This document shows positions 1-64,000 of a stretch of 64,000 bases of DNA, piece after piece. The stretch lies in assembly GCF_054482525.1 (NCBI RefSeq), contig NZ_CM137006.1. One strand, given 5' to 3'. Within the stretch, counting starts at the first letter, position 1. Every line of letters begins with the position of its first letter. Below the pieces are notes generated by a model. That model saw nothing but the letters and a program-made list of their open reading frames with translations. It made no database searches and was not told the origin of the DNA. The position numbers and the translations under genes were made by a program.

Positions 1-1
1 C

Positions 2-883
2 ACCATTAAATGGGCGATCGCCGTTGGCGATCAGCGCGTTGAAACGGTGTATATCCCGGAAGACGACCGTGCCACGCTCTGCGTCTCTTCGCAGGTGGGG
101 TGTGCGCTGGAGTGTAAATTCTGTTCCACCGCCCAGCAGGGCTTTAACCGCAACCTGCGGGTATCGGAAATTATCGGCCAGGTGTGGCGTGCGGCGAAAA
201 TTGTCGGCGCAGCAAAAGTCACCGGTCAGCGTCCAATCACTAACGTAGTGATGATGGGTATGGGCGAGCCGCTGCTCAACCTGAACAACGTCGTTCCGGC
301 GATGGAAATCATGCTTGATGATTTCGGTTTTGGCCTGTCAAAACGTCGCGTCACGCTTTCCACTTCCGGTGTGGTTCCGGCGCTGGATAAACTGGGCGAT
401 ATGATCGACGTTGCGCTGGCTATCTCCCTGCACGCGCCGAACGACGAAATTCGTGACGAAATTGTGCCGATCAACAAAAAGTACAATATCGAAACGTTCC
501 TTGCGGCGGTGCGCCGTTATCTGGAGAAATCCAACGCCAATCAGGGCCGAGTCACTATTGAATACGTGATGCTTGACCACGTTAACGACGGCACTGAACA
601 CGCGCACCAACTGGCGGAACTGCTGAAAGATACGCCGTGTAAGATCAACCTGATCCCGTGGAATCCCTTCCCGGGCGCGCCGTATGGACGCAGCTCGAAC
701 AGCCGTATCGACCGTTTCTCAAAAGTGCTGATGAGCTACGGTTTCACCACTATTGTGCGTAAAACCCGTGGTGATGATATTGATGCTGCCTGTGGTCAGT
801 TGGCGGGCGATGTTATCGACCGTACGAAACGTACCCTGCGTAAACGGATGCAGGGTGAAGCCATCGACATTAAAGCGGTCTGA
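2..883 (+). CDS. rlmN: 23S rRNA/tRNA m2A methyltransferase RlmN, 5'-truncated at window edge
   Basis: Open frame from window start; CxxxCxxC radical-SAM motif (CALECKFC); recalled RlmN sequence; conserved neighbourhood. Confidence 0.9.
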
Positions 884-1167
884 TAGCCATTACGCCACGG
901 TTACTTTATGTACCGTGGCGTAATCTTTTATGAATGAAGTATTAAGTTGCAATTGTCTGGTCAATATTAACGGTGCGTTTTTGCTGACTTTAAGGCAGTA
1001 TGTAACGATGCAACAGTAAGTTAGCCTTAGTGAATGTGGGCTTTGTCACGAGCACACAGACGGTCTTATACTGTATGATAACGGTTAACTTAACGGATGT
1101 TTCGCGGTGTGGGTGAGCATGATGGTTCACCGGCATCTCAATTCTCATTTAAACGTACCTGCAGCGA

Positions 1168-2181
1168 ATGAATACTGAAGCCACGCACGACCAAAATGAA
1201 GCACTTACTACCGGCGCTCGCCTGCGTAATGCTCGCGAACAACTAGGACTTAGTCAGCAGGCCGTTGCCGAGCGACTTTGCCTGAAGGTTTCCACGGTAC
1301 GCGACATTGAAGAAGATAAGGCACCCGCCGATCTTGCTTCAACATTCCTGCGCGGATATATCCGCTCTTATGCGCGTCTGGTACATATTCCAGAAGAAGA
1401 ACTGCTGCCAGGGCTGGAAAAGCAGGCTCCACTACGGGCTGCAAAAGTTGCGCCGATGCAGAGTTTTTCCCTTGGTAAACGCCGCAAAAAACGTGACGGC
1501 TGGCTGATGACCTTCACCTGGCTGGTGTTGTTTGTGGTTATCGGCCTGAGCGGTGCCTGGTGGTGGCAAGACCACAAAGCTCAGCAGGAAGAGATCACCA
1601 CTATGGCCGATCAATCTTCGGCGGAATTGAGCAGTAATAGCGAGCAGGGGCAGAGTGTTCCGTTAAATACGTCGACAACTACAGACCCGGCTACAACGTC
1701 CACGCCGCCAGCGTCTGTGGATACTACCGCAACCAACACGCAAACACCTGCCGTAACTGCGCCAGCACCAGCTGTTGATCCGCAACAGAATGCGGTTGTT
1801 TCGCCTTCGCAGGCAAATGTTGATACCGCCGCGACCCCGGCACCAACGGCAACAACAACGCCAGATGGTGCTGCGCCGTTGCCAACCGATCAGGCTGGCG
1901 TGACCACGCCGGTGGCTGATCCGAATGCGCTGGTGATGAACTTTACTGCCGATTGCTGGCTGGAGGTCACTGATGCTACCGGTAAAAAATTGTTTAGCGG
2001 TATGCAGCGTAAAGACGGTAATTTGAACTTAACCGGCCAGGCACCGTACAAACTGAAAATTGGTGCGCCAGCCGCAGTACAGATCCAGTATCAAGGGAAA
2101 CCTGTCGATCTGAGTCGTTTTATCAGAACTAACCAGGTTGCGCGTCTGACCCTCAATGCCGAACAATCACCGGCGCAGTAA
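1168..2181 (+). CDS. rodZ: Cytoskeleton protein RodZ
   Basis: 337 aa ORF; N-terminal HTH, single TM, Pro/Thr-rich linker; position between rlmN and ispG. Confidence 0.9.
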
Positions 2182-2207
2182 CAGACGGGTAACGCGGGAG
2201 ATTTTTC

Positions 2208-3326
2208 ATGCATAACCAGGCTCCAATTCAACGTAGAAAATCAACACGTATTTACGTTGGGAATGTGCCGATTGGCGATGGTGCTCCCATCGCCGTACAG
2301 TCCATGACCAATACGCGCACGACAGACGTCGAAGCAACGGTCAATCAAATCAAGGCGTTGGAACGTGTTGGCGCTGATATCGTCCGTGTCTCCGTACCGA
2401 CGATGGACGCGGCAGAAGCGTTCAAACTCATCAAACAGCAGGTTAACGTGCCGCTGGTGGCTGACATCCATTTCGACTATCGCATTGCGCTGAAAGTAGC
2501 GGAATACGGCGTCGATTGTCTGCGTATTAACCCTGGCAATATCGGTAATGAAGAGCGTATTCGCATGGTGGTTGACTGTGCGCGCGATAAAAACATTCCG
2601 ATCCGTATTGGCGTTAACGCCGGATCGCTGGAAAAAGATCTGCAAGAAAAGTATGGCGAACCGACGCCGCAGGCATTGCTGGAATCCGCCATGCGCCATG
2701 TTGATCATCTTGATCGCCTGAACTTCGATCAGTTCAAAGTCAGCGTGAAAGCGTCAGACGTCTTCCTCGCTGTTGAGTCTTATCGTTTGCTGGCAAAACA
2801 GATCGATCAGCCGCTGCATCTGGGGATCACCGAAGCGGGTGGCGCGCGCAGCGGGGCGGTTAAATCCGCCATTGGTTTAGGTCTGCTGCTGTCTGAAGGC
2901 ATCGGCGACACGCTGCGCGTATCGCTGGCGGCCGATCCGGTTGAAGAGATCAAAGTCGGTTTCGATATTTTGAAATCGCTGCGTATCCGTTCGCGAGGGA
3001 TCAACTTCATCGCCTGCCCGACCTGTTCGCGTCAGGAATTTGATGTTATCGGTACGGTTAACGCGCTGGAGCAACGCCTGGAAGATATCATCACTCCGAT
3101 GGACGTTTCGATTATCGGCTGCGTGGTGAATGGCCCAGGTGAGGCGCTGGTTTCTACACTCGGCGTCACCGGCGGCAACAAGAAAAGCGGCCTCTATGAA
3201 GATGGCGTGCGCAAAGACCGTCTGGACAACAACGATATGATCGACCAGCTGGAAGCACGCATTCGTGCGAAAGCCAGTCAGCTGGACGAAGCGCGTCGAA
3301 TTGACGTTCAGCAGGTTGAAAAATAA
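2208..3326 (+). CDS. ispG: 4-hydroxy-3-methylbut-2-enyl diphosphate synthase IspG
   Basis: 372 aa ORF; recalled IspG/GcpE sequence incl. C-terminal CPTC...C cluster motif. Confidence 0.95.
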
Positions 3327-3436
3327 TAACGTGATGGGAAGCGCCTCGCTTCCCGTGTATGATTGAACCCGCATGGCTCCCGAAACATTGAGGGAAGCGT
3401 TGAGGGTTCATTTTTATATTCAGAAAGAGAATAAAC

Positions 3437-4711
3437 GTGGCAAAAAACATTCAAGCCATTCGCGGCATGAACGATTACCTGCCTGGCGAAACGGCCATCT
3501 GGCAGCGCATTGAAGGCACACTGAAAAACGTGCTCGGCAGCTACGGTTACAGTGAAATCCGCTTGCCGATTGTAGAGCAGACCCCGCTATTCAAACGTGC
3601 GATTGGTGAAGTCACCGACGTGGTTGAAAAAGAGATGTACACCTTTGAGGATCGCAATGGCGACAGCCTGACTCTGCGCCCTGAAGGGACGGCGGGCTGT
3701 GTACGCGCCGGCATCGAGCATGGTCTTCTGTACAATCAGGAACAGCGTCTGTGGTATATCGGGCCGATGTTCCGTCACGAGCGTCCTCAGAAAGGGCGTT
3801 ATCGTCAGTTCCATCAGTTGGGCTGCGAAGTTTTCGGTCTGCAAGGCCCGGATATCGACGCTGAACTGATTATGCTCACCGCCCGCTGGTGGCGCGCGCT
3901 GGGTATCTCCGAGCACGTAACTCTTGAGCTGAACTCTATCGGTTCGCTGGAAGCACGAGCCAATTACCGCGATGCGCTGGTGGCATTCCTTGAGCAGCAT
4001 AAAGAAAAGCTGGACGAAGACTGCAAACGCCGCATGTACACTAACCCGCTGCGCGTGCTGGATTCAAAAAATCCGGAAGTGCAGGCGCTTCTCAACGACG
4101 CTCCGGCATTAGGCGATTATCTGGACGAGGAATCTCGTGAGCATTTTGCCGGTCTGTGCAAACTGCTGGAGAGCGCGGGGATCGCTTACACCGTCAACCA
4201 GCGTCTGGTGCGTGGTCTGGATTACTATAACCGTACCGTTTTCGAGTGGGTGACTAACAGTCTCGGCTCCCAGGGCACCGTGTGTGCAGGCGGTCGTTAT
4301 GACGGTCTGGTGGAACAACTGGGCGGTCGTGCAACACCGGCTGTCGGTTTTGCGATGGGCCTCGAACGTCTTGTATTGTTAGTACAGGCCGTTAATCCGG
4401 AATTTAAAGCCGATCCTGTTGTCGATATATACCTGGTGGCTTCAGGTGCTGATACACAATCTGCGGCTATGGCATTAGCTGAGCGTCTGCGTGATGAATT
4501 ACCGGGCGTGAAATTGATGACCAACCACGGCGGCGGCAACTTTAAGAAACAGTTTGCCCGTGCTGATAAATGGGGTGCCCGCGTTGCTGTGGTGCTGGGT
4601 GAGTCTGAAGTGGCTAACGGCACAGCAGTAGTGAAGGATTTGCGCTCTGGTGAGCAAACGGCAGTTGCGCAGGATAGCGTAGCCGCGCATTTGCGCACGT
4701 TACTGGGTTAA
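3437..4711 (+). CDS. hisS: Histidyl-tRNA synthetase
   Basis: 424 aa ORF; class II aaRS motifs; recalled HisS. Confidence 0.95.
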
Positions 4712-4728
4712 GGAAGGAGAAGGACAGC

Positions 4729-5349
4729 GTGGAAATTTACGAGAACGAAAACGACCAGGTAGAAGCGGTTAAACGCTTTTTTGCTGAAAATGGCAAAGCA
4801 CTGGCTGTTGGGGTGATTTTGGGCGTTGGTGCACTGATTGGCTGGCGCTACTGGAACAGCCATCAGGTTGATTCTGCACGCTCCGCTTCTCTTGCCTATC
4901 AAAATGCGGTTACCGCAGTGAGCGAAGGCAAACCGGATAGCATTCCGGCGGCGGAAAAATTTGCTGCTGAAAATAAAAATACTTATGGTGCGCTGGCTTC
5001 TTTGGAACTTGCGCAGCAATTTGTTGACAAAAATGAACTAGAGAAAGCTGCCGCCCAGTTACAACAGGGGCTGGCAGACACGAGCGATGAAAATCTCAAA
5101 GCCGTGATAAATCTGCGTCTTGCTCGCGTTCAGGTTCAGCTCAAGCAGGCTGATGCCGCGCTGAAAACCCTTGATGCCATCAAAGGTGAAGGGTGGGCTG
5201 CCATTGTTGCCGACCTGCGTGGTGAAGCATTGCTGAGCAAAGGTGATAAGCAAGGTGCGCGTAGTGCATGGGAAGCAGGCGTGAAAAGCGATGTTACCCC
5301 GGCACTGAGCGAAATGATGCAGATGAAAATTAATAATTTGTCCATCTGA
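4729..5349 (+). CDS. yfgM: TPR-like membrane protein YfgM
   Basis: 206 aa ORF with GTG start; recalled YfgM N-terminus; conserved position. Confidence 0.85.
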   Translation: MEIYENENDQVEAVKRFFAENGKALAVGVILGVGALIGWRYWNSHQVDSARSASLAYQNAVTAVSEGKPDSIPAAEKFAAENKNTYGALASLELAQQFVDKNELEKAAAQLQQGLADTSDENLKAVINLRLARVQVQLKQADAALKTLDAIKGEGWAAIVADLRGEALLSKGDKQGARSAWEAGVKSDVTPALSEMMQMKINNLSI

Positions 5350-5359
5350 GAGGGACCCG

Positions 5360-6538
5360 ATGCAATTGCGTAAATTACTGCTGCCAGGACTGCTTTCCGT
5401 TACCCTTTTAAGCGGCTGTTCGCTGTTTAACAGCGAAGAAGATGTGGTAAAGATGTCCCCATTGCCGACCGTTGAAAACCAGTTTACGCCGACCACGGCG
5501 TGGAGCACTTCCGTTGGTAGCGGCATTGGCAACTTCTATTCCAATCTTCATCCGGCACTGGCGGACAACGTTGTCTATGCAGCGGACCGCGCTGGTTTAG
5601 TAAAAGCGCTGAATGCGGATGATGGCAAAGAAATCTGGTCTGTCAGCCTGGCCGAGAAAGATGGCTGGTTCTCTAAAGAGCCTGCATTACTTTCTGGCGG
5701 TGTGACCGTGTCTGGTGGGCATGTCTACATTGGCAGCGAAAAGGCGCAGGTTTACGCGCTGAATACCAGCGATGGTACTGTGGCATGGCAAACTAAAGTC
5801 GCGGGTGAAGCACTTTCGCGTCCGGTGGTCAGCGACGGTCTGGTGTTAATCCACACCAGTAACGGTCAGTTACAAGCGCTGAACGAAGCTGACGGCGCTG
5901 TCAAATGGACAGTTAACCTCGATATGCCTTCGCTCTCTTTGCGTGGCGAGTCTGCGCCGGCAACGGCTTTTGGTGCGGCCGTCGTGGGTGGCGATAATGG
6001 TCGCGTCAGCGCAGTGCTGATGGAACAGGGCCAGATGATTTGGCAGCAGCGTATTTCCCAGGCGACCGGTTCTACCGAAATTGACCGTCTGAGCGATGTT
6101 GACACGACTCCCGTCGTTGTTAACGGTGTTGTTTTCGCGCTGGCCTATAATGGTAACCTGACGGCGCTTGATCTGCGCAGTGGTCAGATTATGTGGAAAC
6201 GCGAACTGGGTTCGGTGAATGATTTCATCGTCGACGGCAATCGCATCTATCTGGTCGATCAAAATGACCGGGTGATGGCGTTGACCATTGATGGCGGCGT
6301 TACGCTGTGGACACAAAGCGATCTGTTGCATCGCCTGCTGACTTCTCCGGTGCTGTATAATGGCAACCTGGTGGTAGGTGACAGCGAAGGTTATCTGCAC
6401 TGGATTAACGTCGAAGATGGTCGTTTCGTTGCCCAGCAAAAAGTTGATAGTTCCGGTTTCCAGACTGAACCGGTTGCCGCTGATGGCAAACTGCTGATCC
6501 AGGCAAAAGACGGAACCGTGTACTCTATTACACGTTAA
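5360..6538 (+). CDS. bamB: Outer membrane assembly lipoprotein BamB
   Basis: 392 aa ORF; lipobox LLSGC; PQQ-like beta-propeller repeats. Confidence 0.9.
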   Translation: MQLRKLLLPGLLSVTLLSGCSLFNSEEDVVKMSPLPTVENQFTPTTAWSTSVGSGIGNFYSNLHPALADNVVYAADRAGLVKALNADDGKEIWSVSLAEKDGWFSKEPALLSGGVTVSGGHVYIGSEKAQVYALNTSDGTVAWQTKVAGEALSRPVVSDGLVLIHTSNGQLQALNEADGAVKWTVNLDMPSLSLRGESAPATAFGAAVVGGDNGRVSAVLMEQGQMIWQQRISQATGSTEIDRLSDVDTTPVVVNGVVFALAYNGNLTALDLRSGQIMWKRELGSVNDFIVDGNRIYLVDQNDRVMALTIDGGVTLWTQSDLLHRLLTSPVLYNGNLVVGDSEGYLHWINVEDGRFVAQQKVDSSGFQTEPVAADGKLLIQAKDGTVYSITR

Positions 6539-6655
6539 TCGTCTCTGTCGTTCACTTTGAAAACGGCTCCTGGACAGGGGCCGTTTTCCTGTTTTTAACA
6601 ACGACACGAATATAGCGTGCGTTGTCTGATGATGTATAAAAATGAGGCTTTAAAC

Positions 6656-8128
6656 ATGGTACCTGTGGTCGCGCTTGTCGGGCGCCCTAACGTAGGAAAA
6701 TCCACGTTATTTAACCGTCTAACTCGCACCCGAGATGCGCTGGTTGCGGATTTCCCGGGTCTGACTCGTGACCGTAAGTACGGTCGTGCAGAAATTGAAG
6801 GCCGTGAGTTTATCTGCATTGATACCGGCGGGATTGATGGTACAGAAGACGGTGTAGAAACCCGTATGGCGGAACAGTCGCTGCTGGCGATTGAAGAAGC
6901 GGACGTCGTACTGTTTATGGTGGATGCGCGCGCGGGCCTGATGCCGGCGGATGAAGCGATTGCCAAACATCTGCGCTCCCGTGAAAAACCGACCTTCCTG
7001 GTGGCAAACAAAACTGACGGGCTGGATCCCGATCAGGCGGTGGTTGATTTCTACTCGCTTGGTTTAGGGGAAATCTACCCGATCGCCGCGTCTCACGGTC
7101 GTGGCGTATTAAGTCTGCTGGAGCACGTGCTGCTGCCGTGGATGGAAGATCTCGCACCACAAGAAGAAGTGGATGAAGACGCTGAATACTGGGCGCAATT
7201 TGAAGCAGAAGAAAACGGCGAAGAAGAAGAGGAAGATGACTTCGACCCGCAAAGTCTGCCGATCAAACTGGCGATTGTGGGTCGTCCGAACGTAGGTAAG
7301 TCTACACTCACTAACCGTATTCTTGGTGAAGAGCGCGTTGTTGTTTACGACATGCCTGGCACCACGCGTGACAGTATCTACATTCCAATGGAACGCGACG
7401 GACGTGAGTATGTGCTCATTGACACCGCTGGCGTACGTAAACGCGGCAAAATCACCGATGCTGTAGAGAAGTTCTCGGTAATCAAAACGTTGCAGGCCAT
7501 TGAAGATGCCAACGTGGTGATGTTGGTGATTGATGCGCGCGAAGGTATTTCCGATCAGGATCTCTCCCTGCTGGGCTTTATTCTCAATAGTGGGCGCTCA
7601 CTTGTCATTGTGGTGAATAAGTGGGATGGCCTGAGCCAGGAAGTGAAAGAGCAGGTGAAAGAAACGCTGGACTTCCGTCTGGGCTTTATCGATTTTGCTC
7701 GTGTGCACTTTATCTCAGCCTTGCACGGCAGTGGTGTTGGTAATCTGTTTGAATCAGTACGTGAAGCGTATGACAGCTCCACCCGTCGTGTGGGGACCTC
7801 TATGCTGACGCGCATCATGACGATGGCTGTTGAAGATCACCAGCCGCCGCTGGTACGTGGTCGTCGTGTGAAGCTGAAATATGCCCACGCCGGTGGTTAT
7901 AACCCGCCGATTGTGGTGATTCACGGTAATCAGGTGAAAGACCTGCCTGATTCCTACAAGCGTTACTTGATGAACTACTTCCGCAAATCGCTGGACGTAA
8001 TGGGATCGCCGATTCGTATTCAGTTCAAAGAAGGGGAAAACCCGTATGCGAACAAGCGTAACACCCTGACGCCAACCCAGATGCGTAAACGTAAGCGTCT
8101 GATGAAGCACATCAAGAAAAATAAATAA
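6656..8128 (+). CDS. der: Ribosome-associated GTPase Der (EngA)
   Basis: Two tandem GTPase domains each with [10 protein letters not shown]-loop; start placed at MVPVV (K-12-like 490 aa). Confidence 0.9.
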
Positions 8129-8196
8129 TTATCCGTAAGTATTTTATCTGCCATTCCCTCTATAAATGTAGAGGGATGGCTACTGGAGGAATTCAT

Positions 8197-9809
<1,613 letters not shown>

Positions 9810-9940
9810 TTATTCAGTCGATAGTAACCCGCCCTTCGGGGATAGCAAGCATTTTTTGCAAAAAGGGGTAGATGCAATCGGTTACGCTCTGTATAATGCC
9901 GCGGCAATATTTATTAACCACTCTGGTCGAGATATTGCCC

Positions 9941-11407
9941 ATGCTACGTATCGCTAAAGAAGCTCTGACGTTTGACGACGTTCTCCTCGTTCCTGCTCAT
10001 TCTACCGTTCTGCCGAATACTGCTGACCTCAGCACCCAGCTGACGAAAACTATTCGTCTGAATATCCCTATGCTTTCCGCAGCAATGGATACCGTAACGG
10101 AAGCGCGCCTGGCTATTGCTCTGGCTCAGGAAGGCGGTATCGGCTTTATCCACAAAAACATGTCCATTGAACGCCAGGCAGAAGAAGTTCGCCGTGTGAA
10201 AAAACACGAATCTGGCGTGGTAACTGATCCGCAGACTGTTCTGCCAACCACGACGCTGCGCGAAGTGAAAGAACTGACCGAGCGTAACGGTTTTGCGGGC
10301 TATCCGGTCGTTACCGAAGAAAACGAACTGGTGGGTATTATCACCGGTCGTGACGTACGTTTTGTTACCGACCTGAGCCAGCCGGTTAGCGTTTACATGA
10401 CGCCGAAAGAACGTCTGGTCACCGTGCGTGAAGGTGAAGCCCGTGAAGTTGTGCTGGCAAAAATGCACGAAAAACGCGTTGAAAAAGCGCTGGTGGTTGA
10501 TGACGAATTCCACCTGATCGGCATGATCACCGTCAAAGACTTCCAGAAAGCGGAACGTAAACCGAACGCCTGTAAAGACGAGCAAGGCCGTCTGCGTGTT
10601 GGTGCAGCGGTTGGCGCGGGTGCGGGTAACGAAGAGCGTGTTGACGCGCTGGTTGCCGCAGGCGTTGACGTTCTGCTGATCGACTCCTCTCACGGTCACT
10701 CAGAAGGCGTTCTGCAACGTATCCGTGAAACCCGTGCTAAATATCCTGATCTGCAAATCATCGGCGGCAACGTGGCAACAGCTGCAGGTGCACGCGCTCT
10801 GGCAGAAGCTGGTTGCAGCGCGGTTAAAGTCGGTATCGGCCCAGGCTCTATCTGTACGACTCGTATCGTGACTGGCGTCGGTGTTCCACAGATCACCGCC
10901 GTTGCTGATGCAGTAGAAGCCCTGGAAGGCACCGGTATTCCGGTTATCGCTGACGGCGGTATCCGTTTCTCAGGCGATATCGCCAAAGCTATCGCCGCAG
11001 GCGCAAGCGCGGTGATGGTGGGTTCCATGCTGGCGGGTACTGAAGAATCTCCGGGTGAAATCGAACTCTACCAGGGCCGTTCTTACAAATCTTACCGTGG
11101 GATGGGCTCTCTGGGTGCGATGTCCAAAGGTTCTTCTGACCGTTACTTCCAGAGTGACAACGCTGCCGACAAACTGGTGCCGGAAGGTATCGAAGGTCGC
11201 GTGGCCTATAAAGGTCGCCTGAAAGAGATCATTCACCAGCAGATGGGCGGCCTGCGCTCCTGTATGGGCCTGACCGGCTGTGGTACTATCGACGAACTGC
11301 GTACTAAAGCGGAGTTTGTACGTATCAGCGGTGCGGGCATTCAGGAAAGCCACGTTCACGACGTGACCATTACTAAAGAGTCCCCGAACTACCGTCTGGG
11401 CTCCTGA
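9941..11407 (+). CDS. guaB: IMP dehydrogenase
   Basis: Start placed at MLRIAKEA (K-12-like 488 aa); CBS pair and catalytic GSICTT motif. Confidence 0.95.
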
Positions 11408-11475
11408 TTCTCTTCGCCCGACTTCATGTCGGGCGATTTATATTATCTGTTTCACTTGCCTCGGAATAAGCGTCA

Positions 11476-13053
11476 ATGACGGAAAACATTCATAAGCATC
11501 GCATCCTCATTCTGGACTTCGGTTCTCAGTACACTCAACTGGTTGCGCGCCGCGTGCGTGAACTGGGTGTTTACTGCGAACTGTGGGCGTGGGATGTGAC
11601 AGAAGCACAAATTCGTGACTTCAACCCAAGCGGCATTATTCTTTCCGGCGGCCCGGAAAGCACCACCGAAGAAAACAGCCCGCGCGCGCCGCAGTATGTC
11701 TTTGAAGCAGGCGTACCGGTATTCGGCGTTTGCTATGGCATGCAGACCATGGCAATGCAGTTGGGCGGTCACGTTGAAGCCTCTAACGAACGTGAATTTG
11801 GCTACGCGCAGGTTGAAGTCGTAAACGACAGCGCACTGGTTCGCGGTATCGAAGATGCGCTGACCGCAGACGGTAAACCGCTGCTCGATGTCTGGATGAG
11901 CCACGGCGATAAAGTTACCGCTATCCCGTCCGACTTCGTCACCGTAGCCAGCACCGAAAGCTGCCCGTTTGCCATTATGGCTAACGAAGAAAAACGCTTC
12001 TATGGCGTACAGTTCCACCCGGAAGTGACTCACACCCGCCAGGGTATGCGCATGCTGGAGCGTTTTGTGCGTGATATCTGCCAGTGTGAAGCCCTGTGGA
12101 CGCCAGCGAAAATTATCGACGATGCTGTAGCTCGCATCCGCGAGCAGGTAGGCGACGATAAAGTCATCCTCGGCCTCTCTGGTGGTGTGGATTCCTCCGT
12201 AACCGCAATGCTGCTGCACCGCGCTATCGGTAAAAACCTGACTTGCGTATTCGTCGACAACGGCCTGCTGCGTCTCAACGAAGCAGAGCAGGTTCTGGAT
12301 ATGTTTGGCGATCACTTTGGTCTGAACATTGTTCACGTTCCGGCAGAAGCTCGCTTCCTGTCAGCGTTGGCCGGCGAAAACGATCCGGAAGCAAAACGTA
12401 AAATCATCGGGCGCGTTTTCGTTGAAGTATTCGATGAAGAAGCACTGAAACTGGAAGACGTGAAGTGGCTGGCGCAGGGCACTATCTACCCTGACGTTAT
12501 TGAATCTGCCGCATCTGCAACCGGTAAAGCACACGTCATCAAATCTCACCACAACGTGGGCGGCCTGCCGAAAGAGATGAAGATGGGGCTGGTTGAACCG
12601 CTGAAAGAGCTGTTCAAAGACGAAGTGCGTAAGATTGGTCTGGAGCTGGGCCTGCCGTACGACATGCTGTACCGTCACCCGTTCCCGGGACCAGGCCTCG
12701 GCGTTCGTGTACTGGGCGAAGTGAAGAAAGAGTACTGCGACCTGCTGCGCCGTGCTGACGCCATCTTCATTGAAGAACTGCGTAAAGCGGACCTGTACGA
12801 CAAAGTCAGCCAGGCATTCACCGTCTTCCTGCCGGTACGTTCCGTTGGCGTAATGGGCGATGGTCGTAAGTATGACTGGGTTGTCTCTCTGCGTGCTGTC
12901 GAAACCATCGACTTTATGACCGCACACTGGGCGCACCTGCCGTATGACTTCCTCGGTCGCGTTTCCAACCGCATTATCAATGAAGTGAACGGTATTTCCC
13001 GCGTGGTGTATGACATCAGCGGCAAGCCACCAGCGACTATTGAGTGGGAATGA
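11476..13053 (+). CDS. guaA: GMP synthase (glutamine-hydrolysing)
   Basis: 525 aa ORF; GATase domain plus SGGVDSS PP-loop; recalled GuaA. Confidence 0.95.
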
Positions 13054-13099
13054 TTAACAGCTAACTCATAGCAACTCATTTCTATTCAGATATTAACTC

Positions 13100-13126
13100 A
13101 ACCCTCTGTTTTTACAGAGGGTTTTT
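13100..13126. repeat. Prophage left attachment site (attL); guaA terminator hairpin AACCCTCTGTTtttACAGAGGGTTTTT
   Basis: Near-identical copy at 53625-53652 (3 mismatches in loop); lies just after guaA stop and before the integrase. Confidence 0.7.
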
Positions 13127-13188
13127 GTTTTTATGTATTCATCTCTATTCACTCTACACCATATTTTTCGGCGGTACAGGTGACGGTA

Positions 13189-13203
13189 TTACCCTAAAGG
13201 TAT
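13189..13203. promoter_or_regulatory. TTACC-N5-GGTAt palindromic motif (variant) upstream of integrase
   Basis: Read directly: TTACCctaaaGGTAT. Confidence 0.35.
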
Positions 13204-13245
13204 ACTCTCATACCGTCATGAAAATGGTTTCTATACGGGTGAATT

Positions 13246-14496
13246 GTGCTTACCGATACAAAATTAAAAAACCTCAAGCCGCAGGACAAACTGTACAAGG
13301 TCTCCGATCGTGACGGGCTGTATGTAGCTGTGCTTACGTCAGGCACGGTCTCGTTTCGCTATGACTACCGTATCAACGGTCGTCGCGAAACACTGGTAAT
13401 CGGGCAGTATGGGCGTGACGGTATCAGCCTGGCAGAAGCGCGAGAAGAACTGATTGCTGCAAAGAAGCTGCTTAAAGCAGGCCAGTCGCCGGCTGCGGCT
13501 AAACGTGACGGTATCAAAAAGATTCGTGGTGCCGAGACGTTTGCGGTACATACCGACAGTTATATGAAACACGTCATCCTGGCTGACAGTACCCGCGCAA
13601 TGAAGCAGGCGGTGATTGACCGTGACATACTTCCGGTTCTTGGTAACAAAATGATGGCTGAAATTACCACATCGATGGTTCGTGATTTGTGTGACCGGAT
13701 TGTCGAACGCGGTGGTCGGGCAACAGCAGTACAGGCCAGGGAGATCATCAGCAGCGTATACCGTCACGCCAATGACCGTGGTCATGGTTTGTTTAATCCT
13801 GCGGCTGACATTAAACCTTCGTCTATCGCCATATTTAAACCACGAGAGCGAACACTGACACCAGAAGAAATTGGCCTGTTCTTCCGCACGCTGGATGCCA
13901 TTGGTGCTATGGGCACTATGAAAATGGCTTTAAAGCTGGTGCTTATCACTATGGTTCGTAAAGGCGAATTCACCAACGCAACGTGGGATGAAATAGATTT
14001 TAAAAAATGGACATGGACAATTCCTTCAGACCGCATGAAGGGAAGCCGGGCGCACGTTATTTACCTGCCTAAACAGGCTCAGGATATATTGGTCGGGTTG
14101 CAGATGTGCGCTGGTGGAAGTGAATATCTGGTTCCTGGTCGTTACAATTTCCGGAAGCCATTATCTAATGCCGCGCTGAACTCTCTGATCGACAGAACGG
14201 TGAAAATAATAAATGAAGATGGTGAGCATATTCAGGGCTTCACCGTACACGATATGCGCCGTACAGCCAGTACGTTGTTGCATGAGGCTGGTTATCCTTC
14301 AGACTGGATTGAAAAGGCTCTGGCACATGAGCAGAAAGGTGTGCGCGCCGTATATAACAAAGCGGAATACGCCAGACAGCGCGCCTACATGTTGCAGCAG
14401 TGGGCCGATATGATTGATTCCTGGATTAACGGGGAGCATACGGATCTGATTCCGTTCTCCCCGTCGAAGTTTGAGAAGTGGATGGCGGGGGAATAA
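13246..14496 (+). CDS. int: Tyrosine integrase (P4-type, with N-terminal arm-binding domain)
   Basis: 416 aa ORF with GTG start; N-terminus typical of P4-family integrases; catalytic-domain R...HDMRRT...Y pattern. Confidence 0.85.
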   Translation: MLTDTKLKNLKPQDKLYKVSDRDGLYVAVLTSGTVSFRYDYRINGRRETLVIGQYGRDGISLAEAREELIAAKKLLKAGQSPAAAKRDGIKKIRGAETFAVHTDSYMKHVILADSTRAMKQAVIDRDILPVLGNKMMAEITTSMVRDLCDRIVERGGRATAVQAREIISSVYRHANDRGHGLFNPAADIKPSSIAIFKPRERTLTPEEIGLFFRTLDAIGAMGTMKMALKLVLITMVRKGEFTNATWDEIDFKKWTWTIPSDRMKGSRAHVIYLPKQAQDILVGLQMCAGGSEYLVPGRYNFRKPLSNAALNSLIDRTVKIINEDGEHIQGFTVHDMRRTASTLLHEAGYPSDWIEKALAHEQKGVRAVYNKAEYARQRAYMLQQWADMIDSWINGEHTDLIPFSPSKFEKWMAGE

Positions 14497-14690
14497 CGTT
14501 TAATAGTTCTGCTGATTTTCTTCCATCTCTGCTTCTGCTGCCAGTGATTCAATTTTGTTTTCGAATATTGCTGACAGTGTTGCAAATTCAGCATCAGTGA
14601 CAGCGGGAATTGGAACAAACCTGATCCCGCTGTGTGCAAGCATGTTTGCAGTTTCAAGGCATTTTCTTAAATCTGCTGGTGATGCCCTGT

Positions 14691-15353
14691 TCATGCAGCA
14701 CGCTCCCGCCCCTGGTTGTCTGTTGGTGACATCGGAGAATTGCTGAATGCATTTGTTAATCCGCCAATATCCAACGCGTATCCTGGGTGTAGTTGCACTG
14801 CCGGGCCTTCGCACTGGTTACCCCAAACATCGAAGCCATGAGACGTCTGGCGGGCGAACAGTTCAATGCGAGAAACATCGCCTAACAATTGCACAAGTTT
14901 TTCACGAACGACATCTGGTTTTCTTGAATGCTCAAGCCGCGGTGCGGTAAATGACTGAACGATACCTGCATTAATGCGCGGAGGTAGTTTTCCCTTTACT
15001 GCAAACAGGCAATCTTCACTATTGGCGCGAGTCATGTGTCCCATACCCATAACCAGTTTATCTGGTTGTCGACTACCACATTTTATCCACGTGAAGCCCT
15101 TCATGGTCATCAGACGGAATCCCCAGGCTTCAACAACTTTTAGTGCTTCGAGTGGTTGTGTTGGCACCCACCACATGGCCAACAGACAGTTTTCATCGGC
15201 CAAATCCCACACAGGAAGGCGGCAGATATCCAGCACACTCATAACAGGATATTTAAAACCGGCACCGCGATTACCATCTGCGGCTTTGTCCCGGTATACC
15301 CAGGGTGGATCTGCATAGATTAGTGTGTATTTCTTAGTCATAAACCACCCCAC
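14691..15353 (-). CDS. DNA N6-adenine methyltransferase, MT-A70-like (orphan)
   Basis: 220 aa ORF; LIYADPPW motif IV; no adjacent restriction endonuclease candidate. Confidence 0.7.
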   Translation of the reverse strand: MGWFMTKKYTLIYADPPWVYRDKAADGNRGAGFKYPVMSVLDICRLPVWDLADENCLLAMWWVPTQPLEALKVVEAWGFRLMTMKGFTWIKCGSRQPDKLVMGMGHMTRANSEDCLFAVKGKLPPRINAGIVQSFTAPRLEHSRKPDVVREKLVQLLGDVSRIELFARQTSHGFDVWGNQCEGPAVQLHPGYALDIGGLTNAFSNSPMSPTDNQGRERAA

Positions 15354-15633
15354 AACATCCTATGCCGCTATAGTCGCCACGGCGAAGGCCGTTACCTTTT
15401 GTGATACATTGGTCCCTGCGAACCGCGATCCTTGCACGTTCAACATCACCAGAAGCAACATCCATACACTGAAGCCAAAGGTGAGCGGCAATGCGGAATT
15501 GCCCTTTTTTCTCTCTTTCAATCGCGCGTTTTTCGATCTCTATCGCCGCAGGAGTAACGGCGACAATCTTTGAAGGGCTGCGCATTGAAACCTTGTTCAT
15601 GTGATATTTTTCAAGTCGGCTTAACTTTCTCAC
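15334..15633 (-). CDS. Hypothetical phage protein
   Basis: 99 aa ORF in early-left operon overlapping methylase start; start codon uncertain. Confidence 0.35.
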   Translation of the reverse strand: MRKLSRLEKYHMNKVSMRSPSKIVAVTPAAIEIEKRAIEREKKGQFRIAAHLWLQCMDVASGDVERARIAVRRDQCITKGNGLRRGDYSGIGCCGVVYD

Positions 15634-15742
15634 TTAATCCAACCCTCTCTGAAAATTAATGCCAGCAGATAAAGCCATGCTGAAACAGAGGCCAGGAATA
15701 AGTACCATCCTGACCATTTGCTCCAGTGCCTTAGCAGCACAC

Positions 15743-15991
15743 TCATGCAGCGTTGCTCACAGGACGATATACACGTTGCTGAACAGGAGGCTTTTTACCC
15801 TGGAACTCTGCCGGGCTTGCTGCCTGACGTTCATCAAGCCAACGCTCAACTTCATCACGGTTCCATGCGCAGCGTTTATCGGTGATATACCAGCGTTTAG
15901 GAAATTCCCCTGCGCGCTCCATACGGTCGATAGTGCTCCATGACAGTGGCACCACCGCCAGGAGTTCCTTCTTACCTAATGCACCTTTCAT
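15743..15991 (-). CDS. AlpA-family phage transcriptional regulator / excisionase-like
   Basis: 82 aa; HTH region resembling AlpA (STIDRMERAGEFP...WLDE). Confidence 0.6.
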   Translation of the reverse strand: MKGALGKKELLAVVPLSWSTIDRMERAGEFPKRWYITDKRCAWNRDEVERWLDERQAASPAEFQGKKPPVQQRVYRPVSNAA

Positions 15992-16040
15992 AAATACCTC
16001 TCTTGGTTGCAGTGCGGCGCGCGTGGCGCCGCGGTGGTGG

Positions 16041-16922
16041 TTACATAGATGTTTCGTTTAATTCTTCCCGACGAACGCTGTAAACGTCGGTGGCTTTTGC
16101 CAGCAGTTCGTCATCATCTGAAAGTTTTTGTGCAATGTATTTGTAAGCCTTATCCAGTTCGGAGACAGTGCTGTAATTCATCGCTGCGCTGGTAAAGGCC
16201 ATCAGCATTTCTTCTGGCTCACGGCTATCCGCTTTACGCGTTTGCTCATCAGGCTTTTTCACTGATTTAGCGTTGATCAGACTGTTCATTCCCGCAGCCG
16301 TAGTCATTTGCGGAGTAATGTCTCGCTCAACGCGCGGTGCCGTTTCCTGTAATTCGTCAGGGGTGTAAACACCGAGAAGTACATCAGGAGCGTGCAGGCG
16401 AGCCCATCGTTTCGTGCAAAGATAGGCAAGTTGCTGGCGCGGATCCTGTTCCCACAATGGAGAGTTACGCACTCCTGCTTGCGCCATACTGATGGTAAGC
16501 TCACGTGGTTCTGCTTCTCCTTTAAGAACTGCTGACACAGTTACCGTCAGATTCGGTGATTTATCTGTTTTGCCGTTAACATTCGACCAGTCACCGCTCC
16601 AGCGATAATTCAGGCGTGTCGCCAGCAGGCTGGAAGAGGATACGACCGCGTTTACCAACTGTGCTTCGTAGCCTAACGTTCCGTTTACCACATGCGTTTT
16701 CTGCGCCACGGCGAAAGGGTTCATTCCCCACTGTGCCGCCTGCATGGTCACCGCCAGGCAATCGGCAGGTTTGCCTTCAAGATGTTTCGGTACAGTCGCT
16801 TTGCTTTGTGACATCAACTCCGCGAAACGCACCAGTTGATTCATGCCCTCGGGGCTGAAGATTGCCGCAGCAGTGCCTACAGTTGCGCCTGGTTGTGATG
16901 TGATTGCGATATCATTGCTCAT
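16041..16922 (-). CDS. RecT/Red-beta family single-strand annealing protein
   Basis: 293 aa; resemblance to lambda Bet core (QWGMNPF...RWARL); coupled to upstream exonuclease. Confidence 0.65.
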   Translation of the reverse strand: MSNDIAITSQPGATVGTAAAIFSPEGMNQLVRFAELMSQSKATVPKHLEGKPADCLAVTMQAAQWGMNPFAVAQKTHVVNGTLGYEAQLVNAVVSSSSLLATRLNYRWSGDWSNVNGKTDKSPNLTVTVSAVLKGEAEPRELTISMAQAGVRNSPLWEQDPRQQLAYLCTKRWARLHAPDVLLGVYTPDELQETAPRVERDITPQMTTAAGMNSLINAKSVKKPDEQTRKADSREPEEMLMAFTSAAMNYSTVSELDKAYKYIAQKLSDDDELLAKATDVYSVRREELNETSM

Positions 16923-17740
16923 ACGTACATATCCTGTTTACGTGCCCAGTCAGGGCGTTTAATAATTTCCACTCCGCCCCATTCATCGTTGATGCGGCAT
17001 TCGTGATAGGTATTCAGATCCCGGCGGAACAGAGCGTGCCCGGCATCGACATCCGGCGCATCCAGCTCGAACACGCGTACCGGATACCGACCACAATCAA
17101 TGCTTTCGCTCACGGCAAGAAAGAAAAAACCATGTGGCTGACCAGTAACCCTCATTGCGCCTTCGCGGTACATTGCGTCCTGCACGTGGTAGCGGAACTC
17201 CTCGATGTGGCGTGCAAAACGGTCCATATCTGTAACCTTTTTCACGTCGACGATCACGTTGTGCTCTTTCAGCCATTTGTCTGGACGAATGCGGCACAAC
17301 TCACCAGTCTCTTCATCGTTCCAGTACATTGATGCTTCGCAGTAACCAGGTGCTTCCAGCATCCAGCGTGCCGCCGGGTGAGCCATTGCGCTATCACGCA
17401 TCAGCTCCAGTTTCCGCCACTGCTCGGCATCAAGTACCGTAATCCCCATATCCGCCACATCACGAAGAAATGCCTCTTCGTCAGCTTTACCTTGTTTCGT
17501 CCGACGATCGAATTTCGGCGAAACAATGAAGCGTTTGTCGAACTCTCCAGGCTCCAGAAGCAGACAGTGCAATGCGGTTCCCATATCCAGTGCAGACTTT
17601 TTCTCTTCGTCTTCTGGTGCTGCCTGAACCCATTTAAGAAGCGCCGGATTCTTGGCAACCATGTCCAGTTGCGACTTACTCACGCCGTCCCCGGCGTGGT
17701 AGTCTTCGTTGCTGATGTCGAAATAAATTCCCGGCTTCAT
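16919..17740 (-). CDS. YqaJ-type PD-(D/E)XK exonuclease (recombination exonuclease)
   Basis: 273 aa; overlaps annealase gene by 4 nt; typical exo-annealase pair. Confidence 0.6.
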   Translation of the reverse strand: MKPGIYFDISNEDYHAGDGVSKSQLDMVAKNPALLKWVQAAPEDEEKKSALDMGTALHCLLLEPGEFDKRFIVSPKFDRRTKQGKADEEAFLRDVADMGITVLDAEQWRKLELMRDSAMAHPAARWMLEAPGYCEASMYWNDEETGELCRIRPDKWLKEHNVIVDVKKVTDMDRFARHIEEFRYHVQDAMYREGAMRVTGQPHGFFFLAVSESIDCGRYPVRVFELDAPDVDAGHALFRRDLNTYHECRINDEWGGVEIIKRPDWARKQDMYV

Positions 17741-18051
17741 GCCGCGTCCCTCTGCCCATCAAGCTGATCAGCCAGATCCCAGCGGGCGATAATTGCCATT
17801 GCCTCGCGCCGGTAGGAATCCATCAGTTCTTCGAACTCAGGGCTGTCTTTAGCTGCTTCCAGCACTTCCTGGCGAACTCCTTTGCCTGTTACAACGTCGA
17901 AAGTTGAGGCCAGTTGATGAAGCCGGATGCTCTCAATCAGTTCAACTTGTCGGTCATATAGCTGTTCTGACAGGCGGTAGTCCTTGTCGAATGCCAGCAT
18001 GATTTTTTGAAGATTTTTCTGCTGATTAACGTTCATTATCAGCCCTCCCAT
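17737..18051 (-). CDS. Hypothetical early protein
   Basis: 104 aa ORF, 4-nt overlap with exonuclease gene. Confidence 0.4.
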   Translation of the reverse strand: MGGLIMNVNQQKNLQKIMLAFDKDYRLSEQLYDRQVELIESIRLHQLASTFDVVTGKGVRQEVLEAAKDSPEFEELMDSYRREAMAIIARWDLADQLDGQRDAA

Positions 18052-18272
18052 ATCTCGTTATCGTTGGCCACATCGCGAGCTTCTTTGCTGACGAAAGCCC
18101 ACTTAATACCTTCCTGTAAGGTGCGGAACTTCCAGCTCATGAATCCGCATGCAGTAACGCAGTACCAACCGTTGATGATTTTCCACTGCATAACTTGTTA
18201 CCTCGGTTTGTTACCGTTGAGGTAATGATTATGCGTATTTGGTTTGGTGTCAATAGATATGAGTTAAAAAAA

Positions 18273-18287
18273 TTACCCACAAGGTAA
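18273..18287. promoter_or_regulatory. TTACC-N5-GGTAA motif at the early-left promoter position (OL-like)
   Basis: TTACCcacaaGGTAA between repressor 3' end and start of leftward operon. Confidence 0.5.
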
Positions 18288-18344
18288 TCTTGCTGGCAAT
18301 AAAAAAGCCGCCATGAGGCGGCTTACTTGCTGAAAACTATAGTT

Positions 18345-18929
18345 TTATTGTTTGCTTTTTTCGTTCTGGTTGATGACAAATTCAATGTAACTTTCGATCT
18401 TTGCTTTCTCGGTTTCGGGTAACAATGCGTAGCGCGAGCGGTCATAGTTGATAGTCGCAGGGTCGTGCGGGTGAATCAGTAATTCATAGCCGTGACGCCC
18501 GAATGCGGATGCAACATTCTCCAGGGTGGAAATGGAAACGCTGACCTCATTGTTTAACAGGCGGCTGATTGTCACCTGGGCGACGCCGGATGCGCGGTGA
18601 AGTTTTCCCTGTGTTGAAAGGTCGCGGCTTTCGCTCATCCAGCGTTCCAGGTTGTGAGCCGCCAGCTGACCAATGTCGCTTGGGCCGACAGGCTGAAAAC
18701 CTTCCTGAGAAAGCGAGCGATCGATATCAAGCCAGTTACGGGGTTTATTGGCGGCAGCTTCAATTTTTCGCGCAACCTGGTCGCCGATAACCTTCTTACC
18801 AAGAGCCCAGCGGTTTACCAGATTTGCCTGAGTTCCAAGTTTTTCTGCCATCCGCGTCTGAACACCATTGAATTCACGGTCGATCAAGTCGTTGAGATTT
18901 TGCCTGCGGACGTCCTGGATACTTTTCAT
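18345..18929 (-). CDS. Prophage repressor, two HTH domains, no LexA-like peptidase domain
   Basis: 194 aa; two HTH-like segments; divergent from Cro-like gene; no GxSM/K autocleavage motif seen. Confidence 0.6.
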   Translation of the reverse strand: MKSIQDVRRQNLNDLIDREFNGVQTRMAEKLGTQANLVNRWALGKKVIGDQVARKIEAAANKPRNWLDIDRSLSQEGFQPVGPSDIGQLAAHNLERWMSESRDLSTQGKLHRASGVAQVTISRLLNNEVSVSISTLENVASAFGRHGYELLIHPHDPATINYDRSRYALLPETEKAKIESYIEFVINQNEKSKQ

Positions 18930-18984
18930 TTTCTGGAAAATCGCCTCATATATGAATCAGTAGATGATTCAATTTAAAGCAATA

Positions 18985-19047
18985 TTACCCAACAGGTAAA
19001 TGCACCCCATAGGTAACTATCCTTGATTTTTGTTACCTTATGGGTGA
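18985..19047. promoter_or_regulatory. Operator region between repressor and cro-like gene: TTACCcaacaGGTAA (18985-18999) and TTACCttatgGGTgA (19033-19047)
   Basis: Two palindromic sites in the divergent promoter region. Confidence 0.55.
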
Positions 19048-19083
19048 ATATTTATTATCTGAAATAAATATCAGGCAATAGCT

Positions 19084-19314
19084 ATGAGCGATAACGGACA
19101 TTTCGATTTCAAAAAGCACTGGCTTGCACTTACTCCGGATGAGCGTGAAGCCTTCGCACAGGAAGCCGGAACGACGAGTCACTATATACAGACTCACTTA
19201 ACAGGTAAGCGCAAAATGCCAGGTAAGGTATTGATGAATGGGCTTTTTAAAGCCTGTAAAACAAGACAATGGCTGCGCTCAAAAGCAGAACTGGCATACT
19301 TCTTCTACTCATGA
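19084..19314 (+). CDS. Cro-like HTH regulator
   Basis: 76 aa; HTH segment; divergent from repressor. Confidence 0.55.
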   Translation: MSDNGHFDFKKHWLALTPDEREAFAQEAGTTSHYIQTHLTGKRKMPGKVLMNGLFKACKTRQWLRSKAELAYFFYS

Positions 19315-19336
19315 TATCCAGCCACAACCCTCTGTA

Positions 19337-19360
19337 GACCGCCACCCGGCGGTCTTTTCA
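19337..19360 (+). terminator. Rho-independent terminator after cro-like gene
   Basis: GACCGCC-accc-GGCGGTC followed by TTTT. Confidence 0.6.
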
Positions 19361-19369
19361 TATCTATTC

Positions 19370-19384
19370 GTACCTCAAAGGTAA
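19370..19384. promoter_or_regulatory. gTACC-N5-GGTAA motif (variant) after cro terminator
   Basis: GTACCtcaaaGGTAA. Confidence 0.35.
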
Positions 19385-19462
19385 TAAAAAACCAAATCTG
19401 GTTGATCAAATTTTCCAATTGTGCAAAATAGCCAATATCAATAACAAAAAGGGGCGGAAAAA

Positions 19463-19675
19463 TTGAAGATAGTAACCAGAATGGAGGCCGCAAAAGCCGG
19501 GTTAAATCGCTATTTCACAGGAAAGCGGTGCCGTCACGGCCATCTCTCTGAAAGGTATGTTCTGAACGGAACATGTGTTGAATGTGCAATGAATAGCGCC
19601 AACCGCCATCGTAATGAATTTGCTTGTGCACTAAAGAGTGCAAGAGGGGAAACCTATGGCAAGCAGCTGGATTAA
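19463..19675 (+). CDS. Small Cys/His-rich protein (cII position)
   Basis: 70 aa, TTG start with AAGGGG RBS; C..H..C..C pattern. Confidence 0.4.
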   Translation: MKIVTRMEAAKAGLNRYFTGKRCRHGHLSERYVLNGTCVECAMNSANRHRNEFACALKSARGETYGKQLD

Positions 19676-20486
19676 GGTTGAAGTTATCACTCCTGATAAA
19701 CCTGAAATTTTTCAGATAGCAGAAATTCTGGGTATTGATCCAGATGCTGTTCTTGGAAAGCTGGTTCGTATATGGGCATGGGCTGACCAGCAAACAATAG
19801 ACGGTAACGCTGGCAGCGTTACAAAAGGAGTACTTGATAGACTCGCTTTTATTACAGGATTTGCTGACGCCCTCATTAGCGTCGGATGGCTTGCTTATCA
19901 TGACGGCAAACTAATTCTTCCAAACTTTGAGCGACACAATGGAGAATCATCGAAAAAACGTGCACTTACGAATAGAAGAGTGGCAGAGCATCGAAAACGA
20001 GTAACGCAAAAAGTAACGCCAACAGCGTTACAAAAGGAGTTACCAGAGGAAGAGGAAGAGGAAGATATATATAAAACCCCACACATAGCGCACGTGCGCG
20101 AGGGTGCTCCGACCAGTGAAGCGAACAGTACGCCGTTGCAGGTGGCAGAACCTGAATTTCTGGATGGCCTGAGTGAACCCATCGGGAAATTTCCGATGAC
20201 AGATGGCTGGCTACCGTCGCCAGATTTTCGGCGGCGTGCTGCGCTGTGGGGAACGGCCCTGCCGGAACCGGAATTTACACCTGCTGAACTTGCTGCATTC
20301 CGGGATTACTGGATGGCTGAGGGCAAAGTGTTCACGCAGGTTCAGTGGGAACAAAAATTCGCCAGGCACGTAAATCATATCAGGGGAAAATCAAAAAATG
20401 CCGGGAAAAGCGATGAGCTTGACTGGAATAACACTGACTGGATAGAAGGGGTGTGGGATGAAATCAACTCCAGAACTTCTCAATGA
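19638..20486 (+). CDS. Replication initiation protein (O-like / DnaT-domain-like)
   Basis: 282 aa; acidic linker; immediately upstream of and overlapping lambda-P-like gene. Confidence 0.5.
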   Translation: MQEGKPMASSWIKVEVITPDKPEIFQIAEILGIDPDAVLGKLVRIWAWADQQTIDGNAGSVTKGVLDRLAFITGFADALISVGWLAYHDGKLILPNFERHNGESSKKRALTNRRVAEHRKRVTQKVTPTALQKELPEEEEEEDIYKTPHIAHVREGAPTSEANSTPLQVAEPEFLDGLSEPIGKFPMTDGWLPSPDFRRRAALWGTALPEPEFTPAELAAFRDYWMAEGKVFTQVQWEQKFARHVNHIRGKSKNAGKSDELDWNNTDWIEGVWDEINSRTSQ

Positions 20487-21234
20487 GTACGATCGCTTAC
20501 GTGAGCATGGTGTTGCTGTGCATGAAGAGCGGCGTGACAGCAATGGCAAAAAGGAGCAGGTTGCTAGAATTTTCAATGAACTATTTGTCCAGTTACAGGC
20601 TGCATTTCCTGCAAGCGTTTCGACCATAAGGGAGCAGAACAAACTTAATGAATTCCGTAAGCAATGGATGCTTGCGTTTCTGGAGAATGGGATCACTACA
20701 ATGGAACAGGTTAACGCTGGTATGCGCCACGCCCGCGCCAGTGAATCTCCGTTCTGGCCGTCGCCAGGGCAATTCATCAAGTGGTGCAAAGACAGCAAGA
20801 TGGTTCTTGGCGTCACCATTGACGATGTGATGGCGGAGTTTCACCGGTACAGCAAGGAAAAAAGTTTATATCCTGGTGGTCCCGAAAGATTCCCGTGGCG
20901 ACATCCGGTTATGTACTGGGTCGTATGTGATACCCGCCGTGCAATGTATCAGCGCCAGCTTAGCGAGATTGAGGTTGAGAAACACGCGCGCAGGCTGCTC
21001 GATGATTGGGCGAAAAAGGTGGCTTCCGGACAGCAGATACCCGATCCGGTGATCAGCATACAGGCAAAGCCAGAACCCATGAGTACGCCTCCTGACACTG
21101 GGAGAGACGTTTACCATCCACCAGGGCGAAGTTTCGGGTGCATGCCTAACGCCGCCACCCTGGGGGGAATAACACCGGCGCAGTGGCTGATAGAGGAATA
21201 CAGGCGGGGAAAGGCGGCAGGATTTATCAAGTAA
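20458..21234 (+). CDS. Lambda P-like replication protein (helicase loader)
   Basis: 258 aa; strong resemblance to lambda P (FPAS..., NGITTMEQVNAGMR). Confidence 0.8.
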   Translation: MKSTPELLNEYDRLREHGVAVHEERRDSNGKKEQVARIFNELFVQLQAAFPASVSTIREQNKLNEFRKQWMLAFLENGITTMEQVNAGMRHARASESPFWPSPGQFIKWCKDSKMVLGVTIDDVMAEFHRYSKEKSLYPGGPERFPWRHPVMYWVVCDTRRAMYQRQLSEIEVEKHARRLLDDWAKKVASGQQIPDPVISIQAKPEPMSTPPDTGRDVYHPPGRSFGCMPNAATLGGITPAQWLIEEYRRGKAAGFIK

Positions 21235-21271
21235 TACCAGCGCGATAGCGCATTTTTTTACGCCTACATGA

Positions 21272-21286
21272 TTACCTGTTGGGTAA
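21272..21286. promoter_or_regulatory. TTACC-N5-GGTAA motif
   Basis: TTACCtgttgGGTAA downstream of P-like gene. Confidence 0.45.
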
Positions 21287-21333
21287 TAAAATGTTCTAAT
21301 CTCTATTGATTTCATGTCTTATGTGGTTTTTAA

Positions 21334-21348
21334 TTACCTAAGGGGTAA
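21334..21348. promoter_or_regulatory. TTACC-N5-GGTAA motif immediately upstream of DUF1064 gene
   Basis: TTACCtaaggGGTAA ending 4 nt before ATG at 21352. Confidence 0.45.
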
Positions 21349-21351
21349 ATC

Positions 21352-21696
21352 ATGAGAAAACAGATACAGGCTCTTGGTCGACTCAAAACAGGCCAAATGA
21401 ACAAAACAGAATCTGCGTATTGCCAGCACCTTGAGCTGCGTAAACGTGCAGGAGAAATCGTCTGGTATCGATTTGAGGGTATCAAGCTGCGGTTAGCTGA
21501 CAACACGTTCTATACGCCCGATTTTGCTGTGATGCTCGCCACCGGCGAGATGGAACTGCACGAAGTGAAAGGTTTCTGGACCGACGACGCCAGGGTGAAA
21601 ACCAAAGTCGCCGCAGATCAGTATCCGTTCCGAATCATCGGGGTAACGGTTAAACCAAAGAAAGCAGGTGGTGGCTGGAACATCGAAGAGTTCTGA
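21352..21696 (+). CDS. DUF1064-family phage protein
   Basis: 114 aa; recalled DUF1064 pattern (FYTPDF...HEVKG). Confidence 0.55.
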   Translation: MRKQIQALGRLKTGQMNKTESAYCQHLELRKRAGEIVWYRFEGIKLRLADNTFYTPDFAVMLATGEMELHEVKGFWTDDARVKTKVAADQYPFRIIGVTVKPKKAGGGWNIEEF

Positions 21697-21757
21697 AGCG
21701 ACGATCTTTTTAGTTATCAATGTAATCAATAAGTTATGTGGATAAGCGAGGGTAAAG

Positions 21758-22276
21758 ATGGAAAGTAATATCAAAGGGTTAGTTGCCGCCGGGCATGAGA
21801 TGGCTTCGGAACTGAAAGCAGAATGTGGTGCCGTTGATATGCGCAGTGTGGCAAAGCTGATCAGCGATTTGGCAACGCAACTGGAAGTGCAACTGGTGCG
21901 TGCTAATGCGCTGGCGGCGGAGAATGAGCTGGCTCGTAAGGCAGTTCAGGCATTCTGCGATGTTGTTGGCGACAACACCGAGGTTATCGCTGAGGTGGTT
22001 GGGCGAGATGGCGTTCTGGTTATTTTGGAGGCCATGAAGGCAACAGGAAATATGCCAGCCACCGATGCTTTCCTGGCTGAAGTGCGGGCGCAGGGCGTGG
22101 ATGCTGCTATAGAAGCTGCAAAAAATCTGGTGGCCCAAGAATATGAGTATAAGGATTTCAAAGCGGCGCAGAGTGATTGCTGTATGCACCCTGGTTCAGA
22201 TCTGGTAGGGAAGGTTGAAATGACTGAGTGGTTAGTTGACTTTGCTGCCCAGCTTCGCAAAGGAGGCAACCAGTGA
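21758..22276 (+). CDS. Ea22-like phage protein
   Basis: 172 aa; family resemblance by recall. Confidence 0.45.
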   Translation: MESNIKGLVAAGHEMASELKAECGAVDMRSVAKLISDLATQLEVQLVRANALAAENELARKAVQAFCDVVGDNTEVIAEVVGRDGVLVILEAMKATGNMPATDAFLAEVRAQGVDAAIEAAKNLVAQEYEYKDFKAAQSDCCMHPGSDLVGKVEMTEWLVDFAAQLRKGGNQ

Positions 22277-22761
22277 GCGAAATTAATTACCAGGCACTGC
22301 GTGAGGCGGCGGAACGTGCAATTCCAGCAATGGAACGCCTGTTAATGTTGCCAGCTGATGATGATTTGTTAAGTGAACAGGAACTTAAAGATTACGGTGT
22401 GGATATTGATGCGCTCAACGCCTTCAAATTTCTGGCCGGACCAGAAACCGTGCTGGCACTACTGGATGAACGGGAAAGGAACCAGCAATACATCAAATCC
22501 CGCGACCAGGAGAACGAGGATATTGCGCTAACGGTAGGGAAGTTGCGCGTTGAGCTTGAGGCAGAAAAACAGCGGGCAAAGGATCTGTTTATGGAAAATG
22601 CTCGGCTTAAGTCAGGTATAGCCGGTCTGATACACCTCGGTATTCGATATGCAGATGTTGATGTCATGAAAATTGCTGGAGATGCCCAGCTTTCTACCCC
22701 ATGCACTGACAGCATCATAAACAGCATTGCAACAGGCATTCGCATCAACGGAGGTGAGTAG
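22273..22761 (+). CDS. Ea22-like phage protein
   Basis: 162 aa; N-terminus MSEINYQALREAAE typical of Ead/Ea22-like proteins. Confidence 0.5.
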   Translation: MSEINYQALREAAERAIPAMERLLMLPADDDLLSEQELKDYGVDIDALNAFKFLAGPETVLALLDERERNQQYIKSRDQENEDIALTVGKLRVELEAEKQRAKDLFMENARLKSGIAGLIHLGIRYADVDVMKIAGDAQLSTPCTDSIINSIATGIRINGGE

Positions 22762-22933
22762 TGCGTGTGGCATGTATTGGCTTGTTACCGTACCCGACTC
22801 GTTTTTGGGCTTCTGCGCTAATTGCAAAGCCACAGGTCCTGATGGCTGACAACATCACCCCAGCACCAAAGCGCCGCCATACCGGTATTGCAGCGGCACG
22901 ACGAGCAGCAAAGAGACGCAGGAGAGCAAAGCG

Positions 22934-23110
22934 ATGAAAAACCGTAAGGCAAAACGACTTTTTTTACAGCGACCTGTGCGTGTGGTGGAGCTGGTTATTA
23001 GCAACCATAAGATAGCGGTACTCCATCCATTTGGTCAGGTGGCTTTTGCCGCAAAGCGTAAGCCTACTGCGTCACAGAACAGGCGGAAGAAAGGGTACGC
23101 AGTAAGATGA
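22934..23110 (+). CDS. Small basic protein, N-terminus MKNRKAK (paralog 1)
   Basis: 58 aa, hand-translated, below ORF-track cutoff; stop overlaps start of next ORF (ATGA). Confidence 0.35.
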   Translation: MKNRKAKRLFLQRPVRVVELVISNHKIAVLHPFGQVAFAAKRKPTASQNRRKKGYAVR

Positions 23111-23295
23111 AAAACCGTAAAGCAAAGATTCTGTTAGTTCGTAGAAACGCTCCTGGCGTCTGGCAGTGGGTGAGACTCAGCAACCGACGGATGGGGTTGA
23201 TGAAATATTACGGGATGATGGATTGTGGTTTTTGCAAAAAGCCCAGCGCGGCGCAAAACCGCTGGAAAAACCATTTGCGCACTAAAGGAGAGTGA
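23107..23295 (+). CDS. Small basic protein, N-terminus MKNRKAK (paralog 2)
   Basis: 62 aa ORF; same N-terminal heptapeptide as upstream ORF. Confidence 0.4.
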   Translation: MKNRKAKILLVRRNAPGVWQWVRLSNRRMGLMKYYGMMDCGFCKKPSAAQNRWKNHLRTKGE

Positions 23296-23296
23296 T

Positions 23297-23812
23297 ATGG
23301 CGTTAACACACCGCGAACTCTGTCAGATTGCGTACAAGTTCCTTAAGCGCAACGGGTTCAAGGTTTGTTTTCATGACCGCTTTATAGCTGTAACCAGTAC
23401 CGGAGAACAGCCAGATGCTATGGGGTTCAGAAATTCAGCATCATGCCTGATAGAGGCGAAGTGTTCTCGTGCTGATTTGTTGGCAGATAGAAAAAAGCGT
23501 TTTCGTAAAAATCCGTCTCTTGGAATGGGCGACTGGCGATTCTTTATTAGTGAGCCGGGAATTATTTCAATTGAGGATTTACCACCTGGCTGGGGATTAC
23601 TTCACGTTGTTAACGGAAGAGTACGGAAAGTACATGGGTGGCCCAAGGGTAATTGCTGTTGGGGTAACCCTGAAGATAAACCTTTTATTGGGAATAAGCA
23701 GGTTGAATGCGATTACATGTTATCTGCATTAAGGCGCATGGAGTTGAGAGGGCACCTTAATGAAATATATGACGGTGTAATTGTTAATAAGAAAGAAGGA
23801 AACGCGGCATGA
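23297..23812 (+). CDS. Hypothetical protein, possible PD-(D/E)XK-type nuclease
   Basis: 172 aa from MALTHREL; D...EAK-like motif and C-terminal Cys cluster; weak assignment. Confidence 0.3.
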   Translation: MALTHRELCQIAYKFLKRNGFKVCFHDRFIAVTSTGEQPDAMGFRNSASCLIEAKCSRADLLADRKKRFRKNPSLGMGDWRFFISEPGIISIEDLPPGWGLLHVVNGRVRKVHGWPKGNCCWGNPEDKPFIGNKQVECDYMLSALRRMELRGHLNEIYDGVIVNKKEGNAA

Positions 23813-24204
23813 TCACTATTACCAATAAGAAACAGTATCCCAGCGAGCAATATCTTAATGAGCTGATCACCAACATAGAGTTTGCTGCAAGGGCACCAGT
23901 TGAAGTCGTGAGAGCAATGGCAGCAGAGCTACAGAAGCGGCGCGAAGCTGATAGCGCAGAACCAGTTGCTTATATTTTCAAACATCCGGCCGGGAAATTA
24001 TTCTGGGCTTTAACGGATGAAAGTAATAAAGAGCAAGCGGACGTTATTCCTGTTTATGCCGCCCCTCCAGTGCCAGTAGTACCTGAAGAAAAACCAATGC
24101 CTAACCCTCTTAAAATGTACGCGGTCGATGCTGTTGCCGCTATTGCAGAGGTGAGAGGCTGGAATGCCTGCCGCGCCGCCATGCTTCAGGGTAAAGGAGA
24201 GTGA
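23809..24204 (+). CDS. Hypothetical phage protein
   Basis: 131 aa ORF in co-directional operon. Confidence 0.4.
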   Translation: MITITNKKQYPSEQYLNELITNIEFAARAPVEVVRAMAAELQKRREADSAEPVAYIFKHPAGKLFWALTDESNKEQADVIPVYAAPPVPVVPEEKPMPNPLKMYAVDAVAAIAEVRGWNACRAAMLQGKGE

Positions 24205-24205
24205 T

Positions 24206-24415
24206 ATGGCTATTGCCGCAAGTTACACCATGCATCTCTATTGTGACTGCCGCCAGTGTACGGAAGGTGTATATCCAGTGCCAGACTTCGGTGAGTATAT
24301 CGGTACGTCATGGTCTGGTTGTGCAAAAGAGGCCCGTAAAGACGGGTGGCGAATAAGCGCCGACAAAACACGTGCTTTTGCGCCCGGGCATAAAGTTTTG
24401 AGGATTAACACATGA
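24206..24415 (+). CDS. Hypothetical small Cys-rich protein
   Basis: 69 aa from internal ATG of ORF 24164-24415. Confidence 0.3.
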   Translation: MAIAASYTMHLYCDCRQCTEGVYPVPDFGEYIGTSWSGCAKEARKDGWRISADKTRAFAPGHKVLRINT

Positions 24416-25215
24416 CCACTATTACCAAAGAACGTATTGAATTGTTCATTAAAAATCCGCTTGAAAACGGGCTTACTCGTGGCGAACAAATGGAACTGGC
24501 ACGAATTGCACTGGCATCACTGGAACGCGAACAGATTCGCCACGAGCATGCCAAATGGTCTGACTCCACATTTGGCTGCGTTGGCCCCATTGGTCCACTG
24601 AAACACCTCTCAAAAGAGGCACTGGAAGCCGCAGCCGAACCAGACGATCTTAGCGAGTGGGCTGATATGCAGTTTCTGTTGTGGGATGCACAGCGCCGTG
24701 CTGGCATCAGCGATGCTGAAATTAACGTTGCTATGGAAGATAAATTGAAGATCAACATGGAGCGCCAGTGGCCTGAGCCAAAAGATGGTGAGCCTCGCTT
24801 GCACATTAAAGAACCCGGCAACTCTCCGGTAATTCCGGATGGTTTATCCACGGTATGCGCTGAGGCTTATCAGGTTGTAGGAGTTATGGCAGATGCGCTT
24901 GGTGTATTCGGTGATGCAGCAGTACAGAACGTTCTGGATAACCTGTCACAGCAAAAACTTGTTCACAGAGATGTGCTGCCGTTCTCGCTTCCGGCAACTC
25001 CGGATGGTTGGATAAGCTGTAGTGATCTAATGCCGGAAGACACCAAAATGTTACTGGCATTTAGTCAAGGTGAAATCGTGGCAGCATATTGGAACTGGGT
25101 TGTAAATCCAATTGATTACAAAAAATATAGAGCTTTCACGTATTTATCAGGAAATATCTTGGATGACGTAACCCACTGGATGCCGCTACCAGAACCGCCG
25201 CAGGAGGTGAAGTGA
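24412..25215 (+). CDS. Phage protein with C-terminal DUF551-like domain
   Basis: 267 aa; C-terminal W-rich segment ending HWMPLPEPP. Confidence 0.5.
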   Translation: MTTITKERIELFIKNPLENGLTRGEQMELARIALASLEREQIRHEHAKWSDSTFGCVGPIGPLKHLSKEALEAAAEPDDLSEWADMQFLLWDAQRRAGISDAEINVAMEDKLKINMERQWPEPKDGEPRLHIKEPGNSPVIPDGLSTVCAEAYQVVGVMADALGVFGDAAVQNVLDNLSQQKLVHRDVLPFSLPATPDGWISCSDLMPEDTKMLLAFSQGEIVAAYWNWVVNPIDYKKYRAFTYLSGNILDDVTHWMPLPEPPQEVK

Positions 25216-25565
25216 TGGACTATTCACAGTTAAGTGATTTTGAAATTAACAGAATGGTAGGAGACATAATTTTTAAAGGCCTTTGGGCGTGTAAACCGGA
25301 AACATCAGGGAATAACACCAACAAATGGTATTACGGAAATACTGATACAACTTTTGAGCCATTAAACCCTTTACCTGACTACTGCAATAATCCATCGGAT
25401 GCATGGCCTATTATTGTTGATAATAAAATCAGTCTAACCTGCCACCAATCTCGCGGTGAGTGGTCAGCTGTTTTTAATGTCGAGAACATTTGCTTTCATG
25501 CGAATAATCCACTCCGAGCCGCCATGATTGTATTTCTCATGATGCAGGAAAATCAGAATGGCTAA
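25212..25565 (+). CDS. Hypothetical phage protein (NinX/DUF2591-like?)
   Basis: 117 aa ORF; weak recall only. Confidence 0.35.
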   Translation: MMDYSQLSDFEINRMVGDIIFKGLWACKPETSGNNTNKWYYGNTDTTFEPLNPLPDYCNNPSDAWPIIVDNKISLTCHQSRGEWSAVFNVENICFHANNPLRAAMIVFLMMQENQNG

Positions 25566-25896
25566 ATCAGCAGCAGAGCGCAAAGCCGCTCAGAGAGCCA
25601 GACAAGCTGCATCTGGTGTGCGTAAGCTGGAGATTGTGCTTGATGCTCAGGAAATTGAAATGCTTGAGCGTAACTGTGCCGCACGTCGCCCCGGGCGTGC
25701 GCCTTACGAATTTGGTGAGTATATAGCGTTACTGATCCGCCAGGATGATGCACGCGTGCGCGGGCGTATAAAATCGATCAGTAGAAAACGTTGCGGTAAG
25801 TGCGGCGAGAGAGTTCCCGTTAATTCATGCCCGTGTAATGGTGACTCGCAATGCTGGGTGACTAAAGGCTGGTATGAAACGAAATTAATAGTGTGA
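25558..25896 (+). CDS. Hypothetical protein with C-terminal zinc-ribbon; candidate late-gene regulator
   Basis: 112 aa; CGKCG...CPCNGDSQC; last gene before late operon. Confidence 0.3.
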   Translation: MAKSAAERKAAQRARQAASGVRKLEIVLDAQEIEMLERNCAARRPGRAPYEFGEYIALLIRQDDARVRGRIKSISRKRCGKCGERVPVNSCPCNGDSQCWVTKGWYETKLIV

Positions 25897-25982
25897 CATG
25901 TCACGAGTAGATTATGCATGATGAATTTGACGGGTTTTGAATACTGCCGCCAACTATGGCGGCTTTATTTTGCATGGTACTA

Positions 25983-26015
25983 TTACCACAACGGTAACTA
26001 TTACCACGGTGGTTA
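25983..26015. promoter_or_regulatory. Tandem TTACC-N5-GGTAA sites abutting terminase small subunit start
   Basis: TTACCacaacGGTAA (25983-25997) and TTACCacggtGGTtA (26001-26015). Confidence 0.45.
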
Positions 26016-26611
26016 TGATGCCTGCTGAACCTAAAACCTATAAACGCAAATCAACGCAATTTAAGCCACTAACAGCAATGCAGGAGGCTTATTGCCAGTC
26101 ATACATCAAAACGCCTGAAAACCAGACTCAGGCAGCGATTAACGCAGGATTCTCCCCAAATACAGCGGCAGTTAAAGCCAGTGTCATGATGCGCGATGAA
26201 CGCATTCAGAAACGGATTGCCGAGTTGATGGAGGAGCGCAACAAACGAATGCGCGTCAGTGCTGATTACGTTCTCATGCGCCTGGTGGAGATCGACCAGA
26301 TGGACGTTATCGACATCCTCAACGACGATGGGAGCCTTAAACCAATCCGTGAGTGGCCGAAAATCTGGCGCACTACGCTTAGTGGCTTTGATCTGTCATC
26401 GACCATCATGAACATGAACGAGGATTCGATAGAGACAATCCTCAAAAAAATTAAATGGCCTGACAAGGTGAAGAACCTTGAGCTGATTGGTAAGCATGTT
26501 GATGTCAATGCGTTCAAAGAACGTCTGGATGTTAATGTGAATGTGACAATTGCTGATCGCATAGCGGCAGCCAGGAAGAGACTGAAAGAACGTCAGGATG
26601 GCAATCAGTGA
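26015..26611 (+). CDS. Terminase small subunit
   Basis: Start placed at MMPAEPK within ORF 25937-26611; HTH-like N-terminal region; precedes large subunit with 4-nt overlap. Confidence 0.6.
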   Translation: MMPAEPKTYKRKSTQFKPLTAMQEAYCQSYIKTPENQTQAAINAGFSPNTAAVKASVMMRDERIQKRIAELMEERNKRMRVSADYVLMRLVEIDQMDVIDILNDDGSLKPIREWPKIWRTTLSGFDLSSTIMNMNEDSIETILKKIKWPDKVKNLELIGKHVDVNAFKERLDVNVNVTIADRIAAARKRLKERQDGNQ

Positions 26612-28083
26612 CAGATACAGCGTTATCTCCTGAAGAGCAGTTAATTGAGGATATTGCAGGGTTCACTCACGATCCGCTTGGCTATGCCCTCTATGCGTTC
26701 CCGTGGGGGGAAGAGGGGACTGAACTGGCACATGCTACCGGCCCACGTCAGTGGCAGGCCGATGCGTTCCGAGAGATACGTGATCACCTGCAGAATCCAG
26801 AGACGCGTTATCAGCCGCTTATGCTGGCACGTGCTTCTGGTCACGGTATTGGTAAATCCGCATTCATCTCAATGCTCATCAACTGGGGCATGTCCACTTG
26901 CGAGGATTGTAAGGTCGTGGTGACCGCCAACACCGACAACCAGCTACGAACGAAGACCTGGCCGGAAATTATCAAGTGGTCGAACCTTGCTATCACGAAA
27001 GACTGGTTTACCTGTACCGCTACCGCGATGTACAGCAATGACCCTGGGCACGACAAGCGGTGGCGGGCTGACGCAATACCCTGGTCTGAGCACAACACTG
27101 AGGCATTCGCCGGACTACACAACGAGCGCAAACGCATCATCGTGGTGTTTGATGAAGCGTCGAACATTGCGGATCTGGTGTGGGAAGTTGCCGAGGGTGC
27201 GCTTACGGACGAAGACACTGAGATTATTTGGGTGGCGTTCGGAAACCCTACACGTAACACCGGGCGTTTTCGCGAATGTTTCCGCAAATATAAACACCGC
27301 TGGAAAACTGCGCAGATTGACAGCCGGACGGTGGAAGGCACTAACAAACAGCAGTTGCAGAAATGGGTTGATGACTACGGGGAAGACAGCGACTTCGTTA
27401 AAATCCGTGTGCGTGGCATATTCCCTGATGCATCTGAATTGCAGTTTATCCCTACCGGTCTTACTGACGAGGCAATGAAACGGGTGGTAACCGCTGCGCA
27501 GGTTGCACATGCTCCGGTGATAATCGGCGTTGACCCGGCATACTCCGGCGTTGATGACGCTGTGATATACCTGCGGCAGGGGCTACACAGTAAGGTGCTG
27601 TGGACTGGCAACAAGACTACCGACGATCTGATTATGGCGAAGCGTATCGCTGACTTTGAAGACCAGTATCAGGCTGACGCGGTGTTCATCGACTTCGGTT
27701 ACGGAACCGGTTTGAAGTCAATCGGTGACGGCTGGGGTCGTACATGGCAACTTGTTCCGTTCGGTGGCGCGTCTACTGACCCGCAGATGCTCAACAAGCG
27801 TGGGGAGATGTTCAACTCATGCAAGACATGGCTGAGGCTCGGTGGCATGCTGGATGACCAGGAAACAGCGGACGACCTGTCGGCAGCAGAGTACAAAGTT
27901 CGAGTGGACGGTAAAATCGTTATCGAACCGAAGGAAGATATCAAAGAGCGACTTGGGCGTTCTCCTGGTAAAGGCGATGCGCTACTGCTGACGTTTGCGT
28001 TCCCTGTGTCGAAGCGTCTGCGAATTCCCGGTCAGCAGAACCAGCAAGGCAAGGCCATCACAGATTACGATCCCTATGCTTAA
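26608..28083 (+). CDS. Terminase large subunit
   Basis: 491 aa; Walker A-like GHGIGKS; ATPase-nuclease architecture. Confidence 0.8.
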   Translation: MTDTALSPEEQLIEDIAGFTHDPLGYALYAFPWGEEGTELAHATGPRQWQADAFREIRDHLQNPETRYQPLMLARASGHGIGKSAFISMLINWGMSTCEDCKVVVTANTDNQLRTKTWPEIIKWSNLAITKDWFTCTATAMYSNDPGHDKRWRADAIPWSEHNTEAFAGLHNERKRIIVVFDEASNIADLVWEVAEGALTDEDTEIIWVAFGNPTRNTGRFRECFRKYKHRWKTAQIDSRTVEGTNKQQLQKWVDDYGEDSDFVKIRVRGIFPDASELQFIPTGLTDEAMKRVVTAAQVAHAPVIIGVDPAYSGVDDAVIYLRQGLHSKVLWTGNKTTDDLIMAKRIADFEDQYQADAVFIDFGYGTGLKSIGDGWGRTWQLVPFGGASTDPQMLNKRGEMFNSCKTWLRLGGMLDDQETADDLSAAEYKVRVDGKIVIEPKEDIKERLGRSPGKGDALLLTFAFPVSKRLRIPGQQNQQGKAITDYDPYA

Positions 28084-28173
28084 TCCGCTGGTGGGGATAA
28101 TGTCGTTGATATCCTCTGGTGAGGATAAAACAAAGCCAGCTCATAGGCTGGCTGTTTGTGACATGTCACAGAG

Positions 28174-28596
28174 CTAGAAAATAATTTCATCAAATGCAGC
28201 ATTTATTGCCTTTGCTTCGCTAATGGCGCCTTGTTTATCGACAATAGCTTTTTTACCAAGCACCTCGGCAAGGCACTGTAGCTTCATGTTGTATAAGTGT
28301 TCGCTCATGTAATCATTATCACTTTTTGCTTTAGCGCAAACAGAGCGAGAAATATCAAACACATCGCCTTTTTCCATTTCAGAACGTTGTGCTGTTATCC
28401 AGTCATGGAACGTAACGCTAGTACCATGGTCTTCGCTAAGAGTTAACCCGGTCAGTCCCTCACTCTGAATTACTTCGTAATGCATTTCATTACCAGCAAA
28501 AACGCCATAAAAAACGCAGTCTTCAGCCTGAACGATACGAGAATATTTTAATGGCCATTCATTTAGATACTTAGCCAACATATCAATTGTTTTCAT
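28174..28596 (-). CDS. Hypothetical protein (moron, opposite strand inside late region)
   Basis: 140 aa ORF antisense to the late operon, downstream of tRNA-Arg on same strand. Confidence 0.45.
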   Translation of the reverse strand: MKTIDMLAKYLNEWPLKYSRIVQAEDCVFYGVFAGNEMHYEVIQSEGLTGLTLSEDHGTSVTFHDWITAQRSEMEKGDVFDISRSVCAKAKSDNDYMSEHLYNMKLQCLAEVLGKKAIVDKQGAISEAKAINAAFDEIIF

Positions 28597-28794
28597 GATC
28601 TCACCTTAAAAAAATGCCCGGCGAACCGGGCGAACTGGAAGCAATGAGTTATGCCTTCCGTGGCTGTACGGGTTTACAGCATGAAGTCATCGCAATGGCG
28701 TCCTGCTGTAAAAAGGGCGGTGATAGTCCTTCAAGGGAAACCATCACCGCCAAGCACCTGGAACTTCTGGCATCACGGTCCTTAGGCGTGATTC

Positions 28795-28871
28795 TGGCGC
28801 GGCATGCAGGATTCGAACCTGCGACCAACCGCTTAGAAGGCGGTTGCTCTGTCCAACTGAGCTAATGCCAC
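28795..28871 (-). tRNA. tRNA-Arg (anticodon UCU), phage-encoded
   Basis: Hand-folded cloverleaf: 7-bp acceptor stem, D-arm GCTC/GAGC, anticodon loop CTTCTAA, T-arm GCAGG-TTCGAAT-CCTGC, 3' CCA encoded. Confidence 0.85.
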
Positions 28872-29193
28872 AACGCTGAGAGCACTTAGCCTGTTAAGGC
28901 GCCACACTTTGTCGCGGCTCCATAAATGCTCTCATCGTTGTACCCTCGTCTCTTCCGAGGTGTCACACCGAATCGCCGGGATGGTGAATCCCCGTGCGCG
29001 GAATAAAACCGCTCGACTTGCACATTCCGGCTACCTGGTTCGTTTGCCCGAGCAAGGGAGGGTGCCCCTTAAACGTATCCAGACCGCTATCGGCGCATGT
29101 GCCATACGCCGTACTGCTCAAAATAAAAGCTCACCCCACCTGTTCAATTTAACGACAAGCCAGTCAGATTAGTAACTGGAGTGAATTCTTTGG

Positions 29194-29208
29194 TTACCTG
29201 AAAGGTAA
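29194..29208. promoter_or_regulatory. TTACC-N5-GGTAA motif upstream of portal region
   Basis: TTACCtgaaaGGTAA. Confidence 0.45.
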
Positions 29209-29298
29209 TAATTCGTGCGTTAAATGTCAACTGTCTACGATAAATAAATCATATGTGGTTAAATTGGTAATAATTTAATTGCGTACGGAGTCATTGAT

Positions 29299-29505
29299 AT
29301 GTGCATGGGTAGCTCACCATCAGTGCCTGCAACACCAGAAGTTCAGGCAGCACCACAGGAGCAGGATGCCGCCGTTGTTGATGCCCGCGACGAAGAAACT
29401 CGTCGCCGTCGCGCTGCTGCTGGTCGTAGTTCTACGCTGCTTACCGGTTCTCAGGGCGACACATCAACCGCTAATACCAGCGGTAAAACGCTGCTTGGTC
29501 AGTAA
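29299..29505 (+). CDS. Small hypothetical protein upstream of portal
   Basis: 68 aa ORF with RBS GGAG; Ala/Arg-rich. Confidence 0.35.
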   Translation: MCMGSSPSVPATPEVQAAPQEQDAAVVDARDEETRRRRAAAGRSSTLLTGSQGDTSTANTSGKTLLGQ

Positions 29506-29519
29506 CCGGAGTCATTGAA

Positions 29520-31199
29520 ATGGCGGAAACAACTAAAGAGCGATTGAACAAACAGTTCGCACAACTTGAAAGCGAGCGTCAGTCGTTCGAGCCGCACTGG
29601 CGCGAGTTGAGTGATTACATCAACCCGCGTGGTTCCCGCTTTCTGACTTCTGAGGTCAACCGTAACGATCGGCGCAATACACGCATTATTGATTCGACCG
29701 GGACTATGGCGGCGCGCACTCTCGCCAGCGGCATGATGTCAGGCATCACAAGCCCCGCGCGTCCGTGGTTTCGCCTGGCTACGCCAGATCCTGAAATGAT
29801 GGATTATGGCCCTGTTAAGTTGTGGCTTGAGGCAGTTCAGAACCGCATGAACGATATGTTCAATAAGTCGAATCTCTACCAGTCTCTTCCGCAGTTATAC
29901 GGAAGCCTCGGCACATACAGCACTGGTGCAATGGCAGTGCTGGAGGATGACGAGGACATCATTCGCACAATGCCATTCCCGATAGGCAGTTACTACCTGG
30001 CTAACTCACCTCGTGGCAGTGTTGACACCTGTTTTCGCAAGTTCTCTATGACTGTTCGTCAGCTTGTTCAGGAGTTCGGGCTAAATAACGTCAGCGAATC
30101 CGTAAAAAGCATGTGGGAAAGCGGCACCTACGAGAAGTGGATCGAAGTGATGCATTCGGTTTACCCGAACATTGACCGCGATACATCGAAGCTGGATAGC
30201 AAGAACAAGCCATTCAAATCGGTTTATTACGAGGTTGGTGGAGATAACGACAAGTTGTTGCGTGAGTCCGGATTCGATGAGTTTCCAATTATGGCTCCGC
30301 GCTGGGAAGTTAACGGCGAAGATGTTTATGGATCATCATGCCCGGGTATGCTGGCGCTTGGACCTGTTAAGGCATTGCAGCTTCTCCAGAAGCGCAAGTC
30401 GCAGTTGATTGATAAAGCCACCAATCCGCCGATGGTTGCTCCGACTTCCCTCAAGAATCAGCGCGCCTCCCTTCTTCCTGGCGACATCACGTATATCGAT
30501 CAGATTACTGGTCAGGATGGCTTCAGGCCTGCTTATCTGGTTAACCCCAGTACAGCAGATTTGGTGGCAGACATTCAGGACACTCGTCAAATCATTAACA
30601 GCGCCTACTTTGTCGATCTGTTCATGATGTTGCAGAACATCAATACCCGCTCGATGCCTGTTGAAGCGGTGATCGAAATGAAAGAAGAAAAACTTCTGAT
30701 GTTGGGGCCGGTTCTGGAGCGTCTGAACGACGAATGTCTTAATCCTCTCATTGACCGCGCTTTCTCGATGATGGTGCGCAAAAACATGCTGCCGCCACCG
30801 CCTGACGCGATGGAAGGCATGCCCCTGAAGGTCGAATACATTTCCGTCATGGCTCAGGCGCAGAAGTCTATCGGCCTGTCCAGTCTGGCGTCCACGGTTA
30901 ACTTCATTGGTCAACTTGCGCAAGCGAAACCAGAAGCTCTCGACAAACTCAACGTTGATCAGGCGATCGATGCATTCGCTGATATGTCCGGAGTGTCTCC
31001 AACCGTCATTGTTCCGCAGGAACAGGTTGAGCAGGCTCGCCAGCAACGGGCACAGCAACAACAGCAGCAACAAATGATGGCGATGGGGATGGCGGCGGCA
31101 CAGGGGGCCAAGACGCTAAGCGAAGCTAAAACTTCGGATCCGAGTGTGTTGTCAGCTATGGCGAATGCAGTTAGTGGTCAGGGTGGGCAATCACAATGA
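29520..31199 (+). CDS. Portal protein
   Basis: 559 aa; position after terminase; C-terminal Gln-rich tail. Confidence 0.7.
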   Translation: MAETTKERLNKQFAQLESERQSFEPHWRELSDYINPRGSRFLTSEVNRNDRRNTRIIDSTGTMAARTLASGMMSGITSPARPWFRLATPDPEMMDYGPVKLWLEAVQNRMNDMFNKSNLYQSLPQLYGSLGTYSTGAMAVLEDDEDIIRTMPFPIGSYYLANSPRGSVDTCFRKFSMTVRQLVQEFGLNNVSESVKSMWESGTYEKWIEVMHSVYPNIDRDTSKLDSKNKPFKSVYYEVGGDNDKLLRESGFDEFPIMAPRWEVNGEDVYGSSCPGMLALGPVKALQLLQKRKSQLIDKATNPPMVAPTSLKNQRASLLPGDITYIDQITGQDGFRPAYLVNPSTADLVADIQDTRQIINSAYFVDLFMMLQNINTRSMPVEAVIEMKEEKLLMLGPVLERLNDECLNPLIDRAFSMMVRKNMLPPPPDAMEGMPLKVEYISVMAQAQKSIGLSSLASTVNFIGQLAQAKPEALDKLNVDQAIDAFADMSGVSPTVIVPQEQVEQARQQRAQQQQQQQMMAMGMAAAQGAKTLSEAKTSDPSVLSAMANAVSGQGGQSQ

Positions 31200-31492
31200 C
31201 AGATTACGAAGACGATCAACTGAAAGAAGAAAACGCCCGTAAGCAACGTGACATGGCGCAGCGTGAAATTGATGACATTCGCTTTGTCATGAGCAGTGAA
31301 CAGGGGCGTCGCGTTGTCTGGTCGGTGCTGGAGAAAGGCCGTGTGTTTTCCGCTATCTCACCGATGGACGCTATGGCAATGGCATTTAATGAGGGGCAAC
31401 GCAATCTGGCGCTGGAACTGTTTCAGCGCGTTATGGCGCATTGCCCTGAACAGTATTTGAAGATGGCCAAAGAGGCCAGTGAACAGGAGTGA
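31196..31492 (+). CDS. Hypothetical head-assembly protein
   Basis: 98 aa ORF overlapping portal stop. Confidence 0.4.
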   Translation: MTDYEDDQLKEENARKQRDMAQREIDDIRFVMSSEQGRRVVWSVLEKGRVFSAISPMDAMAMAFNEGQRNLALELFQRVMAHCPEQYLKMAKEASEQE

Positions 31493-32190
31493 TCATGAAT
31501 TTATTTGAGCGTTTGCTGTATCGCCGTCTTTGCAATGAGCAACCAGTCGATGGTGGAGCAGCTCCGGCTGCGTCAGAACCGTCAGCGCCTGCAGGTGATA
31601 ACCATGCTCCAGTTGGTGATCCATCACAACCGGAAGGTGATAAGTCACAACCTGTTGCTGATGGCGATAAACCTGCTGATGACAAAAATCCTGAAAACGA
31701 TAAGCAGGATGAAAAAAAGGACGGCGATAAACCAGAGGGTGCGCCTGAGAAGTACGAGTTTCAGGCTGCCGAAGGCGTAGAGCTGGATACAGAAGCGTTG
31801 AAGGAATTCGAGCCGGTGGCGCGAGAACTAAACCTGACCAACGAGCAAGCGCAAAAGCTGGTTGATGCTTATCCGAAGATTCTGGCAGGTGTTCAGCAGC
31901 GCCAGGTAGAAGCCTGGCAGAAAACAACCGAGCAGTGGGCTGCGGATGTAAAAGCTGACAAAGAAATCGGTGGCGACAAGTTGATTTCTAACCTTAGCGC
32001 CGCACAGCGTGCGCTTGACCAGTTCGGGACACCTGAACTCAAAGAATATCTGAACACCACCGGGCTGGGTAATCACCCTGATCTGGTCAAAACGTTCGTG
32101 AAAATCGGAAAGGCGATGTCTGAAGATGGCATGGTCACCGGTGGTAATGAAGGCCAGCGTAGTGCGGCCGAAGTGCTCTATGGCAAATAA
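31489..32190 (+). CDS. Scaffolding protein
   Basis: 233 aa, acidic, low complexity, immediately upstream of capsid gene. Confidence 0.55.
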   Translation: MIMNLFERLLYRRLCNEQPVDGGAAPAASEPSAPAGDNHAPVGDPSQPEGDKSQPVADGDKPADDKNPENDKQDEKKDGDKPEGAPEKYEFQAAEGVELDTEALKEFEPVARELNLTNEQAQKLVDAYPKILAGVQQRQVEAWQKTTEQWAADVKADKEIGGDKLISNLSAAQRALDQFGTPELKEYLNTTGLGNHPDLVKTFVKIGKAMSEDGMVTGGNEGQRSAAEVLYGK

Positions 32191-32198
32191 GAGAGGAA

Positions 32199-33191
32199 AT
32201 GACAATGGCTGTTAAAGGCTTAACTGCGCTAACGCTGGCTGACTGGGGTAAGCGCGTCGATCCAAACGGGAAAGTCGATAAGATTATCGAGCTTCTCGGT
32301 CAAACTAACCCGATCCTTCAGGATATGCCTTTTGTCGAAGGGAACCTTCCTACCGGACACCGAACCACTATTCGTTCTGGTTTACCTTCAGCTACCTGGC
32401 GTTTGCTGAACTATGGCGTACAGCCAAGCAAATCAACCACAGTGCAGGTAACCGATTCCGTTGGCATGCTGGAAACCTATGCGGAAGTCGATAAGTCACT
32501 GGCTGATCTGAACGGCAATACCGCCGAATTCCGCCTGTCTGAAGACCGCGCATTTATTGAAGCGATGAATCAGCAGATGGCGCAGACGCTGTTTTATGGT
32601 GATTCCAGCGTTAACCCTCAGCAGTTTATGGGACTGTCCTCCCGCTATTCCAGCCTGTCTGCGGGTAATGCTCAGAATATCATTGATGCTGGTGGCACGG
32701 GTACAGATAACACCTCAATCTGGTTAGTGGTGTGGGGCGAAAACACCGTGCATGGCATCTTCCCGAAAGGGCAGAAGGCTGGCATCCAGATGGAAGATAA
32801 AGGCCAGGTGACACTGGAAGATGCTAATGGCGGCAAGTACGAAGGCTATCGCACCCATTACAAATGGGATAACGGACTTGCTCTGCGTGACTGGCGTTAT
32901 GTTGTTCGCATTGCAAACATCGATGTCAGCAATCTTTCAGAACCATCCTCTGCCGCAAATATTGCGAAGTTGATGGTTAAAGCACTACATCGCATTCCAA
33001 ACCGTGGCATGGGCCGCCCGGTGTTCTACATGAACCGCACTGTAGGCCAGGCTCTTGATCTGCAGTCTCTGGAGAAAACATCTCTGGCTATCAGCGTAAA
33101 AGAGACAGAAGGCGAGTGGTGGACTTCATTCCGTGGTGTACCAATCCGTGAAACTGATGCGCTTCTGGAAACAGAAGCCCGCGTGGTGTAA
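32199..33191 (+). CDS. Major capsid protein
   Basis: 330 aa; position after scaffold; followed by hairpin. Confidence 0.65.
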   Translation: MTMAVKGLTALTLADWGKRVDPNGKVDKIIELLGQTNPILQDMPFVEGNLPTGHRTTIRSGLPSATWRLLNYGVQPSKSTTVQVTDSVGMLETYAEVDKSLADLNGNTAEFRLSEDRAFIEAMNQQMAQTLFYGDSSVNPQQFMGLSSRYSSLSAGNAQNIIDAGGTGTDNTSIWLVVWGENTVHGIFPKGQKAGIQMEDKGQVTLEDANGGKYEGYRTHYKWDNGLALRDWRYVVRIANIDVSNLSEPSSAANIAKLMVKALHRIPNRGMGRPVFYMNRTVGQALDLQSLEKTSLAISVKETEGEWWTSFRGVPIRETDALLETEARVV

Positions 33192-33242
33192 CGCCTGTTA
33201 TTAACCTGTGGGTCGTAACAGACCCACTAATGGAGAAAGAAG

Positions 33243-33680
33243 ATGATCACCGACAAACTGTTGATGTTCTCCGAAGCTCAGGCGGTTACGAATACCGCGG
33301 CTTCTACTGACGTAATCGATCTCGGTCCAATTGACGGAAAACGTCGTGATATCGGCGTGGGTTACCCGCTTGAGTTTTGGGTGCTGGTTAACGCAGCCGC
33401 CGCAGCAAGCGGTGATGCAACTGTAAACATCCAGTTGCAGACGAGTGAGAATAACACCTCATGGACCACTATTTATGATAGTGGCGCACTGGTAAAGACC
33501 GCCCTGACAGCAGGTAAACGAGTTGTTTCTGCAAAGGTGCCTGCCGGTGTTCAGCGATATCTGCGTGTTAACTACTCCGTCGCAACTGGCCCACTAACGG
33601 CTGGCGAATTCACTGCTGGTATCAGTCTTGATGTTGATGCCAATACGCCGTATCCGATCCGCTCAAAAGTAACTGGTTAA
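33243..33680 (+). CDS. Virion-associated hypothetical protein
   Basis: 145 aa ORF in late operon. Confidence 0.4.
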   Translation: MITDKLLMFSEAQAVTNTAASTDVIDLGPIDGKRRDIGVGYPLEFWVLVNAAAAASGDATVNIQLQTSENNTSWTTIYDSGALVKTALTAGKRVVSAKVPAGVQRYLRVNYSVATGPLTAGEFTAGISLDVDANTPYPIRSKVTG

Positions 33681-33681
33681 G

Positions 33682-34026
33682 GTGATATCGATGTCAGGTG
33701 AGAAACCAAGATACCGCGTTCTGCGCCTCTCTCATATCCATAACACTCTGTGGCCGGAGGGGGCAGAAATCGAATACGAAGGTGAGCCTGGTAGCGCACT
33801 GGAACCTGTTAACGATGCAGCCAGACAGGCAAAAGCAAAAGTTGCAGGAAAGGTGTCAATGGCAGCAACCAGCACCAAAATCATCAACGATGTGTCAGAT
33901 GATGGTGAACTGGATAAGCTCCGTGAAGAGTACGAATTGCTCTTTAACGAGAAGCCACACCATAACGCCAAAGCTGAAACGCTCCGCGAGAAGATCGCAG
34001 ATAAGCGTAAAGAACTGGGCGTGTAA
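33682..34026 (+). CDS. Virion-associated hypothetical protein
   Basis: 114 aa ORF. Confidence 0.4.
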   Translation: MISMSGEKPRYRVLRLSHIHNTLWPEGAEIEYEGEPGSALEPVNDAARQAKAKVAGKVSMAATSTKIINDVSDDGELDKLREEYELLFNEKPHHNAKAETLREKIADKRKELGV

Positions 34027-34043
34027 GCCTCGCGAATCAGACA

Positions 34044-34064
34044 AGGGGCTTCGGCCCCTTTATT
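34044..34064 (+). terminator. Intra-operon rho-independent terminator/attenuator
   Basis: AGGGGC-ttcg-GCCCCT followed by TTATT. Confidence 0.5.
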
Positions 34065-34070
34065 GCAGGA

Positions 34071-34400
34071 GTGTATATGGAACTCGTAAACCTCAAAACC
34101 GGCACTGACAGCTACCAGGATGAGAGCGGAGAAACCAGAACTCGTGATGAATACCCGTGGGGGCTGTGCATCACTCTTAATAACGACACATTGAATAAGC
34201 TGAAGGCGCAACCTAAGGGCGTCGGAACGGAAGTGATGATAACTGCAAAGGCTGTTATTCGAGGCCTGTCTGCCAGAGAAACTGACGATGGCGTTAATCG
34301 CAGCGCCGATCTGCAGATCACTGATATGGCGATCGCTCCTGTTTCCGGGGATGTAGAAAAATCAGCGGCTGAAACTCTGTACGGTAACGGAGGTGAGTGA
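34071..34400 (+). CDS. Virion-associated hypothetical protein
   Basis: 109 aa ORF. Confidence 0.4.
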   Translation: MYMELVNLKTGTDSYQDESGETRTRDEYPWGLCITLNNDTLNKLKAQPKGVGTEVMITAKAVIRGLSARETDDGVNRSADLQITDMAIAPVSGDVEKSAAETLYGNGGE

Positions 34401-35005
34401 TGGCCTCTGTAGTAGAGATCTGTAATCGTGCGCTGTCCAATATTGGCAACAGCCGCAGCATTAACAGCCTGACGGAAGCCAGCAAGGAAGCGGGGGAATG
34501 TTCGCTGCACTTTGAGGCCTGCCGTGATGCTGTGCTTTCTGATTTTGACTGGAACTTTGCTACCAAACGCGTGGCGCTTGCAGATACGAGCAATCCACCG
34601 CCTGACTGGGAATATGCGTACCAGTACCCGTCAGATTGTCTGCGCATTACTGAAATTATGCTTCCTGGTGTACGCAATCCAACAGCAGCAATGCGCGTTC
34701 AGTACGAAGTTGGTGCAGACACCAACGGAACAGGAAAGTTGATCTACACAGACCAGCCTCAGGCATGGCTCAAGTATGTCTCTCGCGTTACAGATGTGAA
34801 CATGTTTGATGCCATTTTTATGGAGGCGTTGGCCTGGCGTCTTGCGGCAGCTATTAACATGGCGCTGACTGGGAATGCAGACCTCGGTACGTTTGCCCTC
34901 AATATGTACAATCGCGTGATTCTTAGTGCTGGCTCGCATAGCCAGAATGAATCACAGGAACCACAGCCACCGGTTGACGAGTTTACCATTGCGAGGTTGT
35001 CCTGA
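34397..35005 (+). CDS. Tail adaptor-like protein (T7 gp11-sized)
   Basis: 202 aa; assigned by size and position before the 823-aa tail protein. Confidence 0.4.
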   Translation: MMASVVEICNRALSNIGNSRSINSLTEASKEAGECSLHFEACRDAVLSDFDWNFATKRVALADTSNPPPDWEYAYQYPSDCLRITEIMLPGVRNPTAAMRVQYEVGADTNGTGKLIYTDQPQAWLKYVSRVTDVNMFDAIFMEALAWRLAAAINMALTGNADLGTFALNMYNRVILSAGSHSQNESQEPQPPVDEFTIARLS

Positions 35006-37476
35006 TGGCTATCAGTTGGATCCAGCCCAGCTTTGCCGGTGGTGAGATTGGACCGTCGTTGTACGGACGTATCGACATGGCGAAGTACCAGGTGGCATTG
35101 CGCAAGTGCGATAACTTTATCGTGCGGCAGTATGGCGGCGTTGAGAATCGACCTGGTACGCGTTTTGTCGGTGCCGCCAAATACCCAAATCGGAAATGCC
35201 GCCTGATCCCGTTCCAGTTCTCGACGGTTCAGACCTATGCTCTGGAGTTCGGACACCAGTACATGCGCGTTATCAAAGATGGTGCGTTGGTGCTGAACAG
35301 CAGCAATGTTATTTATGAAATTGCCACGCCATATACTGAAGCCGATCTGTTCCGAATTAAATTTACGCAAAGCGCCGACGTGCTTACGCTGGTTCACCCG
35401 GCATACCCGCCGAAAGAGTTGCGCCGCTATGCGCATGACAACTGGCAACTGGTTGATGTGGTAACGAAGAACGGGCCATTTGAAGATATCAATATTGACG
35501 AGTCAGTGACGGTTTATGCCAGCGCCAGCACTGGGACAATTACGTTAACGGCAAGCGCCTCTATTTTTGGCGCGGAGCAGGTAGGCAAATTGTTCTATCT
35601 GGAACAGCCTGCAGTGGATTCTGTGCCGGTATGGGAAACCAGTAAGAGTACGTCGATTGGCGATATTCGCCGTGCAGACAGTAACTACTATCGCGCCGTT
35701 ACAGCAGGAAAAACAGGCACTTTGCGCCCTTCGCATACAGAAGGCACATCATGGGATGGCTGGGGCGGATCCGGTGATGATGATACTGGCATTGAGTGGG
35801 AGTATCTGCACAGTGGTTTTGGCATTGCCCGTATAACTGCTGTAAATGGCACTACTGCAACTGCTGAGGTGATTTCCTATATCCCTTCGCAGGTCGTTGG
35901 CGAGGATAATGCCAGCTATAAATGGGCTAAATATGCCTGGAACAGTGTTAATGGTTATCCTGGCACTGTTGTTTATTATCAACAACGTCTTTACTTCGCC
36001 GCATCGACTGCGTTCCCTCAGACTATCTGGGCCAGCCGTACTGGGGATTATAAGGATTTTGGCAAAAGCAATCCTACGCAGGATGACGACAGAATTATCT
36101 ACACCTATGCCGGGCGTCAGGTTAATGAGATCCGCCACCTGATTGATGTTGGTTCGCTGGTGGCGCTGACTTCCGGAGGTGAGTATGTCATCACCGGCGA
36201 CCAGAACAAAGTGTTAACCCCATCATCATTTGCATTCAGCTCTCAGGGATCAAATGGCTCAAGCAACGTCCCGCCAATTGCCGTGGCGAATATTGCTTTG
36301 TTCGTCCAGGAGAAAGGCAGTGTTGTACGTGATCTGGCCTACTCATTCGATGTTGACGGCTATCAGGGGAACGACCTGACCATCCTTGCCAATCATCTTT
36401 TTCAGAAGCACAGCATTGTTGACTGGTGCTTCTCGATTGTCCCTTACTCCAGCGCCTTCTGCATTCGTGATGACGGTAAATTGCTGGTGATGACCTATTT
36501 GCGTGATCAGCAGGTTTTTGCATGGGCACCACAATCCAGTACCGGGAAATATGAAAGCACATGCAGTATCAGCGAAGGCAATGAAGATGCGGTGTATTTC
36601 GTCGTTAACCGAACCGTTAACGGGCAAACAGTGAGATACATAGAGCGACTGTCCAGCCGTTTATTTACCAGCGATGAAGATGCTTTCTTTGTTGATTCTG
36701 GCCTTAGCTATGATGGAAGAAATACGTCTGACAGAACGATGACCATCACTGGTGGTTCTGGTGAATGGGATTACCGCGCGGAATATACAATCAGTATTTC
36801 TGGTGGTGCGTACTTCACCAGTAGTGATGTCGGTGCGCAACTACAATTCCCTTATACCGGAACTGATCCTGATACTGGCGATGAAGTGTCAAAAGAATTA
36901 CGTTGCGACATTATTTCTGTAACCAGCAATACCGCTGTAGTGGTTCGTCCTAACAGGAACGTCCCATCATCCCTCAGGAATGTGGCCACCACGAACTGGC
37001 AGATGGCGCGCCGGACATTTGGAGGCCTGTCTCATCTTGAAGGCCAGATCGTAAACATTCTCTCTGATGCGAACGTGGAACCACAGAAAGTTGTTTCCGG
37101 AGGTGCCGTCACGCTGGAATCTCCGGGGGCTGTAGTGCACATCGGCCTGCCAATAACTGCTGAATTCGAAACACTGGATATCAACATTAGCGGACAGGAA
37201 ACGCTGCTGGACAAAAAACAGGTGATCCCGTCCGTTACTCTGGTTGTGAATGCCAGTCGCGGCATCTGGGCGACTACGCCCGGCGGTAAATGGTACGAAT
37301 ATCCACAGCGTGAATTCGAGTTCTACGATGATCCTGTTGATGATGCTACCGGAAAAGTAGAAGTGAAACTGGACAGTAACTGGGGCAAAAACGGGCGTGT
37401 AAAAATCCGTCAGCTTGACCCGTTGCCGCTGTCTGTTCTTGCCGTTATTCCTCGCCTTACTGTTGGGGGAGTCTGA
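35005..37476 (+). CDS. Large tail protein (nozzle/tubular-B-like)
   Basis: 823 aa; assigned by size and position. Confidence 0.45.
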   Translation: MAISWIQPSFAGGEIGPSLYGRIDMAKYQVALRKCDNFIVRQYGGVENRPGTRFVGAAKYPNRKCRLIPFQFSTVQTYALEFGHQYMRVIKDGALVLNSSNVIYEIATPYTEADLFRIKFTQSADVLTLVHPAYPPKELRRYAHDNWQLVDVVTKNGPFEDINIDESVTVYASASTGTITLTASASIFGAEQVGKLFYLEQPAVDSVPVWETSKSTSIGDIRRADSNYYRAVTAGKTGTLRPSHTEGTSWDGWGGSGDDDTGIEWEYLHSGFGIARITAVNGTTATAEVISYIPSQVVGEDNASYKWAKYAWNSVNGYPGTVVYYQQRLYFAASTAFPQTIWASRTGDYKDFGKSNPTQDDDRIIYTYAGRQVNEIRHLIDVGSLVALTSGGEYVITGDQNKVLTPSSFAFSSQGSNGSSNVPPIAVANIALFVQEKGSVVRDLAYSFDVDGYQGNDLTILANHLFQKHSIVDWCFSIVPYSSAFCIRDDGKLLVMTYLRDQQVFAWAPQSSTGKYESTCSISEGNEDAVYFVVNRTVNGQTVRYIERLSSRLFTSDEDAFFVDSGLSYDGRNTSDRTMTITGGSGEWDYRAEYTISISGGAYFTSSDVGAQLQFPYTGTDPDTGDEVSKELRCDIISVTSNTAVVVRPNRNVPSSLRNVATTNWQMARRTFGGLSHLEGQIVNILSDANVEPQKVVSGGAVTLESPGAVVHIGLPITAEFETLDINISGQETLLDKKQVIPSVTLVVNASRGIWATTPGGKWYEYPQREFEFYDDPVDDATGKVEVKLDSNWGKNGRVKIRQLDPLPLSVLAVIPRLTVGGV

Positions 37477-37940
37477 TGATCGATGTTCAAATTATTCCCG
37501 CTACCGAAGAGCATCTTCAGATGATTTTGCCGGATGTTCGTCAGGCTGATATTGACGAACTGTATGCGGTATCGCTGATGACTACCGAAGATGCGCTGCG
37601 CGTTGGTCTTCGCACTGCGACTATGGCCTGGTCAGGGTTCGCGAACGGAGAACTGGTAACCATGTTTGGTGTATCTCCGGCGTCAATGATCGGTGGCAAT
37701 GGTACGCCCTGGCTGGTAGGAACCAGCCGTATTGAAAAATATCAGAAGACATTTCTGCGCCACTGCCGCCCTGTATTGCAGCAGATGCTGGCAGTTTATC
37801 CGCGCCTGGAAAACTACGTCGACGAGCGAAACCATGTTGCCAAAGCATGGCTGCACTGGCTTGGATTCAGGCTTGAAGAAGCCGCGCCTTATGGTGCTCT
37901 TGGTCTTAATTTCCACAGATTTCACATGGAGAGAAAATAA
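37476..37940 (+). CDS. Internal virion protein (gp13-like position)
   Basis: 154 aa ORF. Confidence 0.35.
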   Translation: MIDVQIIPATEEHLQMILPDVRQADIDELYAVSLMTTEDALRVGLRTATMAWSGFANGELVTMFGVSPASMIGGNGTPWLVGTSRIEKYQKTFLRHCRPVLQQMLAVYPRLENYVDERNHVAKAWLHWLGFRLEEAAPYGALGLNFHRFHMERK

Positions 37941-38485
37941 TGTGCGATCCGGTTATTGCTGGTGGCGCAATGCTCGCCATGAGTGGCATTCAGGCATACA
38001 CCCAGTACCAACAGGGAAAGTATGCCTCGAAGGTTGCAGAAGCGAACGCAGATATAGCCACAGCTCAGGCAAATGATGCAATAAACAGAGGTAACGCTGA
38101 AGCTGAGCAACGACGCAGAGAGACCCGACAGCGGCTTGGTACACAGGCGGCGACAATGGGGGCTACCGGCGCTGATTTATCTACAGGTAACGCGCTGGAT
38201 ATATTTGGCGACACTGCCCAGTTTGGCGCTCTTGATTCGCTGACGACGGTGAATAACGCGCAACGCGAGGCTTACGGTTATCAGGTTCAGGCTGCCAACT
38301 ATAAAGCAGAAGCCAGTTCAGCCCGTAAACAGGGGAATGTGGGAGCAGCAACAACATTGCTCACTGCGCCTCTGAAGGCATACGGTGCCTACCAGATGTT
38401 TGGTGGGACGTGGAGTCCGTTTACTCAAAGTACTCCTGCACCAATCGGGGCAGCAGCAGGAACCAGATTACCCGGAGGATTATAA
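37940..38485 (+). CDS. Internal virion protein (gp14-like position)
   Basis: 181 aa ORF; Ala/Gln-rich. Confidence 0.4.
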   Translation: MCDPVIAGGAMLAMSGIQAYTQYQQGKYASKVAEANADIATAQANDAINRGNAEAEQRRRETRQRLGTQAATMGATGADLSTGNALDIFGDTAQFGALDSLTTVNNAQREAYGYQVQAANYKAEASSARKQGNVGAATTLLTAPLKAYGAYQMFGGTWSPFTQSTPAPIGAAAGTRLPGGL

Positions 38486-40998
38486 TGCCAGTCGTACCAA
38501 CAGTATCCGGACGTCAGGTTGAGAGCCGTGGAGTTCAGTCAGCAGGCTTGCAGACGTTTTCTCAGCCAGGTATTGGTGATGCTTTTGTTCGGGCAGGGGC
38601 AGAGGCTATTGATGTTTTTGGTCAGGCAAAACAGCGTGCCAATATCGCTCTGGCTCAGGAGGCATCTCTTAACCTCAGTCAGATAAGCAGTGATCTGCTG
38701 AATAATCCTGAAACAGGATTGCTTAACCTGAAAGGGAAAAATGCTATTGGAAAAGGCCATGAGTATACGCAGCAGTTTGATGCTCAGGTCGAACAACTGG
38801 CTATGTCGCTGCCGGATGAACAGGCTCGTAATGCTTTCATGCAGCAGGCGCAGCAGCAGCGCATTCAGTTCACTACGCAGGCAGGGCGGCACGAGATAGG
38901 GCAAATAAATGCCTACGAAGAAGGCCAGTTTCAGGCTACGCTGCTGAACAATGGTAAAAATGCCGCAGCATTGTATGGCGACAACGCCGCATACGTATTG
39001 GCTAATAAGCAAACTTTCCAGCAAATTGAGGATTACGGCATTGCACATGGCTGGAGTGACGAGCAAATCCAGGCCAAGAAAATCGAGTTTAAAGAAGCAA
39101 CAGCAAAAGCAACTGCTCAAAATGCTATTGGAGCAAACTATCTTCAGGTAAGACAGCAAAACGGCGAGTTAAGCGATACTGCTGCTGGATCTCGCCGTGC
39201 TGTAGCAGATAGTGGCTCTTTCGATCGTACCCGCGGTATACGCAACAATAACCCCGGCAATCTTGAATACAGCAAAACTAATCCGTGGGTTGGGCAGACA
39301 GGTGATGATGGTCGCTTTGCTAAATTCGAAACACCTGAACACGGTATTCGTGCATTAGGGCGGAACCTGATGTCGTATCAGCGGCAGGGTATTGATACCG
39401 TCAGCGAGATAATTAATCGCTGGGCACCGCCCACTGATAAAAATGACACAATGTCGTATATCAAAGCAGTGTGCGAACAACTTGGCGTTTCTGCTGATGA
39501 GTCTCTCGATGCATCTAATCCGGATACCCTGAAGGCGCTTTGTGCAGCCATTATCCATCATGAAAACGGTAGCCAGCCATACAGTGATCAGCAGTTAACT
39601 GATGGTGTTAGTGCTGCGCTGGGGCTTTCTCAGCTACCGACAAAAAATAAACGTTATACCGGTGTAGCTTGGTTCGATGCTTTAAGTGAATCAGATCAGG
39701 CCAGCGTGTTGCGACAGACTGATGCACTAGCCAGACAACAGCAGGCTGAATATAAAACGATGCTCGACAGCCGGGTTCGCGATGCGACGGCTGCGTATAT
39801 GCGTGGCGTTGAATTTCCTAACCCACCTGGTGAGGATGATTTTATTGCAGCTTATGGAGTCAGAGAAGGAAACCTGCGATATACCGAGTTTAAGAATACG
39901 CAGATCGCCGGACAGTATATAGGCTCTTTCCGCAACATGCCGACAAGCAGCATTACAGCATATGTTGAGCAATTACGCCCGGATACTGGTGATACAGGGG
40001 AGGGGTATGCGGCACGCGCAGCTCTTTATGACAACGTTGTTTCGGCTGCAAATCAGGTGATAAAGCAGCGGCAGTCGGATCCTGTGCAGTTCTCTCTTGC
40101 CTCCGGACAGGCAAAGCCTATCGACATGAGCAATAAGGATAACTTTGGACAGAGCGTTGCCTTGCGTGCCGCTCAGGTCAGTGACCTTGCTAAGTCATAT
40201 GGCACTCCACTGACGTTCTTTTCCAAAGACGAGGCCAATCAGATCGGTGTTTTCTTTCGTGATGCTCCAGTTTCCCAACAGGCAGCATATCTCGATACCA
40301 TCAGGCAGAGCACTGGTGGTGGGCAGGTGTATATGTCAGCACTACAGCAGATCAGTGCCAACGCTCCATCTGCTGCCGTTGCCGGGATACTGATGGATAA
40401 GCCTGGTGGTATTTTGGCAGAAAAAAACTGGTTTAATCCGGATGTTTCCGTGTCTCCTGAAACCGCTGCGCAGACAATTCTTGCTGGCGCGGCGGCTCGT
40501 AAAGGTACTGATGATGCGAAAGGTATTCCGATGCCTAAAGATGCTGATCTTCGCCTTGAGTTTTCTGACATGGTGAAGGATGCATTTGCTGGTGACGCTC
40601 AGGGGGCATCAATGGCATACGAGATCGCAAAGGATTATTACGCTGGTGTGATGGCGAAAAAAGGCGTGGTATCAGGCGAAATTGACAATGATGTCTGGAA
40701 ACAGGCTGTTAACGTAGCTACAGGTGGCGTGCATGACTATAACGGAATGGGGAATGTCCTTTTGCCGTGGGGAATGTCTGCAGAGCAATTCGATAAGCAG
40801 GTTAATCAGGCTTGGAATGAACAAGTTGTCGGCTCTGGGATAAAAACACCGCCTGGTCAGTATGGTTTGCAAAGTTACGGCGATAGTCAGTACCTGGTGA
40901 AACTTGGTACTGGTTATCTGCTGAAAGATGATGGTTCTCCCGTTGTTCTTAATCTGACACAGAAGCGTCAGAGATTCTCCGGAGATATTCCGCAATGA
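38485..40998 (+). CDS. Internal virion / ejection protein
   Basis: 838 aa from ATG with GGAGG RBS (inside ORF 38410-40998). Confidence 0.5.
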   Translation: MPVVPTVSGRQVESRGVQSAGLQTFSQPGIGDAFVRAGAEAIDVFGQAKQRANIALAQEASLNLSQISSDLLNNPETGLLNLKGKNAIGKGHEYTQQFDAQVEQLAMSLPDEQARNAFMQQAQQQRIQFTTQAGRHEIGQINAYEEGQFQATLLNNGKNAAALYGDNAAYVLANKQTFQQIEDYGIAHGWSDEQIQAKKIEFKEATAKATAQNAIGANYLQVRQQNGELSDTAAGSRRAVADSGSFDRTRGIRNNNPGNLEYSKTNPWVGQTGDDGRFAKFETPEHGIRALGRNLMSYQRQGIDTVSEIINRWAPPTDKNDTMSYIKAVCEQLGVSADESLDASNPDTLKALCAAIIHHENGSQPYSDQQLTDGVSAALGLSQLPTKNKRYTGVAWFDALSESDQASVLRQTDALARQQQAEYKTMLDSRVRDATAAYMRGVEFPNPPGEDDFIAAYGVREGNLRYTEFKNTQIAGQYIGSFRNMPTSSITAYVEQLRPDTGDTGEGYAARAALYDNVVSAANQVIKQRQSDPVQFSLASGQAKPIDMSNKDNFGQSVALRAAQVSDLAKSYGTPLTFFSKDEANQIGVFFRDAPVSQQAAYLDTIRQSTGGGQVYMSALQQISANAPSAAVAGILMDKPGGILAEKNWFNPDVSVSPETAAQTILAGAAARKGTDDAKGIPMPKDADLRLEFSDMVKDAFAGDAQGASMAYEIAKDYYAGVMAKKGVVSGEIDNDVWKQAVNVATGGVHDYNGMGNVLLPWGMSAEQFDKQVNQAWNEQVVGSGIKTPPGQYGLQSYGDSQYLVKLGTGYLLKDDGSPVVLNLTQKRQRFSGDIPQ

Positions 40999-42797
40999 GT
41001 TACTTTGGCCTTAATCCAGTAAACCAGAATCAGCAGCTTGACGAAGCAGCATCAAATCCAGCTGGCTTTAACAGCGATGTTGGTTTTTTCGACAATGCTG
41101 TAGGAGCGGCATTGTCTGGTTTGTACTCCGGGCTGGTGGCAAAGCCAGATCAGTTGCTATGGGCAGGGATGGATAAAATCGTATCCCCGATTGCTCAGTT
41201 TGTTAACGAAAACACCTCGCTCAATGATACTTCAGTTTCATACATTGCCGAGCAGAGAAAACTAGCAGAGCAGCAGGTTAAGCGGCTGACGCCTGATGCC
41301 GCGACAACCGGAACCGCTGGGCAGGTTCTTTATGGGTTGTTCGATATGGGCGGGCAGGCTGTTGTCGGTACAACGCTCGGTGGTCCTGTCGGAGGTGCAG
41401 CGGCGGTAACTTCGCTACAGGGTTTTTCTGAGTTTGAACGGCTGACAGCACAGGGTGTTGATTTCAGGACGGCGCAGGAAGCGGGATTAGTGCAGGGCAT
41501 TACTGCTGGTGCCGGAACGCTGATCCCTATGAGCCTCGGGTTACGTGCTGGTGGTGCGCTGGCGGAAGGTGTGGCGGCTCAGCTTGCGCGGACGGGTGAG
41601 AGTTCAGTGCGACGCGCCGCAGCAACAGCAGTACGTGCAACGCCAGATATTGCCTATGCCGCAGGTACAAATATTGCGTTCGGTATGGCACAGCGTGGGC
41701 TTACTGCAAAAACACTTCGTGATGGTGGCTATAGCGAAATGGCTAACCAGTATGATGTGTTGGATCGACAGGCAATTGCTATTGATGCTGTTCTTGGGGT
41801 GGCGTTTGGTGGTGTCGGCAGATTTATTAACTCTCGCGGCGAGTCTACAAACGCACCAAATTTTTCACCAGTTGATATCGATGCTGCACTGGCGGCGAAT
41901 GCCGCTCATCATGCTGAAATTGATATTGCGCCCGGCGTGCCGATCAACGTGCTTTCGCGCAATTCTCACATTCAGGCTCTGCGAAAAGCTATGTCTGATG
42001 TTAGCCAGGGGAGACCTGTAGACGTTGCCAGCATTGTTGAGTCTGCATCTTTCAGTGAAATTCCTGGGCGCAAGAGTCTGCTGTCTCAGGCAGTTAATGA
42101 GGCTCTGTCATCTGTAGATGATGGAGTAACGGCGCGCGCTATAGAAAATCGGTTGCTTGAAGAACAGGCCGCGCAGCTTTTGCCGCGTGGAGATAGACAG
42201 GTTTACCAGTCTGAAATCGCTAATAGCCAACGAATTATTGAAAATCTCACTGAACAGCGTGCACAAATTCTTGCAGAAGAGCCAACCGGTAGCGGTAAAG
42301 CTTTGTCTCGTGCTCGATCAGATAAACAGGCCAGACTTCGCGATATTGATCAACGAATCCGGCAGGCACAAGAACGCCTGGAATTTTCCCGTAACGCGTT
42401 GGCACCGCACGAGCCTGGCGGTCAGTTTTTTGAAGCTCGAGCAGAACTGGCTCGGAGACAGCAGGCAGAAAGTGAACTTAATGCTCAGGCTGTTTCATTC
42501 TATAAAACAGCAGAGGTCAGGACGCCAGACGAAGTAGCTCCTTTTGAGCCTGATAAAATATTGCAACAGGCAGAACAAAAAATGATGTCAGATCAGGCAG
42601 GAGATATTGATCTGCGCATAGCTGAAGACTCGCTGCTTGAATCACCTGACATGATAATCACCGTGCTGGATGATGATGGTAATCCACAATCGCGCAGTGC
42701 GCGTGAAGTACTGGATGAAGCGAACAGGGAAAGTGAGCAGGCAATACAGGATTCCAGCCTGTTTGATGTTGCTGTGGCGTGTTTCTTGAGAGGTTAA
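40995..42797 (+). CDS. Internal virion / ejection protein
   Basis: 600 aa; Ala-rich N-terminal half, coiled-coil-like C-terminal half. Confidence 0.5.
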   Translation: MSYFGLNPVNQNQQLDEAASNPAGFNSDVGFFDNAVGAALSGLYSGLVAKPDQLLWAGMDKIVSPIAQFVNENTSLNDTSVSYIAEQRKLAEQQVKRLTPDAATTGTAGQVLYGLFDMGGQAVVGTTLGGPVGGAAAVTSLQGFSEFERLTAQGVDFRTAQEAGLVQGITAGAGTLIPMSLGLRAGGALAEGVAAQLARTGESSVRRAAATAVRATPDIAYAAGTNIAFGMAQRGLTAKTLRDGGYSEMANQYDVLDRQAIAIDAVLGVAFGGVGRFINSRGESTNAPNFSPVDIDAALAANAAHHAEIDIAPGVPINVLSRNSHIQALRKAMSDVSQGRPVDVASIVESASFSEIPGRKSLLSQAVNEALSSVDDGVTARAIENRLLEEQAAQLLPRGDRQVYQSEIANSQRIIENLTEQRAQILAEEPTGSGKALSRARSDKQARLRDIDQRIRQAQERLEFSRNALAPHEPGGQFFEARAELARRQQAESELNAQAVSFYKTAEVRTPDEVAPFEPDKILQQAEQKMMSDQAGDIDLRIAEDSLLESPDMIITVLDDDGNPQSRSAREVLDEANRESEQAIQDSSLFDVAVACFLRG

Positions 42798-42802
42798 ATT
42801 AA

Positions 42803-45277
42803 ATGAGACAGGAATGTATACAAGCGGTCCAGCAGGCGGCGCAGCGCACGTTAACGGCGCGAGAAATACAGAACATTGAAGACCGCATTTATCGAAATAT
42901 GCGCTCCATTGCTCGTGATGACCCGATGTCGTGGCGACAACTTTCCGAATCAGAACGGTTGTATCGTGCAGCACAATTGGCATCTGAAGAATTACAGCGA
43001 GAAGCGGCATTAAAGAAACGTCGTGTGGCCCTCACTATAGCCGCACGTCAGAGATTGGATAAATTTATCAATAGCTATCAAGGGGCTGATGGGAAACTTG
43101 GCGCTCTTAACCGTACTATTGCTTTTAATGCAGACGGTAAATCGAATTTCCTCTCTGTTGAATCCAGAACAAAAGCCACCCGTGATTATGCATTGAGTCA
43201 ATTGCAGGAGGCATTCGAAGCAGTTGATCCTCGCTTTTTTGGTCTGTTTGAAGATGAAGCGGGCGTACGTGACCTGATATATGAAATGCGGGGGCAAAAT
43301 ACTGGCAATGCTAAAGCAAGAAAAGGTGCTAAGGCGTGGAGAGAAGTTACAGAGCTGCTGCGCCGCCGGTTTAATGATGCTGGTGGGGACATTGGCTATC
43401 TCGAAAACTGGGGGATCCCTCAACATCATTCTATGGAAAAGGTTGGGGCGGTATCAAAAGATAAATGGGTTAGCGATGTTATAGGTAAGCTGGATCGCAA
43501 ATATTATACCCGAGCCGATGGACAACTGATGAACGATGCCGAGTTGTCTGCATTTCTTGGAGAGGCTTATAACACGATCGCTACTGGTGGGCTGAATAAG
43601 CTTACTGATACCGGAATGCGAATTTCCGGCGCACGTGCTAACCGTGGTAATGCATCACGACAGATACATTTCAAAGATGCAGATTCCTATCTGCAATATC
43701 AGCAACTTTATGGCGATCGCTCTCTATGGGAAATCATGGTCGGTCACCTGGAAGGTATCAGTAAAGATATTGCACTGGTGGAAACATATGGTCCAAACCC
43801 CGATCATGTTTTCCGCTCTCTTCTTGATCAGGTGAAGGCAGAAACGGCAACAGCTAACCCGAGTAAAACCGGTAAAGTCGAGCGGCTGGCGAACAACACA
43901 GAGAATCTGTACAACTTTATTTCCGGAAAGACACAGCCTGTAGCGAATCCGCACATCGCGCGATGGTCTGACAATATCCGCAACTGGCTGGTTGCCAGCA
44001 GACTCGGATCCGCGTTGCTGTCATCGTTCTCTGATCTTGGAACCATGTATCTGTCTGCGAAGGTTACCAACCTTCCAATGAACCAGTTATTCCGCAACCA
44101 GCTTGAAGCTATGGACCCAACGAACCGTACAGAACTTGCGCGGGCGCGCCGCGCTGGTCTGGCGATGGAATCTCTACTTGGCAGCGTTAACCGCTGGGCG
44201 ATGGATAATATGGGGCCGTCTGTGTCTCGTTGGGCTGCAACGGCGGTAATGCGTGCCAGTGGGCTTACAGCATGGTCAGATGCGCACAAGCGCGCCTATG
44301 GCGTAACCATGATGGGAAGCCTGGGAGAAGTAGTGTCACGGACACCAGACCTTCGTCGCCTCGATGACTCTGATTTTCGTATCCTGAAAAGCAAAGGGAT
44401 TACTGACACAGACTGGAGCGTATGGAAGTTGGCGCAACAGGAGGACTGGGGGAACGGTAATAATACGATGCTGACACCGGAAAGCATTATGCGTATCCCT
44501 GATTCAGCAGTTAAACATCTTGGTGAGCCTGAACGCGTGAAATTTGAGGCAATGCGTAAACTGCTCGGTGCCGTAACTGAAGAAGTTGATATGGCTGTTA
44601 TTACACCGGGAGCACGTGAGCAACTGATAACCGGTTCTGGTATTCAGCGTGGAACATGGAAAGGTGAATTAACGAGAAGTGTTTTCCTGTTTAAATCGTT
44701 CCCTATCTCGGTTGTTATGCGTCACTGGTCACGCGCTATGGGTATGCCGTCTGCTGGTGGGCGTGCGGCATATATTGCGACGTTTATTGCCAGTACGACC
44801 ATTCTTGGCGCTTTGTCGCAACAACTTAACGACCTTGCGTCTGGTCGTAATCCTCGAGAGATGACAGGAGAAGATGCTGCTAAATTTTGGCTTGGTGCTC
44901 TACTGAAAGGTGGTGGTCTTGGCCTTTACGGTGACTTTTTATTGTCAGATCACACTAGGTACGGGAGCGGCGCGCTGGCGTCGATGCTTGGCCCGGTAGC
45001 TGGTCTGGTTGATGACGTAGTGAAGATAGCTCAGGGCATACCGCTAAATGCTGTGGAAGGGAAGAGTGAGCAGACTGGTGGTGATCTGGTGAAGCTGGGG
45101 AAAGGTTTGATGCCAGGTGCGAATCTCTGGTACTTGAAGGCGGCTCTCGATCACATGATCTTTAATCAGATGCAGGAGTATTTTTCACCAGGCTATTTGC
45201 GTAAAATGGAGCAACGTTCGAAGAAAGAGTTTAACCAGACATACTGGTGGCGACCTCAGGATGTCACTCCGCAATAA
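42803..45277 (+). CDS. Internal virion / ejection protein
   Basis: 824 aa ORF. Confidence 0.5.
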   Translation: MRQECIQAVQQAAQRTLTAREIQNIEDRIYRNMRSIARDDPMSWRQLSESERLYRAAQLASEELQREAALKKRRVALTIAARQRLDKFINSYQGADGKLGALNRTIAFNADGKSNFLSVESRTKATRDYALSQLQEAFEAVDPRFFGLFEDEAGVRDLIYEMRGQNTGNAKARKGAKAWREVTELLRRRFNDAGGDIGYLENWGIPQHHSMEKVGAVSKDKWVSDVIGKLDRKYYTRADGQLMNDAELSAFLGEAYNTIATGGLNKLTDTGMRISGARANRGNASRQIHFKDADSYLQYQQLYGDRSLWEIMVGHLEGISKDIALVETYGPNPDHVFRSLLDQVKAETATANPSKTGKVERLANNTENLYNFISGKTQPVANPHIARWSDNIRNWLVASRLGSALLSSFSDLGTMYLSAKVTNLPMNQLFRNQLEAMDPTNRTELARARRAGLAMESLLGSVNRWAMDNMGPSVSRWAATAVMRASGLTAWSDAHKRAYGVTMMGSLGEVVSRTPDLRRLDDSDFRILKSKGITDTDWSVWKLAQQEDWGNGNNTMLTPESIMRIPDSAVKHLGEPERVKFEAMRKLLGAVTEEVDMAVITPGAREQLITGSGIQRGTWKGELTRSVFLFKSFPISVVMRHWSRAMGMPSAGGRAAYIATFIASTTILGALSQQLNDLASGRNPREMTGEDAAKFWLGALLKGGGLGLYGDFLLSDHTRYGSGALASMLGPVAGLVDDVVKIAQGIPLNAVEGKSEQTGGDLVKLGKGLMPGANLWYLKAALDHMIFNQMQEYFSPGYLRKMEQRSKKEFNQTYWWRPQDVTPQ

Positions 45278-45286
45278 GGAAGTGTT

Positions 45287-45460
45287 GTGTTTTTAATTAT
45301 TTTGAGTGTGATAATTTCTGGTGGATTGTTATTTATTGACCGCTACAAATATTTTCTTAACCCTCAGACTCAAGCTATTTGCTGGTTCATCTTTGTTGTG
45401 CAGGGAGTAGTTCTTGTTGCAAGCCTTATTGAGGGGAGGCCTCTTATTTTTACTGGGTAA
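45287..45460 (+). CDS. Small membrane protein (2 predicted TM)
   Basis: 57 aa hand-translated ORF, GTG start 6 nt after AAGGA RBS. Confidence 0.35.
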   Translation: MFLIILSVIISGGLLFIDRYKYFLNPQTQAICWFIFVVQGVVLVASLIEGRPLIFTG

Positions 45461-45472
45461 ATAGGTGACTAC

Positions 45473-45769
45473 ATGCAAGCTATAGGATTCATTGTTTATA
45501 TCGTCGTTGGTCTTTTTCAGTTGGCAGCAATTATGGCTGGGCTTGAATCATGGTGGGGATTGCACTGGATAATTGCAGCCCCCATTGCTTTCATCGTGAG
45601 CTATATTCCATTTGTTGGAGCGATTGTTGGTATGGTTGGCGCTGTGGATGTATGGCGGTGGGAGTGGTGGCAGGCTGGCCTTCTCTTCTTTGGTGGGATC
45701 ATCTTTGCTATTGTCTGCGGTGGAATGTCATCATTTTTCGAATGGCTATCATTCAGAAAAGGGACGTGA
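45473..45769 (+). CDS. Small membrane protein (about 3 TM)
   Basis: 98 aa hydrophobic ORF. Confidence 0.5.
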   Translation: MQAIGFIVYIVVGLFQLAAIMAGLESWWGLHWIIAAPIAFIVSYIPFVGAIVGMVGAVDVWRWEWWQAGLLFFGGIIFAIVCGGMSSFFEWLSFRKGT

Positions 45770-46032
45770 CATGTCACAGGCCGCTTTCGCGGCCTTGTTT
45801 TTAACGAATGCCACCGCCGCCCGGACGGGAATCCGCAGAACGCCCACCGCAGCGGGAGCCGTCAGCGGCAGTATCGCTGTCGTGCTGACAACGACCGGCA
45901 AAGGCCTGAGTTGAAGCTACCAGAGACAACAAAACGAACAGTGCAGCAAATGCTTTTTTCATTGTGAAATTTCCATCTATAAGCCACCTCAATGTGGCGT
46001 CAATGAGTGTAGCACTGACTTTTGTTTCGTCC

Positions 46033-46055
46033 ACAAAAAATCCCGCAGCGCGGGC
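46033..46055 (-). terminator. Rho-independent terminator of the minus-strand cargo operon
   Basis: Minus strand reads GCCCGC-GCT-GCGGG-A-TTTTTT directly after toxin stop codon. Confidence 0.7.
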
Positions 46056-46601
46056 TTATTCCTTCCATTTATCAGAAAAAAGATCTTCTTCTAAAGGCAT
46101 TGGTTCTGTTTTTGTTTTCTCAAAGAATTGATAACTGATAGTGATTGCTGCCTCTTTAAACTCTTCTTGCTCAGTTATGTTGTGGGCATCTGCGTCAACA
46201 AAAAACATAACCAGCGCATCACGATTGTGATTTACCGAATAAACTAAAAAGCAATTACTTGTTGGTATGCATTTTACTTGCACAGACGCTATTTTTTTCC
46301 ATGCATCCCAAGATGATTTTTTACCAGTGTGTTTTTTATCACTATCTTCTGGAATATAGTCTTGGTTATCGACATGAGTATGCCTGACATTTAGTTTAAG
46401 CATTTCTGTCGGACGAGCAAATGCAGCATCTTTACCAAGAGATGGATGGTATCCCGTTTTCCAATACTGGGTAAAGGCATCAGATACTTTCTTCAGCTCA
46501 AGATCAGATGCACAAAGGGCCGAGAAATTTTGCGTATGCAATACTCGACCCTTATATCTGACAATTTGATTTTTATCATTCTGCGACGCAGACGAACTCA
46601 T
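46056..46601 (-). CDS. YafO-like toxin candidate with N-terminal extension
   Basis: 181 aa from ATG with AAGGA RBS; C-terminal part resembles recalled YafO core. Confidence 0.4.
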   Translation of the reverse strand: MSSSASQNDKNQIVRYKGRVLHTQNFSALCASDLELKKVSDAFTQYWKTGYHPSLGKDAAFARPTEMLKLNVRHTHVDNQDYIPEDSDKKHTGKKSSWDAWKKIASVQVKCIPTSNCFLVYSVNHNRDALVMFFVDADAHNITEQEEFKEAAITISYQFFEKTKTEPMPLEEDLFSDKWKE

Positions 46602-46755
46602 AATTTTCCTTATTGTTACGAGAATCAAAGAAAGCGCGGGATACGCGACTTGCGTGATCTTTTGTCATAGTAACTTTTACGCACTCTACGCTTCCATTGA
46701 AAGAACGTCTTGCGGCAGCTTGCGCTCTACGCATCTGCAATTTTTCGTTTCGCAT
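46576..46755 (-). CDS. Small basic protein, candidate antitoxin/regulator
   Basis: 59 aa hand-translated ORF (below ORF-track cutoff) with GAGGT RBS; 3' end overlaps toxin start by 26 nt. Confidence 0.3.
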   Translation of the reverse strand: MRNEKLQMRRAQAAARRSFNGSVECVKVTMTKDHASRVSRAFFDSRNNKENYEFVCVAE

Positions 46756-46815
46756 GACATTACCTCATATCTCATAAGTTCATTACACGGATTAATAAAA
46801 ATGAAACCAATCCGT

Positions 46816-46830
46816 TTACCCTTGAGGTAA
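46816..46830. promoter_or_regulatory. TTACC-N5-GGTAA motif upstream of small ORF/toxin pair
   Basis: TTACCcttgaGGTAA. Confidence 0.45.
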
Positions 46831-46902
46831 TAGTACGCTATTCACCCACAGTCTGCAATCTGTACAGAATTATTTAAAGGCACATCCCTGTGCCGCCGCC
46901 CG

Positions 46903-47598
46903 TCAGAAGAACCCTGCCTTGTCGTTGATGTACTCCGCGTGCGTCTGGATATCACGCAGGCATTTGCTCACACCGACGATGTAGCAGAACATGGTGGTCA
47001 GCTCCGCCGCCGCGCCCGATACGTCGTGCCCGTCGTCCTGTAACTGGTTCAGCAGATTCATCAGCAGTGAGTTCTCCGTCAGGCCGAGAACACCAGACGG
47101 CGAATGAATCAGGCTGCGGTAGCCGGGCTTCAGTGGGGCACTGTAGGTTTTGTTCTCTATCTTCATCGCCTGCATCACTGCTGATGCTGTGGCGTTGGCT
47201 ACCTGGTCGGCAACCATCTTTATGCGCTCTTCCTGCGGGAGCGAGTTTTTAATGTAACTTCCGGTGCGGCGGATCTGAGGAAGAACCTCACCTGTAACCC
47301 ATTTACGAAAGCGGTATGGGATAGTGCCTGGTGTCACTGCGTCGCGGCAGCGGAGGATCAGTGTGTAGAGGCCTGACTCGGAGATGATGATCGATTCTTG
47401 CTCACCGCCAGGGGTGTCGGTTGAAGCGACGCCCTTCTCATCATCATCAAGTTTTCGAACAGCATCTCGATGGTTTGCTATGCCTATAGCCCGACAAACA
47501 TCTGAAGCGATAAACCATGGCTCACCATTAATGACGATTACTCGTATATCGGCTTGGGATTCGAAAGAAAAAATGGACGTGCTTTTTGTAGCTGTCAT
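46903..47598 (-). CDS. BRO-N domain antirepressor-like protein
   Basis: 231 aa; N-terminal Bro-N-like pattern (INGEPWFIASDVCRAIG); C-terminal domain paralogous to ORF 47914-48171. Confidence 0.6.
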   Translation of the reverse strand: MTATKSTSIFSFESQADIRVIVINGEPWFIASDVCRAIGIANHRDAVRKLDDDEKGVASTDTPGGEQESIIISESGLYTLILRCRDAVTPGTIPYRFRKWVTGEVLPQIRRTGSYIKNSLPQEERIKMVADQVANATASAVMQAMKIENKTYSAPLKPGYRSLIHSPSGVLGLTENSLLMNLLNQLQDDGHDVSGAAAELTTMFCYIVGVSKCLRDIQTHAEYINDKAGFF

Positions 47599-47867
47599 AG
47601 TGGTTACCTTTTAGTCTGGTTAATCACCACTACCGACGCCAATCGGTTGGTGGTGAGCTGTGCAGGGTTGGCGTAACCGGCTAAAAGGACCCGGCGCACC
47701 TTTCGGTGCCCCCACACAGCCCACCATAATACGAATGTGGCCGTGCTATACGCATAAAAAAACCGCTTGCGCGGTGAATGCGCCTTTTAGTAATCCGGGA
47801 CGCCAATCCCGGCACTGGATTTTGCCAGTGCCCGATTACTATGGCACAAGAGGAGTGCGATGTAAAT

Positions 47868-47882
47868 TTACCGCAAAGGTAA
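47868..47882. promoter_or_regulatory. TTACC-N5-GGTAA motif upstream of BRO-N gene
   Basis: TTACCgcaaaGGTAA. Confidence 0.45.
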
Positions 47883-47913
47883 ATATAAGCACTTCATTTG
47901 GTAATTGCAAACC

Positions 47914-48171
47914 TTATCTGGTTTGTTTTCGTAATTGTTCGGCACAATAGTCGAGATGTGTTTGCAGATCCTGCATAGACATCTGTGAGCTGGTGACGTA
48001 GTTAATCAGTGCAGTCAGTTCGGCAAGTGGGCCATCGACATTAAATCCATCCTTATCTAGATCCCGGAGTAATTTCATCAAGTGCGATCCCTCCACCAGT
48101 GACTTGACGCCTCCCGGCGTGTGAATCCTTTCGGTAAATCCGTCTTCCAGTGGATAGTGATACTGCTGCAT
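47914..48171 (-). CDS. Small LexA-controlled protein, Tum-like antirepressor candidate
   Basis: 85 aa from ATG with GGAG RBS; ~45% identity by eye to C-terminal 60 aa of adjacent BRO-N protein; LexA box upstream. Confidence 0.5.
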   Translation of the reverse strand: MQQYHYPLEDGFTERIHTPGGVKSLVEGSHLMKLLRDLDKDGFNVDGPLAELTALINYVTSSQMSMQDLQTHLDYCAEQLRKQTR

Positions 48172-48191
48172 CTTAATCTTCTCCATGCAAT

Positions 48192-48211
48192 AACTGTATA
48201 TTTATACAGTA
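48192..48211. promoter_or_regulatory. LexA (SOS) box AACTGTATATTTATACAGTA
   Basis: CTGT-N8-ACAG with AT-rich spacer, near-consensus; upstream of minus-strand gene 47914-48171. Confidence 0.75.
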
Positions 48212-48248
48212 TCAAATAATTTGTTTGCTATCCAGCACGTTTTGCAAA

Positions 48249-48263
48249 TTACCTAAAAGGTAA
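48249..48263. promoter_or_regulatory. TTACC-N5-GGTAA motif in divergent region between cargo operon and tailspike
   Basis: TTACCtaaaaGGTAA. Confidence 0.45.
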
Positions 48264-48367
48264 TATCTATTTATATTCACAGTATTTCTATCCATATGTG
48301 GTTTTTCAGGTAATAGAATAACCAGATATGCGGCGCAACGGGTGCTGCGACTATCTGGAGATTTAAC

Positions 48368-51142
48368 ATGACGGTCTCAACCGAAGTTGACCACAACGAA
48401 TACACAGGTAACGGCGTTACGACATCATTTCCGTATACCTTCCGCATTTTCAAAAAAACAGACCTGGTTGTTCAGGTGTCTGACCTGAACGGTAACGTAA
48501 CAGAATTGGTTCTGGATACCGGTTATACGGTAACTGGGGCGGGCACTTATAGTGGCGGTTCTGTTGTTCTTCCGTCGCCGCTTGCTGCTGGCTGGAAAAT
48601 CACGATAGAGCGTGTGCTTGATGTGGTGCAGGAGACTGATCTTCGCAATCAGGGAAAATTTTTCCCCGAAGTTCATGAGGATGCATTTGACTACCTGACG
48701 ATGCTGATCCAGCGATGTTTTGGGTGGTTCAGACGTGCATTGATGAAACCATCTTTGCTTGCAAAATATTACGATGCAAAGCAAAACAGAATTTCTAACC
48801 TTGCAGATCCATCACTTGAGCAGGATGCTGTAAATAATCGCTCAATGCGTAATTATGTCGATGCTGCAATCGCCGGGGTTGTTGGTGGTTTTGGTTGGTT
48901 TATTCAGTATGGTTTTGGGGCAGTATATCGAACGTTCCAGGATAAGATGCGGGATATCGTCAATGTTCGCGATTTTGGTGCAAAAGGGGATGGCATTACT
49001 GACGATACAGACGCAATAACAAATGCCATCATTTACTGCGCATCTAACGGAAAACGCCTGAAGTGGGATTCTGGTGTGTATTTGATTAGCCGCATAAAAT
49101 GCGGCGGGGATAATTATAACTATGACTGGGTAGCTGATGGCAAGGTTGTCTTAAAGTCAACCGCAAAAGAGCCTCTTGGTCCAAACTGGATTGATGATTA
49201 TTTCATAAGACTCGAAGGTGGAGATGCCACGCCAATTGACTATAATTCAACAATAAATCCTGGTGACACATCAATATCAATTAACTCAGCATATTCTGTT
49301 GATGCAGGCGATATAATTATGATTCATGGTAATCGCTTAATTCAGACAGATAATAGAGGACAGGCTTGTGAAGGTGAAATGCATGTTGTTACTGCTTTTG
49401 ATAATGCAACAAAAAAAGCGGAGATATCAGGTGCATTTTATTTTTTCTACTCTGCGAGCAATGATTACTCAACGACCGTAACAGCATCTGTATCCGGAGG
49501 TGAATTCTCATTTGGTAATGATGCAACATTAACAAAACAATACAATCAGGTAAAAGTAACAGGTGTCACCGGAGCTAACGCCGGAATATCAAGATACATA
49601 ACTCATTGGGATTACGACACTAAAACAGCAAAATTTGAATATGCTCAGGGACCATTCCCGTTTAAACCATCTGTTGGAGACGTGTTTAAAATCACAAGAA
49701 AGGCAAATATATATAAAAGAAAACCATGCTACGGCAGAATTGTCGGTGATTTCAATTTTGAAAGACCTGTCACGCAGAACGCATCTCCTGGTGATTTGGG
49801 GTTCCGTGGTCTTGTGATAGATGGCGCTGTTGATATGCATATAGAAGGAATAAAACTAATCGGCTTTTCAGAAACTGGAATTTTTCTTGAGTCATGCTAC
49901 AGAACGAAAATAATAGAGCCATATATTGAATACTCAAACCGTGCATATGATTTAACAAACGGCACTGGTTATGGTGTTGAAATATACAATAGCAGCTATT
50001 GCACAGTCGTGGATATGATAGCATTTGCTTGCAGGAGGGGGCTTGATGTAAGCGGGACTCAAATGGTATCACTGTATAATAACATTATAAATCCAACGAT
50101 GATGGGTGGTGGAACTGCATATGATGGAGTTAAATTTTTCCCTGATGGCGATACAAGAAATTCATGTTGCGGTGGACACGGCCCATCATACGAAACAACT
50201 TTTACAGGCGGCAATTCAGTCAATTTGTATTATGCTGGTGTAATACGCGGATTAAATGAAGTGTATGATGGAATGAACGCCAGGGGATTTAGCGGACCGG
50301 CTCCTTTTTTTGTAAGATATAGTGGTGGTGGGTTCACGATTCAGAACTGTAATTATATTGATGGTTTTACTGAGATGTCTTTGCCATACAACTTGAGGTA
50401 CAAACCTGTGAATGCAACTCAACGTAATCACAGACCTTTTGTTTTTATTGAAACAACTCTGGCACAGACAGACAGAAACTCTTACTATAAAGAACTTCCT
50501 GTTGTTATTAAGAATAATACCGCAAGGACTGTTCTCAAGGGCTTTTTACGTTTTGAGGTTAATGATGGCCTCACCCCTCTAATCCAAAATATTTATTTTG
50601 GTGGTAATTTATGCATGGCGAACCCAGAAACATCAGACTCTGTATCAGGGCAAACAGAGGCAGTAATGGTTTATTCATCAGTTCCTGGTGCAATAATTGT
50701 TCGAAATTTCCATGATCTTGGCGGTAACAGAATTGTTCCTGTTGGAGCAGGATACAGATACTGCGGTATGTTCAACACGCCAGATGGAATAGCAGGAACA
50801 ATAGTTCAACCAGACGGAAAATATCTAATAACACTTGAAGCCAACAAATCTACAAGTATCCTTGTTGGTGGATATGTCCCATGTGTTCGCCTTGATATGC
50901 ACGACATACTTGATATTCATGGGGTAATTGCAGTTGGTGTTCTTATTCATCGTGGTGAGGCAATTGATTTTTCTCCTTTAAAAGAAATTAATAAGCAAAA
51001 TGTTGTATTGAAAACCGGAGTTCTTTCAGATAATGATGGTGATGAAAATAACTTAAATATTTCGTTTGACTTTGCAACCATATATTTAAGCAACAAGATG
51101 CCAAATAAGATTCAACTATCTATTGAAGTATCAGGAGTGTAA
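48368..51142 (+). CDS. Tailspike / receptor-binding protein
   Basis: 924 aa; N-terminal virion-attachment-like region, large repetitive beta-rich body; position typical. Confidence 0.6.
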   Translation: MTVSTEVDHNEYTGNGVTTSFPYTFRIFKKTDLVVQVSDLNGNVTELVLDTGYTVTGAGTYSGGSVVLPSPLAAGWKITIERVLDVVQETDLRNQGKFFPEVHEDAFDYLTMLIQRCFGWFRRALMKPSLLAKYYDAKQNRISNLADPSLEQDAVNNRSMRNYVDAAIAGVVGGFGWFIQYGFGAVYRTFQDKMRDIVNVRDFGAKGDGITDDTDAITNAIIYCASNGKRLKWDSGVYLISRIKCGGDNYNYDWVADGKVVLKSTAKEPLGPNWIDDYFIRLEGGDATPIDYNSTINPGDTSISINSAYSVDAGDIIMIHGNRLIQTDNRGQACEGEMHVVTAFDNATKKAEISGAFYFFYSASNDYSTTVTASVSGGEFSFGNDATLTKQYNQVKVTGVTGANAGISRYITHWDYDTKTAKFEYAQGPFPFKPSVGDVFKITRKANIYKRKPCYGRIVGDFNFERPVTQNASPGDLGFRGLVIDGAVDMHIEGIKLIGFSETGIFLESCYRTKIIEPYIEYSNRAYDLTNGTGYGVEIYNSSYCTVVDMIAFACRRGLDVSGTQMVSLYNNIINPTMMGGGTAYDGVKFFPDGDTRNSCCGGHGPSYETTFTGGNSVNLYYAGVIRGLNEVYDGMNARGFSGPAPFFVRYSGGGFTIQNCNYIDGFTEMSLPYNLRYKPVNATQRNHRPFVFIETTLAQTDRNSYYKELPVVIKNNTARTVLKGFLRFEVNDGLTPLIQNIYFGGNLCMANPETSDSVSGQTEAVMVYSSVPGAIIVRNFHDLGGNRIVPVGAGYRYCGMFNTPDGIAGTIVQPDGKYLITLEANKSTSILVGGYVPCVRLDMHDILDIHGVIAVGVLIHRGEAIDFSPLKEINKQNVVLKTGVLSDNDGDENNLNISFDFATIYLSNKMPNKIQLSIEVSGV

Positions 51143-51178
51143 TTGTATCAATTTGCTAAATTAAAAAAGGATAAAAAT

Positions 51179-51463
51179 ATGGATACAACACCAATAACAC
51201 ATGCAGTATGCGCGGTTATTGCGCAGATACTGGTTGGCCTTTCTACCGGAAACTGGGCTTACGGTGCGATAGCCGGTTGTACGTTCTTCATTGCGCGTGA
51301 ACACACCCAGGCAGAATATCGCTGGATAGAAAAGTTTGGGAAAGGGAAACGTATCAACATGCCATGGTGGGGAGGTTTTGATCCACGCGTGTGGGATGTG
51401 GGAAGTCTGTTGGATTTTGCTGTTCCTGTCATTTTTTGTTTTTGTATTTATTTCTCTATTTGA
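51179..51463 (+). CDS. Small membrane protein after tailspike
   Basis: 94 aa from ATG with AAGGA RBS; two hydrophobic segments. Confidence 0.4.
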   Translation: MDTTPITHAVCAVIAQILVGLSTGNWAYGAIAGCTFFIAREHTQAEYRWIEKFGKGKRINMPWWGGFDPRVWDVGSLLDFAVPVIFCFCIYFSI

Positions 51464-51683
51464 CCGCTACCGCGCCATCAAATGGCGCGGTATTCAACCC
51501 GATCTCCATAGTTTGAATCATTTCTGTACTGTTGTTTCTTCAGTGTTATGTAAAAGGTGAGCCTTATTATCGGCATGAAAACAGGGGATTGACGATGTTG
51601 AAGTAACAAAAAACCATAAATGGTTTATCATGCATAATGCTTTACTGTTCAGGAGGTAGTTATGCATATAAACGGTGGAAAAC

Positions 51684-52088
51684 ATGTCAGCTCAACTAAC
51701 CAGTGAAACTTTAAATCAGTGGCTTAGCATGAGTTCTCTGGCGGCGGTGATAGCAGGAGTTCCTCCTGAGGTTGCTTTGGGGGCTTTGGCTGGAGCGGTA
51801 ATTTTTGTTACCTCTGCGGTAGAGTATCCCATTCGTCGTCGTGTACTCTTGTCGATGCTTAGCTTTCTCTGCGGCCTTCTTTTTTATAAACCAGCAGCAT
51901 CAATTCTTATCGGCATAGCCAGCATGATCCCTACTATCACGCAGGACTCTTTTGAAAAAGGGATTGTTTTCTCTGCTGGCGCATTCGTGTCAGCAATTGT
52001 TGCTGTGCGTATTGGTATATGGCTCTACCACCGTTCCGATAATCCACGCGAGTTAATTCCGGGGAGAAAAGACGATGGTAACGCATGA
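51684..52088 (+). CDS. Membrane protein, holin candidate
   Basis: 134 aa; several TM segments; upstream of endolysin. Confidence 0.4.
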   Translation: MSAQLTSETLNQWLSMSSLAAVIAGVPPEVALGALAGAVIFVTSAVEYPIRRRVLLSMLSFLCGLLFYKPAASILIGIASMIPTITQDSFEKGIVFSAGAFVSAIVAVRIGIWLYHRSDNPRELIPGRKDDGNA

Positions 52089-52383
52089 GTTTTTTTTGCT
52101 TATCACCAATGCAGTTATTTGTACTGGCATAGCAATTCGTGTTGTCACATTCCGGCGTAACGGATCTCAACATCGAAGATGGGGGGGGTGGCTTGCTTAT
52201 TTCCTGATTGTTGCTGCGGCCAGTATTCCGGTTCGTGTTGCCTATGCAATCTGGTTCCGCACGCCAATGGCTGTGGATTTATCTGAGGTCATTATCAACG
52301 CTGTCATGCTCGCTGCGGTTATTAAAACGCGCGGTAACGTCGTTCAAATTTTCAAAGTATCGAGGTCTAAACATGGAGATTAA
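52075..52383 (+). CDS. Holin-like membrane protein
   Basis: 102 aa; 3 TM-like segments; directly upstream of endolysin. Confidence 0.45.
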
Positions 52384-53002
52384 ACAATTCCAGCGAGCTG
52401 CTGGTATTAGCGAGGCGCTGGCCGCACGCTGGTTCTCGCATATAACTTCTGCGATGAAAGAGTTTGGTATCAGCAAACCAGAAGATCAGGCAATGTTTAT
52501 TGCTCAGGTCGGGCATGAGTCTGGAGGTTTCACCCGGTTGCAGGAAAATTTCAACTACAGCGTCAGCGGACTGGCTAACTTTGTTCGGGCTGGGCGTCTC
52601 ACTCAGGGACAGGCCAACGCACTGGGTCGCCGTGCTGGTGAACCGCCATTACCACTCGAGCGCCAGCGTGCGATCGCAAATTTGGTGTACAGCAAACGCA
52701 TGGGGAACAATGCCCCCGGCGATGGCTGGAATTACCGGGGTCGCGGACTTATCCAGATTACCGGTTTGAATAACTATCGTGATTGCGGAAACGGCCTGAA
52801 AGTGGACCTGCTGGAGAATCCTGAACTGTTGGCGCAGGACGAATACGCGGCTCGTAGCGCGGCGTGGTTCTTCTCCAGCAAAGGCTGCATGAAGTATACC
52901 GGAGATATTGCACGTGTAACTCTGCTTATCAATGGTGGCCGGAACGGCATTGATGACCGGCGCGCGCGATACATCACTGCCAGTAAGGTGCTGGCGGTAT
53001 GA
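52373..53002 (+). CDS. Endolysin, GH19 chitinase-like
   Basis: 209 aa from ATG with GAGG RBS; conserved HESGGF and [12 protein letters not shown]-type motifs. Confidence 0.7.
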
Positions 53003-53496
53003 TCTGGGCATTCGCAAAAGCATACTGGAAACAGTTGGTTATCATGGCGATGCTTGCTGTTCTGGTCATATCAGGAGTTGTAGCCTGGAATGCACACGGT
53101 AGTCGTCAGTACGACGCCGGGTATGCACAGGCACAGGAAGATCAGAAACAGGCTGATGATAAGGCCAGGTCACAACGTGATCAGGAGAAAACACAAATTG
53201 AACGTGAAGCACAATCCCGTATCGATGTGGCGCGTGTTGATGCTGAGCATGCTAATGCCGCTGCTGACAGCCTGCGCGCCGAGCTTGACAAAACCAAGCG
53301 ACTCGCCGAACACTATACCGGATCTTTCCCCACTGGCACGTCAGCCAGCAAGGTCATCGGTGTGCTCGCCGACATGCTTGAAGAAAGCAACCGAGTTTAC
53401 AACGCAACAGCAGCTGAGGCTGAAAAGTATCGGATTGCAGGAGAATCCTGCGAACAGCAATACGATTCACTGAAGAAACAAAAATCGTGGCACTGA
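52999..53496 (+). CDS. i-spanin (Rz-like)
   Basis: 165 aa; N-terminal TM then charged coiled-coil; overlaps endolysin stop. Confidence 0.65.
53225..53473 (+). CDS. o-spanin (Rz1-like) embedded in Rz gene, +1 frame
   Basis: Lipobox LLTAC after hydrophobic leader, Pro-rich mature region; start codon uncertain. Confidence 0.5.
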   Translation: MWRVLMLSMLMPLLTACAPSLTKPSDSPNTIPDLSPLARQPARSSVCSPTCLKKATEFTTQQQLRLKSIGLQENPANSNTIH

Positions 53497-53624
53497 TTTC
53501 CGGTGACGGTATATAAAACGGTACGGCGAAAATCAGGTTGCAGAAAGTTGTTATCAGTCAATTGGTTATGTGTGTCGTAAATAATTGAGTGGGAATAATT
53601 TGACCCTGCACTATGAATGAACAA

Positions 53625-53652
53625 AACCCTCTGTTACTACAGAGGGTTTTTT
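53625..53652. repeat. Prophage right attachment site (attR); AACCCTCTGTTactACAGAGGGTTTTTT
   Basis: Direct repeat of 13100-13126; host genes resume immediately after. Confidence 0.7.
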
Positions 53653-53690
53653 ATCTTCAAGAATTATAGGCTTGAAGTTACTTACATCGA

Positions 53691-54230
53691 TTAATTAAAC
53701 CAGCTGTCCGATTTGTTCTCTTCTGCTTTGCCCACGCTTTTCATCAGATCTCGACCGCCCTCAGTCATATTCCTGTTTGCGTCAGCTTCAGATTGCACCA
53801 CATCGGTTTGCGCAGCTTTGTGCTTCAGTTCCTGATCGATAAATTCGTTTTCTCGCTTAACGCGGGCTTCTTCTTTCGCCAGCGCCAGTTTTTGTTTCTG
53901 AATCTCTAAGCTGCGTAGCTCATCTTCATAACTTTGATCGCGTTTTTTGTCCGCAGAGGCTTCGGCGTCCAGTTTATCCTGACGAGCTTTCTTATTTGCC
54001 GCTGCCGTTGCCGCTCTTTTGTTAGCGGCGGCCTGGGCGTTTGCGCGACGTTGCTTCTCTTGCTGGATTTCCCTGTTGCGCTCCGCGACCCATTCGTCAT
54101 GCTGCCTTTGCTCTTCATTTTTACCTTGCTGTTCCGCTTCTGCGACAGCAGAGAGTTGATCCTGCAATGATGAGGCGATAGCCGGATAGCTTAAGGAGGC
54201 TAAGATGGCGCAAAGAAAAACTTTCTTCAT
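53691..54230 (-). CDS. yfgI: Periplasmic protein YfgI
   Basis: 179 aa; signal peptide; charged coiled-coil; conserved position next to guaA in K-12. Confidence 0.7.
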   Translation of the reverse strand: MKKVFLCAILASLSYPAIASSLQDQLSAVAEAEQQGKNEEQRQHDEWVAERNREIQQEKQRRANAQAAANKRAATAAANKKARQDKLDAEASADKKRDQSYEDELRSLEIQKQKLALAKEEARVKRENEFIDQELKHKAAQTDVVQSEADANRNMTEGGRDLMKSVGKAEENKSDSWFN

Positions 54231-54245
54231 GACTCCTCCTGATCA

Positions 54246-54764
54246 TTAGCTCTTTTCAGGACATTTGGTATTTGGCTGAATACGCGTTTCGTTATACGTC
54301 GTGGTAATAACAACGGCTAAACCTGTCGTAAACTGGCACTCTTTACCCACCTGGGTGGAGGTATACACTTTGGTGCCTTCCTTATACGTTAGAGAAACAC
54401 CTTCCACTAAGGTTTTATCATTCACCATAGAACCCGCTGCCGCGCCAACAGCTCCGCCGCCAACTGCACCTGCCGTCGTTCCGGAATTGCTGCCAGACCC
54501 GACGTTGTGGCCAATAACACCGCCAGCGACTGCACCAATAAGCGCGCCGAAGGCTTGTGCGTTTCGTTTATTTTGGGAGTTGTCTACGGCAACTTTTGCG
54601 GGAAGAATGGAAATAATATTAACGGTTTTAGTTTCTTGTTTGGTATTCAGTTGATCGGTTTGATAAACATCGGCGGCATGATCATCAGCATTTGACTGGC
54701 ATCCTGCCAGAGTGAATGACGCTAACATTGCCACAGGCAGAAGACATTTTTTAAATTTCATCAC
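54246..54764 (-). CDS. yfgH: Glycine-zipper outer-membrane lipoprotein YfgH
   Basis: 172 aa; lipobox LAGC; Gly-zipper segment. Confidence 0.7.
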   Translation of the reverse strand: MMKFKKCLLPVAMLASFTLAGCQSNADDHAADVYQTDQLNTKQETKTVNIISILPAKVAVDNSQNKRNAQAFGALIGAVAGGVIGHNVGSGSNSGTTAGAVGGGAVGAAAGSMVNDKTLVEGVSLTYKEGTKVYTSTQVGKECQFTTGLAVVITTTYNETRIQPNTKCPEKS

Positions 54765-55074
54765 TATTCCTTGTTATACACATTACGAAAAATAAGACAT
54801 TTAAGATCATCAAAAGAGGAAAGTAAATGTATTGCGTATAAAGGAATAGATTAAATTTATTAAAATTCATGTGGAAAATAATTTATAAAAATACATCATT
54901 AAAACATATGTATTAATTTTATATTTATTTCGCAGCCAAACAGGATAAACATCAGTCAGGACAAAGACGTAAAATTTAAGATGAAAGAATATCTGCCGCT
55001 TTGATAATCCCAAAGAGCAAAAGCATCCGACAGCGAGGTGCCGTTATGTTCTGTGAAAGTTGAGAAGGTAACCG

Positions 55075-55266
55075 CTAACGTTGTACCGGTGATTCGACGG
55101 AGAGTGTGGATTGCTGAGCTTCTTTTTTGCTCTGATGGTGCTGCCATGCACCGACGGACGAGTAGATAAAACGGCCAAAGAAGAAGATAAAGCTGATGAG
55201 CAGTACGATACGGGTCATGCGACTGTTAAATCGGTGTCGTTTTCGCATACTGGTTGCCTGACTCAC
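55075..55266 (-). CDS. yfgG: Small membrane protein YfgG
   Basis: 63 aa; single TM; conserved position. Confidence 0.55.
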   Translation of the reverse strand: MSQATSMRKRHRFNSRMTRIVLLISFIFFFGRFIYSSVGAWQHHQSKKEAQQSTLSVESPVQR

Positions 55267-55617
55267 AAAAGGTTCCTTGAAGTATGTCCCACGCTGTGGA
55301 CGGTACTTACATTAAGGCACAACAGGACAAAATGGTCAATTCTTCGTTATGTAAAAAAGCGTCAGTGGATACATATTTTAATGTTATGGAAGTTAATTTA
55401 ATTATTTACAATGATGATGTAATAATGATGAATTAACATGATAAACGTAATAATTCATTAATCAGGGTTATTTTGTTTGATATATATCAATTGGAACTTT
55501 CATATGACACTTAGAATCAATGCTCTCTATAGTGATGAATAATCATCATTCGAAGTCAGGTGGGATGCCTGTCTGAATACACCTCCTTCAGGATGTGGGG
55601 GATTCTGCTGAGCATCT

Positions 55618-57861
55618 ATGAAACTGAATGCAACTTATATAAAAATACGTGATAAATGGTGGGGGCTTCCGCTGTTCCTGCCTTCTTTAATCTTGCCCAT
55701 TTTCGCCCACATTAATACTTTCGCGCATATTTCTTCCGGTGAGGTTTTTCTCTTTTATCTGCCTCTGGCTCTGATGATCAGCATGATGATGTTTTTCAGC
55801 TGGGCGGCATTGCCAGGGATCGCCTTAGGGATTTTTGTCCGCAAATATGCAGAGCTGGGTTTTTACGAAACGCTCTCATTAACGGCTAATTTTATTATCA
55901 TTATCATTCTCTGTTGGGGCGGTTACAGGGTCTTTACTCCCCGGCGTAACAACGTTTCACATGGTGATACCCGTTTAATTTCCCAGCGTATATTCTGGCA
56001 GATTGTGTTTCCTGCAACGCTGTTTCTGATACTTTTCCAGTTTGCTGCGTTTGTAGGATTACTGGCGAGCAGAGAAAATCTGGTCGGCGTCATGCCTTTT
56101 AACCTCGGGACCTTAATCAATTATCAGGCCTTACTGGTGGGCAATCTGATTGGTGTCCCGCTGTGCTACTTCATCATTCGTGTAGTGCGAAATCCGTTTT
56201 ATTTACGTAGTTATTATTCGCAATTAAAACAGCAGGTTGATGTCAAAGCCACCAAAAAAGAGTTCGCACTCTGGCTACTGGCATTAGGTGCTTTACTGCT
56301 GCTGTTATGCATGCCGTTAAATGAAAAAAGCACAATTTTTAGCACCAACTATACCTTGTCATTATTGCTGCCCCTGATGATGTGGGGAGCGATGCGCTAT
56401 GGTTATAAGCTGATTTCGCTGCTCTGGGCGGTCGTGTTGATGATCAGCATCCACAGCTATCAAAATTACATTCCCATTTATCCTGGCTATACCACGCAGC
56501 TGACCATAACCTCCTCCAGTTATCTGGTATTCTCTTTTATTGTCAATTATATGGCTGTACTGGCAACCCGTCAGAGAGCGGTAGTCAGACGCATTCAGCG
56601 GCTTGCGTATGTGGACCCGGTAGTTCATCTGCCAAATGTTCGCGCCCTGAATCGCGCGTTGCGTGATGCCCCCTGGTCTGCGCTTTGTTATTTACGCATC
56701 CCTGGCATGGAAATGCTGGTTAAAAACTATGGCATCATGCTACGGATTCAGTACAAGCAAAAACTTTCTCACTGGCTGTCACCATTGCTGGAACCGGGTG
56801 AAGATGTTTATCAGCTATCGGGTAACGATCTCGCGCTGCGACTGAATACAGAATCGCACCAGGAGCGCATTACCGCACTGGATAGCCATCTCAAGCAATT
56901 TCGTTTCTTTTGGGATGGAATGCCGATGCAACCGCAGATTGGCGTCAGTTACTGCTATGTGCGCTCGCCAGTGAATCATATCTACTTACTGCTGGGAGAG
57001 CTAAATACGGTCGCCGAACTTTCCATCGTGACCAACGCCCCAGAAAATATGCAGCGTCGCGGGGCAATGTATTTGCAACGCGAATTGAAAGATAAAGTCG
57101 CGATGATGAATCGGCTACAGCAGGCGCTGGAACACAACCATTTTTTCCTGATGGCCCAGCCGATTACCGGTATGCGTGGCGATGTCTACCATGAAATTCT
57201 TCTGCGTATGAAAGGTGAGAATGATGAACTGATCAGCCCCGACAGCTTCTTGCCGGTCGCGCACGAATTTGGTTTATCGTCGAGTATCGACATGTGGGTC
57301 ATTGAACATACGCTGCAATTTATGGCTGAAAACAGAGCGAAGATGCCCGCTCACCGTTTTGCCATTAATCTGTCGCCAACCTCGGTATGTCAGGCTCGTT
57401 TTCCCGTTGAAGTCAGTCAGCTGCTGGCTAAATATCAGATTGAAGCGTGGCAACTTATTTTTGAAGTCACCGAAAGTAATGCTCTGACCAATGTTAAGCA
57501 GGCGCAAATCACCTTGCAGCATCTTCAGGAATTAGGCTGCCAGATTGCGATTGATGATTTCGGCACCGGCTACGCCAGCTATGCGCGGCTTAAAAATGTG
57601 AATGCCGATTTGCTTAAAATTGACGGCAGTTTTATCCGCAATATTGTGTCAAATAGTCTGGATTATCAGATAGTGGCGTCGATTTGCCACCTGGCGCGAA
57701 TGAAGAAAATGCGGGTAGTGGCAGAGTATGTTGAAAACGAAGAGATCCGCGAGGCGGTGCTCTCTTTGGGGATCGATTATATGCAGGGTTATCTTATTGG
57801 TAAGCCGCAACCGTTAATTGATACGCTGAATGAAATCGAACCCATTCGCGAAAGTGCCTGA
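55618..57861 (+). CDS. yfgF: c-di-GMP phosphodiesterase (membrane sensor + degenerate GGDEF + EAL)
   Basis: 747 aa; N-terminal multi-TM domain; EAL-domain motifs (EVTES, DDFGTGYAS). Confidence 0.85.
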   Translation: MKLNATYIKIRDKWWGLPLFLPSLILPIFAHINTFAHISSGEVFLFYLPLALMISMMMFFSWAALPGIALGIFVRKYAELGFYETLSLTANFIIIIILCWGGYRVFTPRRNNVSHGDTRLISQRIFWQIVFPATLFLILFQFAAFVGLLASRENLVGVMPFNLGTLINYQALLVGNLIGVPLCYFIIRVVRNPFYLRSYYSQLKQQVDVKATKKEFALWLLALGALLLLLCMPLNEKSTIFSTNYTLSLLLPLMMWGAMRYGYKLISLLWAVVLMISIHSYQNYIPIYPGYTTQLTITSSSYLVFSFIVNYMAVLATRQRAVVRRIQRLAYVDPVVHLPNVRALNRALRDAPWSALCYLRIPGMEMLVKNYGIMLRIQYKQKLSHWLSPLLEPGEDVYQLSGNDLALRLNTESHQERITALDSHLKQFRFFWDGMPMQPQIGVSYCYVRSPVNHIYLLLGELNTVAELSIVTNAPENMQRRGAMYLQRELKDKVAMMNRLQQALEHNHFFLMAQPITGMRGDVYHEILLRMKGENDELISPDSFLPVAHEFGLSSSIDMWVIEHTLQFMAENRAKMPAHRFAINLSPTSVCQARFPVEVSQLLAKYQIEAWQLIFEVTESNALTNVKQAQITLQHLQELGCQIAIDDFGTGYASYARLKNVNADLLKIDGSFIRNIVSNSLDYQIVASICHLARMKKMRVVAEYVENEEIREAVLSLGIDYMQGYLIGKPQPLIDTLNEIEPIRESA

Positions 57862-57899
57862 ATAATGCGGGCCGACATTTCTTGTCGGCCCGCAAAGCA

Positions 57900-61512
<3,613 letters not shown>

Positions 61513-61683
61513 TACCACTTTTACTCCGTTTTATTCACGGGACACTGCCTGGATATTATGGCGAGCAATATTGGCAGATGTCCAACTATGCCAGAAAAGG
61601 GGGAAAAAAACTGCTGGAGCTTGCGATTTACAGGTGAATTGAAAAACGCCAGCGGCAGAGCTGGCGCTTTAACTACGGGGGCA

Positions 61684-62321
61684 TTACTCGTCGGCAGCGT
61701 AGCCCTGCGGCGGCAGACGTTGACCATCCAGCCACGCGGCGTTTTCGTGCATTTTCAGACGACCATCGGCAAACCAGCTAATCACCAGTGGATAAATAGC
61801 GTGTTCCTGGGTTTGCACGCGGGCGGTGATGTCATCTTCCGTATCACCAGCAAATACCGGGACTTTCGCCTGTAAAATAACCGGGCCACCGTCCAGTTCA
61901 TCGGTGACGAAATGCACCGATGTACCGTGCTCTTCATCGCCATTTTCCAGCGCCTGACGATGGGTGTGTAATCCGGGATATTTCGGCAGCAGAGAAGGGT
62001 GAATGTTCAGCAAACGCCCGGCATAGTGGGAGACAATCGCCGGGCTGAGAATGCGCATAAAACCAGCCAGCACGACCACATCGGGTGCGTACATGTCGAT
62101 TTCATGAATCAACTCCCGGTCATAGGCTTCACGACTGTCAAACGCGCTGGCGATGAGCGTATGCGTTGCAATACCCGCCTGGCGGGCGCGTTCAAGGCCG
62201 AACGCGTCAGCCTTATTGCTGAAAACTGCCCGTACGGTGCCTTTAATTTTATTGGTTTTGCAGGCGTCAATAATTGCCTGCAAATTACTTCCGTTGCCGG
62301 AAATAAGCACCACAATATTCA

Positions 62322-62322
<1 letters not shown>
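61684..62322 (-). CDS. purN: Phosphoribosylglycinamide formyltransferase
   Basis: 212 aa; MNIVVLISGNGSNLQAII N-terminus. Confidence 0.9.
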
Positions 62323-63377
<1,055 letters not shown>

Positions 63378-63422
63378 TTACTTGCGGTAGAAAAATAAAA
63401 TTCGGCGCAATTCTAACAGGGA

Positions 63423-63438
63423 AAGCAAACGTTTGCGA
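63423..63438. promoter_or_regulatory. PurR operator AAGCAAACGTTTGCGA upstream of purMN
   Basis: Match to PurR-box palindrome (GCAAACGTTTGC) about 65 bp upstream of purM start. Confidence 0.7.
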
Positions 63439-63683
63439 GACTGCTTTACACAACCTTTTTGTACGTCTTTTCCCCAGGCGCGCGGCAAAACAATACTTGT
63501 ACCAGGGCAAAGGATCGTTTTCGGATGGAATAATCTTCTTCCATAACTATTTGAATATAAAATAACTTTATCTCAAACCGTTATCATTTTGACTAAAGTC
63601 AACGAAAATAATATTGCCGCCTTGAAGAAAGGAGGTATAATCCGTCGATTTTTTTTGTGGCTGCCCCTCAAAGGAGAAAGAGT

Positions 63684-64000
63684 ATGAAGATCGTGGAAGT
63701 CAAACACCCACTCGTCAAACACAAGCTGGGACTGATGCGTGAGCAAGATATCAGCACCAAGCGCTTTCGCGAACTCGCTTCCGAAGTGGGTAGCCTGCTG
63801 ACTTACGAAGCGACCGCCGACCTAGAAACGGAAAAAGTAACTATCGAAGGCTGGAACGGCCCGGTAGAAATCGACCAGATCAAAGGTAAGAAAATTACCG
63901 TTGTGCCAATTCTGCGTGCGGGTCTGGGGATGATGGACGGTGTGCTGGAAAACGTTCCGAGCGCGCGCATCAGCGTCGTCGGTATGTACCGTAATGAAGA
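63684..64000 (+). CDS. upp: Uracil phosphoribosyltransferase, 3'-truncated at window edge
   Basis: N-terminus [20 protein letters not shown]; RBS AAGGAG; divergent from purM. Confidence 0.9.

Follow-up and report, generated by a model that had tools for sequence, protein, structure and literature searches.

A conserved structured RNA of temperate phages of Enterobacterales, next to a tRNA-Arg gene in an Escherichia coli Uetakevirus prophage

Introduction

What fills the 1.2 kb between the terminase large subunit gene (terL) and the portal gene of an Escherichia coli prophage? The window analyzed here, a stretch of 64,000 nucleotides from contig NZ_CM137006.1, contains a Uetakevirus (phiV10/epsilon15-like) prophage of E. 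coli at 13039–53600. An earlier note on this DNA took the gap for an unusual insertion between genes that normally adjoin. However, the same gap is kept in all eight Uetakeviruses compared (8/8) and is thus not a recent insertion. We lean toward reading it as a leftward transcription unit that phages like phiV10 and epsilon15 have conserved, which runs from an operator and promoter through a structured RNA, a tRNA-Arg and two intrinsic terminators to a variable cargo open reading frame (ORF). The tRNA and the cargo ORF are ordinary; the interest lies in the seemingly empty GC-rich stretch.

Organization of the Terminase–Portal Gap

The G+C fraction is 0.55–0.58 at 28700–29100 and falls to 0.37 at 29100–29299, and the GC-rich stretch is the best-conserved part of the gap. 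The roughly 430 bp upstream of the tRNA (28872–29298) had been described as some 400 bp lacking a convincing ORF. That part stands, as no frame is open throughout the homologs; the segment is nonetheless not spacer, and holds both the structured RNA and a divergent promoter/operator region. Between the gap and the portal gene sits a 68-aa conserved gene that the earlier note had missed (29299–29505, plus strand), recognized from the ORF list, by homology to epsilon15 gp3 and by its PHROG profile (phrog_831). This gene opens the rightward structural operon. Next to it, an invariant AT-rich control region common to all aligned relatives (29240–29298) corresponds to sites that the epsilon15 annotation assigns to IHF and repressor, and the promoter of the rightward gp3–portal operon is presumed to lie within it.

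For the leftward transcript of RNA, tRNA and cargo, a promoter scan and the alignment point to a promoter-like site, TAGACA-18-AATTAT, at 29208–29237 on the minus strand, an interval that also includes an invariant TTGACA. The palindrome TTACC-N5-GGTAA at 29194–29208 overlaps or adjoins candidate -10 hexamers of this promoter. It is a prophage-wide operator, with 17 sites in the window vs. 1.3 expected (13-fold); copies occur beside the repressor gene as well as at 29194–29208, and the epsilon15 annotation marks the palindrome as a repressor site.

Downstream of the tRNA, terminator scans and alignments revealed two G+C-rich hairpins followed by a U run, as in intrinsic terminators, both on the minus strand. 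The terminator-like hairpin T1 (28710–28751; GGCGGUGAUGG..UUCCCUUGA..CUAUCACCGCC then CUUUUU) is kept as part of the module in Uetakevirus and lambdoid loci, with compensatory changes in its stem. The intrinsic terminator T2 (28608–28631; GCCCGG-TTCG-CCGGGC followed by seven T) is conserved in most aligned Uetakeviruses, is annotated as a terminator in epsilon15, and directly adjoins the ribosome-binding site (RBS) of the cargo ORF. A third hairpin found by the terminator scan, T3 (28127–28153; AGCCAGC-N6-GCTGGCT between A/T runs), likely terminates the cargo transcript; in phiV10 it is annotated as a plus-strand terminator after terL. The alignment also contains a conserved minus-strand hairpin directly 3′ of the tRNA (28772–28794; GAAUCACGCC..GGACCGUGAU), and its invariant columns mark another on the same strand at 28673–28712, UUUACAGCA...UGCUGUAAA, the loop of which holds the invariant block CGCCAUUGCGAUGAC.

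A Structured RNA Upstream of the tRNA

The GC-rich segment encodes a highly structured RNA of about 250–320 nt, composed of a 175-nt core and a closing stem that adjoins the tRNA. The core (28942–29116, minus strand; 147.6 bits with our covariance model, and delimited by pair counts and alignment) has five helices and at least one predicted pseudoknot. In the order of transcription, and all on the minus strand, these are H1 (29091–29111), H2 (29034–29083), H3 (28998–29012), H4 (28978–28993), whose loop is predicted to form a pseudoknot with downstream sequence, and H5 (28944–28960); the invariant junction GUAGCCGGAAUGUGCAAG lies at 29017–29034, between H2 and H3. The H5 loop, GGAAGAGAC, includes AGA, and its GGCG is invariant. 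The closing stem M2 (28871–28940, minus strand), CAACG-A-UGAGAGCAUU paired with AGUGCUCUC-AG-CGUUG, encloses a variable insert, and its final G is G1 of tRNA-Arg. By the alignment and by comparison with M2 variants, a 5′ leader at 29125–29190 on the same strand is a degenerate M-type long hairpin (AAAGCGCACUCC...GGAGUGCGCUU); this hairpin is intact in relatives from Klebsiella and Enterobacter.

Pair statistics were computed for 35 representatives, each <93% identical to the others. Predicted pairs form in 95.4% of cells, vs. 26–47% when partners are slid. Compensatory changes were found in 12 of the 30 core pairs, and the observed values were reached by none of 500 shuffles; M2 adds compensatory changes at 8 of its 15 pairs. 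These base changes support the five predicted helices, and the G-U pairs establish the tRNA strand as the sense strand of the RNA. A junction–loop pseudoknot, GCACAU:AUGUGC, is a predicted pairing whose sequence is invariant, so that covariation is uninformative for it; further divergent copies sought with BLAST all retained every invariant base. A second putative pseudoknot is based on three related sequences that possibly represent one evolutionary event.

The covariance-model search proposed earlier for the GC-rich segment returned no Rfam family for 28872–29190. Scanning 27500–30000 on both strands against Rfam 15 (E ≤ 10) gave only the tRNA, plus chance-level matches elsewhere. The structured RNA is absent from Rfam and is annotated in almost no record inspected. 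Our literature searches on the phiV10/epsilon15 tRNA, put-like elements, the P1 ban operon, yfdP leaders and the invariant strings found no description of it.

The tRNA-Arg(UCU) and Codon Usage

The tRNA-Arg(UCU) gene (28795–28871, minus strand; ARAGORN, Rfam and comparison with argU) is argU-like and has an encoded CCA. The cloverleaf proposed earlier was accepted by ARAGORN as the sole tRNA in the window, with anticodon tct, and scored 69.4 bits against the Rfam tRNA model (RF00005; gathering threshold 29). Relative to K-12 argU, the D arm, the anticodon loop CUUCUAA, the T arm and the CCA are identical, but the acceptor stem and the anticodon stem are not. The prophage tRNA thus has the arginine identity features of argU, with A20 of the D loop, C35 and an encoded CCA; these are the elements by which ArgRS recognizes its tRNA. 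Such argU-like tRNA-Arg(UCU) genes are known in lambdoid and Stx phages, and the tRNA is already annotated in several GenBank records of related phages.

The earlier suggestion that the tRNA compensates for codon usage fits the codon counts. Prophage ORFs use AGA 6.7 times per 1000 codons vs. 1.2 in the host flanks (5.7×), and AGG 3.4 times vs. 0.8 (4×), and this enrichment supports a codon-supply role. The tailspike gene (48368–51142) has 21 AGA/AGG codons. With its argU-like sequence, intact cloverleaf, encoded CCA and AGA/AGG-rich phage genes, the tRNA resembles other phage tRNAs that supplement rare codons; unlike them, it is embedded within a longer conserved RNA.

Distribution and Genomic Contexts of the RNA

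The RNA is present in 1835 of 5426 complete E. coli genomes (~34%), on at least 120 viral contigs and in genomes of 23 Enterobacterales species. Beneath the E. coli matches, 29 of the 30 listed have no annotation and one has “hypothetical protein.” Eighty-eight phage records carry it, including Uetakeviruses, lambdoid phages (mEp460, cdtI, Stx2c phages) and P1/P7/D6/SJ46, and its fold is nearly invariant in phages of Escherichia, Salmonella, Klebsiella, Enterobacter, Citrobacter and Kosakonia. Temperate phages of enterobacteria share the family across three unrelated groups, and it has been exchanged between these lineages. It is absent from E. coli K-12, a loss that may explain its omission from K-12-centered RNA catalogs.

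Each of the three groups has the RNA behind a repressor-controlled early promoter. In lambdoid prophages it directly follows PL with OL-type operators, before any ORF, that is, in the putL/nutL position; at one lambdoid locus (L016), one set of dyads recurs on either side of the RNA promoter and between cI and cro. In P1 it is part of the ban operon, which is under C1 control, and starts ~15 nt past the 3′ end of a tRNA-Ile that directly precedes it. A tRNA lies downstream of the RNA in only 26 of 108 distinct viral loci, and the loci without one have instead a hairpin shaped like the acceptor strand and D arm of a tRNA. In epsilon15 the core and the tRNA have been lost by deletion while T2 and the cargo gene are retained; epsilon15 is viable, so the RNA is dispensable.

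Possible Functions

Lysogens would keep the unit silent, and induction or infection would switch it on, whereupon the tRNA-Arg would decode the AGA and AGG codons that the phage over-uses. Because the RNA adjoins the tRNA exactly, cleavage by RNase P would create the 3′ end of the RNA; judging from the geometry only, tRNA processing would free the RNA that precedes the tRNA and give it an exactly defined 3′ end, and in P1 the tRNA-Ile immediately upstream would define the 5′ end of the RNA in the same way. Once freed, the molecule possibly persists as a stable early RNA and acts in trans, on a factor of the host or of the phage, which would amount to a new class of phage–host interaction. The next annotated gene is, however, co-oriented with the RNA in every locus whose gene context was examined, an arrangement no less compatible with a leader that acts in cis. 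Whichever way it acts, the RNA quite possibly represents a so far undescribed class of large RNAs with pseudoknots. Such RNAs would be made at the start of the lytic program by unrelated temperate phages of Enterobacteriaceae, P1 included. They would act without a dedicated protein, by rendering RNA polymerase terminator-resistant or by neutralizing a host factor, and would use tRNAs or tRNA mimics as built-in processing signals.

A cis-acting role could be that of a processive antiterminator like put of HK022, in which the nascent RNA would bind RNA polymerase and allow read-through of T1 and T2 (at the lambdoid PL, of T1) into the genes beyond. We regard this as rather unlikely, although a good deal fits it: the putL/nutL position in lambdoid prophages, the strong T1 hairpin and U run that separate the RNA from the first gene in lambdoid and Uetakevirus loci, the co-oriented next genes, and the little space that remains for a promoter of its own where the cargo RBS adjoins T2. 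Termination is suppressed by put in cis, through its binding to the β′ zinc-binding domain of RNA polymerase. The put RNA is likewise found just downstream of PL and requires no protein factors (PMC9378689). As with putL and putR, the phage RNA described here comes just after a repressor-controlled early promoter (at the lambdoid early promoters and, in the window, at the operator at 29194–29208), ahead of terminators and early genes, and has no associated protein gene. But put measures ~70 nt, has two stem-loops and occurs twice per genome, in contrast to a 175-nt pseudoknotted core plus closing stem, fused to a tRNA or tRNA-like hairpin and present once per phage with no putR-like second copy; and our covariance model (R1) found no match at 24000–34000 of HK022, its immunity region. 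Other observations also argue against antitermination: the T1 sequence is itself conserved with the module, although a simple obstacle would require no such conservation; epsilon15 has T2 and the cargo gene without the RNA; no hairpin plus U run was seen by eye between the core and ban in P1; and the exact adjoining of tRNAs is unnecessary in cis. Were the RNA an antiterminator that works as RNA only, it would join HK022 put as a second such case, and would account for the expression of early-left genes in lambdoid prophages that lack N.

A leader that senses a ligand or factor, as a riboswitch or attenuator setting read-through of T1 and T2, would account for the many invariant junction nucleotides and the predicted pseudoknots, which are aptamer-like, and for the terminators downstream; in lambdoid loci, moreover, GUUG of the closing stem can pair alternatively with CAAC after the tRNA-like module. 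We nevertheless consider it very unlikely, as the terminator lies ~130–200 nt away with a complete tRNA between, which sets it apart from known expression platforms, no terminator is apparent downstream of the P1 copies, and no Rfam riboswitch matched even at E ≤ 10. The direct fusion to the tRNA in the window, together with the adjoining tRNA-Ile in P1, could alternatively mean that the RNA is only a tRNA leader that protects tRNA-Arg or helps it mature; with a downstream tRNA in so small a share of the viral loci, an upstream rather than downstream tRNA in P1, and conservation beyond what a leader needs, this is highly improbable. It is barely credible, finally, that the conserved segment is an antisense protein gene or a DNA-level site, even though “hypothetical proteins” are annotated over the RNA in mEp460, BUCT554, BUCT709 and a Klebsiella prophage. 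An antisense ORF is ruled out by frames that close among the homologs, by variable columns that lack 3-base periodicity (33/50, 35/51, 30/52) and by protein similarity confined to a 26-aa stretch of conserved nucleotides. The compensatory and G-U pairs are, besides, strand-specific, and the segment lies between promoter and terminators on the tRNA strand.

Comparison with Other RNAs

Three further candidates were rejected. A lambda-type nut site (boxA plus boxB) was suggested by a boxA-like UGCUCUC; this string is part of the covarying closing stem, where it changes with compensation (e.g., to UGAGCUA), and the boxA/boxB reading therefore falls. A phi29-type packaging RNA is at odds with the lambdoid and P1 copies, which lie in early operons far from packaging genes, and with epsilon15, which has no such RNA. 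T-box-like sensing of a tRNA does not agree with the absence of tRNA-Arg from most copies or with the P1 copy, which accompanies tRNA-Ile.

GOLLD and ROOL are likewise large RNAs with a complex fold; GOLLD is larger still than ROOL, and most occurrences of either are in Firmicutes or other non-enterobacterial lineages. GOLLD is reported to be frequent close to tRNA genes and within prophages, and ROOL averages 581 nt (PMC5737381). The RNA described here is smaller and restricted to phages of Enterobacterales, and the GOLLD and ROOL models of Rfam had no match in 27500–30000. RNAs matured by tRNA-processing enzymes include the P1 c4 RNA, which is cut by RNase P, and sRNAs from tRNA-operon spacers. 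The exact junction with a tRNA is a similarity to these, and processing of this kind is predicted here; the c4 RNA is, however, much smaller and unrelated.

The Cargo Gene

The 140-aa minus-strand ORF described in the earlier note (28174–28596) is borne out by the ORF list, an RBS (AAGGTGAG) 5 nt before its ATG, a PHROG profile and homologs. The match to phrog_4846 spans residues 1–140 of 140 (E = 1.8e-88), and 80 homologs were found in Enterobacteriaceae, with identity down to ~40% over the full length; phiV10p03, considered as a relative, is unrelated. The homology and structure predictions proposed earlier brought no informative relative in sequence or fold: Pfam, NCBIfam and PDB sequence searches gave no match, PADLOC, which holds defense systems rather than anti-defense genes, gave none at E ≤ 1, and a fold search returned nothing informative.

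That the cargo ORF is an anti-defense gene and the tRNA a counter to tRNA-targeting defense, as proposed earlier, seems distinctly unlikely to us. The variable gene slot, the probable expression of the unit at induction, and the acceptor and anticodon stems that differ from those of argU are consistent with such a role. On the other side, the protein has no match to a defense or anti-defense family and no informative fold, codon usage alone accounts for the tRNA, and the anticodon loop, being the same as in argU, gives no evident way around an anticodon nuclease.

Among related phages, the position of the 140-aa ORF is taken by phrog_4846, 322, 11227, 872 or 4780. Since the content of the slot varies in this way, the ORF is an accessory gene, as the earlier note had supposed. 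It is one of many interchangeable cargo genes.

Gap Between the Terminase and Portal Genes

Escherichia phage HEMP4 matches this segment at 99.9% identity, and phiV10 and other Uetakeviruses (phiV10/epsilon15-like phages) are close relatives. BLAST comparison with phiV10, together with the att core ATTGAGTGGGAATGATT, delimits a prophage of 40.6 kb (13039-53600); the core is present as direct repeats at 13039-13055 and 53584-53600, the second copy with one mismatch, and the ZX5 paper describes the same core as located at the guaA 3' end (PMC9782041). An earlier note had described an insertion between the normally adjacent terminase and portal genes. That description did not hold, as all eight Uetakeviruses examined (phiV10, epsilon15, SPN9TCW, PAS61, Tyrion, BUCT711, and two Klebsiella prophages) have this gap, which extends from the large terminase gene to the small conserved gene preceding the portal gene (29299..29505, a homolog of epsilon15 gp3). 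Because of this consistent presence, the gap is a feature of Uetakeviruses, not a recent insertion.

The note also listed a minus-strand tRNA-Arg(UCU), a 140-aa ORF downstream of it, and about 400 bp without a convincing ORF, all of which were recovered. ARAGORN calls the tRNA at 28795..28871 (-), the sole one in the 64-kb window; its score with the Rfam tRNA model is 69.4 bits. It matches E. coli K-12 argU exactly in the D arm, anticodon loop, and T arm and differs from it in the acceptor stem, anticodon stem, and variable loop. The suggested codon compensation agrees with codon usage: per 1000 codons, prophage ORFs contain 6.7 AGA and 3.4 AGG, vs. 1.2 and 0.8 in flanking host ORFs. The strongest rare-codon load in the prophage falls on the tailspike/tail-fiber gene (48368-51142, +), in which 16 AGA and 5 AGG make up 21 of 42 Arg codons. 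Codon supplementation is a sufficient explanation for this tRNA; because the anticodon loop is unchanged relative to argU, the sequence offers no specific support for evasion of an anticodon nuclease. The tRNA itself is ordinary and already annotated in several related records.

The 140-aa ORF (28174..28596, -) has a good ribosome-binding site and a full-length match to phrog_4846, a family of unknown function. All 80 of its homologs are labeled “hypothetical” and all come from Enterobacteriaceae. Sequence searches of Pfam, NCBIfam, PADLOC, and PDB returned no match, and a confident AlphaFold model (pLDDT 81) had no informative structural neighbor. Other Uetakeviruses carry unrelated genes in this slot (phrog_322, phrog_11227, phrog_872, which is annotated as DUF2829 in its record, and phrog_4780), and the Tyrion gene has only its C-terminal 50 residues in common with the ORF. 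It is a real but ordinary gene in an exchangeable accessory slot.

Evidence for a Structured RNA

The tRNA and the next plus-strand gene are separated by about 430 bp without a credible ORF; this stretch is rich in GC to about 29100 and in AT from that point to 29298. Comparative analysis indicates that this seemingly empty segment is a structured RNA. A minus-strand alignment of nine loci has long invariant blocks between variable, length-polymorphic inserts, with compensatory changes visible by eye. Structure was analyzed in a set of 35 representatives less than 93% identical (A2). The resulting model comprises a hairpin with an invariant GGCAC loop (H1), a hairpin with a variable tip that usually contains YCCUU(G) (H2), an invariant junction GUAGCCGGAAUGUGCAAG, a variable hairpin (H3), a hairpin with loop YUCACCA (H4), a pseudoknot between CACC of the H4 loop and a downstream GGUG, and H5 (CCUCG-GAAGAGA-CGAGG). 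Paired cells in A2 amount to 95.4%, vs. 26-47% after shifting the partners by 1-3 columns, and 12 of 30 pairs have compensatory changes; in none of 500 shuffles did the paired percentage, the number of compensatory pairs or cells, or the covariation score attain the observed value. Because the loop-junction pairing GCACAU:AUGUGC is invariant in A2, covariation argues neither for nor against it, and the pseudoknot covaries (to AACC:GGUU) in three related sequences only. The sense strand is that of the tRNA, because read from the opposite strand the frequent G-U pairs would become C-A. Located 3' of H5, the long closing stem M2 (28871-28940, -) encloses a variable insert; 8 of its 15 pairs have compensatory changes, and the final G of the stem doubles as the first base of tRNA-Arg.

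Distribution and Annotation

A covariance model built from A2 scores 147.6 bits in the window (28942..29116, -) and finds one RNA copy per phage. Searching viral contigs with one invariant block yielded at least 120 loci, and BLAST against phage genomes placed the element in 88 records, including Uetakeviruses, lambdoid phages (mEp460, cdtI, 2H10, and Stx2c and Stx2a phages), and the P1 family (P1, P7, D6, SJ46, RCS47). A scan of one genome per species found it in 23 contigs, all from Enterobacterales except two short MAG contigs, which are probably contamination. Among complete E. coli genomes, 1835 of 5426 carry it, at 2468 places; 554 of these are on plasmids, most of them probably P1-like. 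The K-12 CPS-53 remnant lacks it, and repeated CAGATTTTGACGGGT-like iteron-type units occupy its place (L162 5400-5530, upstream of yfdP); the remnant is therefore rearranged at this position.

No annotation underlies the element in 29 of 30 E. coli matches listed, and the remaining one overlaps a “hypothetical protein.” In phage records, antisense calls of that name are the sole features over the RNA. Those over tRNA or RNA (phiV10, L001 2672-2923, +; mEp460, L130 2443-2811, -; BUCT554, L167 1639-1890, -; and locus L135 2323-2613, -) are most likely spurious; the antisense “proteins” of some records have only 26 residues in common, which correspond to conserved nucleotides. Rfam 15 contains no match, and the literature searched held no paper with the invariant strings or describing such an element. 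The RNA resembles the put RNA of HK022 in position but is not a member, and resembles GOLLD and ROOL as a large phage-associated fold beside tRNAs but belongs to neither family. It is akin to phage early-leader or large structured RNAs, with a real chance that it represents a new functional class.

Regulatory Context

The window contains 17 copies of the palindrome TTACC-N5-GGTAA vs. 1.3 expected (13-fold), almost all inside the prophage (within 13189-51822, e.g., at 18211, 18273, 18985, 21272, 25983, 29194, 46816, 47868, and 48249). The copy at 29194-29208 overlaps or adjoins candidate -10 hexamers of a leftward promoter, other copies flank the repressor gene, and this palindrome is annotated as the repressor-binding site in the epsilon15 record. 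Sites also lie at intergenic control points prophage-wide, some of them upstream of the small terminase gene or in the vicinity of the tail-fiber/antirepressor region, so one DNA-binding protein may directly control early and late units.

In the lambdoid locus L016, the RNA begins just past a cI-type repressor gene and its terminator, and the promoter before it sits in TTGCA-N6-GCAA dyads; because these recur between cI and cro, the promoter is identified as PL/OL. RefSeq gene order at the lambdoid element is LexA-family repressor, element, yfdP, yfdQ, yfdR. P1 has an unannotated core between trnI and ban (L129 2497-2677, 137 bits), within the C1-controlled ban operon, starting about 15 nt after tRNA-Ile and stopping about 100 nt before ban. 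Based on these contexts in the window, L016, and P1, the RNA is part of a repressor-controlled early transcript in three unrelated phage groups.

Downstream Elements and Possible Function

Directly after the RNA comes the tRNA in the window and, in most other loci, a hairpin with GUGGUGAAU or GUGGUAAUC before it. The arrangement is that of a tRNA acceptor strand and D arm, and the stems covary (e.g., GCGCA/UGCGC, GCCCA/UGGGC, CCGCG/CGCGG, GCACA/UGUGC); in lambdoid loci the module ends with ...CCACCACAAC. The next hairpin, with its U run, forms terminator T1, in which GGCGGU....ACCGCCCUUUUUACA is common to Uetakevirus and lambdoid loci and the stem varies compensatorily. The window has a second terminator, T2, with no gap between it and the ribosome-binding site of the 140-aa ORF. 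Epsilon15 lacks the core and tRNA through a deletion that fused the H2 tip to the T1 tip; both tips contain UUCCCUUGAUGCU, which marks the deletion ends, and all that is left is H1 plus the 3' half of T1 (L002 2641-2726 and 2655-2690). Since epsilon15 lacks the core, the RNA is dispensable for viability.

With its anatomy, conservation, and regulatory placement established, transcription of the unit would probably be off in the lysogen and begin at induction, and the tRNA-Arg would then aid translation of AGA/AGG-rich late genes. We tentatively favor a stable RNA that would be freed by tRNA processing and act in trans, because one RNA end coincides with a tRNA or its mimic in every lineage (a 3' tRNA in the window, a 3' mimic in lambdoids, a 5' tRNA in P1). 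Processed stable RNAs typically have such precise ends. A cis-acting, put-like antiterminator is the main rival and was judged less likely. It would account for the PL-leader position, the terminator ahead of the first gene, and the promoter-less 140-aa ORF behind T1 and T2; however, the RNA has no similarity to HK022 and is present as a single copy per phage, T1 is conserved in sequence, epsilon15 has retained T2 and its cargo gene despite lacking the RNA, and the P1 copy has no apparent terminator after it. A riboswitch-like leader, a DNA-level site, and a mere tRNA leader are less likely still; among the viral-contig matches listed, a tRNA lies 3' of the element in only 26 of 108 distinct sequences. 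Also less likely is a coding region, which was rejected since no reading frame is open across homologs and there is no 3-base periodicity.

About 300-550 nt past the core, two viral contigs (L064 and L017) carry tandem hairpin units, three or four in number, each preceded by UGAC, with loops GGAAAGACC or GGAAGUAGAC like the H5 loop GGAAGAGAC. These could form a multivalent binding array for some factor.

Follow-up and report, generated by a model that had tools for sequence, protein, structure and literature searches.

A module junction in an Escherichia coli epsilon15-like prophage carries three putative small envelope-protein genes, one of them in a moron-type cassette

Introduction

Morons of temperate phages were first described in HK97 and HK022. 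The best studied is gp15 of HK97, an inner-membrane protein of the YebO family for which an exclusion phenotype has been demonstrated (PMC3594210). The same work defines the term and offers precedents in which the product of such a unit is a small envelope protein (PMC3594210). The locus described here contains a comparable add-on unit, ORF C, which lies between conserved phage genes and has its own terminator and a candidate promoter region. Its GC content is unlike that of its surroundings, it is found in only some relatives, and its predicted product is a small envelope protein. Unlike gp15, this product is a predicted cleaved periplasmic peptide, and belongs to an unrelated family.

The position of the locus recalls the region of phage P22 that precedes the tailspike gene. 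There, sieA directly follows the last ejection-protein gene, in a stretch that also holds the antirepressor module (PMC10461980). SieA (162–164 aa) is a small inner-membrane protein with three predicted transmembrane (TM) domains, a description that also fits ORF B of the present locus. However, sieA lies on the opposite strand and is expressed in the lysogen from its own promoter, whereas ORF B is only 98 aa long and apparently part of a late operon. In the phages epsilon15 and phiV10 the same slot, directly after the last internal virion protein, is occupied by gp18 (64 aa) and p21 (46 aa) respectively. Each has two hydrophobic segments; those of p21 are annotated as TM, and those of gp18 were read from its sequence. 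Both genes are followed within a few bases by a palindrome and a terminator, and the TGA stop codon of gp18 falls inside the palindrome, as does that of ORF B. The three proteins are assigned to different families, gp18 to phrog_29212, p21 to phrog_7892 and ORF B to phrog_3075.

A small periplasmic protein carrying a signal peptide can block the entry of a phage genome, as is known for Sp (spackle) of T4. HxsA, the effector of the HXS system, is also periplasmic and interferes with phage entry; it has a peptidoglycan-binding domain plus HxS repeats, and two radical-SAM enzymes for its maturation (PMC13128918). ORF C differs in having none of these features, and stands alone.

Results

The window analysed is a stretch of 64,000 nucleotides from contig NZ_CM137006.1 (assembly GCF_054482525.1), which holds an E. 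coli Uetakevirus (epsilon15/phiV10-like) prophage. A first-pass annotation of the window had picked out four small open reading frames, here called ORFs A to D, and had described them as a cluster of small membrane or secreted frames that follows the last ejection protein of a podovirus-like prophage. The four frames are indeed present at the coordinates it gave (Table 1). Its description of the setting also holds. The prophage is a Uetakevirus, ORFs A to C appear to be conserved envelope genes, and they lie past the ejection genes and ahead of the tailspike gene, the location occupied by sieA and immI in P22. The 824-residue protein immediately upstream matches phrog_684 ('virion structural protein') over its full length and has annotated homologues in phiV10 and phiv142-3. 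A role in ejection is suggested by its position among the internal virion proteins, one of which contains a transglycosylase.

Open frames by themselves are weak evidence, because 77 ORFs of at least 30 aa overlap positions 42000–49000, and it is conservation that sorts the four. The expectation that their reading frames would be conserved in related prophages was correct for ORFs A, B and C, which show purifying selection, and incorrect for ORF D, which is interrupted by stops in homologues. The explanation that we consider probable, with the functions proposed below, is that the region is a module junction carrying three independent small envelope-protein genes plus one artefact.

Table 1 Features of the junction region, with positions in the window
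Feature	Position	Strand	Evidence
Internal virion (probable ejection) protein, 824 aa	42803..45277	+	Homologue of phiV10 p20 and epsilon15 gp17
ORF A, small membrane protein, 57 aa, GTG start	45287..45460	+	Purifying selection, conserved start
ORF B, 98 aa, three predicted TM helices	45473..45769	+	phrog_3075, purifying selection, synteny
Perfect 12-bp palindrome, GTGACATGTCAC	45766..45777	.	Conserved module junction
ORF D, shadow frame opposite ORF C, 47 aa, not a gene	45771..45914	+	Broken in homologues
Intrinsic terminator, AGGCCGC-TTTC-GCGGCCT then TGTTTTTA	45778..45803	+	Terminator scan, folding energy
ORF C, 53-aa precursor, WP_000708858.1	45801..45962	-	Selection test, family alignment, PHROG matches
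ORF C leader with candidate promoters, 75 nt	45963..46037	-	Sequence
First-pass candidate promoter, TTGACG-N16-TATAGA	46003-45976	-	Sequence
Leader hairpin, GCCAC-ATTGAG-GTGGC	45998-45983	-	Sequence
Alternative candidate promoter, TGGACG-N16-TACACT	46033-46006	-	Conserved in Klebsiella
Intrinsic terminator of upstream YafO-like gene, CCCGCGCTGCGGG then ATTTTTT	46035..46054	-	Terminator scan

Database searches added little. PADLOC gave no defence-system match for ORFs A to D or the neighbouring genes, Rfam gave no match within 45287–45962, and searches of Pfam, NCBIfam, PADLOC, PDB sequences and full-text literature returned nothing informative on ORFs A to C or on the sequence motif of ORF C. 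The earlier description of the secreted peptide as uncharacterised is therefore accurate.

ORFs C and D had been described as a mutually antisense gene pair. This is not borne out, because the plus-strand partner, ORF D, is not conserved. Its frame contains 6–11 stops in the homologues from Klebsiella BUCT711 and Kp4865-1, Pectobacterium, Dickeya and locus L014, and three in Klebsiella phi13.3; its ATG is out of frame in TL-2011b, and the frame is open in the Cronobacter copies. The ATG lies at the centre of the palindrome and codons 2–10 are the terminator hairpin. The frame had been called hydrophobic, which on the Kyte-Doolittle scale is true only weakly. It does match phrog_25977, which implies only that other annotators called this frame too. 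We regard ORF D as an artefact, a shadow frame of ORF C.

ORF A begins 9 nt after the upstream stop codon and is preceded by the Shine-Dalgarno sequence AAGGAAG. The E. coli copies begin with GTG and those of Klebsiella and Cronobacter with TTG, and both start codon and Shine-Dalgarno are conserved in the homologues, in agreement with the start and ribosome-binding site originally proposed. The two TM segments originally proposed are likewise recovered as hydrophobic segments in a Kyte-Doolittle profile, at residues 1–19 and 28–50. Compared with the Klebsiella and Cronobacter copies, pS is 0.43–0.46 and pN 0.12–0.17, and the signal is specific to this frame. ORF A is found in 65 of 80 related viral contigs, and homologues of 57–58 aa occur in other annotations of Escherichia, Citrobacter, Klebsiella, Salmonella and Enterobacter. 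It has no PHROG match, it was left unannotated by PGAP in the single RefSeq locus examined, and in one Cronobacter locus (L011) it is cut by an amber codon. On this evidence ORF A appears to be a real but dispensable gene for a small membrane protein.

ORF B starts 12 nt after the ORF A stop codon. It is highly conserved, with frame-specific pS of 0.54–0.66 and pN of 0.02–0.04, 17 invariant columns in an alignment of 26 homologues, and an intact frame in 77 of 80 viral contigs. The whole protein is covered by phrog_3075 (E 1.6e-54), a family without a tested function. The three TM helices noted earlier are supported both by three hydrophobic segments in the Kyte-Doolittle profile and by the AlphaFold2 model, which has a pLDDT of 90 and predicts helices at residues 2–28, 32–42, 46–59 and 65–97. 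The protein has conserved Trp-rich loops (ESWWGLHW and DVWRWEWWQ) and a basic C-terminus. A Foldseek search with the model retrieved only uncharacterised membrane proteins of about 95–100 aa from AFDB50, and only noise from BFVD. In distant podophage prophages, those of Yersinia, Salmonella and Cronobacter, ORF B comes straight after the last large internal protein and is encoded on its strand. A search of the plus strand between 43800 and 45500 revealed no promoter-like site ahead of ORFs A or B, and the two appear to be the last genes of the late operon for internal virion proteins.

A conserved palindrome and, after it, a terminator close the late operon. The palindrome, GTGACATGTCAC, spans the ORF B TGA stop codon. 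It has three exact copies in the window (at 25893, 28158 and 45766), against 0.18 expected by chance, and is kept at the same position in 86 of the 104 loci fetched. In epsilon15 it follows gp18, and phiV10 has two exact copies. A 112-aa regulator of the prophage is encoded at 25558–25896. The terminator hairpin has a folding energy of -16.5 to -17.9 kcal/mol (z-score -3.0 to -4.5) and serves both strands, ending the late operon segment on the plus strand and ORF C on the minus strand.

ORF C is matched over its whole length by phrog_14503 (E 2.3e-40) and phrog_3117 (E 4.1e-36), both families without a tested function, and has relatives in Klebsiella, Cronobacter, Salmonella, Pectobacterium and Dickeya. 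Of 55 codons' positions compared, 54 vary at the third position and 14 at the second; pS is 0.50–0.87 and pN 0.10–0.20. The alignment shows a hydrophobic leader that drifts and a mature core that is invariant from E. coli to Dickeya, with no replacements at all between the second Cys and the sequence PGG. With synonymous sites saturated, ORF C is to all appearances a real gene, and the identical core implies a product that does something selection sees. ORF C sits inside a longer frame of 77 aa that opens at a GTG (46034). This N-terminal extension was discarded, since the Klebsiella sequences have indels that disrupt the frame ahead of MKK. The Shine-Dalgarno sequence is weak in E. coli.

The Sec signal peptide ascribed to ORF C has the features to be expected, namely an MKK start, a hydrophobic stretch of 23 residues (from the Kyte-Doolittle profile) and AFA at residues 20–22, the first and last read by eye, and export is predicted. 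At the end of the leader the family aligns on A-x-A↓G-[NRP]-C, where the arrow marks cleavage; cleavage after A22 (AFA↓G) or after A20 is predicted to be equally likely. The possibility of a bacterial lipoprotein was rejected for want of a lipobox, L-[AS]-[GA]-C: the sequence FAGRC has an extra residue between G and C, and the consensus of the family reads AG[NRP]C. For the core, AlphaFold2 predicts with moderate confidence (pLDDT 72) a loop that is too short for use in fold searches.

ORF C is a self-contained, GC-rich cassette of the moron type, about 300 bp long and lying between two terminators. Its GC content is 0.63, compared with 0.37–0.44 in the flanks. The left boundary is the terminator of the YafO-like gene, and hairpins of this type lie ahead of the cassette in contexts with at least 10 different genes upstream. 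Beyond the ORF C stop codon a GC-rich hairpin is found in all contexts examined, its sequence differing between them, so that the unit has a terminator of its own. The edges of the cassette fall 74–95 nt upstream of the ATG, as determined from the similarity among 80 contigs with different upstream genes, and 22–34 nt past the stop codon. Of 80 contigs with ORF B, 48 also have ORF C, some of those lacking it retain remnants of its 3' end, and at least 10 different neighbours are found on either side. The two terminators, the high GC content, the varied neighbours and the patchy presence in relatives are as expected of a moron, and the cassette appears to have recombined into many phage contexts. 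These observations do not support the original suggestion of a single functional cluster: the neighbours of ORF C are many and varied, and among 5426 complete E. coli genomes ORF C is found in 445 and ORF B in 215. Nonsense mutations are present in ORFs A and B in single strains and ORF C is often deleted; none of the three is essential.

The promoter suggested earlier for ORF C, TTGACG-N16-TATAGA, is present as a sequence element. It fails a consensus scan, its -10 hexamer is without the conserved final T, and it is not conserved in Klebsiella. The alternative candidate, also sigma-70-like, TGGACG-N16-TACACT, has a Klebsiella counterpart in TGGATG-N17-TACAAT and matches 8 of 12 consensus positions; it does not pass the scan either.

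The mature ORF C peptide, of about 31 aa, contains a 25-residue motif, C-x12-C-G-x-R-[SA]-A-x2-R-P-G-G, which is absent from Pfam, NCBIfam and PDB. The motif is widespread, occurring in at least 405 representative protein clusters. A signal peptide or a TM segment precedes it, some proteins have two copies, and proteins as long as 314 aa contain it as a module facing the periplasm. Among 22 of the larger proteins scanned, two also carry a bacterial SH3 domain (SH3_3). The neighbourhoods of three distant members contain mobile-element genes and no recurring partner. An Excalibur-like or Ivy-like loop was considered for the DxD...DG / CQHD segment and rejected: Pfam gives it no support, and only 40 of 150 cores have a His at position 3 of the motif.

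Discussion

On the basis of these observations, we favour the hypothesis that ORF C encodes a periplasmic, envelope-binding peptide made by the lysogen. It would be transcribed from its own promoter in the lysogen, and during lytic growth late read-through transcription would run antisense to it. The precursor would be exported by Sec and cleaved after AFA, and a disulfide between its two cysteines would close the mature periplasmic peptide of about 31 aa into a loop. Genera with differing surface polysaccharides share an identical core, and the motif lies in periplasm-facing parts of many proteins, two of the 22 larger ones scanned also having a bacterial SH3 domain; the most likely ligand would thus be a conserved envelope component and not the O-antigen. 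Binding to this component would provide a lysogenic-conversion or entry-blocking function. By analogy with T4 Sp and HxsA, a block of genome entry is the role that we consider most likely. Among the genes neighbouring ORF C in the loci examined, there is no conserved partner that points to a target. A more far-reaching proposal is that the motif is an undescribed periplasmic binding module, and that the phage protein, its minimal form, is a new stand-alone exclusion factor that blocks genome entry, bound to a conserved component of the envelope or ejection apparatus and spreading between unrelated temperate phages as a cassette of about 300 bp. We regard this as speculative and, taken as a whole, unlikely to be correct.

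Two other functions have been considered for ORF C. As an exported signalling peptide or bacteriocin and not an envelope-binding factor, it would be in keeping with a Sec-type precursor of about 50 aa on temperate phages, similar in form to the arbitrium peptide AimP, and there is a colicin M-like gene within 6 kb in the Pectobacterium locus. However, a private signalling code would call for the opposite of a mature core that is identical across unrelated phages and genera; no gene for a receptor, immunity or processing lies alongside, and the motif also forms part of membrane-anchored proteins, all of which makes this function very improbable. Even harder to credit is a type I toxin-antitoxin-like pair formed with the antisense frame, or a small membrane toxin under antisense control. 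ORF C is indeed small, with a hydrophobic N-terminus and an overlapping antisense frame, and toxin-antitoxin genes occur nearby (YafO-like here, RelB/YafQ in locus L014 and HicA in locus L018). Yet conservation is lowest in the hydrophobic segment, which resembles a cleavable leader, while it is the polar two-cysteine core that is invariant; the antisense frame is not conserved, Rfam contains no matching antisense RNA family, and the motif also occurs, as a module facing the periplasm, in proteins that reach 314 aa. The envelope-binding peptide remains our favoured reading of ORF C.

ORFs A and B would be inner-membrane proteins made late, alongside the ejection proteins. From their position and predicted topology, they most likely act on membrane events tied to the ejection proteins, for example by blocking secondary injection into a cell that is already infected. 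The first-pass annotation saw the small membrane proteins as candidates for superinfection exclusion or surface modification, possible functions that are a better fit for ORF C than for A or B. For the latter pair the model would be P22 SieA, that is, inner-membrane proteins expressed by the prophage to block DNA injection by related phages. They do adjoin the ejection-protein genes, which is the site of sieA in P22, and in epsilon15 and phiV10 the slot is filled by small TM proteins (gp18 and p21 respectively) that are unrelated, suggestive of diversification. Against this, their strand is that of the late operon, gaps of only 9 and 12 nt couple them tightly to the preceding genes, and there is no promoter-like site in the 1.5 kb upstream, whereas sieA has its own promoter and is read from the opposite strand; ORF B is highly conserved rather than diversifying, and an hhalign comparison of its alignment with SieA shows no sequence similarity (probability 0.3%). 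A SieA-like role is therefore unlikely, and we infer that ORFs A and B are not the lysogen's exclusion system. A holin or lysis-timing function for ORF B is more doubtful still. With 98 residues, three TM helices and a basic C-terminus it resembles a class I holin, for example lambda S105, in layout, its operon position implies late expression, and its best Pfam match is to Phage_holin_5_2 (E 0.027). This match is below significance, however, and Foldseek finds no holin above noise. In addition, related Uetakevirus loci have a complete lysis cassette after the tailspike gene, comprising two holin-family genes and an endolysin, plus a spanin in phiV10 and epsilon15, and ORF B is never beside endolysin or lysis genes in the loci examined. 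Action on ejection-linked membrane events remains the most likely role for ORFs A and B.

ORF C is carried by about 8% of complete E. coli genomes (445/5426). Its predicted mature product, 31 residues with one probable disulfide, lends itself to synthesis and testing. Should it prove to block phage entry or to change the envelope, it would rank among the smallest lysogenic-conversion factors known, and a function would also be given to the motif of hundreds of unannotated proteins. For annotation, a 57-codon gene initiated by GTG or TTG is confirmed, and a false antisense gene with a PHROG family of its own (phrog_25977) can be removed. The conserved junction palindrome may help to explain the exchange of cassettes, or the handling of late transcription at these terminators.

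Gene layout of the prophage

DNA searches assign the window to an E. coli prophage of the genus Uetakevirus (epsilon15/phiV10-like); phages HEMP4 and phiv142-3 match it best (98-99% identity). The region is matched at least in part by 559 of 5426 complete E. coli genomes. Three large internal virion proteins are encoded in series; the first contains a lytic-transglycosylase-like region, and the 824-aa ORF is the last. Downstream of the small ORFs A to D, the minus strand carries a YafO-like gene and then a Bro-N/Ant antirepressor gene, which is preceded by C4 and IsrK RNAs. Beyond these come a 90-aa homologue of epsilon15 gp19 and a plus-strand tailspike gene. The layout parallels the gene 16 - sieA - immI - gene 9 stretch of P22, with the C4/IsrK-Ant block taking the place of the mnt-arc-ant immI region. 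The arrangement of C4/IsrK and Bro-N/Ant resembles the c4-ant antirepressor control of P1/P7. The LexA box just upstream of the gp19 homologue, which has a similar counterpart in epsilon15, suggests an SOS-controlled small antirepressor, acting as the induction switch.

Coordinates of the features discussed (window positions unless a fetched homologous locus, L, is named)
Feature	Position	Strand	Remarks
GTGACATGTCAC copy	25893-25904		overlaps TGA of 112-aa regulator gene, just before terminase genes
Terminator-like hairpin GCCGCCAACTATGGCGGC then TTTATTTTG	25937-25975 region		near small terminase start
GTGACATGTCAC copy	28158-28169		just after terminator 3' of large terminase gene; adjoins inverted insert
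824-aa ORF	42803-45277	+	homologue of phiV10 p20 and epsilon15 gp17; phrog_684 virion structural protein
ORF A	45287-45460	+	57 aa
Weak terminator-like hairpin TGAGGGGAGGCCTCTTA then TTTTTAC	45430-45446	+	within ORF A 3' end, before ORF B
ORF B	45473-45769	+	98 aa
GTGACATGTCAC copy	45766-45777		overlaps TGA of ORF B
ORF D	45771-45914	+	47-aa frame
ORF C	45801-45962	-	53 aa
YafO-family type II toxin ORF (PGAP name)	46056-46628	-	190 aa; phrog_1651
Bro-N/Ant gene	46903-47598	-	C4/IsrK RNAs immediately upstream
C4 antisense RNA	47646-47731	-	Rfam, 79 bits
IsrK RNA	47756-47831	-	Rfam, 78 bits
epsilon15 gp19 homologue	47914-48186		90 aa; phrog_450; related to C-terminal part of Ant
LexA box, near-consensus, TACTGTATAAATATACAGTT	48192-48211	-	just upstream of gp19 homologue
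Slot protein after last internal virion protein	L105 7327-7521		epsilon15 gp18, 64 aa
Slot protein after last internal virion protein	L003 5088-5228		phiV10 p21, 46 aa
Slot protein after last internal virion protein	L013 6199-6399		66 aa
ORF C 3' remnant (TTAACGAATGCCACCGCC...GGGAATCCGCAGA)	about 5330-5380 in L031, L042, L050, L051, L056, L057, L067
ORF C 3' remnant	L003 5240-5293		phiV10

Three genes and a shadow frame

The four small ORFs listed in the first-pass annotation are all present and correctly placed. Frames of this length are frequent in the region, where a span of 7 kb is overlapped by 77 ORFs of at least 30 aa, and each frame was therefore tested on divergent homologues. For ORF C these came from phages of Klebsiella, Cronobacter, Pectobacterium and Dickeya and from a second type of E. 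coli prophage. Saturation of the synonymous sites is essentially complete (pS 0.50-0.87, vs pN 0.10-0.20), and variation affects 54 of 55 third codon positions, compared with 14 of 55 second positions. Most replacements are located in the leader and at the extreme C-terminus; among the divergent copies compared there are none between the second Cys and PGG. ORF B has pS 0.54-0.66 vs pN 0.02-0.04, and the contrast is lost in shifted frames. The signal for ORF A is weaker, yet frame-specific (pS 0.43-0.46 vs pN 0.12-0.17). Its non-ATG start, GTG or TTG, is conserved, its Shine-Dalgarno sequence overlaps the upstream stop codon, and it is annotated elsewhere at 57-58 aa, in five genera.

ORF D behaves differently. 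Its frame remains open in Cronobacter copies, but outside Cronobacter four of the five divergent homologues have 6-11 stops and Klebsiella phi13.3 has three, and in phage TL-2011b its ATG is out of frame. That ATG lies in the middle of a conserved palindrome, and the first ten codons of the frame coincide with the terminator hairpin that follows ORF B. On these grounds ORF D is rejected as a gene. The per-frame comparisons thus show that ORFs A, B and C are real genes, and the proposed mutually antisense pair reduces to one gene, ORF C, and its shadow frame.

ORFs A and B

ORF A begins 9 nt past the 824-aa gene, and ORF B, preceded by AGGTGA, 12 nt past ORF A. No promoter-like site was found on the plus strand in the 1.5 kb upstream, and the first strong terminator comes 3' of ORF B; the two ORFs therefore read as distal genes of the late operon. 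The weak hairpin within the 3' end of ORF A might lower transcription into ORF B. ORF A has a basic loop between two hydrophobic segments. ORF B is modelled (pLDDT 90) with helices at 2-28, 32-59 (kinked at a conserved Y-I-P) and 65-97 and a basic C-terminus, and is most conserved in its Trp-rich loops and at the start of the third helix. Every structural neighbour of ORF B is an uncharacterised membrane protein of about 95-100 aa, and they come from diverse Proteobacteria. The sole holin match is insignificant.

Relatives of ORF B lie on the same strand directly 3' of the last large internal protein (833 to 1130 aa) in Yersinia, Salmonella and Cronobacter prophages. In 77 of 80 viral contigs with such a relative, the ORF B gene is intact; of the 80, 65 also have ORF A and 48 have ORF C. 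Proteins epsilon15 gp18 and phiV10 p21 occupy the same slot and have two hydrophobic segments, but are unrelated to ORF B. Both come just before a palindrome shared with the ORF B locus, and in epsilon15 the TGA stop is inside it, as for ORF B. An unrelated small hydrophobic protein of 66 aa in L013 likewise lies just ahead of the palindrome. Which small membrane protein follows the last internal virion protein thus varies among Uetakeviruses.

Most simply, ORFs A and B would be inner-membrane proteins produced late in infection alongside the ejection proteins. The first-pass observation is confirmed in part, and its interpretation, of exclusion or surface modification, is supported in part. 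A SieA-like role of ORFs A and B in the lysogen finds no support in their position and strand. No similarity was detected between ORF B and P22 SieA.

It is worth adding that an in-frame amber codon interrupts ORF A in one Cronobacter prophage (L011). Codon 2 of ORF B is TAA in E. coli N1131 (L001, about 6277), where PGAP calls a 78-aa version, and a frameshift in phiv142-3 led annotators to a 118-aa ORF B.

ORF C as a mobile cassette

Upstream, ORF C is bordered by the terminator of the preceding gene, whatever that gene is; downstream, its own hairpin forms the boundary. Most of the 80 viral contigs that carry ORF C at 100% identity cease to resemble the window 74-95 nt before the ATG and 22-34 nt after the stop. 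Across the 80 contigs, ORF C is faced by ORF B (21 contigs), by an antirepressor gene (17) or by other genes (the rest). The gene upstream takes at least ten different forms, one being the 190-aa YafO-like ORF (no adjoining antitoxin gene was seen), and this stretch is therefore regarded as a hot spot for accessory cargo. Comparable accessory positions are held by a HicA/DUF1902 pair adjoining ORF B in L018, and by a RelB/YafQ pair in L014, a different E. coli prophage, where it lies upstream of ORF C. More distant copies of ORF C follow that pair in L014 and tail genes in Pectobacterium and Dickeya prophages. ORF C occurs in 445 of the 5426 complete E. coli genomes, ORF B in 215, and its GC content is 0.63, against 0.37-0.44 alongside.

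Several Uetakeviruses, including phiV10, retain only about the last 50 nt of ORF C, joined directly to the next terminator. Since these 3' ends persist, the cassette was ancestral in such genomes and has been lost through deletion.

In these respects ORF C agrees with morons, the independent add-on transcription units described in the literature (PMC3594210); its promoter is putative. The proposed promoter TTGACG-N16-TATAGA exists, but it is without the conserved final T of the -10 element and is not conserved in Klebsiella. Another candidate, TGGACG-N16-TACACT, is 30 nt farther upstream, with a Klebsiella counterpart TGGATG-N17-TACAAT.

The ORF C motif and its possible function

The ORF C precursor has MKK, a hydrophobic core and AFA; in the family the leader varies freely while the remainder is fixed. 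If cleaved after AFA, the mature peptide would be GRCQHDSDTAADGSRCGGRSADSRPGGGGIR. When 1.84 billion representative proteins were searched with a profile, 405 matched at E 0.001 or better. Their common part is a 25-residue unit of fixed spacing, C-x12-C-G-x-R-[SA]-A-x2-R-P-G-G. Among motif occurrences in the best 150 of the 405, 27 resemble ORF C, with the motif directly behind the N-terminal leader of a short protein, and in 43 a leader directly precedes the motif and a long extension follows it; it is at the extreme C-terminus of a longer protein in 49 (often after a TM segment in examples read) and internal in 30. The motif is doubled in some proteins, and a bacterial SH3 domain accompanies it in two of the 22 larger proteins scanned. 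Three PHROG families contain the motif. It is absent from Pfam, NCBIfam and PDB, and a literature search found no papers mentioning it. Around the distant members examined, genes of mobile elements or prophages abound, and no partner gene recurs.

Beyond gene structure, selection on each frame and cassette mobility, which are established by the comparisons, we infer a mechanism. ORF C is probably made by the lysogen, and its product probably leaves the cytoplasm and forms, once oxidised, a small periplasmic loop peptide. When the phage grows lytically, late transcripts reading past the terminator towards the tailspike would run antisense to ORF C. The peptide would be expected to bind a conserved envelope component rather than a serotype-specific polysaccharide, because hosts with unrelated O-antigens share an identical core and because the motif is a periplasm-facing module in many proteins. 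The effect could be periplasmic entry exclusion, or another envelope change. T4 Sp is one precedent for such exclusion. HxsA is a further precedent (PMC13128918).

The genes themselves are ordinary in kind, being prophage accessory genes already present as hypothetical proteins in public databases. The interest lies in a widespread motif lacking an entry in curated libraries, of which ORF C is the minimal form, and in the conserved junction palindrome.

The junction palindrome

The sequence GTGACATGTCAC is a perfect palindrome that encloses the stop codon of ORF B. The window contains three exact copies, vs 0.18 expected by chance, all at the ends of plus-strand gene blocks. It is found at the equivalent position in 86 of 104 fetched loci, and also in epsilon15 (outside those 104), and is kept at these junctions in E. 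coli, Klebsiella, Cronobacter and Salmonella Uetakeviruses. It has moved into TL-2011b together with the ORF C cassette. Its possible roles are those of an operator, a site controlling read-through or a junction for recombination.

Close to the first copy, the 224-aa small terminase ORF is listed with a TTG start at 25937, ahead of a terminator-like hairpin; translation may in fact begin at the ATG near 25975.

Follow-up and report, generated by a model that had tools for sequence, protein, structure and literature searches.

In a 64,000-nucleotide stretch of E. coli DNA (hereafter the window) that carries a Uetakevirus-like (phiV10/epsilon15/TL-2011b-type) prophage, two overlapping minus-strand genes appear, on balance, to be a bicistronic cargo module that resembles a type II toxin-antitoxin system and is wired into the regulon of the prophage repressor. 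The distal gene (46056..46601) encodes a 181-aa long-form member of the YafO family, a putative mRNA endonuclease toxin of RelE/BECR fold, and the proximal gene (46576..46755) encodes a 59-aa basic protein (pI 9.9) that is a putative antitoxin or partner. The two genes are small, adjacent and co-oriented, one of them encodes a toxin homologue, and they are inherited together, which is the layout of a type II system. Judged from sequence comparisons, the pair is best described as a long-form YafO clade accompanied by a new candidate antitoxin family.

Both ORFs far exceed what chance would produce. The 181-aa ORF starts with an ATG at 46601, preceded at a distance of 5 nt by AAGGA (46611-46607), and matches phrog_1651 in PHROGs (E=2e-50); its product is already labeled 'type II toxin-antitoxin system YafO family toxin' by RefSeq (PGAP) and UniProt. 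A sequence-only reading of this DNA had recognized a resemblance to YafO in the C-terminal region and had proposed a YafO-family HMM search and structure prediction as checks, and both bore the resemblance out. The Pfam model YafO_toxin (PF13957) matched the 181-aa protein marginally (E=1.7e-3, 18.9 bits), and it matched all 22 of 22 close relatives at E<=0.1, seven of them at E<=1e-3. Exhaustive HMMER searching (E<=1e-3) assembled a family of 44 representative clusters, nearly all about 150-200 aa long when complete, which is spread over many genera and phage types and has homologues in many enterobacterial prophages. When an alignment of 47 diverse members of this family (A2) was compared by hhalign with an alignment of 17 YafO sequences (A3), homology was assigned with 97.5% probability (E=7.7e-12) over 112 columns that span YafO residues 13-131 of 134; the same 47-sequence alignment matched the single K-12 YafO sequence with 93% probability (E=3.5e-7). 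The diverse alignment was needed for this result, as a narrow alignment of close homologues (A1) gave only 6% against YafO, and the identity of the 181-aa protein to YafO is only about 19%.

The conserved positions coincide as well. The invariant YafO residues F25, Y28, P35, R40, D41, H60, H62, T80, L86, Y88, and H109 align, in that order, with F43, Y46, P53, K57, D58, H74, H76, T114, L119, Y121, and H140 of the 181-aa protein. These counterparts, together with G56 of a G56-K57-D58 motif, vary little or not at all across the 47-sequence family and are presumed to be catalytic. The retention of the YafO signature (F, P, G-[KR]-D, HxH, T, LvY, H) across 47 diverse members argues for selection on the same site. 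Structure prediction agrees: given the 47-sequence alignment, AlphaFold2 returned a RelE/BECR-fold model with pLDDT 92.4 and pTM 0.87 (close homologues alone gave a poor model, pLDDT 60.7), and a Foldseek search of AFDB50 with it recovered the protein's own long family first and then canonical YafO proteins of 128-137 aa, with target-normalized TM-scores of 0.7-0.8. An NCBIfam scan of the 181-aa and 59-aa proteins and of a 53-aa protein encoded downstream yielded nothing meaningful, and sequence searches of PDB chains with the 181-aa and 59-aa profiles gave chance-level matches only. Overall, the 181-aa protein is almost certainly a genuine, distant YafO-family homologue with the RelE/BECR fold; it agrees with YafO in sequence, fold and motif, and departs from it in size, since canonical YafO is a single domain of about 130 aa.

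The YafO-homologous core is wider than a C-terminal region and extends over about residues 29-160. A ~60-aa N-terminal extension, which had been proposed from the sequence, does not exist, because the homology detected by hhalign begins at about residue 29. The surplus of ~50 aa over YafO is instead distributed over three parts of the protein: about 28 N-terminal residues predicted as a strand and a helix, with disorder at 1-10; residues inserted at about 82-105, with a tryptophan-rich helix (W98/W101) in which W98 is invariant; and about 20 aa at the C-terminus, a tail with the conserved motif MPLxEDLFxxKW. The protein has a pI of about 6.4 (family median 6.2), and such an acidic-to-neutral pI is atypical among ribosome-binding RelE-type toxins.

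The 59-aa ORF is a real gene that is co-inherited with the toxin gene, as sequence conservation indicates. It begins at an ATG at 46755, 6 nt downstream of a GAGGT, and matches phrog_6685 (PHROGs, E=1e-44). It shares 26 nt with the 181-aa ORF, and the toxin's ribosome binding site AAGGA lies inside it, so that the basic ORF, its good ribosome binding site and the overlap in antitoxin-toxin geometry are all as the sequence-only reading had described them. Homologues with 75-95% identity occur in Salmonella, Hafnia, Lelliottia, and other genera, and pairwise dN/dS in the non-overlapping part is 0.22-0.34 (dS up to >1), which indicates that the reading frame is under purifying selection. Every homologous locus examined has a small ORF of 55-84 aa just 5′ of the toxin gene, and most of these ORFs overlap the toxin start. 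In Uetakevirus-like loci the upstream ORF is 55-60 aa and the overlap 17-26 nt. A siphovirus-like tail-gene cluster has an upstream ORF of 63 aa, with an 8-nt overlap in locus L004 and a 58-nt gap in L007 and L008, and ORFs of 62-84 aa precede the toxin gene in a myovirus-like baseplate cluster, an Arsenophonus prophage and two short metagenomic contigs. Gaps of 2-142 nt replace the overlap in L007/L008, L054, L055, and L056.

Partner and toxin diverge in parallel, and their charges are complementary: the partner has a pI of 9-11 in 16 of 18 cases, and the toxin one of about 6. Homology among the partners is demonstrable by sequence only in a closer subgroup, which includes L052 and L053; comparisons of the 59-aa family with the partners in the most distant loci (L004, L007, L054-L056) gave E>1, and there position alone is conserved. 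The 59-aa protein matched no antitoxin family, Pfam domain or PDB sequence, and its reported lack of resemblance to YafN was upheld by hhalign, which assigned a probability of 0.4% to that comparison. It is nonetheless probably the antidote of the 181-aa toxin, given its conservation and place. In E. coli chromosomes the toxin looks like an orphan because PGAP calls it and not the 59-aa ORF, which is annotated as gp45 in phage TL-2011b.

The cassette has its own conserved, predicted promoter and its own terminator. The predicted sigma-70 promoter (46830..46858, minus strand) consists of TTGCAG (46858-46853) and TACTAT (46835-46830) separated by 17 nt. It scored below the threshold of a consensus scan and was called by phylogenetic footprint (TTGnnn-17-TAnnAT): across nine Uetakevirus-like loci from several genera, the hexamers are kept while the spacer and flanks have diverged. 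The inverted repeat TTACC-N5-GGTAA (TTACCTCAAGGGTAA, 46816..46830) is strictly conserved in the same nine loci, has one base (46830) in common with the end of the -10 element, and is the only palindrome at the cassette promoter. At the other end, an intrinsic terminator (46035..46054, minus strand) is formed by a 5-bp GC stem with a 3-nt loop and a U6 tract (CCCGC-GCU-GCGGG at 46054-46042, then AUUUUUUG). The inverted repeat before the pair and the canonical terminator after it had both been noted earlier, and both were found again here.

Membership of an SOS-linked operon, of which the pair had been taken to be the end, was not borne out. The BRO-N antirepressor gene (ant, 46903-47598, minus strand) adjoins the cassette, and just 3′ of its stop codon lies a putative hairpin, GGCACA-GGGA-TGTGCC (46879..46894, minus strand), whose stem is kept with altered bases in other phages. 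This hairpin probably ends or stabilizes the ant transcript and so parts ant from the cassette, whose own conserved promoter follows without a LexA box. No LexA box was found in the 147 nt upstream of the pair. A candidate site at CTG-N9-CAG near 46850-46870 was considered and is not a LexA box, and direct LexA control was rejected. The statement that the pair lies downstream of LexA-controlled genes holds in part: a perfect box does exist (CTGTATATTTATACAG, 48194-48209), but it precedes a 90-aa gene that resembles the C-terminal part of Ant (phrog_450) and stands 1.4 kb upstream of the pair. It is the only LexA box in the region, and RNA genes, terminator-like hairpins and another promoter lie between it and the pair.

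The inverted repeat at the cassette promoter belongs to a motif that is dispersed through the prophage. TTACC-N5-GGTAA occurs 17 times in the window (11 copies exact) against 1.3 expected. Paired copies at 18211 and 18273 and at 18985 and 19033 occupy OL- and OR-like positions on the flanks of a CI-like repressor gene (18345-18929), which encodes a 194-aa HTH protein whose PHROGs matches are all HTH regulators. Another copy (47868-47882) overlaps the -10 element of the c4/ant promoter (47910-47882), as at the cassette; the transcription unit of that promoter comprises an isrK/C4 antisense RNA region (Rfam, 78-79 bits) together with the BRO-N gene ant. Outside Uetakevirus-like phages, the motif is absent from the contexts in which the module occurs, and in phiv142-3 and EC.W1-9 it precedes unrelated cargo that occupies the corresponding slot. 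Because the palindrome is missing where the module sits elsewhere and is present before other cargo, it is part of the phage backbone and not of the module. An autoregulatory toxin-antitoxin operator was considered for it and rejected, as copies occur throughout the phage but do not accompany the module into its other contexts; autoregulation could still act through another site. Its presence at the flanks of the repressor gene, at the c4/ant promoter and before other cargo instead points to an operator of the main prophage repressor, and, judging solely by where the sites lie, binding of that repressor at 46816-46830 seems a reasonably good bet.

An SOS link of the cassette, if there is any, would be indirect, running from LexA through the antirepressor and the repressor to the operator. 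The analogy is with the Gifsy and Fels-2 prophages, in which repressors that do not cleave themselves are inactivated by LexA-controlled antirepressors.

The surroundings of the pair are those of exchangeable cargo. Escherichia phage TL-2011b matches the 1.3-kb cassette region at 98.7% identity, and 59 of 5,426 complete E. coli genomes contain the whole of that region. On one side the region is bounded by plus-strand genes for virion structure and ejection (among them that of an 824-aa protein, phrog_684), on the other by the tailspike gene (48368-51142, plus strand), and the 53-aa membrane protein encoded downstream of the cassette is another moron. In related phages, the slot is without cargo (phiV10) or holds unrelated cargo (phiv142-3, EC.W1-9); the alternative cassette of EC.W1-9 was tried as a YafO relative and rejected (0.1% probability). 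In other phages the module sits in late tail operons, on the late strand. The pair is swappable prophage cargo, and we infer that a backbone promoter controlled by the repressor transcribes it. Neither the toxin, nor the partner, nor the 53-aa protein matched any model of PADLOC-DB v2 at E<=1.

Among characterized systems, YafN-YafO of E. coli K-12 is the closest. Its toxin is homologous to the 181-aa protein over nearly the whole of YafO, with the BECR/RelE fold and the invariant residues in common, and the gene order is alike, with a small gene tightly packed before the toxin gene. However, the K-12 antitoxin is the Phd/YefM-type YafN, to which the 59-aa basic partner has no similarity, and whereas yafO resides in the LexA-controlled dinB-yafN-yafO-yafP operon, the prophage cassette has a phage operator in place of the LexA box. 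YafO is an mRNA endonuclease that arrests translation, although its ribosome dependence is debated (PMC11980606). HigB2, HigB1, and RelE structures (5mje, 7nbu, 6af3, 1wmi) share only 4-11% sequence identity with the 181-aa protein, and in HigB systems, whose antitoxins are HTH proteins, the toxin gene comes first, unlike in the cassette described here. A prophage-borne yafO-like gene has also been described in Salmonella prophage mTmII, where a putative yafO/ydaS pair was suggested to be a toxin-antitoxin system or a phage-resistance factor (PMC9836087). Likened to it by description, that system differs in its YdaS-like HTH partner and its SfI-like phage.

The regulatory setting recalls the immI/immC regions of phage P1. 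In P1, the C1 repressor acts at many dispersed operators and the c4 antisense RNA controls ant. Here, too, ant is preceded by an Rfam C4 RNA with c4-a1b1 elements, and one operator motif is dispersed over many promoters, including those of c4/ant and of the cassette. However, the phage is a Uetakevirus-like podovirus, and, as far as was tested, neither its operator sequence nor its repressor is related to the P1 counterpart. A literature search found no experimental work on the long YafO subfamily, on gp44/gp45 of TL-2011b or on Uetakevirus operators.

The layout, the YafO homology and the constancy of the partner favor, with some reservation, a functional toxin-antitoxin pair. In the mechanism we propose, the 181-aa protein would cleave mRNA and thereby arrest translation, as YafO does, and the 59-aa protein would bind and neutralize it, the 26-nt overlap presumably coupling translation of the partner to that of the toxin. 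A CI-like repressor on the operator would keep the cassette largely silent in the lysogen; upon infection, or once SOS has triggered antirepressor expression, the cassette would turn on together with the other promoters that the repressor controls. The benefit to the phage could lie in host shut-off, in competition between phages during lytic growth, or in abortive infection or exclusion arising from leaky expression. Strong repressor control is awkward for classical addiction or abortive infection, because such modules normally need constitutive expression in the lysogen. A more specific scenario can be put forward only tentatively, with doubt predominating: the 59-aa protein would found a new antitoxin family, the long-form YafO cassette would travel among tailed phages, and in Uetakevirus-like prophages it would fire only when active repressor is absent, upon infection or SOS-antirepressor induction, serving the lytic program (host translation shut-off or warfare with co-resident phages) and not lysogen addiction or abortive infection.

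One alternative places the function of the pair in the lysogen, where a complex kept poised by leaky or constitutive expression would act in abortive infection or superinfection exclusion: an incoming phage would deplete the antitoxin, and the toxin thus set free would arrest translation. The sequence-only reading had also suggested abortive infection. RelE-superfamily toxin-antitoxin systems are documented phage defenses (PMC11980606), and the cassette is built like a moron, having a promoter and a terminator to itself and lying in a variable slot beside the gene of the 53-aa membrane protein; moreover, it has a single operator, as against the paired OL/OR sites, which could permit leaky expression. 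We nevertheless regard this alternative as unlikely. An operator over the -10 element, as at the c4/ant promoter, predicts repression in the lysogen, placement in late tail operons of other phages points to expression in the lytic phase, and PADLOC offered no match. No such phenotype has been reported either; a Uetakevirus that lacks the cassette showed no lysogen phenotype, which is uninformative for the module (PMC9782041).

Late operon placement elsewhere, together with the apparent tie to the repressor regulon, would also suit a phage RNase that acts in the lytic phase, in host shut-off or in mRNA turnover, to which the 59-aa protein would be a cofactor, a chaperone or a regulator that binds nucleic acid, and not an antidote. 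Typical antitoxins are acidic (YafN, for example, has a pI of 5.5), whereas the partner is strongly basic and resembles no antitoxin family, and the toxin carries conserved extras beyond canonical YafO in its W98/W101 helix and MPLxEDLFxxKW tail. However, the arrangement of a small gene 5′ of a RelE-superfamily toxin gene and overlapping it is classic for antitoxin-toxin pairs such as yafN-yafO, and strict co-inheritance and co-divergence are what would be expected of a neutralizing partner, so that we consider an RNase of this kind quite improbable. It is more improbable still that the 181-aa protein is an inactive or repurposed, non-toxic derivative of YafO and the cassette neutral cargo with some other function. 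The Pfam score under the usual significance level, the low identity to YafO, the larger size and the acidic character would all be compatible with such a derivative, but the YafO invariants would then hardly be kept, fully or nearly, in 47 diverse members, nor the protein be conserved over many genera and phage types. The reading that we favor is thus still that of a toxin and its antitoxin, carried as cargo under the control of the prophage repressor.

The pair is best seen as an ordinary toxin-antitoxin pair in diverged form and not as a new kind of system, since the toxin had already been named by automated annotation, and partner swapping and prophage carriage are both common. Neither of the latter would surprise specialists, being well known among toxin-antitoxin systems. 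If experiments confirm it, the YafO branch of the RelE/ParE superfamily, which has been little studied, would gain a long-form clade and a new family of small basic antitoxins, and an annotation gap in which PGAP calls the toxin without its 59-aa partner would be mended. With an operator common to the immunity promoters and a swappable cargo slot, the cassette may offer a tractable case in which to ask when and why temperate phages express their toxin-antitoxin cargo.

Copies of TTACC-N5-GGTAA, the inverted repeat that precedes the YafO-type cassette, are distributed prophage-wide, with 11 exact matches and 6 with one mismatch in the window against 1.3 expected. Sites lie at 18211-18225, 18273-18287, 18985-18999, 19033-19047, 19370-19384, 21272-21286, 21334-21348, 25983-25997, 26001-26015, 29194-29208, 46816-46830 (the cassette's own copy), 47868-47882, and 48249-48263. 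Paired copies flank the repressor gene, with starts at 18211 and 18273 (spaced by 62 bp) on one side and at 18985 and 19033 on the other; another pair with the same 62 bp spacing is found at 21.3 kb (starts 21272 and 21334), and several further promoters each carry a single copy. In this scatter the set looks like a dispersed operator regulon in the style of P1 C1, and no description of such a regulon in Uetakeviruses was found in the literature searched.

The repressor itself (18345-18929, minus strand) is a 194-aa protein whose PHROGs matches are all HTH regulators, and it appears to contain two HTH-like regions. If it is not self-cleaving, this would be consistent with induction mediated by an antirepressor and not by RecA-stimulated cleavage. 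A 90-aa ORF (47914-48186, minus strand), similar to the C-terminal portion of Ant (phrog_450), likely encodes a small antirepressor under SOS control. Immediately 5′ of it is a perfect LexA box, CTGTATATTTATACAG (48194-48209), and a second box with one mismatch is at 48267-48282, in a region divergent from the tailspike gene. Between this ORF and the BRO-N antirepressor gene ant, Rfam matches on the minus strand (47646-47844) comprise the C4 antisense RNA at 79 bits, the Hfq-binding RNA isrK at 78 bits and, slightly below the gathering threshold at 45 bits, c4-a1b1 targets. With C4-type antisense elements beside its antirepressor gene, as in P1 immI, this podovirus prophage is predicted to place the antirepressor under antisense control.

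Within the cassette, the disordered toxin N-terminus MSSSASQN (46576-46601 and homologues) is unusually conserved across genera, likely because this stretch, read in a different frame, also encodes YEFVCVAE, the conserved C-terminus of the partner. Either the partner or translational coupling is the probable source of the constraint. In the IMG/VR viral contig IMGVR_UViG_2562617097_000003 (L052), where the toxin gene matches a cluster with the AFDB label Providencia rettgeri, two tandem partner paralogues of 71 aa (1630-1845; partner-profile match, E=6e-5) and 55 aa (1889-2056) precede the toxin gene.

Immediately beyond the cassette's terminator, a gene for a 53-aa signal-peptide or membrane-anchored protein (45801-45962, minus strand; phrog_14503, moron category) has its own promoter-like element, TTGACG-17-ATAGAT, and is retained also in phages without the cassette; it is a moron distinct from the cassette. 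In other phages, different cargo occupies the slot of the cassette, behind the same TTACC-N5-GGTAA operator. Escherichia phage EC.W1-9 (L059, 881-1682) carries two genes overlapping by 29 nt and unrelated to the YafO-type cassette, whose products are a protein of 108 aa (phrog_10654) and a membrane protein of 167 aa (phrog_3996); in phiv142-3 (L058, 1108-1584) there are instead two ORFs, 52 and 55 aa long. This slot is a cargo hot-spot, which may house other two-gene systems.

Follow-up and report, generated by a model that had tools for sequence, protein, structure and literature searches.

A phiV10-like Escherichia coli prophage with a probable SPC32H-type LexA-Ant-Rep switch and a candidate second antirepressor, a BRO-N fusion under separate, probable RNA control

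Kim and Ryu, writing in 2013 in J Virol 87:11775, and Kim et al., writing in 2016 in PNAS, reportedly found that the repressor (Rep) of Salmonella phage SPC32H is left uncleaved during the SOS response and is instead inactivated by the antirepressor Ant, that LexA represses the ant promoter, and that the variant SPC32N, which forms clear plaques, carries a point mutation in the LexA site. PDB entries 5D50 and 5D4Z belong to this Rep/Ant switch. Salmonella prophages of the SPC32H type are induced through LexA-controlled Ant (PMC7380047, which cites Kim and Ryu for this control), and Ant, itself a tetramer, engages a pair of Rep dimers and disrupts the tetramer of Rep (PMC9638917). Coliphage 186 follows the same logic, with a LexA box lying over the -10 hexamer (TACTGT) of the p95 antirepressor promoter and a repressor (CI) that is inactivated by binding, not by cleavage. 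Other prophages place an antirepressor under the control of RNA. In P1, the antirepressor Ant is kept from being made by c4 RNA, which represses its synthesis (PMC8546580, PMC12197685). In the isrK-orf45-anrP region of Gifsy-1, isrK read-through feeds the antirepressor-like gene anrP, the translation of which is RNA-gated, and a stable processed RNA from the same phage, STnc1160, is complementary to IsrK (PMC4825925).

The stretch of E. coli DNA analyzed here (64 kb, hereafter the window) carries a phiV10/epsilon15-like prophage of the genus Uetakevirus, 40.5 kb in length (13039-53600) and collinear with Escherichia phage phiV10 at 94-98% identity (megablast). Its att core is the one reported for ZX5, phiV10, and epsilon15 (PMC9782041), and in a comparison with E. 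coli phage vB_EcoP_ZX5 (ZX5) the whole region is 98% identical. The locus of interest is flanked on one side by the injection-protein genes and on the other by the tailspike gene (48368-51142, plus strand). The features discussed first are listed below, beginning with the prophage ends and the repressor gene and then following the locus in its order on the minus strand, 5′ to 3′.

13039-13055 and 53584-53600: att repeats at the two prophage ends, att core ATTGAGTGGGAATGATT.
18345-18929, minus strand: rep, prophage repressor of 194 aa with two HTH-type regions (match to PDB 5D50 chain A; Pfam).
48263-48249: TTACC-N5-GGTAA palindrome in the ant/tailspike intergenic region, putative Rep/Cro operator.
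48234-48206, minus strand: candidate ant promoter, TGGATA (48234-48229), 17-nt spacer, TACTGT (48211-48206).
48211-48192: LexA (SOS) box, given on the ant strand as TACTGTATAAATATACAGTT, 18/20 against the consensus.
48171-47914, minus strand: ant, SPC32H-type antirepressor gene encoding 85 aa, with the Shine-Dalgarno sequence GGAG at 48184-48181.
47882-47868: TTACC-N5-GGTAA palindrome abutting the -35 of the isrK promoter.
47866-47838, minus strand: predicted promoter of the isrK/C4/BRO-N unit, TTTACA, 17-nt spacer, CATAGT, with a predicted start at 47831 (promoter scan).
47831-47756, minus strand: isrK-like RNA (Rfam RF01394, 77.9 bits against a gathering score of 50).
47731-47646, minus strand: C4-type antisense RNA (Rfam RF01695, 79.2 bits against a gathering score of 45, full-length model).
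47598-46903, minus strand: gene for a BRO-N::Ant-domain fusion of 231 aa, with Bro-N at aa 17-107 and an Ant-like domain at aa 150-226.

The mechanism is already characterized in SPC32H, and the window locus is its E. coli-prophage copy. The two phages belong to the same genus and share an orthologous ant (87%), a locus divergent from the tailspike gene, a LexA box placed over the (here candidate) ant promoter, and homologous two-domain repressors without a protease domain. They differ in that the Rep proteins are only 43% identical, in that the host of the window prophage is E. coli, and in that SPC32H carries Ant only once and lacks an isrK/C4/BRO-N cassette. As the best explanation of the locus we propose an SPC32H-type LexA-Ant-Rep switch to which a second antirepressor, the BRO-N fusion, has been added under separate RNA control; judged as a whole from sequence and from analogy with the described systems, this explanation is very probably correct.

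The antirepressor gene itself is short. The program-called open reading frame on the minus strand spans 47914-48186 and would encode 90 aa, but its ATG at 48171 is the one preceded by GGAG, and this ATG lines up with the starts annotated for ant in SPC32H and for p24 in phiV10; for these two reasons the length of 85 aa stands. A phmmer search pairs the small protein with chain E of PDB 5D50 ("Anti-repressor protein") at E=1.3e-46 over residues 7-89 of the 90-aa frame, and by tblastn it is 86.7% identical to ant as annotated in SPC32H (KC911856). The ant genes of SPC32H and SPC32N lie in the same place as the window gene, with injection-protein genes on one side and the divergent tailspike gene on the other. 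Annotation resources have nonetheless little to say of it. RefSeq labels the product "hypothetical protein" in the 240 complete E. coli genomes counted below, PHROG lists its family, phrog_450, as "unknown function," no NCBIfam model matched, and Pfam holds no precomputed match. A short frame with such a label and without a Pfam or NCBIfam model could be read as a decaying fragment derived from the duplicated 3′ end of the BRO-N gene rather than as a functional gene. We give this reading practically no credence, given that full-length relatives at 59-99% identity occur in 35 phage records, including SPC32H and epsilon15, both of which are without a BRO-N copy, that an ant ortholog has been crystallized in complex with Rep, and that the Shine-Dalgarno sequence and start codon are intact. 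The conservation pattern and the solved structure rule the fragment out, and the frame is treated below as ant.

The repressor is built as the SPC32H mechanism would require. Rep is homologous over its full length to SPC32H Rep, is identical to phiV10 p40 at 193 of 194 residues, and matches PDB 5D50 chain A ("Repressor") with E=3.5e-42. Pfam places HTH_3 at residues 106-147 and a weak second HTH at residues 24-67, NCBIfam yields weak HTH-family matches only, and a Peptidase_S24/LexA-type autocleavage domain is absent from the Pfam matches even at E<=10. The first-pass annotation, made from the sequence alone, had described a repressor with two HTH regions and no autocleavage motifs, and the domain searches bear this out.

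It had also described a near-consensus LexA box just upstream of the 85-aa gene, and here too the sequence agrees with it. The site AACTGTATATTTATACAGTA at 48192-48211 agrees with the E. coli LexA consensus TACTGTATATATATACAGTA at 18 of 20 positions with both the CTGT and the ACAG arm intact, ends 20 nt upstream of the ant ATG, and is the sole site in the 64-kb window within three mismatches of the consensus. The looser pattern CTGT-N8-ACAG occurs three times in the window against 0.8 expected; the other two occurrences (28664 and 33206) are poor 20-mers within structural genes and were taken as chance. The box aligns column for column with that of SPC32H and is kept in phiV10 and in Enterobacter phage Tyrion, with one arm slightly degenerate in two Klebsiella relatives.

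Could the box be a chance palindrome or a relic, with induction proceeding by Rep cleavage or through the RNA-controlled BRO-N protein alone? ZX5 lysogens shed phage spontaneously at about 10^7 PFU/mL (PMC9782041), which would suit such a reading, as would the fact that the role of the box in this prophage is argued from its sequence and from SPC32H. We nevertheless hold it to be very improbable. None of 100 shuffles gave a site within three mismatches, the box keeps its place in phages of E. coli, Salmonella, and Enterobacter although the bases around it vary, and Rep has no S24 domain. Moreover, the genome records of SPC32H and SPC32N differ at exactly two bases, one of which is a change of ACAG to AAAG (ant strand) within the aligned SOS box. 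Together with the identity of Ant to its SPC32H counterpart and the match of Rep to the repressor chain of 5D50, this difference supports the earlier proposal that the prophage is induced by a LexA-controlled antirepressor and not by cleavage of Rep, and we proceed with the box as a probable LexA site.

LexA would act at the ant promoter. Two hexamers 17 nt apart, TGGATA and TACTGT, are conserved in the window, phiV10, SPC32H, and Tyrion, and the second of them is the left arm of the LexA box, so placed that the box would overlap the -10 element. The annotated -10 of 186 p95, TACTGT, lies inside its LexA site with the same geometry. It is for these two reasons, the conserved hexamers and the p95 analogy, that we propose TGGATA-17-TACTGT as the ant promoter; a consensus promoter scan did not call it at threshold. 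TTGCAA, beside the upstream palindrome, was considered as an alternative -35 and set aside as it has no conserved -10. The first-pass annotation had called the antirepressor "Tum-like." As a description of regulatory logic the term holds, but it does not extend to the protein: in a single BLASTP comparison Ant had no detectable similarity to 186 Tum (16.5 bits, E=0.059), Tum is a protein of 146 aa annotated as DinI-like, and the repressor it counters is of another family. Homology of Ant to Tum was accordingly rejected, and what the two systems have in common is logic, not ancestry.

The window also contains a repeated palindrome, TTACC-N5-GGTAA, in 10 exact copies, all of them within the prophage, against 0.08 expected. 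Copies are found in the rep/cro-like intergenic region, in pairs 62 bp apart around promoter-like sequences, next to the -35 hexamer of the isrK promoter, some 90 nt ahead of ant, and downstream of the BRO-N gene. The first of these places is arranged as follows.

18985-19047: putative operators in the rep/cro-like intergenic region, TTACCCAACAGGTAA at 18985-18999, a degenerate copy 17 bp downstream, and TTACCTTATGGGTGA at 19033-19047.

SPC32H has two exact copies of the palindrome, 17 bp apart, in the same intergenic region, and palindrome positions are conserved in phiV10 and SPC32H. The copy upstream of ant keeps its position in phiV10, SPC32H, Tyrion, and the Klebsiella phages, and the arrangement palindrome-A-TTTACA at the isrK promoter is conserved in four phages. 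From this distribution we infer that the sites are operators for Rep and/or the Cro-like protein. If they are Rep operators, the copy abutting the isrK promoter would bring the RNA-controlled cassette, too, under the control of Rep, in much the way that C1 governs the immI promoter of P1.

That cassette was missed in the first-pass annotation, which had treated the two antirepressor formats together. The BRO-N gene appears not to belong to the LexA-controlled unit: it has a predicted promoter of its own, and the sequence between this promoter and the gene points to isrK/C4 antisense-RNA control. The predicted transcription start at 47831 falls exactly on the first position of the Rfam isrK model, and Tyrion and two Klebsiella phages, in which Rfam also finds the pair of isrK and C4 RNAs, have kept the promoter. 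Folding of 47590-47831 gives z=-5.0. Within this region the following smaller elements can be recognized.

47806-47800 and 47790-47783, minus strand: C4-complementary sites a1 and b1, respectively, within isrK.
47775-47762 followed by a U run, minus strand: terminator of isrK.
47688-47681: C4 site b′, CCUUUUAG, in a hairpin loop (Rfam structure line).
47674-47668: C4 site a′, ACGCCAA, single-stranded.
47642-47607, minus strand: BRO-N leader with the C4 targets a2 (UUGGCGU, 47636-47642) and b2 (CUAAAAGG, 47607-47614).

The C4 sites a′ and b′ are exact 7- and 8-nt complements of a2 and b2, and equally of the duplicate sites a1 and b1 in isrK; b2 covers the Shine-Dalgarno sequence of the BRO-N gene, 8-9 nt upstream of its ATG at 47598. 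The sites differ among phages in a concerted manner. The a′ element reads ACGCCAA in the window and in KpST11, AGACCAA in Tyrion, and GTCTCAA in Kp4865, and a1 and a2 change alongside; b′ likewise changes with b1 and b2 across the four phages, the exceptions being a single mismatch in b1 of Tyrion and a single G-U pair in b2 of KpST11. This three-way covariation in four phages is strong comparative evidence that the predicted C4 pairing is functional.

The cassette resembles two described arrangements. For the immI regions of P1 and P7 (c4, icd, ant1/2), the a and b sites through which c4 pairs were reportedly described in detail by Citron and Schuster in 1990. As in immI, a C4-family RNA would share a transcript with the antirepressor gene that follows it, two short single-stranded elements of this RNA can pair with sites in the leader of that gene, its ribosome-binding site included, and have duplicate sites upstream, specificity differs among related phages, and there are many dispersed repressor operators (putative in the window), one of them at the cassette promoter. 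Unlike immI, the window has no icd, its antirepressor gene encodes a fusion of BRO-N with an SPC32H-type Ant domain, and the phage is an integrated podovirus whereas P1 and P7 are plasmid prophages. Between C4 and the BRO-N gene we found no icd-like gene, only a short ORF overlapping C4. Its ATG is conserved, but its length varies from 35 codons in the window to 15 in Tyrion and Kp4865, and a conserved coding role for it as an orf45- or icd-like frame was set aside as doubtful on that ground. In the ZX5 record the ORF overlapping C4 is named "ash family protein," which is probably an artefact of the RNA gene. With Gifsy-1 isrK-orf45(STnc1160)-anrP the window shares the order of its parts, first an RNA of the isrK family that ends at a terminator of its own, then a region of C4-like stable RNA, and last an antirepressor-like gene, which read-through past the isrK terminator would feed and whose translation would be controlled by RNA; the variable length of the orf45 equivalent makes coupling through orf45 doubtful here, and no antQ lies near the window locus.

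The product of the BRO-N gene combines two recognizable parts. Pfam places Bro-N (PF02498) at residues 17-107 with E=5.5e-21, and the C-terminal 77 residues (150-226) match SPC32H Ant, PDB 5D50 chain E, with E=1.9e-13. The first-pass annotation had claimed that the small protein is a paralog of the BRO-N protein C-terminus, at roughly 45% identity over about 60 residues, and BLASTP confirms the relationship with slightly different figures (31/74 identities, or 42%, at residues 150-223, E=2e-15). Its further claim that an antirepressor domain is present in two formats, standalone and fused to BRO-N, likewise stands. The 85-aa Ant and the fused domain both match the same 5D50 chain. Nineteen alignment columns are invariant between standalone and fused copies.

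The function of the fusion can be approached through ZX5, whose ORF4, named an "anti-repressor" there, is identical to it at 230 of 231 residues. GST-tagged ORF4, when overexpressed during infection, lowered the lysogen titre from 10^9 to 10^6 PFU/mL (about 1000-fold) and rep transcripts by 75% (PMC9782041), and because of this near-identity the overexpression result, although crude, suggests that the fusion pushes this type of phage toward lysis. The ZX5 study makes no mention of the small Ant (annotated as hypothetical), the LexA box, SPC32H, or the RNAs, and states that ZX5 Rep is identical to phiV10 Rep (PMC9782041). It is conceivable that the fusion is not an antirepressor of its own Rep, and that it instead forms mixed oligomers that tune or poison Ant, or acts on the repressors of other resident prophages in anti-immunity or cross-talk, with BRO-N as a DNA-binding module. 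In favor of such roles, identity between the fused domain and Ant is no more than 42%, Ant reportedly forms tetramers (PMC9638917), Salmonella prophages have trans-acting antirepressors (PMC3121763), and the occurrence of the Ant-like domain behind several N-terminal modules (BRO-N, Rha-like) suggests a portable interaction module. We consider such roles unlikely, though worth keeping in view, since ORF4 moved toward lysis a phage with the same Rep as that of phiV10, to which the window Rep is identical at all but one residue, and lowered its rep transcripts, and since the invariant columns are common to both kinds of copy. The fusion is therefore best regarded, within the explanation favored above, as a probable second antirepressor with separate control.

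Taken together, the switch would operate as follows. In the lysogen, Rep, with its two HTH-type domains and no protease domain, would silence the phage, likely via the TTACC-N5-GGTAA sites, while host LexA would occupy the SOS box overlapping the ant promoter. Upon DNA damage RecA would become active, LexA would cleave itself, and ant would be transcribed; the 85-aa Ant would then bind Rep and remove it from the DNA, leading to induction without cleavage of Rep. The LexA, ant-transcription, and Ant-Rep steps are carried over by orthology from SPC32H, where they have been shown. In the BRO-N unit, the predicted promoter would transcribe the isrK-like leader, the C4 RNA, and then the BRO-N gene. 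Pairing of a′ and b′ with the BRO-N leader and its Shine-Dalgarno sequence would block translation, and the duplicate sites a1 and b1 in isrK could compete for C4.

How widely the Ant domain occurs depends on how it is sought. A word-indexed protein search with Ant returned close standalone homologs only and no fusions, whereas a profile built from standalone and fused copies, searched against representatives, reached the fusions. Among 1.84 billion representatives the profile found only 70 clusters (E<=1e-3), most of them standalone proteins of about 85-95 aa; in about 10 of the 70 the proteins are 150-319 aa long and carry the Ant-like domain at the C-terminus, behind N-terminal parts of BRO-N type, of Rha-like type, or from other "anti-repressor" PHROG families. 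The Ant family is small, enterobacterial, and not covered by annotation resources. SPC32H and epsilon15 have the standalone Ant only, while phiV10-like phages and some Klebsiella phages have both the standalone and the fused form.

A broader reading of these observations, which we find somewhat easier to doubt than to believe, is that phiV10-type Uetakevirus prophages possess a two-input circuit in which one fold, the SPC32H Ant domain, is used twice: once in the LexA-run 85-aa protein that would sense DNA damage, and once in the c4-run BRO-N fusion with its IsrK decoy, both copies acting on the same Rep, and the phage-specific pairing adding RNA-defined heteroimmunity or anti-immunity to that conferred by Rep. 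What is new here is that a single effector fold is placed under two orthogonal controls, together with the covarying c4-type pairing and the link to ZX5, which amounts to a useful synthesis and not to a new kind of system. The scientific gain is modest, in that SPC32H Ant, P1 c4 immunity, and Gifsy-1 IsrK are joined in one 1.4-kb locus. The practical gain is a correction of annotation for a gene hidden under labels such as "hypothetical protein" and "unknown function" with no Pfam or NCBIfam model to reveal it. The covarying C4 and target sites are also well suited to clean compensatory-mutation experiments. For the family, the Ant fold emerges as a portable C-terminal module of several "anti-repressor" architectures. 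For E. coli, where 240 of the 5426 complete genomes carry 80% or more of the module, an SOS-Ant-Rep switch would explain how a common type of prophage is induced without cleavage of its repressor.

The TTACC-N5-GGTAA palindrome, a putative operator of the prophage repressor Rep and/or a Cro-like protein, occurs in pairs separated by exactly 62 bp from start to start, with promoter-like sequences lying between the partners, and this spacing is kept in the related phages phiV10 and SPC32H.

Palindrome pairs, 62 bp start to start
18211-18287 and 21272-21348, window
31953/32015 and 35070/35132, phiV10 (L001)
33604/33666 and 35972/36034, SPC32H (L002)

In the window, for example, the copies at 18273 and 18211 flank a TTGACA upstream of the early-left genes. 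By analogy with P1 C1 and its multi-operator regulon, the paired palindromes suggest a similar multi-operator regulon for Rep. A further palindrome (46816-46830) lies in a segment at 45823-46892, the approximately 1.07-kb counterpart of which is missing from phiV10, and is overlapped by the start region of a promoter-like sequence, TTGCAG-17-TACTAT, that precedes both minus-strand ORFs of the segment:

46576-46755, minus: ORF of 59 aa, phrog_6685
46056-46628, minus: ORF of approximately 190 aa, phrog_1651

The segment is possibly a cargo (moron) cassette under the control of Rep. Another palindrome, at 47868-47882, is abutted by the -10 element of a second promoter-like site, directly 3′ of the stop codon of ant, the antirepressor gene:

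47882-47911, minus: promoter-like TTGCAA-17-TATATT

The interval from ant to isrK yielded no terminator, so SOS-induced ant transcripts may continue into isrK, the C4 antisense RNA and the BRO-N gene. The C4 stretch is annotated as an “ash family protein” in the ZX5 record (window 47604-47727, minus; L008 1727-1840). Because the ORF over C4 differs in length, with 35 codons in the window versus 15 in the related phages Tyrion and Kp4865, this protein annotation probably reflects an RNA gene misread as coding sequence.

Standalone Ant of the Klebsiella phages (L005 2495-2752; L006 2495-2746) carries the motif DGHDVSGAAAEL, identical to that of the fused BRO-N copies, which is replaced by DGFNVDGPLAEL in the aligned standalone Ant of E. 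coli and Salmonella. The window part compared was:

46906-47166: fused BRO-N copy

This distribution is a hint that the standalone and fused paralogs have recombined or undergone gene conversion. The BRO-N protein is intact in the window and in ZX5 (231 aa); the phiV10 annotation divides the gene into a product of 194 aa and an ORF of 29 aa (p22/p23, L001 19551-20230), so that the Ant-like C-terminal domain of phiV10 appears to be interrupted, through either a frameshift or a sequencing error.

Also in the window are:

3326-3417, plus: sroE sRNA (Rfam, 116.6 bits), in the host flank
28795-28871, minus: tRNA-Arg(TCT), carried by the prophage

The former identifies the host as E. coli or a near relative, and the latter is annotated in SPC32H as well. 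Between the prophage and SPC32H, Rep (18345-18929) is only 43% identical, whereas Ant (47914-48171) is 87% identical. That Ant is far better conserved than its target suggests, from sequence comparison, that it recognizes a conserved surface of Rep and could act across immunity types.

Follow-up and report, generated by a model that had tools for sequence, protein, structure and literature searches.

Gene content at the right end of the prophage

The region studied here is the right end, comprising the final late-gene block, of a ~40-kb prophage of the genus Uetakevirus (epsilon15/phiV10-like), which is integrated at the 3' end of guaA in E. coli. The window, meaning the whole stretch of 64,000 nucleotides that was analysed, contains a left and a right copy of the att core (Table 1); similarity to phage records stops at about position 53600, and the genes found beyond the right copy (yfgI, yfgH, yfgG and pdeF) belong to the host. 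A tailspike gene, labelled 'glycosyl hydrolase family 28-related' in RefSeq, precedes a lysis cassette in full Uetakevirus gene order, which lies just before the att site. Between the two lie a gene for a membrane protein of 94 residues (94-aa gene), which begins 36 nt past the tailspike stop on the same strand, and several possible control elements. A prediction made earlier from the letters of this DNA had already described an extra membrane protein directly after the tailspike, two consecutive holin-like genes with several transmembrane (TM) segments, a GH19-type endolysin and a nested Rz/Rz1 spanin pair; all of its open reading frames were recovered at their coordinates, and the family assignments in Table 1 agree with these identities.

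Table 1. Features of the tailspike-lysis region and the prophage boundaries (positions in the window)
Feature	Position	Strand	Assignment and remarks
att core ATTGAGTGGGAAT, left copy	13039-13051		13 bp; at guaA 3' end
Tailspike, 924 aa	48368-51142	+	phrog_14558 tail spike (E 0); PF12708, pectate-lyase-like
94-aa membrane protein gene	51179-51463	+	phrog_1443; AGGA Shine-Dalgarno 7 nt upstream
GC-rich stem-loop	51469-51491	+	10-11 bp stem, 3-nt loop, no U-tract; RNAfold -19.3 kcal/mol
Palindrome AACCATAAATGGTT	51612-51625	+	upstream of lysis cassette
-10-like element TGCATAAT	51631-51638	+	follows the palindrome
Short uORF, 14 codons	51662-51706	+	MHINGGKHVSSTNQ, then stop; strong SD AGGAGG at 51652-57
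holA, 134 aa	51684-52088	+	PF16931 Phage_holin_8, 46.6 bits (cut-off 26.4); phrog_198
holB, 102 aa	52075-52383	+	PF05449 Phage_holin_3_7 (formerly DUF754), 94.4 bits (cut-off 25.4); phrog_217
GH19 endolysin, 209 aa	52373-53002	+	PF00182; phrog_181; PDB 4OK7
Rz-type i-spanin, 165 aa	52999-53496	+	DUF2514, 84 bits; phrog_312, E 2e-52
Rz1-type o-spanin	53225-53473	+	+1 frame, nested within Rz; phrog_11621, E 8e-26; lipobox LLTAC
att core ATTGAGTGGGAAT, right copy	53584-53596	+	13 bp; prophage end

The lysis cassette and its control region

The endolysin matches that of SPN1S (PDB 4OK7) over residues 1-208 with an E value of 4e-117. Hydropathy finds no hydrophobic window in this protein, which is soluble and carries neither a signal nor a SAR (signal-anchor-release) segment; a hole-forming holin is therefore needed. 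Hydrophobic segments are present in holA (~3), holB (3) and Rz (1), the last one corresponding to an N-terminal TM helix (residues 8-34) in front of a coiled periplasmic domain. The Rz1 frame, which lies wholly inside Rz, may start at ATG 53225 or, alternatively, at GTG 53204. Both holA (~3-4 helices, C-terminal tail of mixed charge and net neutral) and holB (C-terminal tail strongly basic, RGN motif kept) score above the gathering thresholds of curated holin families, each of which Pfam itself labels 'putative'; no NCBIfam or PADLOC model matched either gene above its curated cut-off. The frames of holA and holB overlap by 14 nt, and the 3' end of holB, which adjoins the endolysin gene, overlaps the endolysin start. 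Selection is strongly purifying on holA (dN/dS 0.04-0.05, the lowest of the cassette) and holB (0.08), and the endolysin (0.07), the 94-aa gene (0.18-0.27) and Rz (0.51) are likewise under purifying selection, so that all of them are real genes and not chance open reading frames. That one of the two holin-like genes might be untranslated, an outcome for which the original prediction had allowed, is contradicted by these values of 0.04-0.08.

The same gene order, at 80-93% nucleotide identity, is found in phiv142-3, EC.W1-9, phiV10, epsilon15 and Tyrion, with 93% identity of the cassette to phiv142-3 and 80-87% to epsilon15 and phiV10. In all 80 Uetakevirus loci retrieved from IMG/VR, holA, holB and the endolysin gene occur together, and Rz is also present in 76 of them. 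The cassettes of epsilon15 (gp23-gp24-gp25-Rz-Rz1) and phiV10 (p27-p30a) agree with the present one in the order and the overlaps of the five genes, in the annotation of a nested Rz1 and in their position between the tailspike region and attP. At the protein level, holA is 92.5% identical to epsilon15 gp23, holB 82% identical to gp24 and the endolysin 84% identical to its epsilon15 counterpart, whereas Rz has diverged (51% amino acid identity).

Several elements separate the 94-aa gene from the cassette. The stem-loop directly 3' of the former, found in EC.W1-9 as well, may mark the place where an RNA ends or is processed, at the junction of the tail unit with the lysis unit. Further downstream, the palindrome and the -10-like element, which according to the alignment are kept in epsilon15, phiV10, Tyrion and EC.W1-9, make a candidate promoter/operator of the lysis cassette, and a consensus scan placed a promoter-like site at 51603-51631, overlapping the palindrome region. 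The short uORF overlaps the start of holA in a different frame; its Shine-Dalgarno sequence and ATG are kept across Uetakeviruses, so that epsilon15 and phiV10 have this start in common with the present prophage, but in epsilon15 a 1-nt indel alters frame and peptide. Such a uORF may be regulatory. An Rfam scan of positions 50900-53750 returned a single match at chance level.

An invariant pair of holin-like genes

At each of 306 related IMG/VR loci, which fall into four subfamilies, a PF16931 gene lies directly upstream of a PF05449 gene, and this co-occurrence supports a joint function of holA and holB. The two proteins are not paralogues, as no relationship between them was found. The same order recurs in seven annotated phages of myo-, sipho- and podovirus type (yong2, Seifer, Mana, RSA1, phi_D3, FSL SP-058 and HK639), with differing endolysin types beside the pair. 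The P2-like Burkholderia phages KS5, KS14, KL3, AP3 and Mana and the Ralstonia phage RSA1 share with our prophage the succession of PF16931, PF05449 and endolysin genes, but these are myoviruses whose endolysin combines PG_binding_1 with DUF3380 (here GH19), the proteins of the pair are only ~23-37% identical to holA and holB, and the roles assigned to them are all predictions. Published annotations of the pair read either "antiholin + holin" or "two holins". In KS5, KS14 and KL3 it was interpreted as antiholin and holin, the DUF754 protein being the predicted holin (PMC3091744), and likewise as antiholin and holin in AP3 (PMC5674055); in Mana it was read as holin/antiholin by annotators who tie it to gp23/gp24 of epsilon15 (PMC8188340). 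In annotations by the CPT (Center for Phage Technology, Texas A&M), each of the two genes carries the label 'holin or antiholin', with no choice made. In the literature we found no experiment on any PF16931/PF05449 pair; a paper on a Neisseria holin that names epsilon15 concerns an unrelated holin. Topology and gene position are the sole basis for the putative roles of holin and antiholin.

Within these bounds, holB is predicted to be a class-I-type holin and holA its obligate partner, putatively an antiholin or a co-holin. The holB protein, which has three TM helices and, on the cytoplasmic side, a basic tail, would build up in the inner membrane and open large holes at a set time, which would admit the soluble, signal-less GH19 endolysin to the cell wall; holA would act together with holB, whether by timing lysis as an antiholin or by contributing a second subunit to the holin. 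A class-I-type holin with three TM segments accompanied by another membrane protein that adjusts the moment of lysis is also known from P2 (Y/LysA) and lambda (S105/S107). Neither P2 protein has significant sequence similarity to holB or holA. An in-frame GTG at 51675, three codons before the holA ATG, resembles the dual-start geometry of lambda, but the residues it would add (M-E-N here, M-V-T in epsilon15, M-V-I in phiV10) do not keep a charge. In P2, the LysA gene is dispensable and parted from the holin gene Y by K, whereas here the pairing is invariant. We also observed that holA is better conserved than holB and never absent, an unusual trait if it were a dispensable antiholin like LysA of P2.

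These features bear on a different division of labour, in which a holin with a dispensable antiholin is replaced by an obligate two-component holin made of holA and holB, or by holA as the hole-former with holB as its regulator. We regard this as possible, though it is the less probable case. The co-occurrence in 306 of 306 loci in fixed order, with frames that overlap or abut, is what one would expect of such a pair, as are the cassette minimum of dN/dS in holA and the match of both proteins to curated holin families; in addition, the helices of holA are rich in Gly and Ala (GAxAGA motif), as in oligomerising or dynamic TM segments, and the CPT annotations leave the roles unassigned between the two genes. 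Against it, the classical holin features are those of holB, which abuts the endolysin gene and combines three TM domains with a basic tail, the tail of holA being neutral, and published predictions call the DUF754 protein the holin. Structure prediction lent it no support either: an AF2 model of the fusion holA-(GGGGS)6-holB, built from a paired alignment of 31 rows, was of low confidence (pLDDT 63.8, pTM 0.51) and came without contact output, and is therefore unusable as evidence of a complex.

A membrane protein family behind receptor-binding genes

The 94-aa protein matches the phrog_1443 profile (97 positions) with residues 1-94 at an E value of 4e-54. It contains the family motifs AREHTQAEYRWI and NMPxWxGFD as well as the residues that are invariant in the family (D2, H8, Q16, G29, R40, Q44, A45, E46, Y47, W49, R58, P62, W64 and G66). 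Hydropathy indicates two clear hydrophobic segments and a weaker one in the middle, and AF2 modelled three helices (4-23, 26-53 and 74-93) with a pLDDT of 90.9. The protein had no match in Pfam, NCBIfam or PADLOC, and a profile search of PDB sequences with the family returned nothing. Two homologue searches yielded 577 and 444 relatives, in general about 90-140 aa long, the latter being representatives of 50%-identity clusters from a profile search of 1.84 billion proteins (E ≤ 0.001); all 444, with lengths of about 60-146 aa, are single-domain proteins, with no informative fusions. The largest of the 90%-identity clusters comprises 1,603 sequences from E. coli, and across genera the family is ~60% identical. 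Its members in phage 21 (CPT_21_24, 'putative membrane protein'), Perceval (PERCE_24) and Gally (GALLYPH_17) align over the full length at 74-87% identity. The 94-aa protein is thus an ordinary member of the uncharacterised family phrog_1443, a protein of the inner membrane with three helices, and lies outside the lysis cassette; here its gene follows a podovirus tailspike, whereas the lambdoid copies follow a side tail fibre gene and a 92-aa gene.

What the copies have in common is their neighbourhood. The homologue directly follows, on the same strand, the last gene for a receptor-binding protein (RBP) in the lambdoid phages 21, Perceval and Tritos, in the P22-like phages Gally and 611R6, in Citrobacter and Comamonas prophages and in a P2-like prophage of Aeromonas. 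The RBPs in question (tailspikes, lambda-type Stf/J fibres and a P2-like tail fibre) are mutually unrelated. A shared C-terminal RBP domain was considered as the cause of this linkage and rejected: leaving aside near-identical copies of the same tailspike, only the C-termini of three RBPs (L008, L048 and L064) are interrelated. Homology between the copies extends from the ATG to the stop codon and no further, with no upstream sequence or promoter in common. Among the 80 Uetakevirus loci, 17 carry the gene, and its presence tracks the tailspike type exactly; in the window, the slot that holds it leaves no room for another gene. No annotated RBP gene adjoins the more distant homologues in the Aeromonas phages PS1 and 4_4512, and the divergent homologues lie on contigs so short that their context gave no information.

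Expression of the homologues can be read from RNA-seq data of E. coli LF82 (PMC9928086, S1 Table). In LB-grown lysogens, the homologues in three prophages are at background. In macrophages, GALLYPH_17 and PERCE_24 are up together with the adjacent tail spike or fibre genes, other virion genes being low, and GALLYPH_17 is induced in DMEM as well as in macrophages without full lytic induction; TRITO_22 was not co-induced with the neighbouring fibre genes. The 94-aa gene is best described as a bare open reading frame behind the RBP genes of prophages of podo-, sipho- and myovirus type, which is probably transcribed with these genes; in the present prophage it would be co-transcribed with the tailspike gene.

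Possible functions of the 94-aa protein

The original prediction had singled out the 94-aa protein as a seroconversion candidate, on the premise that conversion genes lie near the tailspike in epsilon15-like phages. The premise is sound, as the slot between tailspike and lysis genes holds gp21 and gp22 in epsilon15 (a Wzy-like beta-polymerase and a 66-aa inhibitor of the O-antigen alpha-polymerase, respectively), oac in phiV10 and an acyltransferase gene in Tyrion; of the candidate itself, the position in this slot stood, and similarity to gp22, strand, a partner enzyme, a promoter of its own and expression in LB did not. Like the 94-aa protein, gp22 is a small membrane protein, and a gp22-like factor would alter the O-antigen of the lysogen and shield it from superinfection by O-antigen-specific phages. 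The copies in Gally and 611R6 occupy the classical site of conversion genes, flanked by tailspike and integrase, the one in 611R6 even adjoins an OafA-type O-acetylase gene, and both the tracking of tailspike type and the rise of GALLYPH_17 in DMEM and macrophages would suit such a factor. A role connected with surface polysaccharide is conceivable on account of the O-antigen genes in the same slot and the OafA neighbour in 611R6. By sequence comparison, however, the 94-aa protein is not kin to the known O-antigen conversion proteins: BLASTP against gp22 gave no local alignment at E ≤ 100, no acyltransferase-3 domain is present (no Pfam match), and there is no similarity to any acyl- or glycosyltransferase family. 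When the 80 related loci were searched by tblastn, gp21 and gp22 found no counterpart in the slot, and Oac, the Tyrion acyltransferase and 611R6 OafA matched only six of the 80, none of which has the 94-aa gene. The topology differs too, gp22 having two TM domains and the 94-aa protein three helices, and the positive-inside rule puts the conserved loop (7 K/R) in the cytoplasm. Moreover, gp21/gp22 and oac are encoded on the minus strand, as are all known converters of this slot on the strand opposite to the late genes, whereas the 94-aa gene is on the late (plus) strand and not part of a divergently oriented lysogen unit, as an epsilon15-type seroconversion module requires; it has neither a conserved promoter of its own nor, beside it, a partner polymerase (such as gp21 is for gp22) or acyltransferase. 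Finally, Wzy proteins and O-antigens are hypervariable, unlike this family, which is spread at ~60% identity across genera and occurs also behind fibres that do not bind O-antigen (lambda Stf/J, P2-type). The dissimilarity to gp22, the late strand, the missing partner polymerase, the RBP-linked spread and the silence in LB together leave position as the argument for seroconversion, which we consider quite improbable. Kapi1 hyp24, encoded between tail spike and integrase and with a negative LPS-change experiment, was tried as a homologue and proved to be an unrelated 34-aa open reading frame on the minus strand, so that the Kapi1 experiment has no bearing on the 94-aa family.

Our best guess is that the 94-aa protein, from its place in the inner membrane, would target some conserved function of the host envelope while the cell is producing RBPs. 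One form of this would be a superinfection-exclusion or envelope factor whose conserved inner-membrane target might be a lipid-carrier step or the route of DNA entry, encoded by a moron that hitch-hikes beside RBP genes. In this specific form the proposal is unlikely, although several observations point towards it: the protein is a small integral membrane protein encoded where the late operon ends, at a hot spot for morons, a position comparable to that of P2 Z/fun after the fibre genes (PMC3091744); its high conservation across hosts implies a conserved target; in the model, the invariant polar residues H8, R40, E41, H42, E46 and D79 would gather toward one membrane face; and homologues in two LF82 prophages are induced under host-like conditions. 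The background expression in LB lysogens speaks against an exclusion factor, no PADLOC model matched, and the literature yielded no phenotype for the protein. That the 94-aa protein is instead an extra component of the adjacent cassette (pinholin, antiholin or modulator of lysis timing) seems very improbable indeed. Such a component would be small, with several TM segments, and encoded on the strand of the cassette, all of which is true here, and the gene adjoins the cassette in this prophage as well as in EC.W1-9, phiv142-3 and HEMP4; the Comamonas prophage copy is followed by three small overlapping open reading frames with no assigned function. The latter match no lysis family, however, and the lambdoid, P22-like and P2-like copies are distant from the lysis genes and always beside an RBP gene. 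In addition, 63 of the 80 otherwise near-identical Uetakevirus cassettes lack the 94-aa gene, and the stem-loop and a separate conserved control region part it from holA.

Implications

In our view, the region probably holds two separate things, a five-gene Uetakevirus lysis cassette with its own conserved control region and an inner-membrane protein of 94 residues that is not part of this cassette. Much more tentatively, with the odds clearly against it in this full form, one could see in the 94-aa protein a widespread, RBP-linked class of accessory inner-membrane proteins, with three helices and an invariant His/Glu/Asp/Arg cluster, co-expressed with the RBP genes in phages of all three tail morphologies, and, independently of this, in PF16931/PF05449 an obligate two-subunit holin of Gram-negative hosts. 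The lysis cassette is a textbook Uetakevirus module that is so labelled in RefSeq already, and our picture of the window changes little. The region is ordinary overall, with a single uncharacterised gene family, that of the 94-aa protein, that merits modest follow-up. As a pair that is invariant across very different phages and in which the partner presumed to be accessory is under tighter constraint than any other gene of the cassette, PF16931 and PF05449 would nevertheless be a good model for two unrelated membrane proteins that may jointly time lysis of Gram-negative hosts. Receptor-binding genes are the most often exchanged part of phage genomes, and the 94-aa family is tied to them; knowing its function would aid the reading of prophage tailspike cassettes and perhaps, for E. 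coli, Citrobacter and Aeromonas, that of phenotypes of host range or exclusion. If the 94-aa protein does block or modify a conserved step in the assembly of envelope or surface polysaccharide, or in phage entry, it would represent a novel type of factor for exclusion or conversion, different from Wzy inhibitors, Gtr proteins and acyltransferases.

The prophage and its lysis cassette

The window is E. coli chromosome, with nucleotide matches at 99.8% identity to strains 201609 and 1517k. Both junctions carry the 13-bp core ATTGAGTGGGAAT (see the table of features), which places the lysis region at the right end of a prophage of ~40.5 kb. The insertion site is the guaA 3' end, for which the phage brings in a replacement along with a terminator-like hairpin at about 13100-13125. 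Among phages, the prophage stands nearest to phiv142-3, EC.W1-9 and HEMP4 (93% identity); phiV10, epsilon15 and Tyrion come next (80-87%), and all of these belong to the genus Uetakevirus or stand near it. Genes for a toxin, an anti-repressor and a phrog_450 protein sit just 5' of the tailspike gene, on the opposite strand.

Features of the prophage and its flanks (positions in the window)
Feature	Position	Strand	Remarks
xseA-, guaB-, guaA-sized ORFs	8.4-13.05 kb		names inferred by ORF size and by gene order in K-12
core ATTGAGTGGGAAT, left copy	13039-13051		13 bp; 3' end of guaA
integrase-sized ORF	start 13246		416 aa
YafO-family toxin gene	within ~46056-48186	minus	RefSeq annotation of identical region
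BRO-N/Ant-type anti-repressor	46903-47598	minus
phrog_450 protein	47914-48186	minus	90 aa; homologous to C-terminal part of the anti-repressor
94-aa ORF	51179-51463	plus	Shine-Dalgarno (SD) sequence present; 36 nt after tailspike stop
stem-loop	51469-51491		-19.3 kcal/mol, no U-tract; between 94-aa gene and holA
palindrome AACCATAAATGGTT, then -10-like TGCATAAT	from 51612		kept in epsilon15, phiV10, Tyrion, EC.W1-9
upstream ORF (uORF), 14 codons	ATG 51662, to 51706		strong SD (AGGAGG); out of frame, overlaps holA start
holA	51684-52088		PF16931 and phrog_198 matches
holB	52075-52383		PF05449 and phrog_217 matches
endolysin	52373-53002		GH19; PDB 4OK7 (SPN1S endolysin), E 4e-117
Rz	52999-53496		DUF2514 and phrog_312 matches
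Rz1	stop 53473		embedded in Rz; lipobox LLTAC; phrog_11621 match
core ATTGAGTGGGAAT, right copy	53584-53596		13 bp
host genes yfgI, yfgH, yfgG, pdeF, ppx, ppk1			3' of lysis region

An ORF read of the window returned every gene of the original prediction at its expected position, and the database matches agree with what had been proposed from the sequence alone, namely two consecutive holin-like genes, a GH19-type endolysin and a nested Rz/Rz1 pair. Pairwise dN/dS against epsilon15 or Tyrion came to 0.04-0.05 (holA), 0.08 (holB) and 0.07 (endolysin); Rz gave 0.51 against epsilon15, and the 94-aa gene 0.18-0.27 against its other copies. These values indicate that the cassette genes and the 94-aa gene are expressed and protein-coding, and an untranslated holin-like gene, which would have spoken against the original prediction, does not fit the ratios of either. 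A hydrophobic segment was sought in the endolysin by hydropathy and none was found. In all, this is an ordinary lysis cassette of a known kind.

The elements lying between the 94-aa gene and holA mark the cassette as a unit apart from the 94-aa gene. The stretch 51612-51706 is conserved across Uetakeviruses and may exert translational control on holA. In epsilon15 a 1-nt indel alters the frame and peptide of the uORF while its SD and ATG are kept, which suggests that its role, if any, is regulatory. The first ~25 residues of holA differ widely, with four or more versions (MSAQLTSETLNQWLSMSS and MSGVFTNYQLNQSIGVGG among them) seen when 51684-51760 is compared with IMG/VR loci L083, L085 and L103; holB and the remainder of holA are nearly identical across these prophages.

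A conserved pair of holin-like genes

The two-holin arrangement recurs in other phages. The same pair is found in phiV10 and SPN1S, in epsilon15 (annotated as gp23 'membrane protein' and gp24 'holin') and in Tyrion (both 'putative holin'). Among distant PF05449 homologues, seven phages were sampled (Hafnia phage yong2, Klebsiella siphophage Seifer, Burkholderia myophage Mana, Ralstonia phage RSA1, Pseudomonas phage phi_D3, N4-like FSL SP-058 and lambdoid HK639); a PF16931 member lies immediately 5' of the PF05449 gene in each, and the endolysins 3' of the pair differ in type. Furthermore, 313 IMG/VR loci collected with four holB-type queries were scanned with HMMs from our own alignments, and a holA-family ORF directly precedes the holB-type gene in every one of the 306 with enough upstream DNA to judge; the pair is therefore a conserved two-gene module. 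No similarity was detectable between holA and holB, or between either of them and LysA and Y of P2.

holB resembles a classical class-I holin in its three TM segments, its basic C-terminal tail and the direct abutment of its gene on that of the endolysin. Set against the Gly/Ala-rich helices and neutral tail of holA, these features make holB the likelier hole-former and holA its putative regulator. Such a holin/antiholin reading agrees with existing predicted annotation and is strengthened by the invariant pairing. In KS5, KS14 and KL3 the 5' gene was assigned, by inference, as putative antiholin and the DUF754 gene as holin (Lynch et al.; PMC3091744), the AP3 paper made the same predicted assignment (PMC5674055), and the Mana announcement mentions 'two predicted holin genes', which it likens to the epsilon15 ones (PMC8188340). 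An experimental dissection of a pair of this type was not found in the literature. A serious alternative is an obligate two-subunit holin, for which both the invariance of the pairing (306/306 loci) and the very low dN/dS of holA speak; an AF2 model of a holA-linker-holB fusion (pLDDT 63.8) was too uncertain to inform on pairing.

A small membrane-protein gene linked to receptor-binding protein genes

Along its whole length the 94-aa protein matches phrog_1443, a family of unknown function, and it has no match above curated cut-offs in Pfam, NCBIfam or PADLOC. Its family comprises 577 members in a word-indexed search and 444 cluster representatives in an exhaustive profile search, all single-domain proteins of roughly 60-146 aa with 14 invariant positions (including D2, H8, Q16, R40, E46, Y47, W49 and R58) and the conserved motifs AREHTQAEYRWI and NMPxWxGFD. 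AF2 confidently predicts three helices (pLDDT 90.9), for which structure searches gave generic helical matches only. Seven K/R residues lie in the 40-73 loop and none elsewhere, suggesting by the positive-inside rule an N-in/C-out protein with the conserved loop in the cytoplasm. The gene is an ordinary member of a catalogued, uncharacterised family.

What stays constant in the contexts below is the 5' neighbour: in each it is the final receptor-binding protein (RBP) gene, carried on the same strand. The RBP is either a side tail fibre (phage 21, Perceval, Tritos), a tailspike (P22-like Gally, 611R6), J plus a pectate-lyase spike (a Citrobacter prophage), a giant J protein (Comamonas) or a P2-type fibre (Aeromonas), whose stop codon overlaps the start codon of the homologue. 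The preceding RBPs are mostly unrelated to one another; the 94-aa protein is ~60% identical across genera. Among 80 close Uetakevirus loci the gene is present in 17, and its presence tracks tailspike type without exception (6 types with, 31 without); acyltransferase homologues are present in six, a few loci have other minus-strand ORFs, and in most the slot is empty.

In many E. coli genomes the match to the window sets in only at the start codon of the 94-aa gene, or ~40 nt inside it; such boundaries suggest that tailspikes are swapped by recombination at the 5' end of this gene. The central ~120 nt are almost identical in epsilon15-like, P22-like and lambdoid phages (alignment A2). The RBP tip and the 94-aa gene appear to travel together between genera and between tail morphologies. 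In a myovirus tail fibre from an Aeromonas salmonicida P2-like prophage (L008), the C-terminal ~100 aa share 41-43% identity with the ends of two tailspike types from Uetakevirus (podovirus) loci of E. coli (C-termini; L048, L064), and the 94-aa gene stands directly 3' of the RBP gene in all three. P22-like vB_EcoP-611R6 (L018, 1905-3788) carries in order a tailspike, an OafA-type O-acetylase, a 37-aa remnant annotated 'tail fiber protein', a 95-aa family member and an integrase; the remnant suggests that the 95-aa gene came in along with the 3' part of a fibre gene of foreign origin.

Published RNA-seq of E. coli LF82 covers three homologues (Misson et al.; PMC9928086, S1 Table; values as log2(fpkm+5)). 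From LB overnight to macrophages at 6 h, GALLYPH_17 rises from background (3.75/4.53) to 8.38/8.72, beside a Gally tail spike going from about 3.9 to 7.8, and PERCE_24 from 3.19/3.79 to 5.92/5.58, beside a Perceval tail fibre going from about 2.75 to 5.8; TRITO_22 stays at about 3-3.8 in every condition (2.82/3.79 and 3.29/3.55), next to fibre genes TRITO_19-21 reaching 5.3-8.3 (PMC9928086). Two of the three are thus co-regulated with the adjacent RBP gene. Other late genes of Gally remain at about 3-4, and J and other tail genes of Perceval at background (PMC9928086). In macrophages, spike or fibre and following small genes of Gally, Perceval and Tritos go up 6-40-fold with other virion genes silent (PMC9928086), a selective induction by which the RBP genes appear to form a separately regulated unit. 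None of the three homologues passes the authors' moron cut-off in LB (PMC9928086), and the family therefore does not show, in standard culture, the constitutive expression of a conversion gene.

This bears on the original prediction of the 94-aa gene as a seroconversion candidate. Its premise holds: the slot between tailspike and lysis genes contains gp21/gp22 in epsilon15, oac in phiV10 and an acyltransferase in Tyrion. The conclusion, drawn from position, is improbable, however, as those genes are all on the opposite strand and the 94-aa gene lies on the late strand, lacks similarity to gp22 and has no partner enzyme. Homology among copies elsewhere spans only ATG to stop codon, so that no promoter travels with the gene, and a protein this conserved behind mostly unrelated RBPs does not fit a factor aimed at hypervariable O-antigen polymerases. 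The steady linkage of this family to RBP genes is the sole feature worth modest follow-up.
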